A stretch of 64,000 bases of DNA, from assembly GCA_038890615.1 (NCBI GenBank), contig JAWAFI010000001.1, positions 240,744 to 304,743 of the forward strand. Direction: 5' to 3'. Below are positions 1-64,000 of this stretch, one piece after another. The notes below the pieces were generated by a model that saw only the letters and a program-made list of their open reading frames with translations, did no database searches and was not told the DNA's origin. The number at the start of each line of letters is the position of its first letter. Position 1 is the first letter of the stretch. Made by a program: the position numbers and the translations under genes. The stretch is from Candidatus Anstonellales archaeon. Lineage in GTDB: Archaea > Micrarchaeota > Micrarchaeia > Anstonellales > J096.

Positions 1-379
1 CTGCCCTCCTGCTCACTGCCCTTGCTATGTGGAGAAGAGCCCCCTGCTTTGTGCCCCCTGGCACAATGAAGCTCGTTATCCTGTGCTTTGAGGAAAGCTC
101 CTTTGCCCTCTGCTCAAGCCACTCTGGGTCTAAGGAGGGCTCCTTAACTGCTTCTGCTGTTGGGACTGTTGCGAGGTAGGTGCCCAGCGAAAAAAGCTCC
201 TGTTGGACTTTTTCCACTTCATCCTTTTCAGCGCCCTTCATGTATGCTGCTGCAAGCCCTAAGATTGAGTTTAGCTCATCCAGAGCCCCTATAGCATCCA
301 TAATAGGATCGTCCTTCCAAACCTCCTTGTTGCCTATTACTTGGGTCTTGCCCTTGTCCCCTTTTTTTGTCAAGCCCAT
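1..379 (-). CDS. pduO: ATP:cob(I)alamin adenosyltransferase, PduO type (3' end runs off the window)
   Basis: Not in the ORF track. Manual translation from ATG at 379: MGLTKKGDKGKTQ...IGALDELNSILG...FIVPGGTKQGALLHIARAVSRRA, matching the PduO TKxGDxG, GxxDELNS and RRAER motifs. Confidence 0.9.
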   Translation of the reverse strand, partial: MGLTKKGDKGKTQVIGNKEVWKDDPIMDAIGALDELNSILGLAAAYMKGAEKDEVEKVQQELFSLGTYLATVPTAEAVKEPSLDPEWLEQRAKELSSKHRITSFIVPGGTKQGALLHIARAVSRRA

Positions 380-385
380 AGCGAT

Positions 386-646
386 CTAGCCACTTTGCCA
401 CCTTTTCAGTGTCTTGAGCTTCTCTTCAACAACCTCCTTTGCCTCCTTTTTGCCAACCCCCATCTCTTTGACAAGGTGATTGGCAACCTTTTCCACCATC
501 TCTTCAAACTCAAGCGCCTCTGTGAATTCGCCATCCATGTAGCAGCGCTTGCAGTAGTCAGGGCTGAAAGTGCCGTCTTTTTCAGTGCCATTGTCCCCTT
601 GCACCATAGGCATCCCGCAGCTCTGGCAAACTCCTCCACCGATCAT
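386..646 (-). CDS. Zinc-ribbon protein (CQSCGMP family)
   Basis: CQSCGMP...GTEKDG...DYCxxCYxDGEFT...LKRW pattern. Confidence 0.8.
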   Translation of the reverse strand: MIGGGVCQSCGMPMVQGDNGTEKDGTFSPDYCKRCYMDGEFTEALEFEEMVEKVANHLVKEMGVGKKEAKEVVEEKLKTLKRWQSG

Positions 647-700
647 CCGCCCACCAAAATTAGAACCAAAAGGCCCTTTTTAAGTGTTTGCCTTGGCTGC

Positions 701-2539
701 TCATTTCCTCAAAGAAGCACCTGCAAGCAGGGTGAAGAAAGCACCATAAGCAGCAAGCGCCAGCAATGGGCTTGGCTGGAAGGAGGCATAAAGGATGGCT
801 GATTGCATGCTTATCACTGCCTGCGAAAGAGGCATTGCCATCCCTATGAAAGAGATTATAGAAGGCATGAATTCAAAAGGAAAGAGGAGACCGCTCAGGA
901 ATAACAGGGGAAGGCCAACTACCAAAGAGGCAAGGAATGCAGTAGATTCAGAATCAGAATGGATGGCTATGAGCACGCCCAATGCGCAGAATGTGAAAAC
1001 TAGCAGAGCCATTGTCTGGGCCACCATTGACCAAGCTCCAATGTCAAGCAGTGGGAATGCTCCATAGGCAATGGAAGCAACAAGGGAAAGCAGGAGCGCT
1101 TCAGGGATAAGCACAATTGTGTAGCTTAGCGCTTTTGTTGCAGCGAATTCGAAGGGGTTTACCTGCGCTGCATAGATGCGCATAAGTGTCCCAATTTGCT
1201 TCTCGCGCACTAATGCAATTGAGGAAAGGAAGAGCGCAACAAACATCATTATCAGCGGAAGCAAAGATGGAAGCATGAACCCAAAGAACTGGCGCTCCCC
1301 GAAAATGTAGCTAGTGGATATGAGCATTGGGGAAATGACGAATGAAGGCGAGCGGGAGGTTATCTCTGCAATCTGCGCCCTGCTTGAGGTTATTATGTTT
1401 TCTAGGTAGTAAGTTTTCTCTTCAATCTCATTAAGCGAAGAATTCACTTCAGCGATTGTCTCCAATGCAGAGATGCGGTTCTGCTCAAGCTCATCAACAA
1501 AGTTGAGCATGCTTGCAACCTTCAGCTCAGCGTCGTATGTGCTGTTGCGTGCAGAGTATATGCGTGCCTTGAACACCTGTATTGTCTCATTTGCCTCTGC
1601 AAGGTTTTGCTTGGCTGCGCGCACTCTCTCCAGCCGAGTTTCAACAGCAAGCTTCGAGTCGTTTACTTTTGATTCAAGAGAAGAGAGAGAAAGGCAGTAG
1701 GCATAGTAGAGCGGGTCGCTGCAGTTTATGCCTGCATGCATAAGGGAGATTGTCAAGCTAGCTCCTGATAAGGTTTCGTTTATCTGGGCAAGGTCTGCCT
1801 CTGTCTGCTCAAGCTCTACAGCATAATCAGCAAAATCAGATTCTATTTCAGTAAGGTTGCCTTCTGCTTCATCAAGGACCTGTTGGGTTTCATATATGGA
1901 GGAGTTTGCAATGTATATCTCTTCTCTTACCCCGCTTATGTTCAGAGAGCTAAGCGAATTAGCAGTTGCAGCAAGCCTTGCCCTCATGCTGCGCACCCTT
2001 TGCCTTGTTTCATTTATCCCAGAGCTTAGCCCCTCAAGCTTGGCGCTTGCATCATCAAGCTTTGCCCAAACAGAAAGTATGAAGCCTTCGCCTATGTGCT
2101 GGTCTGTCTCCTGCACTGCTGCTTTTATGAAGGCCTCCACAGTAGGGGAAACTTGGAAGCGCGAGTTGTCAACTATAAGGGCTATTTTTTGGGTTTTCCC
2201 TTCCATAATCCCCTGCTCAAAGCCATTGGGTATTACAATGCCTGCAGCAAGCTTTCCATCCTTTATGTCCTTTTCCAGCAGGTAAGCGCATGAAGAGTTG
2301 CCTATGTATTCAACTGCCTCGCTTGAGTCCTTTATGCCGCTTATGAAGAGCTGGGAGGCATTGCTGTTGTCAAGGTCGCATATGCCTATGGCGCTCCTTC
2401 CAACCTGCGCAAGGCTCCCGCTGAAAACTGCCCCAAGGATAAAAAGTATTAAGAGAGGGGCAACTGCCATAAGCATCAGTGTCTTTGCCTCGCGCATGAA
2501 CTGCTTTGAGTCCTTTTCTATCTCACTTATTATGTTCAA
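701..2539 (-). CDS. ABC-2 type permease with a long extracellular coiled coil (YhgE/Pip-like architecture)
   Basis: N-terminal TM helix, DLDNS motif, ~240 aa heptad-rich region, C-terminal ABC-2 membrane domain (REKQIGTL, LSGLLFP). Confidence 0.8.
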   Translation of the reverse strand: MNIISEIEKDSKQFMREAKTLMLMAVAPLLILFILGAVFSGSLAQVGRSAIGICDLDNSNASQLFISGIKDSSEAVEYIGNSSCAYLLEKDIKDGKLAAGIVIPNGFEQGIMEGKTQKIALIVDNSRFQVSPTVEAFIKAAVQETDQHIGEGFILSVWAKLDDASAKLEGLSSGINETRQRVRSMRARLAATANSLSSLNISGVREEIYIANSSIYETQQVLDEAEGNLTEIESDFADYAVELEQTEADLAQINETLSGASLTISLMHAGINCSDPLYYAYCLSLSSLESKVNDSKLAVETRLERVRAAKQNLAEANETIQVFKARIYSARNSTYDAELKVASMLNFVDELEQNRISALETIAEVNSSLNEIEEKTYYLENIITSSRAQIAEITSRSPSFVISPMLISTSYIFGERQFFGFMLPSLLPLIMMFVALFLSSIALVREKQIGTLMRIYAAQVNPFEFAATKALSYTIVLIPEALLLSLVASIAYGAFPLLDIGAWSMVAQTMALLVFTFCALGVLIAIHSDSESTAFLASLVVGLPLLFLSGLLFPFEFMPSIISFIGMAMPLSQAVISMQSAILYASFQPSPLLALAAYGAFFTLLAGASLRK

Positions 2540-3479
2540 CTGCGCTCGCCTCCCTTAGCTTTGAGCCAGTTAGCTTTAGGAAAACATCCTCAAGCGATGG
2601 CTTGGATATGGAAAGCTCTACGATCGTTTCCCCATTTTCCTTAAGGGCCTTTGAGATTTCAGCCATATGAAGGCCTATCTCCTTCCCTTCTATGACCATG
2701 CCGTGCTCGGTTGCAGTTACGCTTTCAACCCCTTTTATGCCTTTTATGAGCTTAATGAGCTCCTTCGGAGATCCAGGCACTGATTTTAGCTTGGCTATCT
2801 CCCTTCCAACCATCTTCTTGAGCTCATCTAATGTCCCCTCAGCTACAAGCTTGCCTGAATTCACAAAAGCAATCCTATTGCAGAGCGCCTCTGCTTCTTC
2901 CATGTAATGGGTTGTAAGTATTAGGGTGGCTTTGGCATCAGCAACCACCTTTTTCATTGTCTCCCACATGCTTATCCTTGTGGCAGGGTCAAGCCCTGTT
3001 GTAGGCTCGTCAAGGATTATTACCTTTGGGCTATGCATCAATGCGCATGCCAAGCTAAGGCGCCTTTTCATTCCTCCGCTAAGGAACTGCGAAGTGGTGT
3101 CTTTCTTTTCGCTCAGCCCAAGGCTTTCAAGGAGGAAAGCAGCGCGCTCCCTTGCCTCCTTGCCCTCTATTCCGTAGAGTGAGCCAAAGTAGAGGAGGTT
3201 CTCCATGCAGGAAAGAAGGGGGTAAATAGCATTCTCCTGAGGAGCAATCCCTATCTGCCTCCTTAACTCAGGGCATGCCTCCCTGCCGAAGATTTTTAGA
3301 GTTCCTAAGTCCTGCCTTTCCAAGCCAGCCACTATCCTTATGAAGGTGCTCTTGCCTGCCCCGTTTGGCCCAAGGAGGCCGAAAACCTCCCCTCTTCTCA
3401 CCTTCAAGGAAAACCTGGAAAGCGCAACCTTGTTCTTGTATGTCCTTGAAAGGCCTTCAGCCTCAATGGCGTATTCCAC
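2523..3479 (-). CDS. ABC transporter ATP-binding protein
   Basis: Walker A GPNGAGKST, signature LSGGMKRR, Walker B IILDEPT, H-loop TTHY. Confidence 0.95.
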   Translation of the reverse strand: MEYAIEAEGLSRTYKNKVALSRFSLKVRRGEVFGLLGPNGAGKSTFIRIVAGLERQDLGTLKIFGREACPELRRQIGIAPQENAIYPLLSCMENLLYFGSLYGIEGKEARERAAFLLESLGLSEKKDTTSQFLSGGMKRRLSLACALMHSPKVIILDEPTTGLDPATRISMWETMKKVVADAKATLILTTHYMEEAEALCNRIAFVNSGKLVAEGTLDELKKMVGREIAKLKSVPGSPKELIKLIKGIKGVESVTATEHGMVIEGKEIGLHMAEISKALKENGETIVELSISKPSLEDVFLKLTGSKLREASAVEHNK

Positions 3480-3502
3480 AGGTTAGAAACTCGCCTGCAT
3501 TT

Positions 3503-3949
3503 TTAAATCCTTTTGTAAATGGGCCTAACCTTCTCCCATTTTTCAACAGGGCCATTGCGCACAATGAAAATAGGGTGTGGCTCTATTTTATTTACTCTGC
3601 TTAGCTCTGCGAGCTTCCTTTTGTCCCTTCTGGCAAGCTTTGCTTTCAGGTGGGCAAACTCATACTCAATCTGCCCCCTGCTTACTGCTATTCTTCCTTT
3701 GGATTTTCTCCCTATCTTGCGCCCATCGAATGAGTAGCCCCTGCCCATTGCCTCCTTGTGTATGAAGTGCAGGTAAAGGTTGAGCATGCCAACAGGGTCT
3801 TTTTTTGAGATGAACCTTAAGGGCTGGGGGTGGTTGGCGTAGCCCTTGCTCTTTCCCTCAAGCACTGCCTTTGCCAAAAGTGCCTCTCTCCAAAGGGCAG
3901 TGAGCCCTTTTGCATCAAGGTACTTTGGGTGTATGCTCCAAAGCCGCAT
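3503..3949 (-). CDS. Pyrimidine dimer DNA glycosylase / T4 endonuclease V family protein
   Basis: N-terminus MRLWSIHPKYLDAKGLTALWREALLA and GYANHP, typical of this family. Confidence 0.85.
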   Translation of the reverse strand: MRLWSIHPKYLDAKGLTALWREALLAKAVLEGKSKGYANHPQPLRFISKKDPVGMLNLYLHFIHKEAMGRGYSFDGRKIGRKSKGRIAVSRGQIEYEFAHLKAKLARRDKRKLAELSRVNKIEPHPIFIVRNGPVEKWEKVRPIYKRI

Positions 3950-3988
3950 AAGATATAGCAACTAATTTTAACCTTACTATTTTTCTAT

Positions 3989-5344
3989 ATGGCACGAAGA
4001 ATATACATCCTTGAAGGATTTCCTGAGGAGATAATAGCAGTTGCATTCGCAAAAACGAGCAGGAGCCCTGACCCATTTGACCAGACAGCAAAGGAGCTTA
4101 ATGATGACAAGGCGCGGCAGTTCCATGAGAGGTGGGTGGTAGGCTATGGCCACTCGAGCGTTGCAGAGCATGCAGTGCTTCATATAGCAATGGAAGGGGT
4201 AAGCAGGCTTGCAGTGGAAAGGATAGAATCAGCAAGATTGGCTTCCTATACTGAAAAAAGCACACGCTACCAAACCATCACAAAAGACTCCTTCTTATTC
4301 CCTGAGGAGTTTTCAGGGAAGTATGACAAGCAGTATGAGGAGTTCATAGACTTCGTGTATAGGGCTTATTCAGAAAGCCTTGATGCTTTTATACCTTATT
4401 TCAAGGAGAGGATGCAAAAGAAGGAAGGGGAGCAGGACAAGGCCTATGAAATAAGGGTAAGGGCCGCATCACTTGACAGGGCAAGATTCCTCCTGACAAA
4501 CTCAATGCTTGCAAATGTAGGCATGACAGTTAATGCAAGGGAATTGGAGAGATGCCTTGTGAAGCTGCTTTCTTCCAATGTCAAGGAGGTAAGGGATATA
4601 GCAGAGGAGATTAAAAGGGAAGCGCTAAAGGCAACCCCAACCCTTGTGAAGTATGCAAACCCAAGTGCTTATATTCAGGAATGCGAAGCGCACTACTTTG
4701 CAATACATAGGGAAGAAAGGAGCGGAAATGCAGAGCCAGTTAGGCTTATGCATTACACAAGGGACGGGGTGATAAGGGTCATTGCTGCAATAATGTTCAG
4801 GCATTCTGGGCTGGATTATGAGCAGTGCTACAAGAAGGCAATGGCAATGACTGCTGAAGAGAGGAAAAGCTACCTAAGCAAGGCGCTTTCAGTTGGGAGC
4901 TTTGACACCCCTGTAAGGGAGCTTGAGCAATCTTCTTATACCTTTGAGCTTGTGATGGATGAAGGGGCTTTCTGCGAATTCAAGAGACACAGGATACTGT
5001 CTCCTGTATACCAAAAGCCTTCTGCACTGCTTGGCTACTACATGCCAAAGGAGTTTGCGGAGGTTGGAAAAGAAGGGCTTTTCAGGGAAGCAATGGAGCG
5101 CTCTGAAGGGCTTTACAAAGAAATAGAAAAGGAGATGCCTGAGCAGGCTGAGTATGCCATAACCAATGCCCATAATAGGAGGGTCTTAGTCACCATGAAC
5201 GCAAGGGAGCTCTACCATTATATAAGGCTAAGGGCCTCTCCTGCGGCGCACTTCACAATAAGGGAGATTACGCAGAAGATGCATGAGGAGCTGAAGAAGA
5301 TGCACCCGGAGATCTTTGAGCCCCTTAAGCCAAGGGAGAAGTAA
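3989..5344 (+). CDS. thyX: FAD-dependent thymidylate synthase, long tandem-domain form
   Basis: GHSSVAEH, SYTEKSTRY, two MxxNAREL repeats, RHR in the C-terminal half. Confidence 0.9.
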   Translation: MARRIYILEGFPEEIIAVAFAKTSRSPDPFDQTAKELNDDKARQFHERWVVGYGHSSVAEHAVLHIAMEGVSRLAVERIESARLASYTEKSTRYQTITKDSFLFPEEFSGKYDKQYEEFIDFVYRAYSESLDAFIPYFKERMQKKEGEQDKAYEIRVRAASLDRARFLLTNSMLANVGMTVNARELERCLVKLLSSNVKEVRDIAEEIKREALKATPTLVKYANPSAYIQECEAHYFAIHREERSGNAEPVRLMHYTRDGVIRVIAAIMFRHSGLDYEQCYKKAMAMTAEERKSYLSKALSVGSFDTPVRELEQSSYTFELVMDEGAFCEFKRHRILSPVYQKPSALLGYYMPKEFAEVGKEGLFREAMERSEGLYKEIEKEMPEQAEYAITNAHNRRVLVTMNARELYHYIRLRASPAAHFTIREITQKMHEELKKMHPEIFEPLKPREK

Positions 5345-6055
5345 TCAGAACAGGCTAATATCTGCATTGCTTCCTTTGGATTGGCTCTTTTCTGCCTCAT
5401 CAAGCTGCTTGCTGACCAAAACTGCAGCCCCTCCTTTTATGGCTAAAAACTTTAATTCCTCCTCTATTTTCATTAGCAACTCTATTTTCTTTTCCCTTGC
5501 AATAATGCCCCTTTTTGAGAACTCATCTATAACATCAATGGAGAACCTGATTGTCTTGTCAATCACTTCAGCAATCCTTTCTGGCTCATCCTCCTCTTTC
5601 TTTAGTATTGAGAGAACCCTTATCCTTTTCATTGCGTATTCAATTGCCAACTCAGGGCTTTCAGTATAGAAATGAAGGTGCATGATCCTTTTGTATATTT
5701 TCTGCTCCTTTCCCTTGTCCTCCATCTCAGCGCTTTCCTGCGCAAGTGAATTAAATTTGGAAACAAGGTCTATGAACCATTTCTGCTCCCTTATGGCTTT
5801 TGCCTCCTTTGAGTATACCTCCATCGAGCCCTTGTCCACGCTGCACCTTTGCTTAAGCTCGCTCAGCTTCATGCAGATCCTTTTGCCCAGCTCTATGTAG
5901 TCTATTGACTTGCCCACAAGCTTGGAAAGATTCTTGAAAAGAAGGAAAACCTCTTCTTCAATCAGGCCAGCCCTGCCTTCTTGGATGCCTTCATGGCGCT
6001 CATCCCTCTTGGGCTTGCTGCCCTTGAATATCATGCGCCTGAAGTTCATAAGCAT
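5345..6055 (-). CDS. Hypothetical helical protein
   Basis: 236-aa ORF filling the gap between thyX and polC, K/E-rich; no motif recognised. Confidence 0.6.
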   Translation of the reverse strand: MLMNFRRMIFKGSKPKRDERHEGIQEGRAGLIEEEVFLLFKNLSKLVGKSIDYIELGKRICMKLSELKQRCSVDKGSMEVYSKEAKAIREQKWFIDLVSKFNSLAQESAEMEDKGKEQKIYKRIMHLHFYTESPELAIEYAMKRIRVLSILKKEEDEPERIAEVIDKTIRFSIDVIDEFSKRGIIAREKKIELLMKIEEELKFLAIKGGAAVLVSKQLDEAEKSQSKGSNADISLF

Positions 6056-6093
6056 TATTCTGCAGGACCCTTTTATTAATTTTGCCTTAATAG

Positions 6094-9000
6094 CTACATA
6101 AACTCAGTTATGCCTTTCTGCTTCCTTTTTTCCTGCCCGAATATGCTTTCTGTAGCTGCCTTGAAAAGCTCGAGCCTTTCCTTGAGGTAGGGTGAAAGGC
6201 TATACTTATCAACCATCTCACTGGCTATCTCAAGGAACTTCAGCACCCCGCCTTTGCTCACAGTGAGGGCAATGCTCCCTCCGCACCTAGTGCACTTCCC
6301 TACAAGAGGCACCCTTCTGTAAATGGCATTGCACTTAACGCACCTGAAACCTTGCCTGCTGAACTTCCTGAGGTTTCCATACAAGTCAGGGAGGAAGTGG
6401 CTTGTGATAACCCTTTCGGCTGCATCTTGGAAATCAACAGCCCGCAGCTTGGAGTGTATCCTCATCTCTTCATCTATCTTTTCAGGCACAGAATTGAAAA
6501 GCTTGTAAGTGCTCCTTACAGGACCTGCGTCTATTGTTGCCGTGTGATGGGTGTAGTCAAGAGGGCCGTACTGCTCCTCCTTCCCTATGATGTCCTTGAC
6601 AGTCCTTACCTTGACCTCGCTTGGGCTCTTAAGCTCTGAAGCAGCCCTGTAGAACTCAGCTCCATACTCAGGCACTATTTCCATTGCATAAACCTCATCG
6701 TCAACCTCTTCAGGGTCTATGATTGTGGTAAGCACTATTGGGGCGTCCATTGTGCCCCCCCTGCTCCTTCCAAGGAAGTGCTTGCTGAAGTTAAGGAGCG
6801 CGTCAAGGAGCAGCATAATGCTGTCCTCATCCCCATCGCAGTTCCTCCTTTTTGCTGTGTGGAAGTAAGGATGGCAGAATTGCACATCTGCCTTGGTAAA
6901 ACCTATTACCCTGCCAACAACAGCAGCAGAGGTATGAGGGGAGAGGCCAAGGACAAGGTGCCCTACGAGATCCTCTTTTTTCTTTAGGTTGTAGAATGGC
7001 TTTTCTTTGTAGAGGTAAACTAGCAGCTCATCTATGAACTGGCTTACCCTCACAAAGTATTCCCCTGCCTTTTCAGGTATTATAACATCCTGCACTTTTA
7101 GGGGGAGCATCTGGGTGTCAAAAGAAAGCTCCTCGTTGTATATGTCTTTTGAGTAGCCAAGCTCCTTTAGCTTCTCAACAGGCGTCCCTATCTCAGCAGG
7201 CATAAACTGGGTGAGCGGGGCATTTATCATGTCATACCTTGCAGTACCGTCCTTGTTCACATATATGCCGTACTTCTCCCTGAGGAAACCTTTCTCAATG
7301 CGCTCTGCCTCTTTCTCCTTGCCTATGAGCCCCTGCACTCCAATAAGGGCTTTCGGGGAATAGCCAAGCCGCTTTGAGGCTGCCTCAAAAAGCTCCTTGA
7401 AGCCAACAACCTTCCTTATCCAAGGGGAGCATTCCTTTCCGCAATGGGCAGAAGACCTTACTTTTTTGTTGCAAACCTGGCAGATGTACATTCGCTCTGC
7501 CCTTGAGCCGCATAGACCGCAAAGCTTGTAGGGCTGGGAAGTGTTGCACCTGCTGCAGTAATAGATTGCAATCTCGACAGAGCTCTCGTAGCCAGATTTG
7601 CCTTCATAGACAAGGTTCAGGTTCCTCCTTGTGACGCCTGTGGGGTAAAGGACATGCGGCTTGCCGTTCATCATCCTGGGCTCTGCTTTTTCAGGCCTGC
7701 CCATCCTTGCGCCTATGAAAGTGCCTGCTCGATCCCTTATCTCAACCCCTGAAAGAAATGAGAGCGCTTGGAATATGTCCATTGAGCTTATTGCTTCCTT
7801 TGCCTTTTCTGCCTCTTCCTTTGACTTGCGAAGCATGCCAAGCGTGTAAAGGAGGGCGCACGAGTAATCCTCCTTGATGTAGAGCTGGCCATCAACCTTT
7901 TTGAATTCGCAGCCAAGCTTAGCAAGCGTGTCTGAAAGGGCGCTGTTGAGTATGAGCACATCGCCTTTCTGGGGGGCGCCTACCAGCGAGTCAATAAGGG
8001 CAATAAGCTCATCCTTAGATACTTGGTTCCAGAACAGCAGGTATTTGGGGTGCAGAGGCACATTGTAGATCTTGGAGAACTCAAATGCATCTTCACAGCT
8101 CCCTATTGACTTTGCGCCTCCTTTTTCCTTGCATTCTGCGCTCCACCACTCCTCGCAGTAGCCTGCTGGCACCAGAGGATGGCCTGACTTCTGGAAATCT
8201 CCGTATGTTATAAGTATGTCCCCTAGGTAATAGACCTTTTCCACCTTGCCCTTTACTTCCATTGCCCTTTCAAGCGAATTCAGACGCTCAACGCTTCCAT
8301 CATTAAGCATTACTAAGGGCCCCTCTATGCTTGTGCATGAGGTAATTGTTGAGCTCTTGCCAGGCCTTTCAACTTTCATCTGCGTGCCATGGGCTATGAA
8401 GTCATCAAGTATGACCATTGTAGCGGGATGTATTGCCTTTGCCATTATGCCTGTTGTGCGCGCCCTTCCATACCTGAGCCTGAAGCCGCCGCTGGCCATT
8501 GGATAGGAGAAGATCGGCCTGCCTGCAACAAGGCCTTCAAGGTACTTAAAGCTCGGCTTTATCTCAGTCTTGCTCTCTTTGCTTGTCACTACTTTTATTA
8601 CCTTCTCCAGCCACTCCCAGTCAAGGTTGAACTTCCTTGCGTATTTCAGCACCTTCATTGCCTTCTGCGCAATGCCTTCGCATGAAACAAGCGCAACCCC
8701 ACCCCTGACTTTGTTTGTATTCACCCTTTCCAGGTTCCTGTAGGCGCTTACCTCAAAGTCCTCTGTGGGGTGGCCATTTATGCATATCGGGCAGTTCCTG
8801 AATATGTGCCTTATATCATCATCAGAGGGCTTGTACTGGAGCTTGGCAGCCCTTGCATCGTAGAGGTTAACCTCCTCAACATAGCGCTCAATCTCATTTT
8901 CCATTGGGGAGTAGCGCCCGATCCCAAGCTTCTGCCTGGCATAGTCAGCAAGCAGCACTGTCATTGCAACAGCAGTGCCCCCTGCCCCCCTTATCGGGCC

Positions 9001-9408
9001 TGCATAATAGATGGAGACATAATTGCTCCCTTTCCATTCTTCAATTTTCACTTCAACGATCCCCTCTGTTGGGGCAACAACAACACCTTCTGTAATCACT
9101 GCAGTGCCTGTCCTGACTGCCATCTCTACCTTCTGCTGCTGGCTGAAATCCCCAAATTCTCCGCTGCATATCATTTCAGCAAGCTTAAAGGCAATCTCCT
9201 CCCTGCCAAGGCCCTGCGCCTCAAGCTCCCTTATGCGCGCAGCCACCCCTTTTGGGCCAACTATTGCCTCCACCCTTCCTGCCATGTCCTTTGCAACCTC
9301 TATCTCCACCTTGTCCTCAGGGTCATATCCCAGCGACCGTGCCCTTGCTGCTATGGAGAAGCATTCGCTTATGCCTTTCATTATGCTCTCGCTGTATTCA
9401 GCTGTCAA
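6094..9408 (-). CDS. polC: DNA polymerase D large subunit DP2
   Basis: YYAGPIRGAGGTA, GGFRLRYGRAR, RMGRPEKA, catalytic AKRRNCDGDED, Zn-finger Cys clusters; no intein evident. Confidence 0.98.
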   Translation of the reverse strand: MTAEYSESIMKGISECFSIAARARSLGYDPEDKVEIEVAKDMAGRVEAIVGPKGVAARIRELEAQGLGREEIAFKLAEMICSGEFGDFSQQQKVEMAVRTGTAVITEGVVVAPTEGIVEVKIEEWKGSNYVSIYYAGPIRGAGGTAVAMTVLLADYARQKLGIGRYSPMENEIERYVEEVNLYDARAAKLQYKPSDDDIRHIFRNCPICINGHPTEDFEVSAYRNLERVNTNKVRGGVALVSCEGIAQKAMKVLKYARKFNLDWEWLEKVIKVVTSKESKTEIKPSFKYLEGLVAGRPIFSYPMASGGFRLRYGRARTTGIMAKAIHPATMVILDDFIAHGTQMKVERPGKSSTITSCTSIEGPLVMLNDGSVERLNSLERAMEVKGKVEKVYYLGDILITYGDFQKSGHPLVPAGYCEEWWSAECKEKGGAKSIGSCEDAFEFSKIYNVPLHPKYLLFWNQVSKDELIALIDSLVGAPQKGDVLILNSALSDTLAKLGCEFKKVDGQLYIKEDYSCALLYTLGMLRKSKEEAEKAKEAISSMDIFQALSFLSGVEIRDRAGTFIGARMGRPEKAEPRMMNGKPHVLYPTGVTRRNLNLVYEGKSGYESSVEIAIYYCSRCNTSQPYKLCGLCGSRAERMYICQVCNKKVRSSAHCGKECSPWIRKVVGFKELFEAASKRLGYSPKALIGVQGLIGKEKEAERIEKGFLREKYGIYVNKDGTARYDMINAPLTQFMPAEIGTPVEKLKELGYSKDIYNEELSFDTQMLPLKVQDVIIPEKAGEYFVRVSQFIDELLVYLYKEKPFYNLKKKEDLVGHLVLGLSPHTSAAVVGRVIGFTKADVQFCHPYFHTAKRRNCDGDEDSIMLLLDALLNFSKHFLGRSRGGTMDAPIVLTTIIDPEEVDDEVYAMEIVPEYGAEFYRAASELKSPSEVKVRTVKDIIGKEEQYGPLDYTHHTATIDAGPVRSTYKLFNSVPEKIDEEMRIHSKLRAVDFQDAAERVITSHFLPDLYGNLRKFSRQGFRCVKCNAIYRRVPLVGKCTRCGGSIALTVSKGGVLKFLEIASEMVDKYSLSPYLKERLELFKAATESIFGQEKRKQKGITEFM

Positions 9409-10816
9409 ACCTAACCACCTTTAGCTCATTGTACTTGAGCTCATTGATGTAAACAATCCCTGGCGTTGGCACGTGGCCCATCTTTATCTGGAAATCTGTT
9501 ATTCCTTGGAAGGTGCCTGAGTTGATTACCCTTGTGCCCCTGTACTCAGCGCTTGCGTTCCTGTGCACGTGGCCTGCATGGAATATGTCTGGCTCATCTT
9601 CTATAACCAAGTAATCCACAGGATTTGGGTAGATAGGGTTAGTGCCATAGATGGGGCTGAGGTGCCTGTGCTTAAGCATCTCAACCATAACCCCTTCTGG
9701 ATGCATATAAGTCATGTTAGGCATTGCAGCGATAACAGAGTCCATCCCTGTGCCGTGGTAGAGAAGGTGCTTGAACCCATCAATAGATACAAACGAGGGG
9801 TTGCCCACTGCTACCACCCTGCTGTCAACATAATCCTTTAGCGATTCCTGAGGCTCCGCCCTTCTTCCTGCATCGTGGTTGCCAGGTAGCACTATTACTT
9901 CTATGTAATCAGGGATTGCCTCAATGAAGCTGTTGAACATCCCATACTGCCCCTCTATTGTCTTGACAGAAAGCTCCTTCTCCTGCTCAGGGTAGATCCC
10001 AACGCCATCAACAACATCACCTGCAACCACAATATACTTCACCTTTTCTGCAAGCTCTTTCTTCTCTCCCTGCAGGTTGAGCCACCTTGTAAACCTGTCA
10101 AAATAAGAGCTTAGGAACTGGCTGCTCCCAAAATGTATGTCAGATATGTAAGCAACAGCAAGGTCCCTTTCCCCAAGCTTCTTCTCCTTTATGCGCAAGT
10201 CGGGAAGCCATATGTCCTCTACTATCAGGAACTCCTTTTTCACAGAAACTTCAAGGGCCACTACGTCATCAACAACAATGTTTTGGAGCTTCTTGGCAAC
10301 CTCGTCCCTTGATGGGACTATAGCTATGAAAGAGGAGGTTTGATCCTCAACAACAAGCATCGTGTTCCCTTTTTTTGTGGGCCGGATGTCTGTAATCATC
10401 ACTATTACAGTGGCATTGCCTGAGCCTGCCTTCTTTGCATCCTCAAGGCTCATCTCCTCGTATTTCTTGGTCTTGCCCCGCAGCAGCCTTGCCAGCCTTT
10501 CGTACCTGTTCCTAAACATACCCACAAAATCCTCAACCTCGCCCCTTCCTGTGTTCTTTCCAGTTACATCAAACTGGTCGTGCCTCTGTATTTCAGCATC
10601 ATACTCAGCAGCAATAGGCCTTTTTTCAGAGCGCTCTACCACTTCCACCTTTGGGAGCTTTGAGCCCTCTATGGCGCGCAGCGCGTCTTCCTTGGAGATG
10701 ATGTCCTTGTGAAGCTCGAGCAGCCTTTCAATTATGTCTGCTGGGGCTCCGTTTATGAGTTCTTCTGCATCTAGCTCTACGCGTACCCCTTTTTCAAGAA
10801 GGCGGCTTACGTTCAT
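9398..10816 (-). CDS. polB: DNA polymerase D small subunit DP1 (proofreading exonuclease)
   Basis: OB fold plus calcineurin-like motifs SDIHFGS, GDVVDG, PGNHD, YHG, GHVH. Confidence 0.97.
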   Translation of the reverse strand: MNVSRLLEKGVRVELDAEELINGAPADIIERLLELHKDIISKEDALRAIEGSKLPKVEVVERSEKRPIAAEYDAEIQRHDQFDVTGKNTGRGEVEDFVGMFRNRYERLARLLRGKTKKYEEMSLEDAKKAGSGNATVIVMITDIRPTKKGNTMLVVEDQTSSFIAIVPSRDEVAKKLQNIVVDDVVALEVSVKKEFLIVEDIWLPDLRIKEKKLGERDLAVAYISDIHFGSSQFLSSYFDRFTRWLNLQGEKKELAEKVKYIVVAGDVVDGVGIYPEQEKELSVKTIEGQYGMFNSFIEAIPDYIEVIVLPGNHDAGRRAEPQESLKDYVDSRVVAVGNPSFVSIDGFKHLLYHGTGMDSVIAAMPNMTYMHPEGVMVEMLKHRHLSPIYGTNPIYPNPVDYLVIEDEPDIFHAGHVHRNASAEYRGTRVINSGTFQGITDFQIKMGHVPTPGIVYINELKYNELKVVRFDS

Positions 10817-11070
10817 TTAACCGTTTCAAGCATGCTTATTATGTTCCAAATCTGGGTCCTTGTATGCACAGGAATGTTTGGCTCATTGCTAAGCGGCTCT
10901 ATTATGTAAAGGGCAGCGCTTGCCCTTACATCATCACTTCCATCGCCTGACTCAAGCTTCTGCCTTGCCTCTGCCATTGCCTTCTTTATGTTCTTAGGGA
11001 CAAGCGGGTCATCTTCAACCATCTTTATCATTGCAATTATATTATCAAGCGTCATTAGGTTCACCTCCAA
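10813..11070 (-). CDS. UPF0147 family protein
   Basis: DxxVPKNI...NEPNIPVHTRTQIWNIISMLE. Confidence 0.9.
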   Translation of the reverse strand: MEVNLMTLDNIIAMIKMVEDDPLVPKNIKKAMAEARQKLESGDGSDDVRASAALYIIEPLSNEPNIPVHTRTQIWNIISMLETVK

Positions 11071-11147
11071 GAACCAGCAATTTTATAGAGCACGCTTATT
11101 TTTAAAGGTTAGCTGGAACAAGGCAAAATACTGAGTCAAAGAATGGC

Positions 11148-13280
11148 CTATAAAAGCTTGAGCTTGCACTCTTCAAGGAAGCCAAAGAATTCTTCTTGGC
11201 TTGCAAATTGTTTAATAGCTTTTTCGCCTGAATCAATTATAGAAACACCAGTGCCGGACAGAACAACCGACACCTTCTTTTTCTCCTCTGGCAAAATGAA
11301 ATTGAGTTCAATGGATTTTTCCTTGCAGTTGACCACTGCCTCATCAAGGAAATAAAGCTTTTTGTCAAGGAACCTTATCCGCTTTCCGACATTGGAGAAA
11401 ATGAATTCAACAACCGGATTGATTTCACCAAGCTGAGCTTCCACCTCAAGGCCAATCTCTGCGCTTTCCTTTTTTGTAGAAGCGAGCGAAAAGCAGCCGT
11501 TCCTAAGCAAAAGCTCTGTTGTTTTGGAAGTCTTTTTGGAAGGAGTTTCTACAAACACGCTTATGCTTGAAGCGCTTATTTTTATGGTGCTTGCCTTCCT
11601 GCTTTTCTCGCCTTTCCCTTTCATCTTGAGCAAAATGGGCTTTTCTTCCATAAGCCCAGAAACAATCCTTTGGTCAATGTAGAGCTCAAAGCCCTTCACG
11701 TACATTGGGGCTCCAGCCCTTCTGGCATCAATAACATCTAGGAGGCCGACCTCTTCCTTTGGGCTCTCTGGGATGGCAGTTGCCCACCAATCCTTGCCTT
11801 CCTTGTAAATAGAATAAATGTTCCCATTGCCAACTGCCTTGAAAGCCCTTCTCCTGCTTCCTATCTCAATTTCTCTAACCTGCACCAGCGCACTTTCCCC
11901 CAAGAATTCAATCCTGCACTTGTTCCCCAAGAATTCTGGGCTTATTGAAAGCTCCTTTTTGGCTTTCTTTTTTTCAGCAAGCTCCTTCTGGGCTATTGAC
12001 ATGCCTTCCACTTCATAGGAGTTTTGGTCATTGTCTTTTGCTGATGCAGTAAAAACCCATTCCCTTACTCCTCTCCTCTTCAAAGAAAGCAGAACCTCAA
12101 GCTTGCCTTCATTTGTGGAAACATTAAAGGCCAAGCGCGTGCCTTCATCTTCGCTGTAAGTGCCTGAAACCTTCTTCACAACCCCTGAAAATTGAATAAC
12201 ATTTTGTGCCATTACCTTCTCTTCTTCCAACATCCTCTTCAAGGCTTCTTCATCAATGGGCCCTTTCTTGGGCTTGGATGAAACCTTTCTGCAATGAAGC
12301 GTGATCTCTGAGTTGACTGGATTCACTATGAAATCAAGAGGCAATGAGAAAGTGCCGGCCCTTTCAGGGGCGCCTTCGCTTATCAGAATTGCTTCTGGGG
12401 TTGCCCTTCCCTCCACGAGGATCTCAAGGCTAGGGGTTGGCTTTTGGGTTGGCAGTTCCTCTATTGGCCCTTGCTTCTTTGGCTCAGGGAGCATTGGAAT
12501 CTCCTTTGCCCTTTCGTATTGCACGAGTGGTAAAAGCTGTGGGAATTTTACAGAGAGAGTTGGCGGCTTTTGCCACACAGCCAAAGAGCAGCGCTCCAAT
12601 TGCGAGGGCTGCAAAGGTATTGCAAAGTCAGAAGGAGGCAATATAGTTGGCTTTGGCATTGGCGCCTTCCTTATAACTGCCAGCGAGCATTCTGCCTTTT
12701 GAGAAGGAATTAGGACAACAAACTCATCGCCGTAAAGCGCTTGTGAGGTTATTCCCAAACCTTCCTGCCTGAACTCAATGTTGAATAGGCCTTTCCTTTC
12801 GCTTTGCATTCCCTGCTTAAGCTCGTGCTCTTCTCTTTTTTTCTCATAAATGTTGATCGCAAAGATGCTGAAAGCAGAGCCCATGAATGCATATGCAGCA
12901 AGCATCATTGGGGAAAGAAGCGTTAGTGGAGCAGGGGCAAAGAAAATTGCTGCCAATGAGAGGTTCCTTACAATCCTCATCCATTCCTTAAAGGCCGACT
13001 TTAGCGGCTTTTTTGAAAAATACCTTTCTGCCCTTAGCCCTGCGCTTATCAATGCAGAGCCCCCTAATACCTCATTTGCCAATGGGGTAAAAACAGGTGC
13101 GCCTTTGGCAAGGCCAACTGTTGCATCATAAATCAATGAGCCAGCTATCAAAGGGATGAGCAAATTCTTTGCTGGCCTGTTAACCCTGAGCAGTCCTTCG
13201 CTGTCCCTCTCAAGCAGCTTAAACCTCTTCGGCTTCTTGGCTGAGCCAGCAGGCTTTTGATGCACTGCTTCTTTCTGCAT
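11148..13280 (-). CDS. Hypothetical membrane-anchored protein
   Basis: 710-aa ORF with a basic N-terminus, 3-4 hydrophobic segments, a Pro-rich linker and a beta-rich C-terminal half. Confidence 0.6.
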   Translation of the reverse strand: MQKEAVHQKPAGSAKKPKRFKLLERDSEGLLRVNRPAKNLLIPLIAGSLIYDATVGLAKGAPVFTPLANEVLGGSALISAGLRAERYFSKKPLKSAFKEWMRIVRNLSLAAIFFAPAPLTLLSPMMLAAYAFMGSAFSIFAINIYEKKREEHELKQGMQSERKGLFNIEFRQEGLGITSQALYGDEFVVLIPSQKAECSLAVIRKAPMPKPTILPPSDFAIPLQPSQLERCSLAVWQKPPTLSVKFPQLLPLVQYERAKEIPMLPEPKKQGPIEELPTQKPTPSLEILVEGRATPEAILISEGAPERAGTFSLPLDFIVNPVNSEITLHCRKVSSKPKKGPIDEEALKRMLEEEKVMAQNVIQFSGVVKKVSGTYSEDEGTRLAFNVSTNEGKLEVLLSLKRRGVREWVFTASAKDNDQNSYEVEGMSIAQKELAEKKKAKKELSISPEFLGNKCRIEFLGESALVQVREIEIGSRRRAFKAVGNGNIYSIYKEGKDWWATAIPESPKEEVGLLDVIDARRAGAPMYVKGFELYIDQRIVSGLMEEKPILLKMKGKGEKSRKASTIKISASSISVFVETPSKKTSKTTELLLRNGCFSLASTKKESAEIGLEVEAQLGEINPVVEFIFSNVGKRIRFLDKKLYFLDEAVVNCKEKSIELNFILPEEKKKVSVVLSGTGVSIIDSGEKAIKQFASQEEFFGFLEECKLKLL

Positions 13281-13311
13281 GTGAATTCTCCCCTTAGTGA
13301 ATATTTAAACC

Positions 13312-13671
13312 TTACTCAAGGAAAATCATTCCATTCCTGTTGACTGCCCTTGAGGGCCGCTCAATGGATGAGAATGCGCAATTGGAAGAAATTTTTTCCT
13401 GAGCCCTTCCATACACGAGGTTTCCGTCAACAACCTTTCCTCTTATTGAGAGCGAAACAGAGTTCCCATCGCCAGAGGAGCATACGAAGTTTATTGCAGA
13501 GGAAATCTCACCTGCTTCCTGCTTGGCAATGCTTATCTCGCTTATCCGGTCCCCTGCATCCTTGAGGTAGCTTAGGGTTTCAATGGAAACTGCTAGCAAG
13601 GAAAGGGCAACAATGCCAACAAGCAGGAATTCGGCTGTAACCTGGGCTAGTCGCACCTGTTTTCTTTGCAT
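13312..13671 (-). CDS. Type IV pilin-like protein (class III signal peptide)
   Basis: R-L-A/Q-V-T-A-E-F followed by a hydrophobic stretch (archaeal prepilin Q+1/E+5 pattern). Confidence 0.7.
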   Translation of the reverse strand: MQRKQVRLAQVTAEFLLVGIVALSLLAVSIETLSYLKDAGDRISEISIAKQEAGEISSAINFVCSSGDGNSVSLSIRGKVVDGNLVYGRAQEKISSNCAFSSIERPSRAVNRNGMIFLE

Positions 13672-13904
13672 ATTCCTGATTGGCAGTCAGAATTCTCTAT
13701 GCAGTAGCCGCCTGGGCCAACTGCCAGCGAGCCCTCTGCCTTGTCAATTACCTTTTCAGTCATGTTTGAAACTTTGGCTCCTGTTTCCTTGGCGCTGCCT
13801 ATAAGTTGGGTTGCAACTATTGCCACAACTGCCACAACCACCACTAGCACCAGAAGCATCTCAGCCGAAACCTGCCCTTTAGCGTATGTACGAGGTATCT
13901 TCAC
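13647..13904 (-). CDS. Type IV pilin-like protein (class III signal peptide, DUF361-like); start uncertain
   Basis: KG/QVSAEMLLVLVVVVAVVAIVA signal; C-terminal four-Cys motif CIENSDCQSGICKENRC. Confidence 0.8.
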   Translation of the reverse strand: MKIPRTYAKGQVSAEMLLVLVVVVAVVAIVATQLIGSAKETGAKVSNMTEKVIDKAEGSLAVGPGGYCIENSDCQSGICKENRCD

Positions 13905-14622
13905 CACCAACCTGCTTTGTGCTATTAAGCTCTTCCTCAATTCTCTTTATTAGCTTTTCCTTCTCAACCGCCTCCTCCTCAAGTTTCTTGAGCGAAATGG
14001 GCATCCCTGTTGCCTTTATTATTACCTTCAAGACATTGATTGCTGCCTGGTCGTCTATGTAATTCCCATGGGTTTCGCCCATCAAGCATATCGCCTCAAT
14101 CCTGCTGAAGCGCGCCAATGAAGGTATAAGCCCTGCAGCCCCAAGTATGGAGCCCTGCGCCTCCCCGAAAAGCACGCCAATCTTCTTGAACCTCTCAACA
14201 ACCTTGCTTGAGTTTGCAGAGCCAAAAACCCTCCTTATCTCATGGTACTGGCCTGTGCTGTAGCCCCCTATTGTTATTATTTCCTTTATGCCAAGCTCTT
14301 TTGCAAAGCGGACTACCTTCTCTGCCAGCTTGTACTGGCCTGCATTGCTGATTGCCTGCGAATCTCCTGACATCACAACTACTGTCTTGCCATTCCATGA
14401 GGCATAATGGAATTCAAGCCTTACAGGCCTCATAAGCCCGTTTGGAAGCATTATTACCTGCTGCGGGAGCGATGAGCTGTAGTAGCGGGCTATCAATTTC
14501 ATTTTCATCTCGCTTATCATGTAGCGTGCGCATACATGCCCCACTAGCCCTATTCCTGGGAGCCCTACTATCATTGTGCCCCCGTTTGCCTTGAACCCCC
14601 TCTTCTTGACTAGCTTTTCCAT
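13879..14622 (-). CDS. PAC2 family proteasome assembly chaperone
   Basis: GLPGIGLVG, ITIGGY, CLMGETHG; conserved position after nop10. Confidence 0.9.
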   Translation of the reverse strand: MEKLVKKRGFKANGGTMIVGLPGIGLVGHVCARYMISEMKMKLIARYYSSSLPQQVIMLPNGLMRPVRLEFHYASWNGKTVVVMSGDSQAISNAGQYKLAEKVVRFAKELGIKEIITIGGYSTGQYHEIRRVFGSANSSKVVERFKKIGVLFGEAQGSILGAAGLIPSLARFSRIEAICLMGETHGNYIDDQAAINVLKVIIKATGMPISLKKLEEEAVEKEKLIKRIEEELNSTKQVGGEDTSYIR

Positions 14623-14765
14623 ATTATCCCCCTTGACTTCAGTAGATATGACATCCTTTCAATGTTTTTAAATGGAGCTGGATGGGCAGAAGATGTTTTT
14701 GATGAGCAGTGGATTTCTTTTAAGGTATATGAATTGCACAAGCGGCATTTCCTTAGCCTCATCAT
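14610..14765 (-). CDS. nop10: H/ACA RNP protein Nop10
   Basis: Below the ORF-track length cut-off. Manual translation MMRLRKCRLCNSYTLKEIHCSSKTSSAHPAPF...; canonical position between aIF2-alpha and PAC2. Confidence 0.88.
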   Translation of the reverse strand: MMRLRKCRLCNSYTLKEIHCSSKTSSAHPAPFKNIERMSYLLKSRGIIWKS

Positions 14766-15490
14766 GATTGTAGCAGCCCGTGCTTTTTCATCAGTTCGCC
14801 TGCTTTCTTCAGCTTGTCTTCTGCATCCTTGTAATTTGCTGATTTGGCTATGAACATATACTTAGGAGCTCCCATATAGTGCACCTGGATTCCCAATGAG
14901 CCCTGAGCCTCTAGCAACGCCTTGACTATCCTCACCATGCCATCGCTTTCCTGGCTAGTGAGCTCAAATACCCTCCTAACCTCCACCTCAGGCTTCTTGA
15001 GCTTCCTTTGCATATAATCGAAAAGAACTGCCTTTGCCTTCTTTGATATCTTGAGCGTATCAAGGAGCTTCTGATTGGAGAGCGCCTTTTCAAGGAATTC
15101 TGCTGGGTTTCCGTGCTTTTGCTCTATCTGCCTGTAGAGCTCCTCTGGGCTTCCTTTTTCATTGGCAGCCTCAAAGGCCGCTTTTATTATCCCCAAGCAC
15201 CTCTTCTCCTTCTTCAAGCTCTCCTTCTTTTTCCTCTTTTCATCTTCAGTAACATTCTTCAAGGAAAGGTCTATCTGCTTCTTGTCTGGGTTTACCCCTA
15301 TAACCTTCACAACAAGCTGATCCCCTTCAGAGATGAACTCGTGTATGTTCTTAACCCATCCTGAAGAAACCTCAGATATGTGCATGAAGCCCTCTATATT
15401 GCTGTACTCAGGAAGCACGCAGAACGCGCCATAAGGAAGGATCTTCTTTACCTTTGCAATTACAATCTCGTCCTTTTCCGGAAGGCTCAT
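14762..15490 (-). CDS. eif2a: Translation initiation factor aIF-2 alpha subunit
   Basis: S1 domain (YGAFCVLPEY, HISEVSSGWVKNI) and YMGAPKY; likely start MSLPEKDE at 15490. Confidence 0.95.
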   Translation of the reverse strand: MSLPEKDEIVIAKVKKILPYGAFCVLPEYSNIEGFMHISEVSSGWVKNIHEFISEGDQLVVKVIGVNPDKKQIDLSLKNVTEDEKRKKKESLKKEKRCLGIIKAAFEAANEKGSPEELYRQIEQKHGNPAEFLEKALSNQKLLDTLKISKKAKAVLFDYMQRKLKKPEVEVRRVFELTSQESDGMVRIVKALLEAQGSLGIQVHYMGAPKYMFIAKSANYKDAEDKLKKAGELMKKHGLLQS

Positions 15491-15648
15491 CCAAGCTCCT
15501 CTACTATAGTGCCTATTATTGCAGCCCTGCCTCCTGTCGGGGCTGCCAGCGTTGCATTGCACCCTGAGCAGTTTATCTTGGTTGTTGTGTGTGTGAAAAT
15601 TATCTGCACATTCCCGCACTTGCACTTGACCTTCACGAATTTGCTCAT
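15487..15648 (-). CDS. rps27e: 30S ribosomal protein S27e
   Basis: MSKFVKVKCKCGNVQIIF...CSGCNATLAAPTGGRA. Confidence 0.95.
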   Translation of the reverse strand: MSKFVKVKCKCGNVQIIFTHTTTKINCSGCNATLAAPTGGRAAIIGTIVEELG

Positions 15649-15926
15649 TACTTCACCTCTGCTTTTGCCTTTGTCCTGCCCTGAAGCACCTTTTCGTGCT
15701 TCTTGTGGCAATTGTTGCATTCAAGTATTAGCTTCTGCCTCTTGCCCTGCTTCTTAACTGCCTTCTTCCCTGCCCTTTTGCCGCCATGGCCCTTAAGCTT
15801 CCTCTCGTGCTTGACATTGCCCATAGCCAATGACCTTGGCTTCCCTTTTGAGGCTACTTTTACTTTATGGGCTACATGCGCCTTGCAAAATGGGCAATAT
15901 GTCCTCATCTCTTTTGGAACCTTCAT
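15648..15926 (-). CDS. rpl44e: 50S ribosomal protein L44e
   Basis: MKVPKEMRTYCPFCKAH...LECNNC. Confidence 0.95.
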   Translation of the reverse strand: MKVPKEMRTYCPFCKAHVAHKVKVASKGKPRSLAMGNVKHERKLKGHGGKRAGKKAVKKQGKRQKLILECNNCHKKHEKVLQGRTKAKAEVK

Positions 15927-16408
15927 AAATACACCTCCTTGACAAAGCCCTTTGAAAGAAGCCATGTTGCCTCCTCTTGAGGAACGGTTATGTATTCCCC
16001 TTCCTTAAAGGGGCCGTAGACTATTCCTTTCTGGCCCCTATAGGGCTTCACCTCTTTTATTACGAGCAGCCTTTTAATAGTTTTCCTGTCTTCCATAAGG
16101 CCTTCGGAAGCCTTCCTTACCTCCTCAGCGAACTTCTGCTCCTCTGCAGTAAGCCCCTTTGGCACCCCCTTCCTTACGCATTCTATTGCTATCTTCTCCA
16201 TCCTTATGCGCATTATGTCTTTAAGCATCTTCTTCAGGTTCTCAACCTCTCGCATTGCCATAATGTCCCCTGACTGTTTTGCGCTCTCCTCCTTCTCGCT
16301 TATTACCTTCTTCACCTGCTCGTAAAAGTCGGCTGACAGGCTGGTTAGCATGTTGCCCTGCATCTCTGCCCTGTAGTACTCCCTTATAGTTCCATAGTCA
16401 AGAGCCAT
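15923..16408 (-). CDS. GINS complex subunit (Gins15/51-like)
   Basis: L..LSADFY, RMEKI, LTAEE and C-terminal YGPFKEGE...PQEEA..L; conserved position upstream of L44e. Start set to ATG 16408 because the longer ORF overlaps the tRNA. Confidence 0.85.
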   Translation of the reverse strand: MALDYGTIREYYRAEMQGNMLTSLSADFYEQVKKVISEKEESAKQSGDIMAMREVENLKKMLKDIMRIRMEKIAIECVRKGVPKGLTAEEQKFAEEVRKASEGLMEDRKTIKRLLVIKEVKPYRGQKGIVYGPFKEGEYITVPQEEATWLLSKGFVKEVYL

Positions 16409-16410
16409 AA

Positions 16411-16483
16411 TGGGCCCGCCCGGATTCGAACCGGGAATCTTCACCGTGTCAGGGTGACGTCATAGCCATTGGACCACGGGCCC
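16411..16483 (-). tRNA. tRNA-Val(GAC), intronless, CCA not encoded
   Basis: GGGCCCG acceptor stem, anticodon arm TCACC-CTGACAC-GGTGA, T-loop GGTTCGAATCC; TATA-like TTTAAATA upstream. Confidence 0.96.
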
Positions 16484-16519
16484 AAAATGATAAACCCTTA
16501 CATATATCAAATATTTAAA

Positions 16520-17008
16520 ATCTATGCAGGGGATTGGAATCCAGAAGTAATTTTAAATGACAAATTGATGATTAGACAAACAGGCGATAGATTATATGCA
16601 ACAATTGATAGTTATAAATACTACCATCTTAACAATATTAATCTTAAAGATACAAGTTTAGATATAAAGTATGTATTGGCATTATTGAATTCTAAAATGA
16701 TGTCTGCATATTATCTATTAGTTACATTAGAAAAAGAAAGAGTTATGGCACAAACTGATATAGAAACCCTCGAAAAATTACCAATTAAGGAAATAGAAAA
16801 GGAAAAACAGCAACCCCTCATCAAACTCGTTGACAAAATGCTTTCCCTCAACAAGCGCCTAAATGAAATCGGCGACAAAAAGACAGATGAAAGAGCAAAA
16901 ATTGAGGAAGAAATAAAAAAGACTGACGCTGAGATTGATGAGCTCGTTTATAAGATTTATGGCATAACTGAAGAGGAGAAGAAGATCATCGAAGAAAGTA
17001 TGAAGTAA
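16520..17008 (+). pseudogene. 5'-truncated C-terminal (TaqI-C-like TRD) fragment of a type IIG restriction-modification / adenine methyltransferase
   Basis: KLMIRQTGD, KYVLALLNSK, LEKLPI, EIDELVYKIYGITEEEKKIIE; no MTase catalytic motifs; AT-rich. Confidence 0.8.
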
Positions 17009-17080
17009 TGATATGAGAGGCGCAAAAGAGCTAGGAATAATAATTTAAAACCCTCTATCGTTAGATAAGCAGGTGATCAG

Positions 17081-17329
17081 ATGGAACCCAATGTAGGAAG
17101 CCTTGACAGGATGCTCAGGGTATGCATAGCGCTTGTGTTCATTGCTGCAGCTTACTTCTACAATGTGTGGTGGCTCTATGCGCTTGCGCTTGTGCCGCTC
17201 GCAACGGCGCTGTTCTCCTACTGCCCGCTGTACGCGCCCCTGAAGATAAGCACAATTGAGAAAAAAGAAGAAGCAAAGGAAGAGCCAAAGAAAGAAGAGC
17301 CAAAGAAAAGGAAGAAGCAGAGAAAATAA
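17081..17329 (+). CDS. DUF2892 / YgaP-like membrane protein
   Basis: NVGSLDRMLR...two TM helices...YCPLY. Confidence 0.85.
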   Translation: MEPNVGSLDRMLRVCIALVFIAAAYFYNVWWLYALALVPLATALFSYCPLYAPLKISTIEKKEEAKEEPKKEEPKKRKKQRK

Positions 17330-17359
17330 ACTTTTAATGTTATAGCAGCAAATAGATGC

Positions 17360-17914
17360 ATGATAGAGCTAATAGCGCTAGCTGCTGCTGTTCTGGGCAT
17401 TGCAGTCGTTGTGTGGGCTGTGCTCACTTATAACCACTTGGTCAAGCTGTCCCAGCAAGTAAAGAACGCGTGGCACCAGATTGATGTCCAGCTCCAGCGA
17501 AGGCATGACCTAATCCCTAACCTTGTTGAGGCAGTGAAGGGCTACATGAAGCACGAGAAGGAAACCTTGGAAGAAATAACTAAGCTAAGGGCTGCAATTG
17601 TTTCAGGCACCCCTGCAGAAAGGGCATCTGCAAACGAGCGCCTTAGCTCTGCTCTGAAAACAATATTCGCTGTTGCTGAGAACTACCCGCAGCTAAGGGC
17701 AAGCGAAAACTTCCTGAAGCTCCAGGAGGAGCTTACAACTACTGAGAACAGGGTTGCCTATGCTAGGCAGGCTTATAACGATTCTGTATATTTTTACAAT
17801 ACTGCGATAGCAATAATGCCAAACAACCTCCTTGCTATGTTGCTAGGCATGAAGGAGCAAGAGTTCTTCAGCACTGAACAGAGCAGCAGGGAGGCTCCAA
17901 AGGTGAAAATCTGA
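17360..17914 (+). CDS. lemA: LemA family protein
   Basis: YNxLV, IDVQLQRRHDLIPNLV, AENYPQLRAS. Confidence 0.95.
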   Translation: MIELIALAAAVLGIAVVVWAVLTYNHLVKLSQQVKNAWHQIDVQLQRRHDLIPNLVEAVKGYMKHEKETLEEITKLRAAIVSGTPAERASANERLSSALKTIFAVAENYPQLRASENFLKLQEELTTTENRVAYARQAYNDSVYFYNTAIAIMPNNLLAMLLGMKEQEFFSTEQSSREAPKVKI

Positions 17915-17923
17915 GGTGTATTG

Positions 17924-18811
17924 ATGGGTACAAGGCTTTTTGAAGAAGCTGATAAGAATAGGCTCATATCTTCGCTAATGCTTTACACAATGCTTTTCCT
18001 TGTAGCACTTTTCCCAGCCCTTGCATGGATTCTAACTGAGGATTTCTGCATAACAGCAATCCTATTAGCAGTGATGTTCTTTTACGCAGTGCAGAATTTC
18101 TTTTACTCGTTCAGCACAACAATGGGAGTTGTCGGGGCTAGAAAGATTGCGCATGGCTCAGAGCGAAGCCAGAAGGAAAAACAGCTTTTGAACATAGTGG
18201 AAGAGATGAAGATAGCCTCTGGCTATGGGGGCAACATTGATGTTTACATAATAGAGGACAAAAGCATAAACGCAATGGCAATATCAAGGGGCAATAAAGC
18301 TGCAATAGGCGCAACTAGGGGGGCTTTGGAAAAGCTGACAAGGGAAGAGCTAAGCGGTGTAATAAGCCATGAAATGGCGCATGTAGTAAATGCTGACAGC
18401 GATGTTAAGCTTACCGCATTCATGACCCTTGGGATCCTATATGCTTACCTAAGGATTTTCACAAGGATAAGGCCAACCAGCAACAGCAGGAAAGGAGGGG
18501 CTGCAGTAATGTACCTCCTGCTTGCTGCGCTTTCGATTTTTGCCTATGCAGCTGGGATCCTTATGTTCTTCGCCCTAAGCAGGAAAAGGGAAACCCTTGC
18601 AGATGTAGAAGGCACTAGGTTCACAAGGAACAAAGAGGCCCTTATAAGCGCCCTTAAGAAAATAGCGACAAATGATGCAATGCAAGTGCCTGAGACAGCA
18701 TCTTCCCTTTTCTTCGCAAACCCTCTCAGCCCATTGGAAAGCAAAGTAATGGGGCTATTTGCAACACACCCTCCATTGGAAGAAAGGATAAGATACCTGC
18801 AAAGCCTCTAG
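17924..18811 (+). CDS. htpX: M48 family zinc metalloprotease (HtpX-like)
   Basis: HEMAH, SRKRETLAD, FATHPPLEERI; follows lemA. Confidence 0.9.
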   Translation: MGTRLFEEADKNRLISSLMLYTMLFLVALFPALAWILTEDFCITAILLAVMFFYAVQNFFYSFSTTMGVVGARKIAHGSERSQKEKQLLNIVEEMKIASGYGGNIDVYIIEDKSINAMAISRGNKAAIGATRGALEKLTREELSGVISHEMAHVVNADSDVKLTAFMTLGILYAYLRIFTRIRPTSNSRKGGAAVMYLLLAALSIFAYAAGILMFFALSRKRETLADVEGTRFTRNKEALISALKKIATNDAMQVPETASSLFFANPLSPLESKVMGLFATHPPLEERIRYLQSL

Positions 18812-18824
18812 CAGAATGGAAAGC

Positions 18825-20024
18825 TTAAACTATATCAACCTTTCCTTCAACTATCATCTTAGTTATAGCCTCTGTATCCTCAACCATGCTTTCTGCAATG
18901 GCCCTTGCTTTCTTTTCAGCGCCCATGTCGCTTAGCTTTATACCTGCAACTAAAGGCTGATTGAGGGGCCTGCCAAGCTGGGAGAGCAGATAGACCTCTG
19001 CTTCGCTCCCTGTCTCTTTTGCTATCCTCTTTGCTATCTCAAAGGCAAGCACAGAATACACTTTCCCAACATGATTCCTTGGGTTCTTTCCTGCTGTTGC
19101 TTCCAGCGTCATGTGCCTGAAAGGAGTTATCAGGCCGTTTGCCCTGTTGCCCCTTCCAACGCTCCCATCATCCCCCATCTCTGCAGAAGTGCCTGTGATT
19201 GTAAGGTAAAGAGAATCAACCTCGCCTTTCCTGTCCCCGCTGTTCAGGGTTATTGAAACAGAATATGGCTTGCGCCTCCTATTCATTACTGCTGATGTTT
19301 TTTTGCTTATCTCTTCAAGCAGCTTCTCCTTCTTTTCAAAATAATCTTCCATGCTTGTTATATGCCTTGCAACAAATGCACAAGCAACTGTTAGCTTTAC
19401 ATCATTGCCCATCCTGAGGCCCATCACCTTTACATCCTCCCCAGCATAAGGATGCTTTCTCTTCACCTCTGGGCTATTGAGATACTTTTCCACTTGGAAA
19501 ACAAGCTCCTCAAGAGTGCTCATTGGGGCATAGCCAACTCCAAAGCTCGTGTCGTTTGCAGAGGGCTTCTTGCCTGCAGTAATCTGGAGGTCTGCAGAGC
19601 CAGGGGAAATCCTTGGCTCTATGGTATAGTAATCCTCATCAAGGTAGCGCATTGCGCTCCCCAAGTATTCCTTGACTGCCTTTATTGCTATTGGGTGCAC
19701 CCCTATGTGCCTTACCCTTCCATTATCCTTTATCTCGTCGCTTGCCCTTCCGCTTAGGTAGATATGGATTGGCTTAAGTAGCCTGTGCGCCTTGAAGCCA
19801 TTCCTATCTATAAATACCTTCCCCCCAGTAATCTGCGCCTTATCCACATTATGGTGGGCTATGTAGCCAAGCTCTTCAAGGTAGATTTTGCTCAGCTCCC
19901 TGCTTATTGCCTCAACTATGTTGTCAGTAAGGGTATCTGGATGCCCCCTCCCTTTTCTCTCAACCATTTCCAGATGGAGCGCATCGCCGCCCTTGTAATC
20001 TATCTTCTCCACTTGTATGTTCAT
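18825..20024 (-). CDS. mat: Archaeal-type S-adenosylmethionine synthetase
   Basis: [52 protein letters not shown]. Confidence 0.95.
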
Positions 20025-20117
20025 GGAAATCCCAACTAATCTTCGCAAAATGCTTTATAATAGTATCCATGAGCCTAAAAGTCTGCAGCAATGGTTTAAA
20101 AAGAGGCGTAGCAAATA

Positions 20118-21284
20118 ATGGTGATGCTCTCCTTGGTTGAGCCTTTTGTGATTTTCCTTTCGCTTTACATACTAGTAGTGTTTATCATGCTGCTTTTTGC
20201 GTACGAAAATGAGCTTTTCAGGAGCAACAGAAAAACCAAGTGGAGACCACTCGTAAGCGTAGTAATACCAGCGTACAATGAAGAGAATAACATAAGGAGG
20301 TGCATTGAGTCCCTCCTTAATGCAAATTATCCGCGGAACAAAATAGAGATCATAGTGGTTGACGATGGAAGCAAGGACAGGACTGCTGAGATTGCCTCAT
20401 CCTACAAAGGGGTAATTGTGCTAAAGAAGCCAAACTCTGGGAAGGCAGACAGCTTAAACTACGGGATAAAGCATGCAAAGGGGGAAATAATCGCAACCCT
20501 TGATGCTGATTCCTACATAACAAAAGATGCAATATTGAAAATGCTCCCTCTTTTCTCAAAGGATGCAAAGGCAGTTACTGCTGCTGTGCTTGTTGACAAC
20601 CCTAAAAACTTAATTGAGCAGCTTCAAGAGGTTGAGTACGTTTTCACAATCTTTTCAAGGAAGGTCCTGGAAGCCATAGATGCCATCCATGTAACCCCTG
20701 GCCCATTCAGCATGTTTAGGAGGGAGGTGTTTGAGCAGATTGGGGGCTTTGACAGGAACAATATACTGGAGGACCAGGAAATAGCGATGAGGATGCAGAA
20801 ATACAACCTGAAGATAAGGGCTTCTACTGATGCTGTTGTTTATACCAAAGTTCCTGAGAACATGGAGCAGCTCCTGAAGCAGAGGACAAGGTGGCACCGC
20901 GGAGGGCTCAGGAATTCAATAACCTACCTTGAGCTTGTTTCCCCAAAATACGGGGACCTTGGGGTTTTTGTAATGCCCCTGCAATTTGTTTCAATAGTAA
21001 CGCTTTTCCTTATATTCGTTTTTGTTTTGCACAAGACTTTTTCTCCTGCCCCGCCCATGACTCTTGAGTTCTTGTTGTTCTACACTTTCTCTCCACTTAT
21101 GGTATGCGCTTTAGTGATATTGATGCTTACCTTCCTCTGGGTTTATTACGGCGCCCAAAAGATGGGGGCAAAGCTGAAGCCCCATATGGTATTCACATAC
21201 GTTGTCTCATACGCTTATCTTATCACGCTGTTCTGGGCAAGCGCCTTCCTAAAGGAGATTACTGGCTCAAAGCTGAGCTGGTGA
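20118..21284 (+). CDS. Glycosyltransferase family 2, processive type
   Basis: PAYNEE, VDDGS, DAD, ED and QRTRW motifs; flanking TM helices. Confidence 0.92.
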   Translation: MVMLSLVEPFVIFLSLYILVVFIMLLFAYENELFRSNRKTKWRPLVSVVIPAYNEENNIRRCIESLLNANYPRNKIEIIVVDDGSKDRTAEIASSYKGVIVLKKPNSGKADSLNYGIKHAKGEIIATLDADSYITKDAILKMLPLFSKDAKAVTAAVLVDNPKNLIEQLQEVEYVFTIFSRKVLEAIDAIHVTPGPFSMFRREVFEQIGGFDRNNILEDQEIAMRMQKYNLKIRASTDAVVYTKVPENMEQLLKQRTRWHRGGLRNSITYLELVSPKYGDLGVFVMPLQFVSIVTLFLIFVFVLHKTFSPAPPMTLEFLLFYTFSPLMVCALVILMLTFLWVYYGAQKMGAKLKPHMVFTYVVSYAYLITLFWASAFLKEITGSKLSW

Positions 21285-22205
21285 TCATATTTCCTTTGTC
21301 CACCACTTATACTTCTGGTGGGAGTAGAATATCTCCATGCATTCGTTGCTGCTTATAGAAGGCCTTTTCTCTTCTTCGTTTATGTGCTTTTCAAGCGAAT
21401 CCAACGTAAGCCCCATGGATTCGAGTTTCCCCAATAGCAGTGTAAGCTCCTCAAACTTCTTCTTGAACTGCTCGTAAGGTATGTAGAATTGGATTTTTAT
21501 AGTATGGTCTATTCCTTTGCCTGAAAGGTGGGGGTAGCTCCAGCGAGGGTGCTCCTTTTCCCATTCTGCTATCTCGTTTTCAGCCCTTCTTAATTTATCT
21601 AAAAGCTTGCACCTCTCCATTTCTGAAAGGAAAAACTTTAAATCAGAGATGTAGCCAGATGTGATGAACAAAACACTTTTAGAAGATGCTATGGCAAAGG
21701 CAGCTTTCTCTGGAGTTAGGAAAAGCTTTCTCAGCTCTTCCATGCTGCTGCTTCCCCAGTGGCTTTTTATGTGCTTGTAGAACTGGAGGAATGTCTTAAG
21801 CATGTGGCAAAAGGATGAGCATGCCTGCTCTGCAACATTGTAGGCAACGACATAGTTGTTTGAGTTCAATGCTTCTGGAAGAGCCTTTTTCTGCTCCTCG
21901 CTGAAAGCATAGTGCTTTGTCGGCCTTGCGCTGATGGACATGAACCTAATAACCTCCCACATCCTCTCAAAATCTTCCATAGTGAAGCCTTTTTTCTTGT
22001 GCTTCAAGAATTCCTTCATCTGCTTCAGCTGTTCTGCGCTTTCAGAATCTTTAACTCCATAGTTGGCTATAAGCAGGTCCTTCCTTTTCTTACCTTCATC
22101 TGATATTTTCATCCTGCCTTCTTCATCTATGTAAGCCAAGCCCTTCTTTACAAGCTCTGGCAGGTGCCTATGCTTTTTAAACGGCTTTTTTGTTTTTTCG
22201 TTCAT
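21285..22205 (-). CDS. Hypothetical protein
   Basis: 306-aa ORF with a Lys-rich N-terminus; no motif recognised. Confidence 0.6.
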   Translation of the reverse strand: MNEKTKKPFKKHRHLPELVKKGLAYIDEEGRMKISDEGKKRKDLLIANYGVKDSESAEQLKQMKEFLKHKKKGFTMEDFERMWEVIRFMSISARPTKHYAFSEEQKKALPEALNSNNYVVAYNVAEQACSSFCHMLKTFLQFYKHIKSHWGSSSMEELRKLFLTPEKAAFAIASSKSVLFITSGYISDLKFFLSEMERCKLLDKLRRAENEIAEWEKEHPRWSYPHLSGKGIDHTIKIQFYIPYEQFKKKFEELTLLLGKLESMGLTLDSLEKHINEEEKRPSISSNECMEIFYSHQKYKWWTKEI

Positions 22206-22244
22206 TACTATCTTTGCTTTTTTGTTGTTTAAATGTTTAACCCT

Positions 22245-23747
22245 TTATATCTCTTGCTTTTCCTTTTTTCCCTTGGCTTTATTCAGCAGCTTCTTGAACC
22301 ACCACTTTGGCTCGCTAAGAATATCTTCTTGCTTCTTTCTTTCAAGGGGGCTGATGCAAGGCTGGAGCGCAGTAGCTGCAATATACCCTGCCTCCCCTTC
22401 AAGCCTTCCTTTGCTGAGAAGCCATTCAAGCGTGGCAAAGCTTCTCTCTTCTATTAGCCTCTCTGCAAGCTTCCTCTGGGCTCCAGCAGACAAGGGATTA
22501 AGCCTGCTTTCCTTTATGGCAAACCTCAGGAAAGGGTGGCTCTTCATTTTCTCATCTGGCTCAAGCTCTATCCTTAGCTCAGCTGCCTTCTTCACTGCCA
22601 TAGCCCTTACTTCGCCTAAAAATAGGCTGCTCTTTGCTGCCAAGTATATGTTGCTAAACCTATTCCATTCGGCAGAGAGGCTTATGTATGCCATGCCTGC
22701 CTTCTTCCTTGCGCCATGGGGGAAGCTTTCATTGGTAGCAACTGAGTATAAGTTTGCAAAATCTGCGCTTTTCGCGCATTGCTCTACATAAAGAGAACCT
22801 GCACTCTCCCTAAGTTCTGGCTCAAGACCTTCCAATAACGCTATGCTGAGCAATATTATTTTTTCACTGTTGCCTGCTATTTTTTCAATTGCAAACTTCT
22901 TCAAGCTCGGCGGAATGTCAGTGAGTATGAAGAACGCCTTGAGCTGGCCATAATTATCTTCTGTGATTAGCAGAAGCTTGTTGTGTATAAAAGAAAGCCC
23001 GCATTCTTCAATGCTGCCCTTTGCAAGTTCCCTCAATGCTGGCTTTATAGTACTGTCCATGCTTATGTTTATCAGCATCACAAAATCACCTTCCTCAACA
23101 TAGCTCTTTATCCTATTGTAAACTGCCTTGCCTATCTTTTCCCCTGCTATAGACCTTATCCTTTGAGGAAGGAACTCGTCTGATTCAATCTTCTGTAGCA
23201 GTACATAGTTGTTGCTATTTTCTGAAAGCCCTATTAAATTAAGAACGCACTGCTCAGCAGCCTTGGATAATCTCTTTTTAGCATAACGAGGAATGCCAGA
23301 TGTGCCTATTAGATTGTATAATGAATTATAATCGCCTTCTTTGGAGTAAAGCTCAGCAAGCGCATTTGCCGCCTCTAACTTGGCTTGCTTTGGCAACTTC
23401 TTTGTTAAGCACATGTTGGTAAGCAAGCCAGTCTGCTTTTTTCCAATGTACATGTTAACTAATAAAGAGAGAGCTAGCTTTTCAATAGGAGGGTCAAGCC
23501 CCAATTCTACAACAGCAATATGAGGGTAGGTTAGGTTAGCACTCACTATCTTGCTTAAAACAAAAGCAAGCTCCGCCACCTCTTTAGGAAGTTTTGGGTT
23601 TTTTGATGCCTGTCTAAGTTCTTTGTAATCCAAGCGGGAAAGGAGTGCATTGACATACTCAATCCCTGCTGCCACCCTCTCCTCGTTGCTTAAGCTTTCA
23701 TCTGATGCTTTATGAAGGAGCAGAGATTCTGGTTGGTGCTCTTGCAT
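22245..23747 (-). CDS. Hypothetical alpha-solenoid repeat protein
   Basis: Recurring units such as LxxExRxxAGxxYV / F..L..ia.d..l. Confidence 0.6.
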   Translation of the reverse strand: MQEHQPESLLLHKASDESLSNEERVAAGIEYVNALLSRLDYKELRQASKNPKLPKEVAELAFVLSKIVSANLTYPHIAVVELGLDPPIEKLALSLLVNMYIGKKQTGLLTNMCLTKKLPKQAKLEAANALAELYSKEGDYNSLYNLIGTSGIPRYAKKRLSKAAEQCVLNLIGLSENSNNYVLLQKIESDEFLPQRIRSIAGEKIGKAVYNRIKSYVEEGDFVMLINISMDSTIKPALRELAKGSIEECGLSFIHNKLLLITEDNYGQLKAFFILTDIPPSLKKFAIEKIAGNSEKIILLSIALLEGLEPELRESAGSLYVEQCAKSADFANLYSVATNESFPHGARKKAGMAYISLSAEWNRFSNIYLAAKSSLFLGEVRAMAVKKAAELRIELEPDEKMKSHPFLRFAIKESRLNPLSAGAQRKLAERLIEERSFATLEWLLSKGRLEGEAGYIAATALQPCISPLERKKQEDILSEPKWWFKKLLNKAKGKKEKQEI

Positions 23748-23748
23748 T

Positions 23749-24009
23749 TTACCTGAATGAGATTATCTGGTAGCCGTATTTGTCTATGTCCTCCTGTGCC
23801 CAGAACTTCATATCCTTTGTCCTTGCCACATGAGTGACTTTCTTTGCTATACTCCTCCCTGTGTACTTCTTTGACTTGGGATCCCATTCTTTAAGCACTA
23901 GGATATCGCCTGGCTTGCACTCAAAGTCAGCTAGCCTTACTTCACATGTCTTTTCCCCGCTCACAACCTTCTCAAAGAATTGCGGCCATATCTTCTTTTC
24001 GATTTTCAT
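23749..24009 (-). CDS. DUF3850 / ASCH-like domain protein
   Basis: KKIWPQFFEKVVSGEKTCEVR...GDILVLKEWD...YTGR. Confidence 0.85.
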   Translation of the reverse strand: MKIEKKIWPQFFEKVVSGEKTCEVRLADFECKPGDILVLKEWDPKSKKYTGRSIAKKVTHVARTKDMKFWAQEDIDKYGYQIISFR

Positions 24010-24059
24010 AAGCGAATAAGCGCATAGGGATTTAAAATGCTTGCAACATAAGGATTAGC

Positions 24060-24115
24060 GCCAATGATGAGATAAACAACTTCTGACATGTGATGAAGCT
24101 GACAGCGCCTGAGGC
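24060..24115 (+). ncRNA. Box C/D 2'-O-methylation guide sRNA
   Basis: C box ATGATGA 24064-70, 12-nt guide, D' CTGA 24083-86, C' GTGATGA 24090-96, 12-nt guide, D CTGA 24109-12; GCC/GGC terminal stem; TTTAAAA about 25 nt upstream; intergenic. Confidence 0.88.
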
Positions 24116-24182
24116 AAGCGTGCTTGAAGGCAAGGAAATTCTTTTAAGCATTACCTGCCTCTCAAATTTAGGGGGTGATAAC

Positions 24183-24584
24183 ATGATTGACCCATTTGAA
24201 GAATTAAAGAGAATGGAAATGGAGATGCAACGGATGCGCAGAAGATTCCGAGGCATAAACTTTGGCATGCACACAAACGCTGACCTCATAGACAACAAGG
24301 ACAGCTATACTGTCGTGTTTGAGCTCCCGGGATTTGAAAAAAGCGAGATAGAAGTTAACGTCAGCGAAGGGTCTATTTCAGTGAAGGCAGAAAAAAAAGA
24401 GCAGAGGGGCGAGCAGAAGAAGAACTATGTGTACAGGGAGCGCTCTGCCTCAAGCATGTTCAGGACTATTGCCTTCCCTGAGCCGGTTGACCCGAACAGC
24501 GCTGTTGCAACCTACAAGAATGGAATACTCAACGTAGATATCAAGAAGGCAATAGCAAAGAAAAGGAAAGTTGAGATTAAATAA
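24183..24584 (+). CDS. Small heat-shock protein (Hsp20)
   Basis: MIDPFEEL, ELPG, alpha-crystallin ATYKNGIL, C-terminal VEI; GGGGTGAT RBS before ATG 24183. Confidence 0.93.
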   Translation: MIDPFEELKRMEMEMQRMRRRFRGINFGMHTNADLIDNKDSYTVVFELPGFEKSEIEVNVSEGSISVKAEKKEQRGEQKKNYVYRERSASSMFRTIAFPEPVDPNSAVATYKNGILNVDIKKAIAKKRKVEIK

Positions 24585-24615
24585 CCTTTTTAACCTGTTC
24601 CTTCCTTTTTAGCCC

Positions 24616-25236
24616 ATGGAAAGAAAGCTCCACTGGCAGATTTACATTGCAGCGCTCATTGTTACTATAGCGATATTCGGGTTTGGCACTTATGTTGGCT
24701 CTTTCATGGCACAGCAGGCGGCAAGTGTGGCAGAAAGGCAGCTGATTGAAGCAAGGCAAGATCTTATGGAAATAGAGCTCATGCTTTTCCTTGACAGCTC
24801 ATACGCTTACTGCCCTTACTACATTGAGCAGTTTGAATCAATCGGCTCAAAAAGGGAGATGCTGGGCAACCAGATAGAGAGCTTGGAAAAAAGGGGGGAA
24901 GACCCAGGAAGCCTTAAAGAGGAGTATTTCTTATTTGAGGCGTTCAACTTTGCAATAGGGCAAAGGATTGCGGGCATGTGCCAGCACGAAGTAAAGCAGG
25001 CGCTCTACTTTTACCCAAAAAGCTGCCAGGAATGCAAAAGCATAGCAGAAGCCCTGGGCAGGCTCAGGGAAAGCAAAGGCTACTATGTTTATTCCTTTGA
25101 TGGGGATTCAAAGTTATCGCTTGTAATGTCTATGAAGAAGCAGTATGGGATAGTAAGCCTTCCTGCTGTTGTATGCAATGGAAGGACAATGCAAGGGGCT
25201 GCGCTCAATGCAGAATCTATTGCAGAGGGCTGCTGA
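24616..25236 (+). CDS. Membrane-anchored protein with a thioredoxin-like C-terminal domain
   Basis: N-terminal TM helix; YFYPKSCQEC and YGIVSLPAVV. Confidence 0.6.
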   Translation: MERKLHWQIYIAALIVTIAIFGFGTYVGSFMAQQAASVAERQLIEARQDLMEIELMLFLDSSYAYCPYYIEQFESIGSKREMLGNQIESLEKRGEDPGSLKEEYFLFEAFNFAIGQRIAGMCQHEVKQALYFYPKSCQECKSIAEALGRLRESKGYYVYSFDGDSKLSLVMSMKKQYGIVSLPAVVCNGRTMQGAALNAESIAEGC

Positions 25237-25741
25237 GCACAAGCAAGACATAGGGGTAATCGCTGCATCGCTGCTTATAGCATTGGGGGCTTATTTTCTC
25301 CCTGCATACTTTTCAGAAACTACTTCGCTTGGCGCTCTCTCACTCTTTGTACTTGGATTCTTAAGTACTGCCACCGTTTTTCTCCCTTCAGTAGCATGGG
25401 TCTCATTCTACTTCATAGCATTGCCCTTTCCAATTTGGCAAGCAGCGCTCTTAGGAGGCGCAGGGGCAGCAATAGGGGAGCTAACCTCCTTCTTTGCTGG
25501 ATATGGGCTTAGGGGAATGACAAAAGATATGCAGCCACACTATGAGAATGTGAAAAGACATGGATGGATCTTCATACTGCTAGCTTCAATAGTGCCTAAT
25601 CCTTTTTTTGATTTTATAGGGCTTGCTGCAGGCTACTTAAGGATGAACCCTTTTGTATTCCTTTTTTCCTGCTTTGCTGGGAAAAGCATAAAGTTTGCCT
25701 TGCTTATGGCAGGAGGGGAGTCTCTTACTCACATGTTCTAG
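25208..25741 (+). CDS. DedA/VTT family membrane protein
   Basis: GAAIGELTSFFAG, PNPFFDFIGLAAG, GKSIKF. Confidence 0.85.
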   Translation: MQNLLQRAAEHKQDIGVIAASLLIALGAYFLPAYFSETTSLGALSLFVLGFLSTATVFLPSVAWVSFYFIALPFPIWQAALLGGAGAAIGELTSFFAGYGLRGMTKDMQPHYENVKRHGWIFILLASIVPNPFFDFIGLAAGYLRMNPFVFLFSCFAGKSIKFALLMAGGESLTHMF

Positions 25742-26188
25742 CCCTGCTTCCTTAAGCACTGTTTTTTCAGCTTTGAGGACTGCCTCCTTGCTGTACATCT
25801 CTGGGTTCTTTAGCACCTCCTCAATGGGCCCTTTTTTCATAAACCCTTCCCCCCTTCCCAAAGAGAATGTCTTCCCCATCCTTGCATACTCAGCTGCCTC
25901 TATGACAGCCTTCCTGAATCCTTCCCCAACAACCTTAGCCTTCCCTTTCTTGAGAAGGTCCTTAACGCTATCTATTTTCCATAAGTAATTCATAACCGCC
26001 TCAAACTCTTTTTTTGAAAGCTTCCCTTCTATGAAGCTGTTTGAGACCTTTCTCCTTGTTTGGTAAGGGGTCCCTAAATAGGCTTTGGCTAGTTCTTGGC
26101 CGAGGAGCCTTGAAGCCTTTCTAATGGCTTTCCTCTCTATATGGCTTCTAAGCCCCACCCATAGGCTTGCATTGTTGAGCCCTTCCAT
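25637..26188 (-). CDS. Hypothetical protein
   Basis: K/E-rich ORF; its 3' end overlaps the convergent DedA gene by ~105 nt. Confidence 0.5.
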   Translation of the reverse strand: MEGLNNASLWVGLRSHIERKAIRKASRLLGQELAKAYLGTPYQTRRKVSNSFIEGKLSKKEFEAVMNYLWKIDSVKDLLKKGKAKVVGEGFRKAVIEAAEYARMGKTFSLGRGEGFMKKGPIEEVLKNPEMYSKEAVLKAEKTVLKEAGLEHVSKRLPSCHKQGKLYAFPSKAGKKEYKRVHP

Positions 26189-26266
26189 GCTACCCCCATT
26201 CTTATTAGGAAGGGCTTGTATTTAAGCCTTTCTTTTTCTACCCTTAAGCAATATGCTTGAAGAGCT

Positions 26267-26755
26267 TTATCTTATGCTGATGTCTTCAAGCAGGTCCTCA
26301 AGGTCCTGCTCGTGCTTCACCTCATCCTCAAGTATTTTCCTAACTAAGTTAAAAGATATGTAATCCTTGGTAGCGCGAAGCTTCTCGAGCATTGAGGCAT
26401 AAACCTCTATTGCGCATTGCTCTCCTTTTATGTTCTGCTGGAGCACTTCCTTAACATGAGGGTTCTTTGGGGCATCATATCCGCAGTTGCTCATCTTTGC
26501 AAACTCAGTGGGGTTCAGGATAGGATTCCCTCCTAGCTGGATTATGCGCTCAGCAAGCATTTCTGCGTGCTTAAGTTCCTCTGCTGCGTGCTCCTTTAGC
26601 TCTTCTTGGACATTCGGTCTCATGGGACCTTTGACCACCATTGCACCCACCCAGTACTGGTAATATGCTAGCCACTCATCAGCAAGTGCCCTATTCAAAA
26701 GCTCAGTTATCACTTTTGCCTCTTTCCCAACTATCTGCTTCCCTTTTGTGCCCAT
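26267..26755 (-). CDS. Ferritin-like DPSL / bacterioferritin-like protein
   Basis: ALADEWLAYYQYW, EELKHA, GEQCAI, EDEVKHE di-iron motifs. Confidence 0.92.
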   Translation of the reverse strand: MGTKGKQIVGKEAKVITELLNRALADEWLAYYQYWVGAMVVKGPMRPNVQEELKEHAAEELKHAEMLAERIIQLGGNPILNPTEFAKMSNCGYDAPKNPHVKEVLQQNIKGEQCAIEVYASMLEKLRATKDYISFNLVRKILEDEVKHEQDLEDLLEDISIR

Positions 26756-26835
26756 AAAATCACCTTTTCATTGGGTATTTTTGAAGTGTATTGTTTATAA
26801 TCCTTTTGTAAGCTGATGTTGCAGCATATTAATAA

Positions 26836-28104
26836 TTATGAAAATACTTTCATAATTATTGCTGCCAAAAGAGCAAATGGTATCACGAATTTGACAAGGA
26901 AGATGTATGGCCTTAGCAACACTGCTGGCATAACCCTTGCTGACTCCCTTTCAAATCCATCCCAACACCATCCAAGCACAAGCACCATTAGCACAGCCAC
27001 GAGCGGATATGCCCAGACAACAAAAACCCCATCCAACAAATCAAGCACAGGCATGCCCATAAAGGAGAGATTGATTGGGGAATAGCTTAGCATGGAGGGG
27101 ATGGAAAGGAGAAAGGTAAGGCTTATAGTTGCAAGCGCTGCCTTATCCCTCCCAATGCTTGGAGAAAGGTCAGCAACAAGAAGCTCTGCCATGCTTATTA
27201 TAGAGGTAAGCGCAACAGAGAACAGAAGGATGAAGAATAAGGGCATCAAGATGTTGCCAAAAGGCATTTGGAGGAATGCAATGGGCAAGGTATCAAAGGC
27301 AAGCGCAGGCCCGCTTTCAGGGTTTAGCCCATATGTGAAAACTATAGGGAATATTGCAATCCCAGCAATAAGCGCTATTGCAGTGTCTGAAAATGATGCT
27401 ATTGCAGCAGATGAAGCTATCCTCTCCCCTTTCTGCAAGTGAGAGGCATATGTGAGCATTACGCCGGTGCCAACCCCAAGCGAGAAAAGAGCCTGTGTTA
27501 TTGCTGCAGCTATTGCCTCAGCCGTTATTCCTTTGAATGTTGTGTAGAACTTAATAGCCTCCCAGAGCCCAGGCAGTGTCAATGAGTGCGAAAGCATCAG
27601 GAAAAGTATTCCAAGGAATATTGGCATGAGAATCTTGTTTGCCTTCTCTATGCCATCTTTGAGAGTGTTCCTCATGATCATAAGGGTTATAAGCAGAGTT
27701 ATAGGCGTGAAAACAAGGAATATGGGCTCCTGCAAATGTTCGCCAAGCGGGGCATAAGCACCTATTAGTGATAAATAAACATAGCCAAGCGTCCATCCGG
27801 CCACAACCACATAATATGAAAGGATAATCATATTCAGCGCTATGAAAATTGAGGAAAGCCTGCCGAGCCCTCTTCCAATACTGCTGAATGATCCTGTGAT
27901 GGGTGCTGAAAAATGCCTGCCAGCGATGAACTCAAGGAGCATTATAGGCAGTCCTAAAACTACAATAGAAATTATGTAAACAACTATGAAAGAGCTCCCA
28001 TATTGACCTGCCATATAAGGGAAGCGCCATATATTTCCAAGCCCTACTGCAGAGCCTATTACAGCAATTATGAACATTAGGTTTGATGACCACTGCTCTT
28101 TCAT
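26836..28104 (-). CDS. Sodium-dependent transporter, neurotransmitter:sodium symporter family
   Basis: GSAVGLGNIWRFPY signature; 11-12 TM helices. Confidence 0.95.
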   Translation of the reverse strand: MKEQWSSNLMFIIAVIGSAVGLGNIWRFPYMAGQYGSSFIVVYIISIVVLGLPIMLLEFIAGRHFSAPITGSFSSIGRGLGRLSSIFIALNMIILSYYVVVAGWTLGYVYLSLIGAYAPLGEHLQEPIFLVFTPITLLITLMIMRNTLKDGIEKANKILMPIFLGILFLMLSHSLTLPGLWEAIKFYTTFKGITAEAIAAAITQALFSLGVGTGVMLTYASHLQKGERIASSAAIASFSDTAIALIAGIAIFPIVFTYGLNPESGPALAFDTLPIAFLQMPFGNILMPLFFILLFSVALTSIISMAELLVADLSPSIGRDKAALATISLTFLLSIPSMLSYSPINLSFMGMPVLDLLDGVFVVWAYPLVAVLMVLVLGWCWDGFERESARVMPAVLLRPYIFLVKFVIPFALLAAIIMKVFS

Positions 28105-28241
28105 GGTAGGGCTAGCCCATTAAGGAATTTAATAGTTAGCATGAGCCTTTAGATTACTGGGATAAAAACGTGTATATTACAACAAGCGAAATGTACTTTT
28201 TAGCCAGGTATAGGGCATTAGGCAGATGATTAAGAACCAAA

Positions 28242-28946
28242 TCAAGGCTGCCTTTGGATAGGCTCAGCAGGTGTGGTTTCATCCTGCTGCTTTGCCTCTT
28301 CTTCCTTCTGGATGGATACTGATTTGAAGGAAACGGTTATCTGTGATAGCCTTTTCAGTGGCTTTACTTCTTTTGCCTTCACTGCAATAAGCCTCTCCAA
28401 AAACTCAACGCCAAAAACAGCAGGGAGCCAAGTCATTATTTCCATAACCGTGCGCAAAACCCTGCTTAGGAAGGCAGTGGCCTCTGGAATGAAGGATGCC
28501 ACTGCGCTTTCAGCAACAATCATAATGGCGCTGATGCCGAACAAGTATTTGCTTGTGCGCAAGTAAAGCTTTGCTTCCTTTTTTGCATTCTCCAAAGCAT
28601 CGCTAAACATTAAAGGAATCCTTTTCTTTAGTATCTTCTCGATTGAGTCAACCCTTTTCTCCTCAGGAAGCCTGAATATCAGATGTATGGGCACAGCGAT
28701 AGGTATGTTAGAAGCTTTGTCCCTTATCTCATGGGCAAGGTCCTTTGATATCATCCTTTCCTCTGGCAGCCCTGCGTCAAAATCTGAAAATAAGTCGTTG
28801 TAGCTGTCAAGGTCGAATATTATGTTCCTTGGCTTCTGCGGCTTCTCCTCTTCCTTGCTGAAAAACTTTTTGAATGCCTGCTTTATGCTTGCAGGGGTTT
28901 TTTTGGTAGGGAGCTGCTCCTTTGCCTCTTTCTTTGCCTCTTTCAT
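28242..28946 (-). CDS. Hypothetical membrane protein
   Basis: LDSYNDLFSDFD...ER motif then two TM helices; Lys-rich N-terminus. Confidence 0.6.
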   Translation of the reverse strand: MKEAKKEAKEQLPTKKTPASIKQAFKKFFSKEEEKPQKPRNIIFDLDSYNDLFSDFDAGLPEERMISKDLAHEIRDKASNIPIAVPIHLIFRLPEEKRVDSIEKILKKRIPLMFSDALENAKKEAKLYLRTSKYLFGISAIMIVAESAVASFIPEATAFLSRVLRTVMEIMTWLPAVFGVEFLERLIAVKAKEVKPLKRLSQITVSFKSVSIQKEEEAKQQDETTPAEPIQRQP

Positions 28947-29007
28947 AATTATATAAAAATGTGGGGAAAAGGTTAAATCCATTGCGGAAGGTTAGGGAGG
29001 TTAAGTT

Positions 29008-29721
29008 TCAGTGGCCCAATGCCTTAAGGCAGTCAATCTTGTCCTGGCCTGTCAGGTATTCGCAGTAGGCTGCCTGGCTTCCGCTCTGGGCTGCCTTCAT
29101 TAGTGCGCTCATGTCGCAGACCTCTCCAGGGGTTGCGAACTTCTCATCTCCAAATGCAGCTTTCTCGCATTTGTATTCAACAGGAGGCATGTCCATGTCA
29201 ACTCCCCCTACATCAGATTCATCAGAGCTGGCTTCAGTTTTCATTTCCTCTAGGTTGTAATATAGCCAGTAGCAATTCTTATTTCCGATAGGCATTGTTT
29301 CCCCCATGTGCAGGTATAGGTCTTTCTGGTTGTTCTTGAGCACCTCTGAAAAATCAACCTTTTCGCCCTGCGAAATAGTATAGCCATCCATCCTTATGTC
29401 CTTGCCTTTCATGTACATCTCAACATAAGTTTCCCCTCCTTCAAAGCGGTACCTGACTGTGCACTTTATAGGCGCTCCCATTGCTGCAAACGCTTCTAGG
29501 TCCCAGGTGCTGAATTGGTCCTGCCCTCCTGCTGAGCCTGAGCCGCTTCCTCCTGCCCCAGAGCCGCCTGTGCTCCCTCCTCTTCCTTGGCCTGTGTTAC
29601 CTCCGAAAAGCCCTCCTATGTCTTTGTTCTCTGAGCCGCCTGTTTGATTGCCTCCTCCTGGCAAAGTGCAGCCATAGAGCATAAGCATCCCCACAAGCAA
29701 CAATGCTATTGTAGCCCTCAT
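29008..29721 (-). CDS. Putative lipoprotein
   Basis: MRATIALLLVGMLMLYG-C lipobox, Gly/Ser linker, Cys-containing globular domain. Confidence 0.7.
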   Translation of the reverse strand: MRATIALLLVGMLMLYGCTLPGGGNQTGGSENKDIGGLFGGNTGQGRGGSTGGSGAGGSGSGSAGGQDQFSTWDLEAFAAMGAPIKCTVRYRFEGGETYVEMYMKGKDIRMDGYTISQGEKVDFSEVLKNNQKDLYLHMGETMPIGNKNCYWLYYNLEEMKTEASSDESDVGGVDMDMPPVEYKCEKAAFGDEKFATPGEVCDMSALMKAAQSGSQAAYCEYLTGQDKIDCLKALGH

Positions 29722-29752
29722 GCCTTCTCTTAGGCAGAATACAATTAAAAAC

Positions 29753-30217
29753 TTAAGGGTTTGAGAAGCGCTTCGCAAGCAAGTAACCAAAATCAAAGCA
29801 CGCTATGCCTATAAAATAATGAAGCTCATTGTAAAGAGGGAGCGCAGCAACAATCAGCAGGGGCCTATGCCCAATCTTTGCGTCAATGATCTCATCAGCC
29901 CAAGCAGCTGCAATAAAGTAGGCGACAAGAGGCATATTTAGGTTAGCAATGGCTATTGCAGCTAATGATAGCGCGAACGGAACCATATGCTCCTTTGCAT
30001 CTATCTTCCCTGCAAATGCCTGAGCCATAGTTGCCCCTGCCCAAAGGGATGAAACAGGGCTGAAAACTATCATCGCAGCTGAGATTATTCCATAAATTAG
30101 CCCAGCCAAAACGCTCCTGGTCTCATCAGCAAATTTCACCAAGAAGCCTTGGGCAAGTGCAAGTATGAAGTAGTTAGAAGAAATAAGAGTAGAGAAGAGG
30201 GAAAATAATTGTTGCAT
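29753..30217 (-). CDS. Hypothetical membrane protein
   Basis: Multiple TM segments; KFADE, GKID..H motifs. Confidence 0.6.
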   Translation of the reverse strand: MQQLFSLFSTLISSNYFILALAQGFLVKFADETRSVLAGLIYGIISAAMIVFSPVSSLWAGATMAQAFAGKIDAKEHMVPFALSLAAIAIANLNMPLVAYFIAAAWADEIIDAKIGHRPLLIVAALPLYNELHYFIGIACFDFGYLLAKRFSNP

Positions 30218-31088
30218 CCCCGTACACCGTTACCTTATCTGCCTTTGCGCCTATCTTGCCCCATGACACTGCCTCCTCTGCCTTTGCGCCGCTAAGGCTG
30301 CCATCCCATTCGCTTGCTGTTGTAACATAAACTGCATAGTCCAATCCCCCTCTTAATATGTTGGAGGCTATTGTATAGTGTTTTGAAATGCCCCCTCCAA
30401 GCACAACCGCCCCTGTCCTTTCAGCATTTAGCACAATGCCAGCAAGCATTTCCATATCCCTCGCCACATCGATGCCAAAAGCCCTGTCGCGTTGCTTGTT
30501 GAAATATACCTGAAGGCCAAGAGCAGAATCAACTATGCCTGGGCTGAAAACAGGTATTTTGTTTTTGTGCGCCCACATCAAGAAGGAATCGCTGTCTTTT
30601 ATCATTGAGCCTGCCCCTGCTATAAGCTCTGATGGGGAAACCACTTTCCCCTTGAGCCTGGCAAAAAGCTTCTTTGCGAACTGCTCCAAGTATTCATAGC
30701 ACTCATTGCCTATCTCTATGTTGCCAAGCCTGTTTATCCCTTTCCTGTGAAGCTCTGCATCGCTTCTGCCAGTATAAAGCTTGTATCTTTTTGATGCCCT
30801 TATTATGTCATGGTCTATTGAGCCGCCTGCAGTTATTATTGCATCAACCCTTTTCTCCTTGACTATCTCGGCAATAAGGGGCCTCAGCCCTGTTGCAACA
30901 AGATTTGAGGTGAAGGCAAGGAAAACTGTTGCTTTGCTCTTTTCCATCCTCTCTATTATTTCCATCGCAGCCCTAAGCGAGCTTGACTGGAACCCTGCGT
31001 TTGGCCACTTCTTCTTTTCCTTAAGCGCATCCTTGTCAAAATCTTCAACATCCATAACTAGGTTTGGCGATAGGTTTAAAAAAGCCAT
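30174..31088 (-). CDS. dys: Deoxyhypusine synthase
   Basis: GFQ, FTSNL, GGGISKH, DGSLSGA..EAVSWGKI, DATI. Confidence 0.96.
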   Translation of the reverse strand: MAFLNLSPNLVMDVEDFDKDALKEKKKWPNAGFQSSSLRAAMEIIERMEKSKATVFLAFTSNLVATGLRPLIAEIVKEKRVDAIITAGGSIDHDIIRASKRYKLYTGRSDAELHRKGINRLGNIEIGNECYEYLEQFAKKLFARLKGKVVSPSELIAGAGSMIKDSDSFLMWAHKNKIPVFSPGIVDSALGLQVYFNKQRDRAFGIDVARDMEMLAGIVLNAERTGAVVLGGGISKHYTIASNILRGGLDYAVYVTTASEWDGSLSGAKAEEAVSWGKIGAKADKVTVYGDATIIFPLLYSYFF

Positions 31089-31103
31089 TAGCTTAGCTTT
31101 AGC

Positions 31104-31781
31104 ATGAGTTGGGTAGTTATATCCTTAGGAGGCAGCGTGATCAACGCAACAGGAACCCCAAACACCGAGTTTCTCAAGGAATTCGCCAAAATGCTCAAGC
31201 CTATAAAGCGCAATGTTGCAGTTGTTTGCGGAGGGGGGAAGATAGCAAGGGATTACATAAAGGCAATAATATCACTGGGAAAAAACTACTTTGCAGCAGA
31301 CCGCATAGCCATTGAAGAGACAAGGAAGAATGCAATGCTGGTGCAGGAAGCAATAGGGTCAGCGTGCTATCCTAATGTGGTGACAAGCTATGAAGAGGCG
31401 CTCCTTGCATCATCAAAGTATTCCCGCCTTGTAATGGGCGGCATGGTGCCTGGCATAACCACTGATGCCTGCGCAGCAGTGCTTGCAGAGGCTCTGCACG
31501 CAGAGAGGCTTGTGAATGTCAGCAACATAGATGGCGTATATACCTCAGACCCAAAGAAGGACAAGAATGCAAAAAGGATAAAGGAGATGACGCATGAAAA
31601 AATGGTAAAGATGGCCATTGAGCAGGATTTGAGGAGGGCAGGGGAGCATTTTGTGTTTGATTTGCTAGCATGCAAGATAGCTGAAAGGAGCAATATAGAG
31701 CTTCGCTTTGTAGACAGTAAGATAGGGGCAATAAAGGATGCAATAGAAGGCAAGTCAGCAGGAACGACGGTGAAAGGCTGA
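31104..31781 (+). CDS. pyrH: UMP kinase (archaeal)
   Basis: SLGGS, VCGGGKIARDYI, PGITTD, DGVYTSDP, FDLLA. Confidence 0.95.
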   Translation: MSWVVISLGGSVINATGTPNTEFLKEFAKMLKPIKRNVAVVCGGGKIARDYIKAIISLGKNYFAADRIAIEETRKNAMLVQEAIGSACYPNVVTSYEEALLASSKYSRLVMGGMVPGITTDACAAVLAEALHAERLVNVSNIDGVYTSDPKKDKNAKRIKEMTHEKMVKMAIEQDLRRAGEHFVFDLLACKIAERSNIELRFVDSKIGAIKDAIEGKSAGTTVKG

Positions 31782-32326
31782 TGCTAAAGGAAAGGAAGAG
31801 GCTTCTGGCATATTTGAAGAAAAAGGAGGCAGCAGTTTATAAGGCGGATTTGCTTGGGAGGGAAATAGTGAGGGAATGTGGGTCTGCTATAAAGGACCTA
31901 CATGCAGGAAGGGTTGCAGGAGCTGAAAAGAAGAAGGATGGGATTGAAAAGAAGGTAAAGGAGCTGAAAAAGCTTGACCGAAGCGAGTACAACATAGCTT
32001 TCCAAGAGTACGCAGAGCTTTGCATAATAATAAGCATATACAAGAAAATGAGCATTCCAAGCATCAAAGAAATTGGAGTAAAGGAGGAAAGCTACATCCT
32101 CGGGCTCCTTGATGCAACAGGGGAGATGAAGAGGTACATGTACAACCTTCTTATGAAAGGGGATATTGAAAAGGCAAAGAAGGTTTTTGCTATAATGGAC
32201 GGCCTTTTCAGCGACCTTTCTGAATTTTGCTTCTCTGACCGCATCCTGCCAAACTTCAGGCCAAAGCAGGATGCTTTCAGGATACAGCTGGAGCAGGCAA
32301 GGGCAGAGATGCTAAGGTGGCTCTAA
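31781..32326 (+). CDS. Translin/C3PO family protein
   Basis: QEYAE and YILGLLDATGEMKR motifs. Confidence 0.85.
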   Translation: MLKERKRLLAYLKKKEAAVYKADLLGREIVRECGSAIKDLHAGRVAGAEKKKDGIEKKVKELKKLDRSEYNIAFQEYAELCIIISIYKKMSIPSIKEIGVKEESYILGLLDATGEMKRYMYNLLMKGDIEKAKKVFAIMDGLFSDLSEFCFSDRILPNFRPKQDAFRIQLEQARAEMLRWL

Positions 32327-32721
32327 TGGTGCTATGCATAGTAGCTTTTGTAGTTGCAGCTTTCTTATCCCTATTCTCTATGCGTTACAGAGAGATCGCC
32401 AAAGAGGCCCTTGATTGCTCCCTTAGGATGATGACGCTTAGGAAATGCGAAGGTACTGCTGAGAACAAGCTAAGGGCTGCTGTTTTCTCTTCCATCTCAA
32501 AATACAACAAGGGGCTTGCTGCATTTGTCTTTGCAAACTTCCCAGTCCTCTCTTTGCTTTTTACCTTATTGCTAATTGCCTCATCTGCCTATGCTCTCTA
32601 CTCAATAATGAACTTAATAGTATATGGCACCTGCGATCCAAATAGTGGCAGTTGCCTCTTCAATATTATGAAGAATCAAACAGAATGCAACAACGCTACA
32701 CTGCTGATTAGCGGTATGTAA
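32317..32721 (+). CDS. Hypothetical membrane protein
   Basis: Two TM helices; Cys pairs (DC...RKC; GTCDP...C). Confidence 0.6.
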   Translation: MALMVLCIVAFVVAAFLSLFSMRYREIAKEALDCSLRMMTLRKCEGTAENKLRAAVFSSISKYNKGLAAFVFANFPVLSLLFTLLLIASSAYALYSIMNLIVYGTCDPNSGSCLFNIMKNQTECNNATLLISGM

Positions 32722-32722
32722 T

Positions 32723-33403
32723 TTATTGGCCAACAGACTCAAGAAGACTTGGATAGTTGGGAGGCATATTTTTAAGAAATACCACAACCTCTAAAGAAGG
32801 GTTTATGATGTTGTAGCGGGCTGGCAAACGAAGATAGTGAATTTTTATACCTTCCTCAAATTCTTGGCGGACAATCTTGCCACCTAAGAAGACTTGGAGG
32901 GTCATCTCCATGTCAGGCTTGACTACTATCCCTTCCATATAAGTGCGCTCCTTATTGTTATCGCGAGCATATGCAGACAGACCTATCATTTGAAACAATT
33001 CTTCTGGACGAAACTTTCCTTTTTCTATAGTAGGTATGGGAAAGAATAATATAGGGTCTATGTTTTCCACCATTATCTTGCCCTTTCTTAAATCAAATGA
33101 AAGCTTAATCTTTTCTTCTGAAGATACAAACACCTCTCTTTTTTTATCATATATATCAAAAACTGCATACCTACCAGGAAGGACATAAAAGATGGTGTGC
33201 TGTCTTTTCATATCTTCTGCGAATATAACATAATCTTGGGTTTCAAAACGTATATGTTTTCCATCCATTTTCTCTTCAACTACAACACGATCCTTAAGGA
33301 GCATATCCAGCTGTTTTTTATCAAGCGTATTTTTCAAAATGCGTTTTCCAAAGGGAATTCTTCCTAATTTAGGATAAACAATTTCTTTTTCTTTAGTAAT
33401 CAT
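32723..33403 (-). CDS. ATP-dependent RNA ligase family protein (Rnl2-like nucleotidyltransferase domain)
   Basis: YPK, motif I EEKMDG, motif III IFAE, IIIa FDIYD, IV EGIVVK, V KIVRQEF. Confidence 0.85.
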   Translation of the reverse strand: MITKEKEIVYPKLGRIPFGKRILKNTLDKKQLDMLLKDRVVVEEKMDGKHIRFETQDYVIFAEDMKRQHTIFYVLPGRYAVFDIYDKKREVFVSSEEKIKLSFDLRKGKIMVENIDPILFFPIPTIEKGKFRPEELFQMIGLSAYARDNNKERTYMEGIVVKPDMEMTLQVFLGGKIVRQEFEEGIKIHYLRLPARYNIINPSLEVVVFLKNMPPNYPSLLESVGQ

Positions 33404-33467
33404 ATAAAGCACCTTTATGTTTATGGATGCAAAGCTTTATTAATATATTCAAACACTTAAATATATC

Positions 33468-34010
33468 ATGAGAAACAAAATGGCTTACTCCGCTATGAAA
33501 AGCAACTTTAGCACTGTCAGAGTGCCAAAAATCCCCTCCGAGCCATTAAATGATAGGGCAATGCTGCTTTTCCTAATAGATACTTGTTATCTTATAGAAT
33601 TGTCAAAATCAAGCGTTGGTCTTTACAATTCATTGAAAAATCTTTCTAAGAAAGGAGAGGTAATAATAACAGAAGAAGTGGTGATGGAATTCCAAAGAAA
33701 TGCTCAAACAAAGAAAGATGTTAGAAAAAACGATGTAGCAGAGTTGTATAGGGCAATAAACGACAGGATTGTCACAAAAGAAAGAATTTGGGTTTCCCAA
33801 GAGGAGCATGCTAACCTTTCAAACAGAATGAAAGAATGCTCTGAAAAACATAATGAGCGCTTAGGTCAAGCTGATGCTTCTATCATCGTTCTAGCTGATA
33901 TCATGAAAGAACTTTATAGCAAGGTACTAATATTTAGCAAAGACAAGGACATAGAAACTCTTGCCCCTCCATCAACAGAGGTTGTTTTTTGCCATCCATC
34001 TTTCATATAA
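33468..34010 (+). CDS. PIN-domain ribonuclease
   Basis: LIDTCYL, ITEEVVMEF, LGQADASII, SKDKD acidic active-site pattern. Confidence 0.8.
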   Translation: MRNKMAYSAMKSNFSTVRVPKIPSEPLNDRAMLLFLIDTCYLIELSKSSVGLYNSLKNLSKKGEVIITEEVVMEFQRNAQTKKDVRKNDVAELYRAINDRIVTKERIWVSQEEHANLSNRMKECSEKHNERLGQADASIIVLADIMKELYSKVLIFSKDKDIETLAPPSTEVVFCHPSFI

Positions 34011-34127
34011 GCCATTACTCAGGAGCTAGTGAAACTAGTTAATAAAATAATTTGGTTGAACAATCTGCAATCTTTTTAATCTCTTCTTTATTAAACTCCT
34101 GAGTTAATAAATCCAATAGGTGAGAAA

Positions 34128-34592
34128 ATGGAGGTTATAGATGAGTTCAAGAAATTTGCCATGAGGGGGAATGTGCTTGACATGGCCATAGGTATTATAT
34201 TAGGTATTGCCTTTGGCGCCATAATCAACTCGCTTGTGAACGATGTATTGATGCCTCCTCTCGGCCTTGTGCTTGGGAATGTTGATTTCGCAAACCTTTT
34301 CATTGTGCTGAAAGAAGGCACAGCACCAGGGCCTTATGCATCTGTAGCAGCAGCAAAGGAAGCAGGGGCAGTTACAATAAACTATGGGGTTTTCATAAAC
34401 ACCATAATCAACTTCATCCTTGTTGCATTTGCTATGTTCATGCTAATAAAGGCAGTGAACAGAATGCAGAGAAAGGAAGAGCAGAAGGCTCCTCCTGCAC
34501 CAGCCCTTAAGGAGTGCCCGTACTGCATTTCGATGGTCTCGCTTAAGGCAACAAGGTGCCCGCAATGCACTTCTGAGCTTAAGAAGGCCTAA
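34128..34592 (+). CDS. mscL: Large-conductance mechanosensitive channel with C-terminal CxxC-CxxC
   Basis: EFKKFAMRGNVLDMAIGIILGIAFG...YGVFINTIINF; GGTGA RBS. Confidence 0.95.
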   Translation: MEVIDEFKKFAMRGNVLDMAIGIILGIAFGAIINSLVNDVLMPPLGLVLGNVDFANLFIVLKEGTAPGPYASVAAAKEAGAVTINYGVFINTIINFILVAFAMFMLIKAVNRMQRKEEQKAPPAPALKECPYCISMVSLKATRCPQCTSELKKA

Positions 34593-34605
34593 GCTCTAGC
34601 TTTTT

Positions 34606-35067
34606 TCACTTTTTGCTCGCAAGCGCAAAGGCTAATGCGCCCAAAGCAGCTAGCACTATGAGTCCTGATGAGCCAGGGCATATGCTCTCCGCCTCACCAC
34701 ATTTCATAGCTGCCTGCATAGCGCACCGGTCTGCTATTGAGTAGCACATCCTTGTACCCCCTTCCTGGCAATCGACCCTATCGTTTCCTGTTGATTCCTT
34801 ATTTACGCAAGACTGCAGTTCAGAGATGCATAGGTCCAAGGCATGGCATTCGCCAGCTGCATACTTTGCAGCCATTATTGGGTATTTAGTGCTTACGCAT
34901 GCAGTCCCTGCAGATCGCTTTGCGTTGTAGCAAGAGGGGTCCATCTTCCCTGATTCGTCAAATGGGCAGGAGCTGCAGGCCTGCACATAGGCATCTTCTG
35001 CACAATCTGCAAACGCTATCTGGAAAAGAACCAATGTTGCTAAAATTATAAAGAAAGGCCTTGCCAT
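34606..35067 (-). CDS. Cys-rich secreted protein with a C-terminal membrane anchor
   Basis: Signal peptide MARPFFIILATLVLFQIAFA; 13 Cys; C-terminal hydrophobic helix ending in KK. Confidence 0.7.
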   Translation of the reverse strand: MARPFFIILATLVLFQIAFADCAEDAYVQACSSCPFDESGKMDPSCYNAKRSAGTACVSTKYPIMAAKYAAGECHALDLCISELQSCVNKESTGNDRVDCQEGGTRMCYSIADRCAMQAAMKCGEAESICPGSSGLIVLAALGALAFALASKK

Positions 35068-35163
35068 GCTTATCTCTTTTTGGGTGGCATTAAAAAACTT
35101 GCTCTGGTTTTGCATAAAGCAGTGCTCTTACAAATAAAGTTTAGTGCAAAGATATAAACGTGG

Positions 35164-36076
35164 TGGAAACATAAACGACTTCAAAAAACAGATGCGCCTG
35201 TTGATTTGGATAAGACGAGCGCTTTCAAGCACACGGGTTTGCTGGTAGATGAGAGTCTGGAAAGCGTGGGAAGGGGGTTGCCAATGTTGAGCTAATGAAT
35301 AAGGCAATAAAAAACAAGGACCAGAAAGCTTTCAAGGTTATAAATGAGGCCTTCGAAAGATTGATAGAACAAATGAAGGGAGAAAGCAATGGCATAGATT
35401 GGAGCAAAATCAAGGAATTGAGCAATGATGACTGCTACCTAATGTTTGGGTTTGGCCGTTTCTACAGCCTTATAGGCCCAATTGAAAAAGCCATAAAATG
35501 CTTTCAGATGGGCTTAAGGGCACTGATCTAGAGTAATGGCAAAAAGAAGCCAGGGTATGACCCAAGCAACCTGTATGAAAATGTGGAGTTTGAAGGCATT
35601 AATACAGATGTCTTTAAGAGTGGCCTAAGAACAGATGAGTACAGAAACACTCTCCTAAATGTTTTTGTTGAAGCAGAGGGTTATGTTGGAACTCCGGGAA
35701 GAAAGAACAGGCGAAGAGACTTTGGATTAGATGAAAGGAAAAAAGAGGTTGCAGTTGAGACAGCCAAGCAAGAATACCTAAGAGGGGATTTTCTGCTCAG
35801 AAAAAGGCTCCAGGACCTTTAGGAATGGGAAAGGGGGCACAATGCAAGTGATGAGCTTGGATTGGATAATCAGGATATTAAGGAAGAAGCAGAGAACCTT
35901 TTCTCTTTGATTAAGCTTGTATATAAGCTTGAGAAGTGGTTTGACGGGTTATATACGGGTTATATTACAGGAAAATGTTGTTGGACCTTATTATGACCAA
36001 CAAGCACCTTAGCAGTTTTATACCTCAAGATGACCTAATGTTTCTCAGAATGGGCACTATCCCAAGGATAAGGTAG
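35164..36076 (+). pseudogene. Disrupted gene of unknown function
   Basis: One frame runs 35295-35990 across two in-frame TAGs (35529, 35820). An 11-nt tandem duplication ACGGGTTATAT (35944-35965) shifts the frame; removing it reopens the frame to TAG 36076. A further frameshift lies upstream. Confidence 0.6.
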
Positions 36077-36118
36077 GCGCATCGCAAGGCTTAAAAAGCC
36101 CTAGCTGCAATATTGGTA

Positions 36119-36234
<116 letters not shown>

Positions 36235-36239
36235 CTATA

Positions 36240-37295
36240 TTACTTTTTCTCAAAAAGGAGCAAGGTTTCCCTTGCTTTCTTCCTCTCCTTCCCAATGTGC
36301 ACAACCCTTTCTGCATAAACTGCTTTCCTAAGCATAAGCCCGATGCTTTCGCTTGCCTCAACAATGCGCTTGTCTACTTCTATTACATTGCCAGCAATTA
36401 CTGCGTTGCCCACCACGAGCGCGCATCTGCCCCCTCTTTTCAGAGAGGCCTCTATGCCATGCATCACCTTTTCCATATCACAAAAGTAATCAGAAACAGC
36501 ATCAGTTCCTTCTGCCTTTAGGTATGAGCGTATCTTTGTAGAAGGCTCTGCACCAAGAAGGCCTGCCTCCAAGCTGTATACTCTTTGGTAGTCAATTGCA
36601 TTTAAGTATGGTGGGGAGGTAAAAACCCAGTCAAACTCCTCTTGGAACCCAAGCATTCTTGCATCGCCCTCAACCACAGATGCCTTGCCTGTGCTTTTGC
36701 TTGCCCTTGCCTCTGCTATGAACCTTTTTGCCTTCCTCCTGAAAACATCCTTTGCAGGAAGGGCGCTCTTCCTTAAATCAGTGCGCAGGACCCCTCCGTC
36801 CTTCACAGCAAGGGAGCACTGCGAAACAGAGCTGAGAAGGGCAAGTAGAAGGATCTCTGCCCCGTCAAACCACTCTTTTGATATTTGCGCCCTTGCCCTA
36901 AGGAAGAAGCCCAAGTTCCTCTTTGGTATTGCTTTTTTTGGCTCCACTATTGCCTCCCATTTCCAGCAGAAGCCCATATCGCAGCAGCCAACCCTTGGGA
37001 TCAGCGCCTCTGCAGCAGAGAGCATATCGTCTGAATAGTTTTTTGTTTTTGCCTGGCCTATGAAAACAGCAAGCGGAAAGGCATCAATACCTAAAGCGGT
37101 TTGGCCATTGAGCTTGGCCCAAAGCGCTGTTGTTCCTGAGCCAGAGAATGGGTCTAATATTGAGCCTCTGGGCTTGAAAAGATCAAGCAGCTGAGGAGAA
37201 AAAGCCTCTTTGTAGTAGAACCAATTGTAGATAGGCAGCTTTTTTGCTCCTTCTGAAGTGAAAAGCTTAGCTATTTCCTTGTTCTTTTCCCACAT
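36240..37295 (-). CDS. Amino-(N4-C/N6-A) DNA methyltransferase, orphan
   Basis: WFYYKEAFS, motif I DPFSGSGTT, motif IV TSPPY. Confidence 0.88.
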   Translation of the reverse strand: MWEKNKEIAKLFTSEGAKKLPIYNWFYYKEAFSPQLLDLFKPRGSILDPFSGSGTTALWAKLNGQTALGIDAFPLAVFIGQAKTKNYSDDMLSAAEALIPRVGCCDMGFCWKWEAIVEPKKAIPKRNLGFFLRARAQISKEWFDGAEILLLALLSSVSQCSLAVKDGGVLRTDLRKSALPAKDVFRRKAKRFIAEARASKSTGKASVVEGDARMLGFQEEFDWVFTSPPYLNAIDYQRVYSLEAGLLGAEPSTKIRSYLKAEGTDAVSDYFCDMEKVMHGIEASLKRGGRCALVVGNAVIAGNVIEVDKRIVEASESIGLMLRKAVYAERVVHIGKERKKARETLLLFEKK

Positions 37296-37668
37296 CCAAG
37301 GCCTCCTTTGCAAGCATATCAGCCCTCCTGTTGCGCTCCCTGCTTATCCACTCAAAGCGCACTTCAGCCCCTGCGCAAAGCGAGAGTGCTTCCAAGTAAA
37401 GCTTCTTCAGCCTTGCCTCCTTTACTTTGTACTCCCCTTTGAGCTGTCGCACAACAAGCTGGCTGTCAGCCCTTATTACAACCTCCTTCTCCTTTAAGGC
37501 CCTTGCCCTCTTCAAAGCTTCAATGACAGCCAAATATTCTGCTTCGTTGTTTGTTCGCCTTCCTACATTCTTAGATATCTCTTCTATGATATTCCCGCCT
37601 TTCCACAAGGCAACCCCTATGCCTGCTTCCCTTCCGTCGCTTGCACCATCAGTGTAAGCATAGAGCAT
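37267..37668 (-). CDS. rnhA: Ribonuclease HI
   Basis: YTDGAS, TNNEAEY, DSQLVV.Q, WISRERNRRAD. Confidence 0.95.
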   Translation of the reverse strand: MLYAYTDGASDGREAGIGVALWKGGNIIEEISKNVGRRTNNEAEYLAVIEALKRARALKEKEVVIRADSQLVVRQLKGEYKVKEARLKKLYLEALSLCAGAEVRFEWISRERNRRADMLAKEALDVGKEQGNS

Positions 37669-37707
37669 ATAGATATTGTTTAAAAACAAATGCTATAAAC
37701 CTATCTT

Positions 37708-38199
37708 ATGGTAGTAGTAAACAAAAGTATCAGGAGGATAAGGATTGAGATATCTATAGTCGCAGTAATAGTTGCCTTCACTATAGTGCTGCTGAACAAT
37801 TTTGTCAAATTGCCTTTCCCTATATTTGCTGGCTCATTGGGAGCTGTAGCAGTATTGTGGGTTGCAGGCTGGTTCATCTCTGATTGGTACGCAAAAACCT
37901 TCATATTAGAGCTAAGGGAAGACGATGTAAGGTATACTAAGGGGGTTATTGCAAGGAAGCAGATAACGATACCTCTTGAAAAGATAATAAACCTAAGGGT
38001 TGATGAAAGGGGGCTGCTTGACAGGATTCTAGGGGAATGCACAATATCCATAGACAGCGCAGGCACAAGCGAAGTAGAGATAGTAATAACAGAGGTGCTC
38101 AGGGAAAAAGCTGAGGAGTTCAACCAAGAGCTAATGCTTAAGATGAAGAACATTGGAAAGGAGATGAAAAAGAAGGGAAAAAAGGTTGATGAGGCATAG
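37708..38199 (+). CDS. Membrane protein with a bacterial PH (bPH_2) domain
   Basis: Two TM helices then KGVIARK..IPLEKI...GLLDRILG..I.SAG. Confidence 0.8.
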   Translation: MVVVNKSIRRIRIEISIVAVIVAFTIVLLNNFVKLPFPIFAGSLGAVAVLWVAGWFISDWYAKTFILELREDDVRYTKGVIARKQITIPLEKIINLRVDERGLLDRILGECTISIDSAGTSEVEIVITEVLREKAEEFNQELMLKMKNIGKEMKKKGKKVDEA

Positions 38200-38629
38200 G
38201 ATTGAAGGAAATAAGGTAAAAAAGCTTGAGAGGTTAGGGGCAGGCATAAAAGAGGGGGAAGCTATTGTGCTCCATCCTGTTGAGGCATGCTACTTTGCAA
38301 GAGAAATAGGCATAAGCAAGGAGGAAGCCCTTGAGGAGGTAAAAAGGCTTGGGCTGATTGATGTGCTTAGGGTCTACGAGGACTTAAGGGCAAAAGGCTA
38401 TGTGCTCATGTTCCTTGGGGATGACATAAGGGTCCTTAGGAAAGGGTTCAGGAGAGGAGAGGACAGGTCATACGCAATAATCAGGGTTGTGAAGCCACAA
38501 GAAGAGACCTCATGGGAAGAGGTAAGCAAGTTTGTTGCATATGCAGCAGGGCTAAGGAAAAGCGCAGTGCTTGCTATTGTTGGGGATAAGATTCATTATA
38601 TAGGGCTTGGCACAATAAGGTTTGATTAA
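38189..38629 (+). CDS. endA: tRNA-splicing endonuclease subunit, probably structural (non-catalytic)
   Basis: LHPVEACY, VYEDLRAKGY, AAGLRKSAVLAIV; the catalytic Tyr and His positions appear substituted. Confidence 0.75.
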   Translation: MRHRIEGNKVKKLERLGAGIKEGEAIVLHPVEACYFAREIGISKEEALEEVKRLGLIDVLRVYEDLRAKGYVLMFLGDDIRVLRKGFRRGEDRSYAIIRVVKPQEETSWEEVSKFVAYAAGLRKSAVLAIVGDKIHYIGLGTIRFD

Positions 38630-38672
38630 AAATAACCGAAAAGAATTTTAAAGAAAGGGAAGAAATCATTCC

Positions 38673-39575
38673 ATGGCATCTAAAAGATTAGGCAAAGATG
38701 AGCAGAAAGAAAAGCATCTTGATGAAGACGAATTCCCACTTTCTGGCCTGTTGGAAGAAAGCCACTTAAATAAGGAGCAGTTGGCTGAAAAGATAATAAG
38801 CATGATAAAGAATAAAGAGTTCAAAGAAGTGAAGCTCCTTTCCAGGAAGGTTGCTGAGATCTCACATATAGAAGGCACATCAGCTCAGGCTGCAAGGGTT
38901 TTCAGGGAGCTTCTCAACAACATGAGCAGCACAGAAACAAGGGTTTTTGCAGTGAATGGCCTTACACGGCTCATTGAGCTTGGCTCAAAGGATGCGGTTA
39001 AGGCAATAGTAGACGCCCTTACTGACCCTATCCAAGGGACAAGGGAGGCAGCAGCGCTTTCTATCTCTAAGACATCTGCCCAGTGGTTCACCTTGGCTCC
39101 TGAATCAATGGTAATTCTTAGGGCTTCACTAAGCGACGAAAGCGTTTATGTAAAAGAGAAGATTGTGCTTGCACTTGCCAACTTAGGAGTAAACGGGAAC
39201 CTTGAAGCAATAGGCATTCTTGCTGAGGGCCTCATCAGCAAGGACGCAGAAGCAAGGATCCTTTCAGCTAGGGCAATGGCTTATATATCTTGCAATGTGC
39301 TTCTGCCCCAAAACGCAATAGAAGCCGTTTCCTCCCTCATAGATGACCCCATCTATGAAATAAGAAAGGAGGCACTAACAGCAATTGGTAATGCTGCAGA
39401 AAGGGGGGCTGACATAAAAACCATCATTGCAAGCAAAATCAAGGAAATGGCAATTTCAGAAGGCAAAAATGACGAGCTTCAAAAGATTGCCCAGGAAGCC
39501 CACAGGAAAATCTGCGCTTCTCTTGCCAACAAGGATGAAAGGGAGTTGGCCAAATATATTGCAGATACAGATTAG
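38673..39575 (+). CDS. HEAT-repeat protein
   Basis: Repeated L.D....R..A..AL units. Confidence 0.8.
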   Translation: MASKRLGKDEQKEKHLDEDEFPLSGLLEESHLNKEQLAEKIISMIKNKEFKEVKLLSRKVAEISHIEGTSAQAARVFRELLNNMSSTETRVFAVNGLTRLIELGSKDAVKAIVDALTDPIQGTREAAALSISKTSAQWFTLAPESMVILRASLSDESVYVKEKIVLALANLGVNGNLEAIGILAEGLISKDAEARILSARAMAYISCNVLLPQNAIEAVSSLIDDPIYEIRKEALTAIGNAAERGADIKTIIASKIKEMAISEGKNDELQKIAQEAHRKICASLANKDERELAKYIADTD

Positions 39576-40264
39576 AGCTTGTCAAGCATCTGCTTTATTT
39601 GGGAAAGGTCCTCATTAGTCACAACTATTGGGACATTGTCTTTCTCAGCGAGCTTTATTGCTAGCTTGTCTACCTCTTCTGCTTTAATGCCATGGAGCAC
39701 CACTAATGATGGCTTTGTCATGCTTACGCGAACTACGACCATGGGGCTCCTGCCTGTTGAAACAGAGGTGAATATCAGCGCCCTTTCTGGGATGATCCCA
39801 TAAAGGGATGGGAGCTTGGAAGGAGGTATCTCCATTATTGTGCGTATGCTGTTTATCAAAGTGTAGCCATATATCCTCCTCTGCTCAGCTATCTCTTTCC
39901 CTGAAACGAAAGAGCCTTTTATCATCTCAACAAAAGAGACCACATCTATGGGCTTTGCAAATTCGTGTGGCTCGAAGTAATCGGTGGGCTCATCTGTGTC
40001 AAGAAGCTTGTTTAGCGTTTCCCCTCCTTTTATCTTGTCAATTGCGAAAAGGGTCTCAACAAACCTCTTTATCACTTTTGTGCCAGGGCTTTTCCGCCTT
40101 CCGCTCTCGTAGTCGCTTATTGTAGAGACAGAGATCTTGAGCTGCTTTGCAAGGTCCAGCTGGGTTATGTTGAATATCTCCCTCCATTTTTTCATAGTTG
40201 CTCCTGGCTCGTTTGAAAGAGCAATCTCGCCTGCAATGCTAAGCTTAAGCCTCTCAACGCTCAT
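39572..40264 (-). CDS. Archaeal XRE-HTH transcriptional regulator (COG1709-like)
   Basis: IAGEIALS..PG.TMKKWRE.F, SDYESGRRKSPG, STGRSPMV. Confidence 0.88.
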   Translation of the reverse strand: MSVERLKLSIAGEIALSNEPGATMKKWREIFNITQLDLAKQLKISVSTISDYESGRRKSPGTKVIKRFVETLFAIDKIKGGETLNKLLDTDEPTDYFEPHEFAKPIDVVSFVEMIKGSFVSGKEIAEQRRIYGYTLINSIRTIMEIPPSKLPSLYGIIPERALIFTSVSTGRSPMVVVRVSMTKPSLVVLHGIKAEEVDKLAIKLAEKDNVPIVVTNEDLSQIKQMLDKL

Positions 40265-41555
40265 AATCCCTTATCACCGCTGTATTGTTATTAATCTTTT
40301 CTGTGCGGAAGGAGAAAACCTCATTGTCAGCCATTAGTTTTAGGCGGTTGCCATCATAATAAGCAACTATCTTGAAGTCTGCCTTGCTTGCTTCAGGAAC
40401 AAGTGCTGCTGTTTTCTCTGATTCAAAGATGAAGCCGCACCCTTCCTCGAGCGATGCAAGACCTGGAAGGAGGGAAATGAACTGGTAGTGGGGCTTCCTG
40501 TCAACCATAAAGAACTGGGGCCTTGACTTGCTAAGGTAGGGTCTTAGGGTGTTTTCAAGCCCCCCTGAAAGGCGGACATAAACAGAGGAAATGTCAAGCG
40601 CTTTCATCGCCCCGTCCTTTATCTGCTTGACCCCTCCATTAAGGGTTAGGTATGAGCACCACTTCCGCACAAGGCCTGCTGCCTTCCTCAACTCAATTGC
40701 CTTTTCCCGCCCCTCAAGAACTTTTAGCTTAGTGAGCTGGTAAAGAGGGTTTGTTGAATAGAAGGGGGAAAGGAAGGTCTTTGAGAAATCTGCCTTGAAC
40801 ATTGTTGCCCTGTTCTTGAACTCTGCTTCTGAGAGTATAAAAGCAAGGAAATCGTTTGCGCTCCACCCTGCCTTTTTGCCATAAGCCTCTGCAAGCGAGA
40901 TTACATCAACTGCATAGGATGAGCTTGCTGAAACCTCCTGCTCCCTCTCTTCCATTATCTTGCCTTCCTCCCATGGCTCGTCAAACACTGCAAGGAAAGA
41001 GGTATTTATTATCGTAGGGTAGTAGGGTGTGGAAAAGCCGGCAATGAAATTCTTCGCCTCTGGATATATCAGAGAAAGATAGTTTTCAGGAGGCAACTCC
41101 TCAGAGTAGAGGAACCTCCAGCCCTTTTCCATAATGTACCATTCTACCTTGAATGATCCCTTATCCATGCTTGCAAAAGCAATGCTTGAGGCAGGTATTT
41201 CGCTGAACTGCTCGGCTTCACTTGGGCTTACTGGTTGATTTAGCGGCTTTGAGGCAGTGCCGCCATGCCTATCCACCTTATCTATGCTTACCTTTTGCTT
41301 TGAAGGCAGATAATAGAATGCCTTTCCTGCCTTGTATGTGCCCCTTGTCTTTTCAATGATATCCTCAAGCACCATTCGGGCCAAAAAGAACTCATCAGTG
41401 CCTCCTATTATGCTTTCAAGGCATGACTGCTTTTCAGGGGCCTCTATCGATGCAACCAGCTCTTCTATCTTCAGGCCTCTCTCAAGCGCCTCTGCCCTTG
41501 CGTTAGTGCCAAAGACAGCATTTATCTGCTCTATTGCAGCGCTCGCCCTCATCAT
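40254..41555 (-). CDS. Hypothetical protein
   Basis: 433-aa ORF overlapping both neighbours in the same direction. Confidence 0.6.
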   Translation of the reverse strand: MMRASAAIEQINAVFGTNARAEALERGLKIEELVASIEAPEKQSCLESIIGGTDEFFLARMVLEDIIEKTRGTYKAGKAFYYLPSKQKVSIDKVDRHGGTASKPLNQPVSPSEAEQFSEIPASSIAFASMDKGSFKVEWYIMEKGWRFLYSEELPPENYLSLIYPEAKNFIAGFSTPYYPTIINTSFLAVFDEPWEEGKIMEEREQEVSASSSYAVDVISLAEAYGKKAGWSANDFLAFILSEAEFKNRATMFKADFSKTFLSPFYSTNPLYQLTKLKVLEGREKAIELRKAAGLVRKWCSYLTLNGGVKQIKDGAMKALDISSVYVRLSGGLENTLRPYLSKSRPQFFMVDRKPHYQFISLLPGLASLEEGCGFIFESEKTAALVPEASKADFKIVAYYDGNRLKLMADNEVFSFRTEKINNNTAVIRDYER

Positions 41556-42313
41556 TTCCCACCTATCCTGCTAAGAAGCGCTGCCCCTAGCAAGAGCGAA
41601 GAAAATCCCCGTAGGTCGCTTATGAAAGAGAAGAAAGACGGCGCCTGCCTCTTGAAAATATCCAAAAGGAGGAAAAGAGAGACCTTTTTCTCCATAAGCT
41701 TCTTTAGCACCTTCTCAACCATCTGTGCATTCTTTTTTGTCCACCCTCCATTTCTTATTATTGTTGGAGCAGTAAAGCGAAGGAAAGCAGAGCGCACTAT
41801 GTATGGCTGTGCCCTAAGTTCCTTTACTATCCCTTCAAAGCCATCTATTGACTCAAGCGACATGAGCTGCTTGTCTATCTCTGCCTTGTTTATTGTTGAA
41901 GCCTCCCTTATGAATTGCTCAACTGCTGCTTCCCTCTTGTATCCTGCCTTTGAAAGTATCTCCTGCGCTATTGCTTTGTTCCTTACTATTGTCTTCACCG
42001 GCTCCTTGACCTCTTTCCATTTTATTGAAGTAGGCAGCTCTCCCTCTGCCTCTTTTGGGTCATTCTTGGAAAGCGCTTTCTCTACCCTCTCAATGTCCTC
42101 CTTCGATTGCTGCCTATCTATGAATGAGAGGAGAGAAACAAGGGAGGAGTTTGTATCGTGGTACTTGCGCAGCTCTTCAAGCCTTTTCTGCACCTCCTTG
42201 TCCTTCTCTGATTTCTCAAGAAGGATTATCTGTTGCCTAATCTCCTCTGCGTCAAGTATGTTGAAAGCTTGGAAAGCTGCTTCCTTTTTCTTAACGACGC
42301 TTTCTTGAGCCAT
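41552..42313 (-). CDS. Hypothetical protein
   Basis: 253-aa helical K/E-rich ORF in the same operon. Confidence 0.6.
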   Translation of the reverse strand: MAQESVVKKKEAAFQAFNILDAEEIRQQIILLEKSEKDKEVQKRLEELRKYHDTNSSLVSLLSFIDRQQSKEDIERVEKALSKNDPKEAEGELPTSIKWKEVKEPVKTIVRNKAIAQEILSKAGYKREAAVEQFIREASTINKAEIDKQLMSLESIDGFEGIVKELRAQPYIVRSAFLRFTAPTIIRNGGWTKKNAQMVEKVLKKLMEKKVSLFLLLDIFKRQAPSFFSFISDLRGFSSLLLGAALLSRIGGK

Positions 42314-43058
42314 CCCTTACTGCCCCCACCATTAGCTTGAGCATCTTCTCTGCATTGCCTTTCTCAAAGGCAGTGCCTACTTGTATTCCGCTTGCACCTG
42401 CGCTTATTATGCCCTTTGCTTGCTCAGGAGACCTTATGCCTCCTGCGACTATGTAGGGAATGTCTATAACTGAAGAAACTGCCTTTACCATTTCAACAGG
42501 CACGGGCTCAGGGGAAGCGCTTCCAGCATCAGTTATGAATATGCCGAAGCCGGAGTATTGCGCAGAAAGCCCATACATGGCAGCTATCTGGGGCTTGTTC
42601 CTTGGTATTGCCTGCGCTTGACCTATGTAGCCCACAGTGCCTCCTGGCTCAACAACCACATAGGCTGTTGGAATAGGCTCTATCCCAAGCTGCCTCACAA
42701 CAGGGGCCCCTTGGAGCTGGGCCCTGCTTATCCAATAAGGGTTGATGGAGTTCAGCATTGACATAAAATAGACGGCATCAGCATACTTTGTCAGAGTGCC
42801 TATGTTGCCTGGGAACAATATAACAGGAAGGGAAACACTCTCTTTTACTGCCTTGGTTATTTCATCAAGCATAGTGCCCTGCACTCCAATGCTTCCGCCT
42901 ATTAGAAGCGCATCAGCCCCTGCCTTCTCTGCTGTTCTTGCAGTGCTTATGAGGTGGGCTGAGCTTGGGTGGTCAAGAGGGTCAAGCACCACAAAAAGCA
43001 TCCCCTTGCCATTCTCTGCCATTTCCTCTATGTACTTAAGGACTTTGAGCTTCTTCAT
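42291..43058 (-). CDS. Geranylgeranylglyceryl phosphate synthase
   Basis: LDP, IGGS, PVILFPG, ADAVYFMSMLNS.NPYWI, AGS, GGIRS, GT. Confidence 0.93.
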   Translation of the reverse strand: MKKLKVLKYIEEMAENGKGMLFVVLDPLDHPSSAHLISTARTAEKAGADALLIGGSIGVQGTMLDEITKAVKESVSLPVILFPGNIGTLTKYADAVYFMSMLNSINPYWISRAQLQGAPVVRQLGIEPIPTAYVVVEPGGTVGYIGQAQAIPRNKPQIAAMYGLSAQYSGFGIFITDAGSASPEPVPVEMVKAVSSVIDIPYIVAGGIRSPEQAKGIISAGASGIQVGTAFEKGNAEKMLKLMVGAVRDGSRKRR

Positions 43059-43132
43059 GCCTCTATAATGTTAGGAGCATTTTAAACCCTTTACCCCTTG
43101 GCTTTTTGCCTAAATTGGCGCCATGGTTTTGA

Positions 43133-45967
43133 TTATTTGGCTGGTTTTTTTGGCTTGTCTTTTTCTTCTGGCTTTTCAGTTTTCTTCTTTTCCTTTTCAA
43201 AGGTATCAGAAGCTTTTTCAGGAGGAACTGCAAATTCTCCTTCTTCTTCATAAGTGCCCTTGGAAAACCTCCCTCCTCCTGTATCCACCTTTATCTTTAT
43301 AATCCCTCTTAATCTTTTTGTCCCTCTGCCCTCTTCTGTAGGCAGTGTCGTTATGGCTTCATCCGCCATTCTTAAAATCCTCTCTGCTTTCTCAACTGCT
43401 TCCTTTATTATTTCAGGCCACTGGCTGCCTTTCTCTGGATTGTCAAGCTCTTTGCGCCAACTACTTATCACTTCCTTTGCCTTGTTGACTTCTTTTTCAC
43501 TGAGCTGAGATGCCGTCTCTGCAAGCGTCTCTATTGCAAAAGCCCTAGTCATAGGCACGTATGGGGTATCCTTGTTCATTACCTCCCAGCCTATGTCTAC
43601 GATAGTATTGAAGGTATCTGGCATTGTTGAAGCAACGAACATTGCCATCCTCCTGCAATTAGGAGATGTATTGACTGAAGTAAAAAGGTTGAAAAGGTCT
43701 ATTTTGAAAATTTCTAGATCTTCTTTTTCTTGCCCAATGAGGACTTTCTCAAGCCAAGCCATTTTCTTTGTGTTATTGTCAATGCCAAGCGTTTTGCCCT
43801 TAAGGCCGCTTGGAAGCTCAAAATCCATTATCTCTCTCAATTCTTTGATAAGCCTTTCCTTTTCTTCATTGTTCCCTCCTTGTTCTTTTATGGCTTCCCA
43901 TCTCTTGTGGATAAGCAAAATCTTCTCTACTGCAATCTCGTTAATAAGTGAAGGGAATGAGCTCATAAAGTCGCTAGCCTTTTCCTTTACTTTTTCGCTG
44001 TAGTGCTTGTATCTTTCCCCGTAAGCATTAGGTAATATTGCATTTTCCAGCTTCAAGTATAGGATAGGCAGGCCTAGCCAATTTCCGTCCTTCCTAAGCA
44101 GCCTTATGTAGTTGTCTATTGCCTTTGAAAGAGAAGCAACGCAATAGTCCTTTATTGCAATAATATCATTTTCGCTAAGCTCTTTGGCAGATGATTTTAT
44201 GTCAGCTTTTAGCTCATCAATAAGCCTAGCATAAAACCCCCCTTTTGCGTAGAGGTCAATTGAAAAGAACTTGGCTTCCTTAAGCAGATCTACTTTGCCT
44301 TCTGCTGCTTTCAGTATCTTGCTAGCAACAACCATTATCCTTTCTTCTATGCTTTGGCCCTCTGTAGCTGGGAGAATTTCAATTGCCTGAGCCAAAAAAT
44401 AAACCCAGTTCTTGAATGTTTCTTTGATTATTCCCTTGCTTTCAGGCGTTATGCCAAGATCAAGCCAAGAGCTTAAATCAACAAGCTTCTCCTCAATGTT
44501 TTTTGAATCATCATCATTGAGCCTTCTTATTGCCACGGTGGTTGCATATGCCCTCATGTCCAACGGCTTGGATGAATCAACAGCATACTTTAATGCTTCC
44601 TGCAATCCCATATTCATTAACGAAAGCTTTTTTTCTACTTTATTTATCTCATTCCTGCAAACCTCAACAGAATCCATATATTGCTGCGAATATCTTGAGG
44701 AAGTCTCCAAGTACTTTGTTGCATCAACCGCTTTAGAAAAAAGATCCTGCGCTGTCTTTCCTGAGCTTGAAAACATAGGTATGACCTTCACAAACTTCTC
44801 AAATAAGTCAATAACAATTGATTCCTTGAGCTTTTGGTAAGAATCTCCTGCCTTCACTCCTTTTGACATTATGCTGAACATTTCCCTAAGCGCCTCTTCT
44901 CTCTTCTTTTTGTCTGAGTGGCTTGATGCTGCTTCGTACAGGATTTTGTTTGCCTCCTTGCCAAACTTATCCTTGAGGTTATCTGGAATCTCTTTTGCTA
45001 TGGACCACAAGTACAGCGACTTGAAATCCTTTGAGCGGCTCAGCGTTTCAATCAGCTCTTCAATCAAAAGCCTTCTCTTTTCCCTTGCAACATCCTTTAT
45101 CTTTTTGATTGTGTCTACCATCTCTCTATGGACACTAGCATCAAAGTCGTAGGTAGGCTCAGAAAGCATGTCAGTGAGCGCAGCGATGCTCTGCCTTAGG
45201 TAATCGTTGTTGCCTAAGTTCAATGAGCTGAGCCCCATTGAGAAGTATATATCTGCTGCCCTATTTGCTGCCTTCACCCTAGGCTTAAATGGGAGGTCTT
45301 CCCTCCTTGCTATTGCCTCAAGCTCTGAAGCCAGGACGATTACTTCTGGGGAATGTGGGGATACATCAAAAGAAAGGGATGAGTATTCCAAGGATTTTAT
45401 CTCTATTGCTGTGTTGACTGCATCTTCCAGCTTGGAATCAGCATAATCGCTTACTTTCCTGAACACCTCTTCGTTGTAATAGGTAGCGAGTTCTTCTGCA
45501 AGCTTCTTAGGGTATCTCTTAACGCTTTCAAAATCCCCCTGCTTCACCATCATGTCAATCCTCTGCATGGACAGCTCTGTTATGAAAGAGAATGCCATCT
45601 CCTTGAGCTTCTTGTCCTTGCTCTTCTTTGCAAGCTCAAGCAAGGATAGTATTGATGTTATCTCCCCTTTTTCAGCCAGGGTGTTGAAGTAGTTGGTGTA
45701 TGTCTCCTTTGTCCTTTCCTTTATTCTGTTCATGTCGTAGCCGCTGCTATTTATTATTTGGTCTTCAAGCAATGCCTTTAGACCTTCTGGAGAGCCTGCT
45801 CTTGCACAAAGGTCTGCTGCTTCATCTATTGCCTTTTCAAAAAGCGCTTCAAGCTCTTTCTCCAGCCCTATTGCATGGGGGCTCTTGAGGAGTATGTATA
45901 TCCCAATGTAGTTACCTGATTTTGCCTCTGCCTCAGCTTCCTCAATTATTTTGCTAGTGGCGTCCAT
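43133..45967 (-). CDS. Large hypothetical alpha-helical protein
   Basis: ~944-aa helical ORF with a charged low-complexity C-tail; no motif recognised. Confidence 0.65.
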   Translation of the reverse strand: MDATSKIIEEAEAEAKSGNYIGIYILLKSPHAIGLEKELEALFEKAIDEAADLCARAGSPEGLKALLEDQIINSSGYDMNRIKERTKETYTNYFNTLAEKGEITSILSLLELAKKSKDKKLKEMAFSFITELSMQRIDMMVKQGDFESVKRYPKKLAEELATYYNEEVFRKVSDYADSKLEDAVNTAIEIKSLEYSSLSFDVSPHSPEVIVLASELEAIARREDLPFKPRVKAANRAADIYFSMGLSSLNLGNNDYLRQSIAALTDMLSEPTYDFDASVHREMVDTIKKIKDVAREKRRLLIEELIETLSRSKDFKSLYLWSIAKEIPDNLKDKFGKEANKILYEAASSHSDKKKREEALREMFSIMSKGVKAGDSYQKLKESIVIDLFEKFVKVIPMFSSSGKTAQDLFSKAVDATKYLETSSRYSQQYMDSVEVCRNEINKVEKKLSLMNMGLQEALKYAVDSSKPLDMRAYATTVAIRRLNDDDSKNIEEKLVDLSSWLDLGITPESKGIIKETFKNWVYFLAQAIEILPATEGQSIEERIMVVASKILKAAEGKVDLLKEAKFFSIDLYAKGGFYARLIDELKADIKSSAKELSENDIIAIKDYCVASLSKAIDNYIRLLRKDGNWLGLPILYLKLENAILPNAYGERYKHYSEKVKEKASDFMSSFPSLINEIAVEKILLIHKRWEAIKEQGGNNEEKERLIKELREIMDFELPSGLKGKTLGIDNNTKKMAWLEKVLIGQEKEDLEIFKIDLFNLFTSVNTSPNCRRMAMFVASTMPDTFNTIVDIGWEVMNKDTPYVPMTRAFAIETLAETASQLSEKEVNKAKEVISSWRKELDNPEKGSQWPEIIKEAVEKAERILRMADEAITTLPTEEGRGTKRLRGIIKIKVDTGGGRFSKGTYEEEGEFAVPPEKASDTFEKEKKKTEKPEEKDKPKKPAK

Positions 45968-46053
45968 AATATTATGGCATTGCTGTTTTTTTAAAAGCTT
46001 TGCGAGCAAGGCAAAAAGCAAAGTGTTTTAAAAAGGAAAAATGATAATTATGC

Positions 46054-46512
46054 ATGAGAAAGAACAAGACGCCTGATATTTTCATGCCTAAGAATAAGAA
46101 AGTCAAGAATGAGGTGCTTGAAGAAGATATTTATGAATGGAGGCTTAGCGTAAAGGAGCTGTCCGGGCCTCTCAAGAATTTTTTTAGCAAAGGGAGAATG
46201 GACCTAGATCTTCTTGTATCTTGCTTAAAGAATACAGACATGGCAATAAGGGTTGATGCCCTGTGGCTAACTAAGAGGCTTATTGATAAGAAAAAGATAG
46301 AGGACCCTCTTCAATTTGCCAAAATGCTCAGAGACATGGAAGTGCCAAAAAACTGCCTAGAGCCTTTTCAGGCAGCGCTGTACATATACGGGAAGGTAGG
46401 GGGGAAAGAACACCTAAAGATCATAGAAGAGGCCCTTCAACACAAGAATTATTTCATAAGAATGGAAGCAAAGAGGGCCATAAGCATGATGAAAAGGAGG
46501 AAGATCATCTAA
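46054..46512 (+). CDS. HEAT-repeat-like protein
   Basis: L.NTD..IRVDA and ALQH.NYFIR.EA..AI units. Confidence 0.65.
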   Translation: MRKNKTPDIFMPKNKKVKNEVLEEDIYEWRLSVKELSGPLKNFFSKGRMDLDLLVSCLKNTDMAIRVDALWLTKRLIDKKKIEDPLQFAKMLRDMEVPKNCLEPFQAALYIYGKVGGKEHLKIIEEALQHKNYFIRMEAKRAISMMKRRKII

Positions 46513-47389
46513 GGGCTTTATAAGCAGAAACCATCTCCTCTATCCCTTTTTCTATAGGAGTCTCAGAAAAGCCAAGCTCCTTCTTTGCCTTCTCGCAGTT
46601 GAACAGCCTGTGCTTTGCTAGTATGTTTATGTGCTCAGTGGTTATTGCTGGCTTCTGAAAAAACAGCATCTCCCTTAGCTTTGTGCCAAAAAATGCAACA
46701 GCATAAGGGACTCGCTTTGTTATTTTTGGCACCCTTAAAAGCTCTGCTGCTGTGTCAATAATTTCCTGCTGGCTTGCACCTCTCCCTGCCACAACGAAAA
46801 GCCCTTTTTTAATGAGCGCAGCACTGAAAGCTTTAGCAGCATCCTTTACATGTGTGAAAGGTATGTTGTTCTTTCCATCGCCTATTATGGCAAATTCCCC
46901 TTTCTCTATCATCCTGAGCACCCTGAAATAGTCTTGGAACTGCGGGCCATAGAGCGGGCCTATCCTAAGTACTGCATAACTCTTCCTTGCCATAATTACT
47001 CTCTCTGCCTCTGCCTTTGACTTTGCATAGGGGGTATCAGGCCTTATGGGGGTTAGCTCATCTGCTCCACTGGGCACATCCTTTCCATACACTGAGATGG
47101 AGCTTGCCAAGACGAAGTGTGCATCTTCTGGAAGCGCTTGGCAAAGGGTTTTTGTGAGCTCGGCGTTGGTTTTCCAAAGCTCAGCTGAATCAAGGAAATT
47201 GGTTGAGCCAGCTATATGCACAAGCGCATCTGCGCCCTCAAGGATTCTTGAAAGCCCTTTAAGGGAGAAATCAGAAACTACCTCATTCTTGAGCCCTTTT
47301 GGGGCTCTCACGAGCGGGATTGCGTTCTTCAGCAATGGAAGGACTGATGAGCCAAGCCTGCCTGAGGCGCCTGTTATAAAAACAGCCAT
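46505..47389 (-). CDS. NAD-dependent epimerase/dehydratase (extended SDR)
   Basis: TGASGRLG, SS.SVYG, YAKSK, YGP; true start MAVFITG at 47389. Confidence 0.92.
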   Translation of the reverse strand: MAVFITGASGRLGSSVLPLLKNAIPLVRAPKGLKNEVVSDFSLKGLSRILEGADALVHIAGSTNFLDSAELWKTNAELTKTLCQALPEDAHFVLASSISVYGKDVPSGADELTPIRPDTPYAKSKAEAERVIMARKSYAVLRIGPLYGPQFQDYFRVLRMIEKGEFAIIGDGKNNIPFTHVKDAAKAFSAALIKKGLFVVAGRGASQQEIIDTAAELLRVPKITKRVPYAVAFFGTKLREMLFFQKPAITTEHINILAKHRLFNCEKAKKELGFSETPIEKGIEEMVSAYKALR

Positions 47390-47437
47390 AGAAATAGTTG
47401 GGCAGGGGATTAAAAAGCTTGGCTGGGATAAGTGCGC

Positions 47438-47854
47438 ATGGCAAAGAAAGAGCAAGAATTCCCAGAGCCAACAGCAGGGGCTCTCATATTCAACAAGGAT
47501 GGCAAGATTTTCCTGATGCGCTCGCACAAGTGGAGGGGCAAATGGGTTATGCCAGGAGGGCATATTGAGCTTGGCGAAACTATTGAGCAAGCACTTAGGA
47601 GGGAGGTCTTTGAGGAAACAGGCCTTAAGGTTTATGGGATAAGGTTCCTTGGCATACAGGAGTTCATATTTGACAAGGCCTTCTGGAAAAAAAGGCACTT
47701 CATATTCTTTGATTTTGCGTGCAAAACAAGGGGCTCAAAAGTGAAGCTCAATGATGAGGGGAGCGAATACGGCTGGTTCACCCCAAAGGAAGCCTTTAAG
47801 ATGGAAACAGAGCCATACACTAAAAGAGCAATAAGGATGTGCCTCAAGAGTTAG
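47438..47854 (+). CDS. NUDIX hydrolase
   Basis: Nudix box GGHIELGETIEQALRREVFEETGL. Confidence 0.95.
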   Translation: MAKKEQEFPEPTAGALIFNKDGKIFLMRSHKWRGKWVMPGGHIELGETIEQALRREVFEETGLKVYGIRFLGIQEFIFDKAFWKKRHFIFFDFACKTRGSKVKLNDEGSEYGWFTPKEAFKMETEPYTKRAIRMCLKS

Positions 47855-49121
47855 ATTGCTGCTCTTTGCCTTTCGTGCCCTGTTTTTCTGGCTCTTGCCT
47901 TGCCCCTTTTGCAGCAAAAGGCACAAGGAAAGTGGAAGCAACTATGCTCATGACTATTATGTAAAGGGATATTTCAGGGAAAGAAGCCACCTCAGAAGCT
48001 ATGCTTGTTAGGTGGTCTGTTCCTCCCTGAGGAATGGCCTGCCCTATCTTCATCATTGGGTAGGTGGCTAAAACAGCTGTTGCAAGCCCCCTTGGCCCTA
48101 TTGCTGTTATTATGCTTTTATAATCTGCAAGCTGGGAGCCCATTGTTGAAACAAGCGCTGAGGCATACCTTATGATGAGAAGGAGCGCCACAAGCCCGAT
48201 TGAGAGGTAAAACTCGAATGAAAGGCTCACTGAAACTATTGCCCCTAAGAAGACGAAGAAGAAAGTTCTTACAAGGAATGAAACCTCTGACTGGAACTCT
48301 GTAAATGTAAACCTATTGCCGCTGTTTTCTATCCTGAATGCCCTCCTTATCAGCTGCTCATTCCCGAAAACAAGCCCGAAGGCAAGCACAGAGATTGCGC
48401 CACTGCCTGAAAGGAACTCTACAAAAGTATAGAGCAGAAGCACAAGGGCAAATGTTATCATGTAGTTGTAGCCCTTTTCTATGTGGTCAAGCAAGATAAA
48501 AGAGAGGATCCCTATTATAAGCCCAAGGAATATGCCTATTGAGAACTTGCTGGCAACTCCCTGCAATATTGACTGCACATCTATGCTGCCTGAGATCAGC
48601 GCCTGTGTAAGCACTATCACTATGATTATTGAGAAAACATCTGTTATTGAGGACTCAAGCGTAAGGAACTGGGAAACCTCTGAAGGCACTTTGAGCCCCC
48701 TGAGCATTGATATTGTCACTGTAGCCCCTGTGCCCCCTATTATTGCCCCGAGTATGCCTCCTGCTATAAGGCTTATGCCAAGCAAGTAGTTTAGCAGCAC
48801 GGCGCAGGAAATGATTGAGAGCGCCATTATTATTGTTGACATAAGCAAGACCCTTCCGCTCTTGAACATTACCAAGTCTAAGTCAAGCGAAAGCCCGCCG
48901 TCAAAAAGCAGTATCACAAGTGCAAGGATTGAAAAAAATTCCTGCATGCCTATAATGGAGGATGGCTCAACATAGCCAGCTGCCTTAAGGCCATAGCCCA
49001 CAAGAAGCAAGAGGAGTATGCTCGGTATGCTGAACCTCTTTGCAATGAGCTCGCCCAAGTAGCCAATGAAAACTATGCCACCAAGCATGAGAAAAAGCAT
49101 GTCAACAGAAAGGGCCACCAT
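47844..49121 (-). CDS. Cation:proton antiporter (CPA1/NhaP-like)
   Basis: LFDGG, LESSITD, FFFVFLG, GPRGLATAVLA; about 13 TM helices. Confidence 0.9.
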   Translation of the reverse strand: MVALSVDMLFLMLGGIVFIGYLGELIAKRFSIPSILLLLLVGYGLKAAGYVEPSSIIGMQEFFSILALVILLFDGGLSLDLDLVMFKSGRVLLMSTIIMALSIISCAVLLNYLLGISLIAGGILGAIIGGTGATVTISMLRGLKVPSEVSQFLTLESSITDVFSIIIVIVLTQALISGSIDVQSILQGVASKFSIGIFLGLIIGILSFILLDHIEKGYNYMITFALVLLLYTFVEFLSGSGAISVLAFGLVFGNEQLIRRAFRIENSGNRFTFTEFQSEVSFLVRTFFFVFLGAIVSVSLSFEFYLSIGLVALLLIIRYASALVSTMGSQLADYKSIITAIGPRGLATAVLATYPMMKIGQAIPQGGTDHLTSIASEVASFPEISLYIIVMSIVASTFLVPFAAKGARQEPEKQGTKGKEQQSNS

Positions 49122-49222
49122 GGCTATGGATGGAAAGGTGGTATATTAAATCTTTTGGCTTGAAACCAAAGAGGCATAACCTTTTAATGAAATCAAGCGA
49201 TATTTAGCATGGGTAGATATGG

Positions 49223-49759
49223 ATGCCTGGCATGACCCCCACAAAAAGATTCCCTTTTGAGGGAATCCATGACAGCATGCTCCATCAGAGGTGGATAAAG
49301 AGGAAGGGTGGCAGGCTCTCAGAAAATCCCAAGAAAGCTTTTAAGGGAATGGGCAAGCAAGAAAGAGTTTCATTGCTTAAGGAGATGTGGCAGGAGGCAA
49401 ACATCGCTTTGGGAAAGGAGGAAATGGAGATTGTGTTTGAGGGGCTGATGGACAAAGACCAGGAAGTTAACAAAGCAGCATGGAGAGTGCTGGAGAGGAT
49501 GAGGGGGATGTGCCCTGCAAAGGGCGATGAAGCAGTTGCACTCGCAAGGGAATGGGCAAGCAACAAAGAAGCATGGAGAAACGCACTGATTAGGAAAGGG
49601 GTCATGCTCATTTTGGGGGAATGCGGCAAGGAAAAGGACTGCAATATCATATGGGCTGGGCTTAAGGACAGCGACCTTGAGGTCTATAGCGAAGCGATGG
49701 CTGCATTCAACAGGCTTTCAGAAAGGGGTTATGACCTATATAGGTTCAGAATCGCCTAA
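49223..49759 (+). CDS. HEAT-repeat-like protein
   Basis: GLMDKDQEVNKAA and GLKDSDLEVYSEA units. Confidence 0.65.
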   Translation: MPGMTPTKRFPFEGIHDSMLHQRWIKRKGGRLSENPKKAFKGMGKQERVSLLKEMWQEANIALGKEEMEIVFEGLMDKDQEVNKAAWRVLERMRGMCPAKGDEAVALAREWASNKEAWRNALIRKGVMLILGECGKEKDCNIIWAGLKDSDLEVYSEAMAAFNRLSERGYDLYRFRIA

Positions 49760-49826
49760 GCTAAGGGGATAATGAAGCTAGGGAAGTTATCTAATGGATG
49801 CTTTTGGCTTTTTGCTTGAAAAAAGA

Positions 49827-51473
49827 CTATTCTATGCCGATAATTTTTTCCACAAGGGCAGCATAGGCAGGCCTTGAAACAAGGTAGCCCATGAGGGAGC
49901 CGAGTATCGTTGATATTGCAAACCCTATTACCTCCACCATTCCTGAGAAAAGCAAAGGCACCATAACGAGCACTGCGACAACTGTGTTCATTGTGATTAT
50001 CTCAAAAGCCCTAGAAAGCGACTCTTTTGCAGATGAGCCCTTCCTTAGAAGCTCGTCTGTTATTAGTATCTGCGCATCCACCCCTACTCCTATTGCAGCA
50101 ATGATGCCTGCCATTCCTGCCAAGTCAATGGTAAATGAGCCAAGTGTTGCAAGGAGTATGATCAGCTCCGAGATGCTTACGATCACAGCAGGGAAAATGA
50201 GCTTTATCTTCCTGTAGCGCACTGCAATTACCACTGACACGAAAAGGAGCGCCCCAACAATTCCTATCAAGCTTATCTCAAGGAAGGATTGCCCCAATGA
50301 AGGAGGTATTGAAATCAAGCTCCCTACTGAAATCCTGACAGGAAGAGAGCCGCCTTTCAGTATTGATTCTACAAAGCGCGCCTCTGCATCTGCCTCTACG
50401 AAGCTAAGCGCGCCTGCGCTGTCCCTTGCCTGGCCTCCTATCTGGTAGGAATATGAAGGCAGCCCTTCAGTGACCCCAGGAGACAAGACCGGGGCAGAAA
50501 GAAGGCCTGCTGCCTCCCATTTTGACACCCTTATCTCTCCTGTGGTTGGGTTTCTGAAAAGCTCTGGTAGCATGCTTTCTACTCTCTTTACTTTATACCC
50601 CTTTGCCTCAAGCGCTGCAGCAATTGAAGCGTCTGAAGCTACTGCTGTCCTGTTCTGGTATTCTGGCGCTGGCACCTCTGCGCTGCTTGAAACATAGAGT
50701 ATGCCGCTGCTGTCTCCCTCCAGAGCTATTGCCTTCCTGAGTGCTGACATCACCTCTGATTCCTTGAACTCTATTGAAAGGTTTGCCATGTCCTGCTTGG
50801 TGATTATGTAGGTTGCATTTTCCTCCCTGTCTATGAACATGTAAAGCGGATAATCTGCCTTTCCTTTTGCCACCTCTGCGAAATGCTCAGCGCCTTCTTT
50901 TGTCACAGAGAAATATACCGCCCAATTTTGCCCTCCAGGTAGGTTTCCGACATACCTTGAGATTGTGCCTGGCAGTATCTCCCTTCCGCTTATTGCCACC
51001 CTTCCATCAACAATGCCTGTGAAAACACCCTGTTTTGATATTGAGTTAAGTATAGCAGTAGTCCTCTCATCGTTTGTGCCTGGTATCTCAACATAAACTT
51101 GGGCATTCCCCAAAGCTGTGACGCGCACCTCTGTGAGGCCCATCACGCTTGCCCTTTTCTTTATTATGGTTATGACTTCCTGCATTGTTGTGTCATCAAC
51201 CTTATGCTCCAGCGTTATCGGTATCCTTGTGCCCCCTTGGAAATCTATGCCGAACTTCATGCCATGCGCAAATATGCTGATAATAGAAAGGGCAACTATT
51301 ACTGAAAGGAAAAATATCTTGTACTCTGGCTTCTCCATGGAGCCAGCAACAGCCCCAACTACCACTATTGCCACTATGAGCACAAGCCCTGTCGCAGCAG
51401 GGTAGAGCACTATGAGGGCCCCAAAGAAGGCAAGGAGGAAAACAGCCAATCCTGACTGCATGCTTACTTTCAT
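49827..51473 (-). CDS. secD: Protein-export membrane protein SecD
   Basis: GIDFQGGT, GGSLPV, PSLG, DLAGMAGIIAAIGVGVDAQILITDE. Confidence 0.93.
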   Translation of the reverse strand: MKVSMQSGLAVFLLAFFGALIVLYPAATGLVLIVAIVVVGAVAGSMEKPEYKIFFLSVIVALSIISIFAHGMKFGIDFQGGTRIPITLEHKVDDTTMQEVITIIKKRASVMGLTEVRVTALGNAQVYVEIPGTNDERTTAILNSISKQGVFTGIVDGRVAISGREILPGTISRYVGNLPGGQNWAVYFSVTKEGAEHFAEVAKGKADYPLYMFIDREENATYIITKQDMANLSIEFKESEVMSALRKAIALEGDSSGILYVSSSAEVPAPEYQNRTAVASDASIAAALEAKGYKVKRVESMLPELFRNPTTGEIRVSKWEAAGLLSAPVLSPGVTEGLPSYSYQIGGQARDSAGALSFVEADAEARFVESILKGGSLPVRISVGSLISIPPSLGQSFLEISLIGIVGALLFVSVVIAVRYRKIKLIFPAVIVSISELIILLATLGSFTIDLAGMAGIIAAIGVGVDAQILITDELLRKGSSAKESLSRAFEIITMNTVVAVLVMVPLLFSGMVEVIGFAISTILGSLMGYLVSRPAYAALVEKIIGIE

Positions 51474-52525
51474 ATCTTCCCCTCTGCGTGCAGCAGCATT
51501 ATCACTGCATTTATGCCCCATGTTGCAAACAAGTCCCCAACCAGGCCTGCAAGCGCCACTGCTGATATCTGGTAATAAACAGAAATATGGGTTATCTGCG
51601 AAACAGCGAAAAGCACTAGGAAAGAGCCTATTGCAGTAAGGCTCATTGTAACCCCTGTCTGTAGAGCATCAAAAGCCTTTTCCTTTGGGTCCCCCCTTCT
51701 CTTTATCATCCTGTTTGTGAGGACCATGTCAGTATCCAATGAGAAGCCAACAAGCATTAGCAGGGCTGCAAAAGAAGCAAGCGAGAGAGGAATGCCAAAA
51801 AGGCCCATTGCCCCTAGAGCAAGCACTATGTCGCACGCAGCCCCTATAAGGACAGCTAATGATGGTATTATCCTCCTGAAGAATAAGTAAACCGTAACAA
51901 TGCTAAGCACTGCTGCAAGGATTGCTGCATTCATTGCAGCAGAGAAGAACTGGCTGCTTAAAGCAGGGGATACTGATTGGACAGATAGCTTTTCAGCTGG
52001 TATGAATTGCGAAACCGTAGCCCTTATTTTCTGCTCGTATCCTATTTCTATTTCCCTATAAGCGTCTGATATTGTGTCCTTTAAGTCGTTCAGGTTTGTG
52101 ATTGATTCTGCATTCTTTGAACCCCCTGCAATCCTGAACAGCGCATTTGCCTTTTTGTTGAGCTCCTCCCTTGGGCCCACCTCGTTTTTCACCTGCGCCT
52201 CTGAAACTTGGTCTATCAAGGAAAGGGAGTCCTTGTAGAGTGAAGAGGCTTCATATAAGTAGGCAGGGGTTTCAACTTTTATCTCTACCTTCTTTCCTGC
52301 CAATGCTTCAAAAACACTTACCTCTGCATTGAAGCCCTTTTCCTCAAGGGCCTGCTTCAATGCAGGCGCATCTATGGAATCTACCTGCTCTGCGCTCACA
52401 AGGGTTCCGCCCATGAAATCAACCCCCATTTTTATTGAGGGTATGAAATAAAGCGCAGCCAGCAGAAGCAGTATAGGCAGAATAGCTAAGAGCTTGTAAT
52501 CATAATGATAAATGTTAGGGATCAT
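51470..52525 (-). CDS. secF: Protein-export membrane protein SecF
   Basis: GVDFMGGT, AALLMLVGFSLDTD, TGVTMSLT, GLVGDLFATW. Confidence 0.93.
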   Translation of the reverse strand: MIPNIYHYDYKLLAILPILLLLAALYFIPSIKMGVDFMGGTLVSAEQVDSIDAPALKQALEEKGFNAEVSVFEALAGKKVEIKVETPAYLYEASSLYKDSLSLIDQVSEAQVKNEVGPREELNKKANALFRIAGGSKNAESITNLNDLKDTISDAYREIEIGYEQKIRATVSQFIPAEKLSVQSVSPALSSQFFSAAMNAAILAAVLSIVTVYLFFRRIIPSLAVLIGAACDIVLALGAMGLFGIPLSLASFAALLMLVGFSLDTDMVLTNRMIKRRGDPKEKAFDALQTGVTMSLTAIGSFLVLFAVSQITHISVYYQISAVALAGLVGDLFATWGINAVIMLLHAEGKI

Positions 52526-52607
52526 CCACAACTCAAATGCCAGGAGGTGTTTTTAATTGTTTGTCTTGGAATGCAAAACATTAAAAAGTGATAAGAGTTA
52601 TTCTATT

Positions 52608-53009
52608 ATGGCAATGGAAAAAAGGAAGCTGCGGATGAAAGCCAGCCTGCTCAAGAGCAGAAGCAAACCAAAATGGAAAAAACCCTTATTTGATGAAGAA
52701 GATGAAGGCAAGGCAGTGACAAAGAAGCAGTGGATGGAATTAAGCCCTCTATCAAAGGCTGCTTATCAGGGTGATGTGAAGAAGATAAAGGAACTTTTGA
52801 AAGAAGGCGCAAACCCTGATGTTAGGGACAGCAAGAAAAGGACCCCTCTTATATGGGCTGCCATAGGAAACCAGCCGAAGGCAGCAAAGGCCCTTCTTGA
52901 AGGAGGCGCATCTCTTGAAAAAATTGATGCTTATGGAAAGGGGGCTTTTGATTACGCAGATGATAGTGTTAAGGAAGTATTAATAGACTATGACATTATT
53001 TTTGAATAA
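52608..53009 (+). CDS. Ankyrin-repeat protein
   Basis: SPLSKAA..G, TPLIWAA..N, LL..GA repeats. Confidence 0.88.
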   Translation: MAMEKRKLRMKASLLKSRSKPKWKKPLFDEEDEGKAVTKKQWMELSPLSKAAYQGDVKKIKELLKEGANPDVRDSKKRTPLIWAAIGNQPKAAKALLEGGASLEKIDAYGKGAFDYADDSVKEVLIDYDIIFE

Positions 53010-53014
53010 ATAAG

Positions 53015-53407
53015 GTGATGGGAATGACAGAAAAGGTAGATGGGAAAGACAAGGAAAAATTGGAGAAAAAAGGGTTTGAAGAAAGGGCTGAAAAGCAAGA
53101 GATGAATGAAAGAAAAAGGGAACTTTCCCTATTTGACCTGTTCAGGGAAGCTGAAAGGAGGAAAATGGAAGAAGGGGAAGGGAGGGTTAAGCAAAAGGAT
53201 GTAAATTATAAAGATGAAAAAGACAGGACCCCTATATTTTACGCCGTCATAAAGAATGACTTGGAAGAGGTTAAGAGGCTGATATCAGAAGGCGCTAATT
53301 TGCTTTTGCGAGACAAAAACGGCCTTATGCCCATTGATTATGCAACTACCCCAGAAGTAAGGAGAATCTTATCAAAAGAGATGAAAAGGCAGTTCCTTGA
53401 AGGGTAG
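53015..53407 (+). CDS. Ankyrin-repeat protein
   Basis: DVNYKDEKDRTPIFYAV...LISEGA...D.NG..PIDYA. Confidence 0.85.
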   Translation: MMGMTEKVDGKDKEKLEKKGFEERAEKQEMNERKRELSLFDLFREAERRKMEEGEGRVKQKDVNYKDEKDRTPIFYAVIKNDLEEVKRLISEGANLLLRDKNGLMPIDYATTPEVRRILSKEMKRQFLEG

Positions 53408-53467
53408 ATACGTCTTTAGCCGAAGAGACCCATAAGCGTTTAAAAGCATTTGCCAAAAAGTAGGGTT

Positions 53468-53878
53468 ATGAAAGAGAGCATACCGCTTACTTGGAGAAGG
53501 ATTAGGGAAAGATACCTCTTAGAAGCTACATTTTGCAAGAATTGCACTTCTTACTTCTTCCCTCCCAGGAACATATGCCCTAAGTGCAGGAGAAAAGAGA
53601 AGACAGAAAGGGTGAGGCTGAGCGGAAAAGGAAATGTAATAAGCCATACTGTAATAAGGGTTGCGCCTGAAGGCTTGGAAGGCCATGTGCCTTATGTGAT
53701 GGCCATAGTCAAGATGGATGAAGGGGTAAATGTGCTTGGCCAGGTAGTGGACACTGACAAGGTTAAGATAGGTGATAGGGTTGAGGTTGTTTTCAGGAAG
53801 ATTCAGCAAGACGACCCAGAAGGGGTAATACATTACGGCTTCAAGTTCAGGAAAGTTGGGAATGGGAGGCAAAAATGA
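53468..53878 (+). CDS. DUF35 family Zn-ribbon/OB-fold protein
   Basis: CKNC...FPPR..CPKC, PYV.AIV..DEG, IHYGFKF. Confidence 0.9.
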   Translation: MKESIPLTWRRIRERYLLEATFCKNCTSYFFPPRNICPKCRRKEKTERVRLSGKGNVISHTVIRVAPEGLEGHVPYVMAIVKMDEGVNVLGQVVDTDKVKIGDRVEVVFRKIQQDDPEGVIHYGFKFRKVGNGRQK

Positions 53879-54740
53879 GCTTAGTGGAGAATTTTAAAAG
53901 AGCCCTGGCTTTTTACTCTTCTACCTTTGATTCTCTTGAGGGAGTTTACAAGCCCTATGCAATCGTTTCAATCATTTTCCTCTCTTTGATTTTTGGGTTT
54001 GGGGTTATTAGCTTTTTAGGCATCTATGTATTTGGAGTGCTTGGTTTGATATTGGGCTCAATCCTTGCAGGGGTATTTGGAGCACTAGGGGGTATTGCCG
54101 TCCTTGCTGCCCTTTTCCTGCTGCTTCTCCTCTTCTTTGTTTTCATGCTTGGGTGGCAGGATGCTGTTCTGCTTGAGCTTATACAGCGCGGCCTTTCAAG
54201 CAAGAAGGAAAGGGCATATTGGAAGAAAGGGGCAATAAGGAAATCAATAGCCCTAATAATGGAAAAGCGTGGGGAATTCTTTCCTTATGCCTTGATAAGG
54301 GTTTATTATGGGCTAATCTCGCTGCTAATAGGGGCATAATATACGTGCCGCTTTTCTTAATAGCAACCTCTGCTGGGCTCATAAGCTTTTCTGCGCTTGA
54401 AAGCGACAGCCCATTGCCAATGCTTGCAGTTTATGCAATTGTAGGCCTAGGCATGCTCATAATGCTCCCTTTCACGCTGCTCATAAACTACCTTGCAAAA
54501 ATAACCCTTGCGCACAGGAAGGCAACAGGAGAAGGGGTGCTTTCCTCTGCTGGATGGGCGTTTGAGTTTGCCTTTAAGAAGGGCTACAGGAGCTTTGCGA
54601 TTGCAGGTATGTTTCTTAACTTCATGGCAATCGTCCTTTCAATAATACCAATGCTGGGCAATCTTGTGCAGGTCGCAGCACCTTACATACTCCTCATGGC
54701 TGTGGGAGGCGCAACCATCAAGCTTGAGCGCAAAAGTTAA
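53875..54740 (+). pseudogene. Membrane protein split by a frameshift (paralog of 54765-55670)
   Basis: The two ORFs join into one paralog-length protein if one G is added to GGGG at 54331-54334. Could also be a sequencing error. Confidence 0.7.
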
Positions 54741-54764
54741 ATTTAAGAAGCAAGCGCTTTATCT

Positions 54765-55670
54765 ATGGCAGATAGCCTTTTTGAAAAGATTCAGGAAAAC
54801 CTTGAATTCTATCTGAAGACATTTGATTACATATCAAGCATATACAAGCCTTTTATTGTGTCAGCGCTCTTGATACTTGTTGCTACTTTTGTCACTGTAT
54901 TTGGAAGCGTGCTCTTGGGGTACTTAATTGGATTCCTGATCTTCTTAGCGCTTGTTGCAATATCAGCTGCATTCCCGCCACTTGCGCTCCTTGGGGTTGC
55001 TGCATTGCCGATTGCAATAGTGCTTGCTTTCCTTTTCATTATGGCTGTTGTGATGGTTCTGGCAGGCATTGCTGATTCAGTATACCTTGAGCTTCTTTAC
55101 GGCGCCTTGGCAAGGAAGGAGAAATGGGATTACCCTGATTGGCTTAACAGAGTACTGGGGCTTTTCTCCTCTGGAATCAACTCAGCCCTGCCTTATGCAG
55201 GCATAAGGATAGTTTTTGGGCTGATTACCTTGGCGATTGTTGGGATTGTGCTTTTGCCAGTGCTTATAGCAGTCGTCTTGCTTGGAATAGGTGCAGGGCC
55301 TTTGGGAATTGTAGGAGCTTTCTTTGGGCTTTATGGCATGTTATTCTTAGGCATAATAGTGCTCATACCTGTAAGGATTGTTGTTAACTTCCTTGACAAA
55401 GCAGCAATAGTGCACAGGAAGCTAAGCGGGGATGGGATAATTGCCTCAGTGAAATGGGCTCTTGATTATGCCCTCCTTAAAAGCGGTCATAGGACCTTTT
55501 CTCTTGCAGGGATTATTATAGAGCTGCTTGCTGTGCTTGTCTCAATAATACCCATCATATCAATAATAGCCCCTTATGTTGCCTACCTTGCCAACTGCGG
55601 CAGCATAATGAGGGCTGAGCTTCCTGCTGAAGCTGAGGCAAAGGAAAAGCCCAGGGGTAGGAGAAAATGA
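54765..55670 (+). CDS. Hypothetical polytopic membrane protein
   Basis: Very hydrophobic; shares F....YKP, LEL, PYA.IR, HRK..G.G and G.R.F..AG with the upstream paralog. Confidence 0.7.
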   Translation: MADSLFEKIQENLEFYLKTFDYISSIYKPFIVSALLILVATFVTVFGSVLLGYLIGFLIFLALVAISAAFPPLALLGVAALPIAIVLAFLFIMAVVMVLAGIADSVYLELLYGALARKEKWDYPDWLNRVLGLFSSGINSALPYAGIRIVFGLITLAIVGIVLLPVLIAVVLLGIGAGPLGIVGAFFGLYGMLFLGIIVLIPVRIVVNFLDKAAIVHRKLSGDGIIASVKWALDYALLKSGHRTFSLAGIIIELLAVLVSIIPIISIIAPYVAYLANCGSIMRAELPAEAEAKEKPRGRRK

Positions 55671-56122
55671 AAGCATTACTGCTTGTTTTGGTTTTGCTTG
55701 CTCCTGCTTTTGCTGATATAAGGCCAGGACCGCAGAAGCCTGAGATAGAGATGAAGCTGGTAAAGAACGGGCAGCCCTACAAAGGTGAAGTGAAGGTAAC
55801 TTACCTTTGCAGCGAGCAGGAAGGAAGGGGCTCAGACAGCCCTGTTGCGCCTTATGATGTTGAGCTAAGCTGCTCTGAAGGAAAATGCACTAACGAGGAG
55901 TGGTATTACAAGTTTAACCCCTGCTACTACTCAAAGGGCTCTTTTCTCATTGAAACGCCTGATGGCCCTCTGACCACCAAGGAGATGGATTTCACTAAAG
56001 GGCAAAAGTATTCATTGGAGATAGATGTTGAGAACAATTCTGTCTTGGAAAAGAATGGGGTTTGCGCTGGGTTTGCTCTTCTTGCAGCCCTGGCACTTTT
56101 TGGCTCAAGGTTAGGTTTTTAA
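55667..56122 (+). CDS. Secreted protein with a C-terminal Cys and hydrophobic anchor
   Basis: Signal peptide MKALLLVLVLLAPAFA; C-terminus GVCAGFALLAALALFGSR. Confidence 0.7.
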   Translation: MKALLLVLVLLAPAFADIRPGPQKPEIEMKLVKNGQPYKGEVKVTYLCSEQEGRGSDSPVAPYDVELSCSEGKCTNEEWYYKFNPCYYSKGSFLIETPDGPLTTKEMDFTKGQKYSLEIDVENNSVLEKNGVCAGFALLAALALFGSRLGF

Positions 56123-56144
56123 ACCAACCTTGCAATAGTAAAGC

Positions 56145-56792
56145 ATGAAGAGGTACATAGCAGAATTCCTGGCTTCTTTCATTCTTGTCTTTCTCACTTC
56201 TGCGGTTTACCTGCTAAACACATTTGAGCAGGTGAACTATGTGGTTGTGCCGCTTGGCTATGGCCTTGCTGCAATGGTCGCCTATTATGCATTTTGGAGA
56301 AAATATGATGTGCATGCTACTCCATTGATGAGCTTTGCCATGCTCGTAACAAAGAAGATAGAGATGAAGCCTTTTGTGTACTTCTTGATATGCCAATTCT
56401 TAGGGGCCCTTATAGGGGTTGCTGTGCTTCCTCTTATCTTCCCGCAGGCAGTGAAGATAAACTATGGGCTTCCGACAGCTGCTGATTTCCAGAGGATAAC
56501 AGAGGTGTGCGCTCTATGCATAGAGGCGCTTTGCTCCTTGGTCTTCGTGCTTGCAACTTACAGGGCATTTGTGCACGACAAGCAGAATGTTCCTTGGATA
56601 GCAGGGCTTTCTTATGCTGCTGTAGCTTTCCTCGCATCTCCAATAACAGCAGCAATGCTCAACCCATTGAGGGCGCTTGCTTTGGGCATCATATCTGGCT
56701 ACCTTGAAACGCAGCCTGTTTACTGGATTGGAGGGCTGCTAGGCGCAGGCGTAGGGGCTCTTATCTACAATGTAGTTTTTGAGAAAGAATAA
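56145..56792 (+). CDS. MIP/aquaporin family channel with divergent NPA motifs
   Basis: AEF, HATPLMS, QFLGA, LNPLRA, VYWIG. Confidence 0.85.
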   Translation: MKRYIAEFLASFILVFLTSAVYLLNTFEQVNYVVVPLGYGLAAMVAYYAFWRKYDVHATPLMSFAMLVTKKIEMKPFVYFLICQFLGALIGVAVLPLIFPQAVKINYGLPTAADFQRITEVCALCIEALCSLVFVLATYRAFVHDKQNVPWIAGLSYAAVAFLASPITAAMLNPLRALALGIISGYLETQPVYWIGGLLGAGVGALIYNVVFEKE

Positions 56793-56793
56793 G

Positions 56794-57302
56794 ATGAAGC
56801 TTAAGTAGCTGTAGTGGGTGTAGGAAACTGCTTTGCAGAGCTTCACCAAGGGATTTAGAGAGAAGAAGGTAGCTATTATAGGAGATGACATAAAGGGGGC
56901 TTTTGGTTCAACGGTCATGCACCACACTATAATAAGGTTGATTAGCTAAAGGCATCTTTCTGCCCACTCAACCTATCAGCTGAATGTTGGTGGGAATTCT
57001 GACTTTTTAAACATGCTTGAGAGAGAAAGGCTCAGGAGCAAGAAGATAAGCAAAACTAAAGCAGTAAAAAGCCAGACAGAAGGGCTAGAACACACGCACA
57101 TATGGCCCTCAGATTATATCCCTTTTCTAAAGAATACTAAGATTGCCTACATAAATGTAAAAGGATAGTGAAGTGCGCTCAGGAAAGAAAAATGTATGGA
57201 GCTCTTGAAATACCATCTGCCTACTATATGAAGCACCCGCCTAGGCAGATGAGTGATTCTGAAGCAAAGGAAAGGCTCCTTGAGATGGTAAAGAAATTTT
57301 GA
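56794..57302 (+). pseudogene. ino1: myo-inositol-1-phosphate (inositol-3-phosphate) synthase pseudogene
   Basis: Fragments [56 protein letters not shown]; frameshift, in-frame stops and two large deletions. Confidence 0.9.
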
Positions 57303-57355
57303 AAGAAAGTAGAAATAGGTTAAAAGGTTATTTGGCTGCGGGATTCATACTAAAC

Positions 57356-58054
57356 CTACTGGAGTTCCACGTAGAAGTAGTATGTCTCTGTGTCCACTCC
57401 GTTCTCTGGTGTTGGGACAAGTGCTGCAAAGTCACCTGCAGTTACAGTGTCATAAACTATGGTGCCATCAACAACTGGTGTGCAGAACAGGAACTGGTCC
57501 TTTGGAGCTGCAGAGTTATCCATGAGAAGGCAAGTGTTCTGCTCACCTGATATGTCAGCTCCTGCTGGTGTCACTGCTGGTGCACCAGTTGCATCATACC
57601 CTGCAATCTCTAATGCTGCGCATGCTCCTGCCATTGTGCTGGTTATGCTGTCGGTGTAAGCAGTGTTGAAGTTCCAGTCAGAGTCTGCTGTTGCCACTAC
57701 CCCATCAGCTAGCCCATCCCATGCTGGACCTGCGCTTGTCGAAAGGCAAACGACACCGCCATCAGATGGATCCCATGCCCATGTGTGGAACTCTGCTGTG
57801 CCATCTGAATCAGCAAGCACTATAGCGCTCCCTGCAGTAAACTCTCCTACTATGCCTGCCCACCTGGTTGTGGTAGAGGTTGCATCCAAGTTTCCTCCGT
57901 ATATCATGCCTCCAGTTACTGTTTCAGATGCTGTAGCTCCACCATTGTCATATGGCCCCCATGTTGTTGTTTGAGTCCAGGTTGTTGCTGGCCCCACTGC
58001 CATCGCTAATCCCATCAGCCCGAAAAGAGCCAATGCCAAAAATCTTGTGCTCAT
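57356..58054 (-). CDS. Secreted cell-surface protein (putative filament subunit 1)
   Basis: Sec signal peptide; Thr/Ala/Asp-rich; W-A-G, FHxW, GVV, DF..LVP and terminal YYFYVEL motifs; no TM anchor. Confidence 0.75.
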   Translation of the reverse strand: MSTRFLALALFGLMGLAMAVGPATTWTQTTTWGPYDNGGATASETVTGGMIYGGNLDATSTTTRWAGIVGEFTAGSAIVLADSDGTAEFHTWAWDPSDGGVVCLSTSAGPAWDGLADGVVATADSDWNFNTAYTDSITSTMAGACAALEIAGYDATGAPAVTPAGADISGEQNTCLLMDNSAAPKDQFLFCTPVVDGTIVYDTVTAGDFAALVPTPENGVDTETYYFYVELQ

Positions 58055-58209
58055 TCTTTACCCACCCTCTGTTTACTTTGTTGCCCTCTTTCTCTACACT
58101 CCATGACTATAGAGGGCAGAGATATAAAAAAGTTTGTTTTAAAAGCCTTTCGCTTTTTTCTCAGAAAATAGAGAGGTTTTATAGGTTGCTTCCTTGGGGG
58201 CATTTGCTT

Positions 58210-58917
58210 TCAGTGCAAGTCAACATAAAAGTAGTAGGTCAAGGTAGGGTCATATGTTGCTGCTGTTGGAACAACAAGCTGGAAATCTGCGTTGTCTGTG
58301 CCTCCTAACAAGTCCATGCCTGGCTTTATCTCACTGCAGAATGCAAATTGAGTAGGTTTTATTTTAATGGCCCCAGTGCGCTTTATCACGCATGTCTGCG
58401 CAGAGGCATCAGCACCAGGCATGTTTGGGGTTAGTGCAGCAGTGCCTGTTAAGTCAAGCCCAGCAACCTCAAAGCCATTGCAGTCCGCTGCAAGGGTGTT
58501 TGAAGAGCTGTCGCTGTCTAGAGGGTCAAAGCCCCATGCATAATCTACTGTGCTGTTGTTTGTAAGCCCTGCAAGGCCCCAAGGGTAGTTGCTATTCAAT
58601 GAAAGGCAAACAACCCCTCCATTTGATGGTGCCCAGCTCCACTGGTGGAAAACGCTTGCGCCTTCTGAGTTTCCAAGGAGGATGCTTATGCCAGATGTGA
58701 ACGTGCCAAAAACCCCTGCCCATTTCTGGGTTGTGTGCTCTATCTCAAAATCCTGCTGGTATTGCGTTTCGGCTTCAACAGGCAGGCTTGCAATGTTTGC
58801 ATTAAGGGAAGGGTATGGGCCGTATTCTGCTGTCTGGGTCCAGTCTGTTGCTGGCCCTATTGAACAAGCTACCCCTATTGCGAAAAGTGCAAGCAGCATT
58901 CCCCTCTTTGCGCCCAT
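58210..58917 (-). CDS. Secreted cell-surface protein (putative filament subunit 2), paralog of 57356-58054
   Basis: Colinear with the neighbour: GPAT.WTQT...GPY, WAG, FH.W.W.P..GGVVCLS, four conserved Cys, YYFYVDL. Confidence 0.75.
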   Translation of the reverse strand: MGAKRGMLLALFAIGVACSIGPATDWTQTAEYGPYPSLNANIASLPVEAETQYQQDFEIEHTTQKWAGVFGTFTSGISILLGNSEGASVFHQWSWAPSNGGVVCLSLNSNYPWGLAGLTNNSTVDYAWGFDPLDSDSSSNTLAADCNGFEVAGLDLTGTAALTPNMPGADASAQTCVIKRTGAIKIKPTQFAFCSEIKPGMDLLGGTDNADFQLVVPTAATYDPTLTYYFYVDLH

Positions 58918-59009
58918 TATTTCCCCCTTTTCTGATTAAGGAAAGGAGAACCTCTTTAAAAGCTTTTGGGCAGGGCAAGGTTTATAAAATCCTGCTTCTT
59001 ATTAACCCC

Positions 59010-60671
59010 ATGAACTTTTACAAGATCTTGCCACTGCTATTTGTTGGAGTGCTATTTCTAAACGCTGCAAGCGCCTTGGTTGTTACCAACTCAGCAGATG
59101 GAAGGGACACTGTAAGCGCCATATATTATGCAAATGTGAAAGGCGAAGATATAAGGTTTGCCACGAGGTACCAGAATGCTGAGATGTTCTTCTACAAAGT
59201 TGGCACTCAAGGCAGGGATATACTTTACATAGAATCAAAGAATTATCCAATATTCGCATTTGCAAAGGAAAAGATAGCCCAGACAAACACAATAAAGGAG
59301 GAAATAATATCAGAGGATCCATACAAGACCAACCAGCTGCTTGCAAAAAAGAGCGGTGCTCAGAATTTCATAATAGTTGATCCTACTTACGGCTACAACA
59401 CTGTGTCAGTGCTTGCATATGCAAAGGCAACTAAATCCTACTTGCTTTTTGCAAACAAGGATTTGATAGCTGATGTTGTTGCTGTTCTCAAGGAAGTGGG
59501 GGCAAAGAAAATACTCGTGTATGGACTTGTTGATGAGGAGGTCATAGTAGAGCTCAACAAGACAGGAATACAAATGGAAATAATAAATAATAAGGACAAG
59601 TATGATGACAACATGCAGATGGTAGAAAGAACGCTTAAGCTGACTGGAAGGAGGCAGATGATAATGTCAGACGGCAATGCAATAGAGGAATCAATTGCGT
59701 CTGGGTCTGACCCTGTTATCTTCATAAACACCCTTTTCCCAAGGGATGTTGAAGCCTTCCTTATGAATAAGGTGAGGGATGGGGAAGTAAGTGTTTTCCT
59801 GCTTATAGGGGAGGAATATGCACAGGCAGCCTACAACTTCAAGCAGAAGGCAAAGCAGGAGCTTGGCAAGGAAGTCAGCATTATAGCAAAATTCGGTGAA
59901 GTGATACCAAAAATGGGTGAAGACCCACAGCCAAACAACTATGTTGTGCTTCCTGGGCCTGTGCTTGATCTCCAGATAAGCGCAGTCAACTACAACAGCA
60001 AGACAAAGAGGCTGGAGGTAATATTCAAGAACAGCGGAGCCCCTGTATATGAAAGCTCAGAAATAATCGTCTTTGTAAATGGCCAAAAGGTTTTGAGCAT
60101 AATTGACCCTAAGCCAATCTACATAGAAACAGCTGATGAATATGGTGTTGAGTATGATGTCCAGCAATCGCTTGAGGGGGAGGTAGGGGCAAACATAACT
60201 ACAAGGTATGGCATGTCCTCAAAATACTACGAGAAGGGATTTGTGGTTTACTCAAAGATAGGATATGTTGAATTCTACGATGCTTCAAACCTTTCAATAG
60301 CAGACATAAGCACTGATCCATTTAGCGGAGATGTGAAGGTAAAGGTTGAAAACAAAGGGGAAAAGTTGGTTTATTACAGGCTAACCACAAAGCTAGTAGG
60401 GGCAAAGAACACTACTGTAAGCGATCAGGAGATTAGGGAGCTTCAACCAGGCGAAAGCGCAGTGATAAGCTATTCAGGTGTCCTCAAAGGCACAGAAGCA
60501 ACTTCTGTTGAAAGCACTGCTAAATACGGGGAGAGGAAGGCTTTCCTTAAGAATGAAGCAACCCTTTCAAGAAGGGTGGCAACTCTTCTGGATGCCCTTT
60601 GGCTGCCATTGCTAATACTGGTTGTGCTAATAGCAATAGCCCTTTACATCTTGAGCAAAAGGCAAAAGTGA
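59010..60671 (+). CDS. Secreted, C-terminally anchored protein with cell-wall-binding-2-like repeats and Ig-like domains
   Basis: Signal peptide MNFYKILPLL...; repeats IISEDPYKTN / IINNKDKYDDN resembling the CWB2 I.G.DRY.T motif; two beta-rich domains; C-terminal TM helix plus KRQK. Confidence 0.6.
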   Translation: MNFYKILPLLFVGVLFLNAASALVVTNSADGRDTVSAIYYANVKGEDIRFATRYQNAEMFFYKVGTQGRDILYIESKNYPIFAFAKEKIAQTNTIKEEIISEDPYKTNQLLAKKSGAQNFIIVDPTYGYNTVSVLAYAKATKSYLLFANKDLIADVVAVLKEVGAKKILVYGLVDEEVIVELNKTGIQMEIINNKDKYDDNMQMVERTLKLTGRRQMIMSDGNAIEESIASGSDPVIFINTLFPRDVEAFLMNKVRDGEVSVFLLIGEEYAQAAYNFKQKAKQELGKEVSIIAKFGEVIPKMGEDPQPNNYVVLPGPVLDLQISAVNYNSKTKRLEVIFKNSGAPVYESSEIIVFVNGQKVLSIIDPKPIYIETADEYGVEYDVQQSLEGEVGANITTRYGMSSKYYEKGFVVYSKIGYVEFYDASNLSIADISTDPFSGDVKVKVENKGEKLVYYRLTTKLVGAKNTTVSDQEIRELQPGESAVISYSGVLKGTEATSVESTAKYGERKAFLKNEATLSRRVATLLDALWLPLLILVVLIAIALYILSKRQK

Positions 60672-60675
60672 TGAG

Positions 60676-61401
60676 ATGCCTGAAGCAGAGGGATTCCCAA
60701 AGCCAAAGGCAGTGCCTGAGAAAGTTGTGCAGGAAGCAACAACTTTCGTGGAGTATTATATAAAGGAGCTTTTGGCGCAGTTGGGAAAGGCATATAAGAA
60801 GGGCGCATGGGATTGTGTCACAGTGCCAATGAATGCAATAAGGAAACTCTACTTAAAAATTACAGGAGAAAAGCCAAAAAACCTTGATTTGAACTACTTC
60901 AGGAATGGCGGTTTACTGCTACAGAGGTATAAAGAAGCTGGGGGCTCTTTAAGCATAATAAGCCCTGATGAGCTGAAAGAGGGCAAGGGAATAAGCACAG
61001 GTAATTTAGTAATGCGCCTAATTGAAGTGAAGAAAGGCGATGAAAAAGCAATAAGTGCAATGAAGGCAGCCCTGAACGCAGGTGATTTGGCTGTTTACCA
61101 GGATTGGCATGGGGACTGCCACCTTCTAAAGAAAAAGGAAGCGTTGGGAAAGATAAATGAGTTGAAGGATGGCGAGCATCTATACATTGTGAGGCACTAC
61201 CTAACTGCGGACACAAGAGAAGGTGAGCTTAAGCTGATACATGCCTCGAGTGCAAAAGGCAAGGTAGTAAAGGAACCTGTTGAAGACTATCTTAAGGATA
61301 AAGTAAATCAGAAGAGCTTTTACATAGTTATTGATTTGGAGAAGGCATTAGGGGTAGAAAATTGGCTAAGAGGGAAAAAACAGGAAAAACAGAAAGCTTA
61401 G
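60676..61401 (+). CDS. NlpC/P60-superfamily (papain-like) protein
   Basis: Y.KGAWDCVT, L.AGDL, HLYIV, LIHASS..GKVV..P..DYL. Confidence 0.65.
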   Translation: MPEAEGFPKPKAVPEKVVQEATTFVEYYIKELLAQLGKAYKKGAWDCVTVPMNAIRKLYLKITGEKPKNLDLNYFRNGGLLLQRYKEAGGSLSIISPDELKEGKGISTGNLVMRLIEVKKGDEKAISAMKAALNAGDLAVYQDWHGDCHLLKKKEALGKINELKDGEHLYIVRHYLTADTREGELKLIHASSAKGKVVKEPVEDYLKDKVNQKSFYIVIDLEKALGVENWLRGKKQEKQKA

Positions 61402-64000
61402 TTAGTTTAGTTCAACCCAGATGCTTACTGTCCCTGAAGAGCCCGTATAAGTGTCAAGGGTTTCAGGCACTATTATCTCATAATCGTAAGTGCCGTAGCC
61501 TCCTTCTGTGCCTTTCATTATCGGGGATATAAACACTATGTCCTCAGCATCTGCTGGGTCAAACTCAGCATTTCCTGTGTCATCAGAGAAGTCCCACACA
61601 ATGCCTGTAACAAAGCATTGGTCCCAAGTGGTTGTGCAGTTGTCTGCACTGCTTGGGTATATCGGGTATTGCACGAACCTTCCATACATATAAGAAGATG
61701 TAGTATTTTTAGCGTTTGTACCATCAATTGAGAATGTGTAGTTTATATTATCCACATAATCACTTGTGCCAAGCACTGCGTCTGCATCCTCAAAGTCAGT
61801 TGCGCCAAGGCCAAGCCCTATGAGGTTGCCCCAGTCAATTGTTGCATCGCTGTTGGCAACGTAAACCATGCCTCTGTGGCCGTTCCAAGTCCATTGGTAG
61901 AATCTCTGGTTTGCAGCAGAGCCTGCGGCCAAGGTTATGTTGCCTGAGACATTGCCATATATTGTTGCCCAGAGGCCTCCTGAAAGGATTGTCATGTTCT
62001 CACTGCAGAAGCTGTCCTCCTCAAAGCCATCATTGCCATAGGCGCAGAAGCTCCAATTCTCATCCTTGTGCGTCATTGAGCTATGTATTATGTAGGGCTT
62101 GCTGCTTGCGTAAAGCGCCATCTGTCCTGCTTTTATGTCCATGTCGTAGAAGCGGAAGTCATCTATAAACCCATTAAAAGCTGTCTCTGTTGAGTTCTCC
62201 AAAGCCCCTATCCTTAAAGTGTCATTTGGCTGGTCAAGAACGCCTGGCACAACGCTTGCTACTTGAACCCCATCAAGGAACATCCTTAAGGTAAGCCCAT
62301 TGTAGGAAACCCCTACGTGGTGCCATGCGCCTTGGAGGTTGCCTGAGTTGTATGTAAGGGTTGAGGGGAAGGAATCTCCGCTAACCATGTAGTTGAACCT
62401 AAGCGAGTTGGCAGTATAGTAAAGGCCTGTGTAGTGGGTTGAGTTGCGATATATTCCATAGATGTATCCAGAGGATCCATTTATGTATACCCATGCGTCC
62501 ATTGCAAAAGGCACATCCCCTGAAGGCAACACGCCTGTTGCATCTGGAAGATAAAGGAAGGAGTCTTGATTGACACCGAAATAATATGAGCCAGAGCCAT
62601 TGTGGCCTTTGGTAAGGGTGGGTAAAGGAGCCCCTGTGCCTTCTGTGTTGAGGCGGCCTGCTGGCCTAAGCGTTATGGTCTTGTCCCTTCCGTAGTTTTT
62701 GATCACGAAGCTCTCGTTGCCATCTATTCCTTCAAATGGAAGGTAGAGCACTGCTATGCTTTTGCCATTTAGGCGCCAGTCAACTATATTCTCAACATAG
62801 TCCCTTTCTGTTTCGTTGTTGCCTTCATCAACAACGGTTATGTTTGCAATAAGGTTCTCCCTGCTTGTGTTCTTGCCTAGAGAGGAGTTTATGAAACCCT
62901 CTATGTCAGGCGGATTAGGAACTATTGTAATGTTGCCAGTGCATGTGCTGTTTTCTTCGTAGCCATCGTTGGCGTAAACACACAGGGAATAGTTGTGGCC
63001 TATTTTAGTGCCCCTGAAGAGCCTCCTATCACTGCGGTTCGCAGCAATTGCTGCTATCTGTTCTGGGCTAAGCGCCCTATCATAAACTTCAAAGTTGTCT
63101 ATATGGCCATCAAAATCTCCGTAAATGTCCCTACTGCCTATCTTAAGATAGTCCTTTGGCTGGGAGAGAGGACCTGGTATTATTCTTTCTGTTTCTACTC
63201 CGTCTACATAGAGCCTTATTGTGACTCCATCATAAGTAACTGCAATGTGGTGCCATTGGTTGAGTGGTATGCCTGGTCCTGATATAGTACTGAAAAACAA
63301 GTCTCCATCTCTCATGTAGGCAAATGTTGTTGCGGTTGGTTGGGCATATAAGTATGACATGTTGTTTCCCCCTGTTCCGTGTTGGGTGTATATATAACCA
63401 TTGCCTCCAGAAGAGGTAAGGTTCACCCAAGCCATATAAGTGAAGTTTTGGTTTCCGTAGGGAAGCTCTGAAGTGTCTATGTTTGAGAATAGGAGGTAAT
63501 TCTCCTTTGCGTTCTCAAAGAAGTATGCTCCTGAGCCGTTGTAGCCTGTTGTGAAGTTCCACCATGGCGGGTTCCTTAAGGCAGAGTATCCCCTTGCGTA
63601 TGGGGTTATGTTCAATGACTTGTTCCTTCCGTAGTTCTTTGTTGTCTGGAGCTCAAAGCCGTCGTTTCCTTCAAATGGGAGGTTCATGAGTGCCATTGTG
63701 ATGCCATCCTCTTTCCACTCATATATTATTTCAATGTGGTCTCTTGCACCTTCGCGGTTTCCTCCTGAAGCAACAACTGTTGCAGTAAGGTTCTCTTGGG
63801 TTGTGTTAAGGTTTAATGCTGTTGAAAGCGTTGCTGAAATGGTTGGCTTGTTCTCAGGTATTGTAATATTCTCAGTGCATGTGCTGTTTTCTTCGTAGCC
63901 GTCATTTGCATAAACGCAGAGCGAATAGTTGCTCCCGACATGGGTGTCCCTAAATGAAATGACATTGGTTTGGTTTGAGGCGAAAAGGGCTATCTGCTCT
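61402..64000 (-). CDS. Large LamG (concanavalin A-like) repeat surface protein, 5' end beyond the window
   Basis: Frame stays open from 63696 to 64000. LamG motifs WHHIAVTYDG..LYVDG, FDGHID; many N-x-S/T sequons; C-terminal domain related to 57356/58210. Confidence 0.88.
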   Translation of the reverse strand, partial: EQIALFASNQTNVISFRDTHVGSNYSLCVYANDGYEENSTCTENITIPENKPTISATLSTALNLNTTQENLTATVVASGGNREGARDHIEIIYEWKEDGITMALMNLPFEGNDGFELQTTKNYGRNKSLNITPYARGYSALRNPPWWNFTTGYNGSGAYFFENAKENYLLFSNIDTSELPYGNQNFTYMAWVNLTSSGGNGYIYTQHGTGGNNMSYLYAQPTATTFAYMRDGDLFFSTISGPGIPLNQWHHIAVTYDGVTIRLYVDGVETERIIPGPLSQPKDYLKIGSRDIYGDFDGHIDNFEVYDRALSPEQIAAIAANRSDRRLFRGTKIGHNYSLCVYANDGYEENSTCTGNITIVPNPPDIEGFINSSLGKNTSRENLIANITVVDEGNNETERDYVENIVDWRLNGKSIAVLYLPFEGIDGNESFVIKNYGRDKTITLRPAGRLNTEGTGAPLPTLTKGHNGSGSYYFGVNQDSFLYLPDATGVLPSGDVPFAMDAWVYINGSSGYIYGIYRNSTHYTGLYYTANSLRFNYMVSGDSFPSTLTYNSGNLQGAWHHVGVSYNGLTLRMFLDGVQVASVVPGVLDQPNDTLRIGALENSTETAFNGFIDDFRFYDMDIKAGQMALYASSKPYIIHSSMTHKDENWSFCAYGNDGFEEDSFCSENMTILSGGLWATIYGNVSGNITLAAGSAANQRFYQWTWNGHRGMVYVANSDATIDWGNLIGLGLGATDFEDADAVLGTSDYVDNINYTFSIDGTNAKNTTSSYMYGRFVQYPIYPSSADNCTTTWDQCFVTGIVWDFSDDTGNAEFDPADAEDIVFISPIMKGTEGGYGTYDYEIIVPETLDTYTGSSGTVSIWVELN
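62005..64000 (-). repeat. Intragenic 936-bp (312-aa) tandem repeat units
   Basis: The C-x-Y-x-N-D-G-x-E-E-x-S-x-C motif recurs at 62005, 62941 and 63877, exactly 936 bp apart. The last two copies share GCATGTGCTGTTTTCTTCGTAGCC. Confidence 0.85.

Follow-up and report, generated by a model that had tools for sequence, protein, structure and literature searches.

The genes and the domain they share

The window, a 64,000-nucleotide stretch from a Candidatus Anstonellales archaeon, carries at its far end two small secreted subunits, A (57356–58054, reverse strand, 232 aa) and B (58210–58917, reverse strand, 235 aa), and the last 865 aa of a giant secreted LamG/Ig-repeat protein, T (61402–64000, reverse strand). 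The earlier note had given the coordinates and motifs of all three correctly, including the end of the LamG protein at 61402. A is composed of a signal peptide (residues 1–19), an N-terminal arm (20–64) and a core (65–232) that ends in YYFYVELQ. The arm (57863–57997, reverse strand), a predicted donor hairpin with the tip ETVT-GG-MIYGGNL, is the extension of about 45 residues said to be missing from T, and it is indeed absent there. B is 41% identical to A, and its arm tip (EAETQY) lacks the conserved GG; G50 is kept in 98% of the family. The N-terminal ~2,800 aa of T lie outside the window (G000:C1:304733-313255), on the other side of a 100-N scaffold gap with overlapping flanks, and the full open reading frame of about 3,640 aa includes a signal peptide and six Pfam LamG_3 stretches. 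A second T is also located outside the window (G000:C1:28356-32408).

Two further parts, D and C, travel with A, B and T and had been overlooked. D (59010–60671, forward strand, 553 aa) lies between B and T, divergent from B, and combines a signal peptide, CWB2-like repeats, a CARDB/Ig-like part and a C-terminal transmembrane segment (TM). Pfam PF04122 (CWB2) matches 10 of 39 D homologues at E ≤ 0.01 (best 3.9e-7), the D of the window itself being unmatched. Comparison of D with the Clostridioides difficile S-layer protein 7ACX gives an E of 7.6e-4, and the predicted structure of D has CWB2 module matches in the Atlas. D lies within 400 bp of a gene for a stand-alone small subunit (S) in 52/63 named loci; a scan of the genome contigs with D alone returned no matches. 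A longer start for D at 58815 was rejected, as it overlaps B and the signal peptide starts at 59010, and the gene at 60676–61401 was discarded as a part of the system (0 homologues in 20 related loci). C (654 aa, forward strand) is encoded just past the window (G000:C1:314555-316519, equivalent to L002:14556-16520) and consists of an N-terminal arm tip, a degenerate S core, a stalk and a C-terminal TM. HHalign relates C to S at 99.4%; the N-terminal wall and the groove match are absent from C.

A, B and the armless C-terminus of T (61402–61980, reverse strand), reported earlier to follow the same motif order, are one homologous domain: HHalign of the S against the T profiles gives Prob 99.5 and E 2.4e-22, with an alignment of 165 columns beginning near the WAG motif. 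A single-pair comparison of B with the T domain reaches E 2e-5 over 54 aa only. The S profile, built from 102 stand-alone small proteins and free of T members, scores the T domain at 62.8 bits, compared with 12.2 for the best of 1000 shuffles. In the AF2 model of the T domain (pLDDT 87), the strands follow one another as they do in the S core. A C-terminal TM occurs in 0/232 S and 0/50 T sequences, in agreement with the claim that these proteins have no membrane anchor. Across the family, the domain forms the C-terminus of diverse passengers (beta-helix, LamG, CARDB, F5/8 and HINT), and it starts at three discrete profile positions: ~25 in class I, ~42 in C and ~62–65 in T. The T class begins at position 52–66 in 24/27 sequences; the N-terminal segment whose variation tracks that of the donor strand is likewise missing from T. 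In a quick version of the tree, a branch separates T, which spans phyla, from all other members (SH-aLRT 99), and another does the same for C (93); since the classes were set by profile score, this clustering is partly circular. The proposal of a FimH-like armless adhesin is borne out in that a terminal member without an arm exists; however, many giant fusions keep the whole arm, so only one giant clade fits the analogy. The arm-keeping giants (class I) are missing from this genome.

Annotation, export and distribution

No Pfam, NCBIfam or PDB match to the shared domain was found, consistent with the earlier suggestion of a candidate undescribed system. When the 102 members were compared with Pfam and NCBIfam (E ≤ 0.1), at most one member matched any Pfam family and five any NCBIfam family, and 0 PDB sequences were matched at E ≤ 10. 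The sole pilin name in the family scan is one stray HrpA match (E 0.009). By Pfam, NCBIfam and PDB sequence, the members do not belong to the DUF1102, TasA, thread, CanA or chaperone–usher pilin families, and the Methanococcal-type S-layer families PF05123/PF05124 have 0 matches among the 102 S. Foldseek against PDB and BFVD returned nothing at E ≤ 0.001, and the best VIA-align Z scores are 3.2 (rmsd 4.4, 118 aligned) and 3.0 (rmsd 4.8, 102 aligned). These fold searches gave no match and placed no known pilin near the top, which falls short of proving a new fold. We found no description of the family in the literature covered, which was mostly open-access main text. The profile search collected 628 representatives at 50% identity; word-indexed homologue searches gave 3, 0 and 7 matches, and these near-blank results therefore reflect a limit of sensitivity.

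The assignment to a Sec-dependent, non-type-IV system agrees with the S sequences. A hydrophobic N-terminus is present in 88/89 S, with 0 Tat motifs and 0 lipoboxes. A loose class-III-like motif occurs in 5/89 S only, the mature S model contains no type IV N-terminal helix, and no type IV assembly ATPase is encoded in the locus, the PF00437 matches sitting elsewhere in the genome (G000). B has such a motif by eye, its orthologue P0003 lacks it, and B was rejected as a class III pilin. PF10502 and PF00717 have 0 matches in the whole of G000, where no SipW-like peptidase gene was seen; even the housekeeping peptidase thus escaped this search. The genome has a separate S-layer candidate, an 878-aa S_layer_C protein, and PF05124 matches another gene, not S.

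Among 60 relatives, the family is found in 24, the T class in 21 (all family-positive), C in 19–20 (family-positive only; the G037 match is an S gene and was left out of this count) and D in 23, of which 22 are family-positive. The wider distribution is patchy (72/301, 88/301, 21/190 and 3/401 genomes). A range confined to DPANN archaea does not hold, since Methanosarcinales and Methanogenium carry the family as well. Seven pattern matches in viral contigs yielded 0 confirmed members. The earlier suggestion of a small–small–large gene set survives in part: T co-occurs with the family, but two subunit genes are not the rule. A conserved pair of major and minor shaft subunits must be abandoned, as at least two S genes are present in just 13/63 named S loci, and in the tree A and B are sister paralogs belonging to this lineage. 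Stand-alone S are also found in tandem arrays.

Covariation of arm and groove

The AF2 model of A has a pLDDT of 91 and a pTM of 0.86. Its first 44 mature residues are modelled confidently yet form no strand pairing by DSSP. Gaussian DCA over 308 domains places the arm–core pairs at profile positions 45–69 and 47–67 within the top seven and also recovers pairs between predicted core strands; the analysis is shallow, with ~250–270 effective sequences among which kin are not independent. Among 235 stand-alone subunits the same two pairs take ranks 1 and 3; they recur in 3/3 half-samples, come second and third in a larger set (n = 286) and disappear when the arm block is shuffled (maximum z 3.5). 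They are lost in 73 fused class I domains (z 1.9 and 1.5), whereas 6/6 size-matched subsamples of stand-alone subunits keep them (z 3.1–8.9). A trans contact between arm and groove would produce such a difference. Variation at both arm positions is lower in the fused set, and this too can dampen its signal; both couplings can also be drawn as a tight intramolecular meander.

From S we derived a groove rule, which was then matched as a pattern to the parsable loci. The C arm matches the groove of the local S in 21/22 loci and its own groove in 5/22. The S arm matches the T groove in 10/22 loci, including the present genome, and fails in most Micrarchaeota-type loci. The unpaired arm in the model of A, the arm–core covariation and the fit of the C arm to the S groove all point indirectly to the donor-arm logic predicted in the earlier note.

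A proposed fimbria, its rivals and its relatives

The four co-inherited secreted proteins likely build a non-type-IV fimbria, and on balance we favour a Sec-exported donor-strand fibre with C as its base anchor and the armless T as its tip. After Sec export, the N-terminal hairpin arm of each small subunit would insert into the groove of the next, the arm tip (strand b1, GG turn, strand b2) completing the next core outward. A is likely the main shaft subunit, and B possibly a specialised adaptor. C, a candidate membrane anchor by its sequence, would hold the fibre base as a donor only, because it has an arm tip and a membrane tail and has lost the N-terminal wall and the groove match. T, a candidate tip adhesin of a sugar-binding type, could only accept since it has no arm, and would cap the distal end with its LamG array facing outward. 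The class I giants would be decorated shaft subunits. The least certain of these roles is that of D, likely a CWB2-like partner in the membrane through which the fibre is tethered or seeded at envelope glycans. The likely purpose of the putative fimbria is adhesion to cells or surfaces.

Several observations could be accommodated without a long polymer. The domain might be a self-contained sorting or docking module, with S, T and class I acting as monomers or small complexes that D or C captures at the cell surface. It terminates very varied passengers, T folds confidently without an arm, and the S-to-T groove rule fails in 12/22 loci. However, stand-alone S have no passenger to sort and yet occur in tandem arrays, the arm is unpaired in the model of A, and the C arm matches S, not itself; we consider this module unlikely. 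A chain that is real but short, a stalk or branched tether lifting giant adhesins through the S-layer, would explain trans-donation equally well; passengers of 1,300–7,600 aa already supply reach, and the degenerate B arm could limit growth. We rate this arrangement improbable too, as the homotypic covariation is strongest in stand-alone S, as expected from many S–S contacts, and among the conserved parts no component that limits length was seen.

That S forms a two-dimensional lattice, as a protein of an S-layer, a sheath or a matrix held in place by D and C, seems to us very unlikely. D resembles the module with which the C. difficile S-layer protein is anchored (CWB2), and N-glycosylation sequons are frequent in S (623 in 89 proteins); against this stand the patchy distribution of the family, the separate S_layer_C protein of this genome and the polarity suggested by distinct donor-only and armless classes.

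The preferred fimbria resembles known fibres in different respects. In chaperone–usher type 1 and P pili (FimA, FimH and PapH), the donor arm points distally, the tip is armless and lectin-bearing, and a terminator sits at the base. A distal-pointing arm, an armless tip and a base terminator are likewise proposed here, in an archaeal envelope, and none of the four parts is homologous to a chaperone or an usher. The Tat-fimbriae (tafi) of Haloarcula hispanica are, in the available part of their description, a proposed linear donor-strand fibre of paralogous subunits with a LamG-bearing tip, TafC, and a membrane anchor, TafF, that has a subunit-like N-terminal domain (PMC11821415). A linear donor-strand fibre, paralogous subunits, a LamG tip and a subunit-like anchor domain are also predicted for the present system. 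According to the same portion of that report, tafi differ in Tat export with a dedicated signal peptidase, TafD, against Sec-type export here; in a tip with an N-terminal pilin domain and C-terminal LamG, where our armless tip domain is C-terminal; and in donation by TafA towards the anchor, which here is predicted to donate (PMC11821415). D, moreover, is CWB2-like, and S has no DUF1102 match.

The Sulfolobus thread (Saci_0406/Saci_0405), as far as its accessible accounts go, is Sec/SPI-exported and non-type-IV, and it assembles through complementation by N-terminal donor strands; a paralog that only donates caps it (PMC9715654, PMC11607397). The present system shares the export type and the non-type-IV character and, by prediction, N-terminal donation and a donor-only paralog. 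In those accounts the thread donates a single N-terminal strand with an isopeptide at the N-terminal Asp, in contrast to the internal hairpin predicted here (PMC9715654, PMC11607397); our putative donor-only paralog is membrane-anchored, a giant armless candidate adhesin is added, and no sequence match to the thread was obtained. With the AbpA/TasA bundling pili, CanA cannulae and CPR Pam pili, the subjects of PMC9245690, PMC12518558 and PMC13278184, the predicted fibre would share polymerisation by donated strands and an export that needs no type IV ATPase; all are absent from our sequence matches among solved structures. D alone resembles C. difficile SlpA, in a CWB2-like (PF04122) repeat module picked up in both sequence and predicted structure, but D is archaeal, TM-anchored and has Ig-like domains.

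With slightly less than even confidence, we suggest that these genes represent an unrecognised, widespread fimbrial class with a new fold, internal beta-hairpin donation, a donor-only membrane anchor, an armless giant tip, plug-in decorated subunits that arose from the shaft gene more than once and a platform made of an archaeal CWB2 protein. It may be a main attachment organelle of about one quarter to one third of Micrarchaeota and Nanobdellota, and Methanoperedens would have it too. The predicted fibre would be a previously unrecognised attachment route for mostly uncultured tiny symbiotic and some methane-cycling archaea, and a new self-assembling fold with an archaeal CWB2 partner would concern structural and envelope biologists. 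The four-gene set offers a concrete, common candidate for the apparatus by which DPANN archaea find their hosts and hold on to them. It would account for a giant adhesin class without any membrane anchor, and it gives hundreds of hypothetical proteins roles that can be tested. Cryo-ET of one Micrarchaeote revealed thin unidentified filaments, according to the accessible part of that study (PMC11329633). The full S–D–T–C locus is present in the cultured methanogen Methanogenium cariaci (L117), which makes the system directly testable.

The shared domain and its layouts

The earlier note proposed that the giant LamG protein T ends in the same domain as two small secreted proteins, A and B, and the comparison bears this out: with a T-free profile the last ~190 aa of T score 62.8 bits against 12.2 for the best of 1000 shuffles, and HHalign gives a Prob of 99.5. 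A (57356-58054, 232 aa) and B (58210-58917, 235 aa) are 41% identical. The T ORF has its end at 61402 and reads across a 100-N gap with overlapping flanks; including its N-terminal piece (2,804 aa; contig coordinates G000:C1:304733-313255), T totals ~3,640 aa, provided that the gap conceals no repeat. The part list of that note was incomplete, missing two membrane proteins. In D (59010-60671, + strand) CWB2-like repeats are combined with a CARDB-like part and a C-terminal TM, and C (G000:C1:314555-316519, outside the window) lies ~1.3 kb upstream of T in divergent orientation and is homologous to the small proteins (Prob 99.4).

The profile search yielded 628 representatives at E<=0.001, named 'hypothetical protein' in their sources, and no fitting Pfam, NCBIfam or PDB sequence family was found for the domain. 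Four layouts recur: S, as in A and B (signal peptide and domain); class I (passenger and whole domain), the majority of 62 long representatives; T (passenger and a domain beginning near profile position 62-65); and C (signal peptide, a domain beginning near position 42, and after it a stalk with a TM tail). C-terminal TMs occur in 0/232 S, 0/50 T, 1/69 class I, 44/53 C and 90/93 D proteins. One class I protein, P0146, has an intein/HINT domain within its passenger. A C-class variant of ~520 aa without the TM tail is seen at three loci (L049:4547-6115, L081 and L123); at L049 two more secreted genes follow, the last with TMs, and anchoring in such loci may be divided among genes. A quick phylogeny of 162 domains has T and C each on one side of a branch, spanning phyla; it derives class I from S on at least several occasions and makes A and B sister sequences. 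The class pattern is partly circular because classes were set by profile score.

Among 60 relatives, the family occurs in 24, D in 23, T in 21 and C in 19 (one S match removed), plus one weak C match. Every T, every C and 22 of the 23 D fall within the 24 family-positive genomes; the alignments behind these counts drew in part on the same genomes, and kin are not independent. D lies <=400 bp from an S gene in 52/63 named loci, and 13 of the 63 have at least two S genes. The four-part surface system is real, conserved and unannotated. The source genome (846 kb, 94% complete), of which the window covers G000:C1:240744-304743, has no class I member. It encodes a second T-class protein (1,340 aa, CARDB; region L001:6357-14990, G000:C1:28356-37000). 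Upstream of it stands a large Ig-repeat gene whose product has a C-terminal TM; this gene too is interrupted by a 100-N gap.

Predicted fold and arm–core covariation

The AF2 model of mature A (pLDDT 91) has a beta-rich core and an N-terminal arm of 44 residues that is confident yet unpaired. The T-domain model follows the same element order minus these residues, with reduced confidence (65-69) in the hairpin predicted beside the donor strand. Neither model matched any solved fold. Covariation across 308 domains recovers the core strand-strand pairs and couples the tip of the arm to the first strand of the core, antiparallel (45-69, 47-67) and parallel (53-67, 55-69); 57-101 and 52-198 also covary. 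The arm-core signal persists under half-sampling and disappears when the arm is shuffled; it is missing from 73 fused class I domains and seen in 6/6 size-matched stand-alone samples. These couplings may alternatively reflect an intramolecular meander.

The pair rule, a large residue 47 with a small 67 or a small 47 with Gln 67, is satisfied in 135/136 S domains, a circular fit because the rule came from S itself. By this rule the C arm fits the neighbouring S in 21/22 loci and its own groove, the predicted acceptor site, in 5/22. No other observation argues more strongly for an arm acting in trans and for C as a predicted donor that does not accept. S arms fit the T groove in only 10/22 loci, which counts against the simple picture. 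The arm tip of B lacks the GG turn that 98% of the family conserve, and the T profile scores B, not A; B is possibly a tip adaptor.

Proposed assembly and alternatives

The system is likely a new donor-strand fimbrial family, as predicted here. Subunits would be exported via Sec and joined head to tail by outward-directed hairpin donation. C would sit at the membrane and T would form the tip, holding its LamG array distally; class I proteins would serve as optional decorated subunits and D as an envelope tether or seeding platform. We regard this fibre as a reasonably probable prediction. A docking module that forms no polymer is unlikely, and a short stalk is improbable as well. A two-dimensional lattice is more doubtful still: the range of the family is patchy and the genome has a separate candidate, an 878-aa ORF (G000:C1:480348-482861, + strand) that matches S_layer_C at each end and is likely the S-layer protein of this genome.

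The four-part system presumably works in a similar way to chaperone-usher pili. No sequence link was found to these pili, to tafi or to the Sulfolobus thread, nor, in searches of open-access full texts, any description of the family. Tafi (PMC11821415) and the Sulfolobus thread (PMC9715654, PMC11607397) resemble the predicted mode of working; tafi differs in signal type, tip layout and polarity.

Neighbouring genes and taxonomic range

Between D and T lies an orphan gene (60676-61401, + strand, 241 aa) with no Pfam, NCBIfam or PDB match and no homologue among 20 related loci; we take its WDCVT and LIHASS motifs to resemble those of papain-like DUF1460/NlpC amidases. An aquaporin-family gene and two short genes, ankyrin-like by eye, adjoin the locus (56145-56792 and 52557-53407, + strand), and secD and secF homologues (49827-52531, - strand) lie ~5 kb from the subunit genes. 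Searches of the whole genome with PF10502 and PF00717 detected no signal peptidase, which may be divergent or absent from the assembly.

The family was not found in viral contigs. It occurs in 72/301 genomes of its own phylum, in 88/301 of the phylum of a Woesearchaeota genome (often as tandem S genes; one unpublished), in 21/190 of the order of Methanoperedens and in 3 of 401 genomes sampled broadly from the phylum that holds Methanogenium. Most homologous named loci are from Micrarchaeota, and the others include Woesearchaeota, Iainarchaeum, Undinarchaeota, Methanoperedens, Methanogaster and Methanogenium cariaci, the last having S, D, T and C all together.
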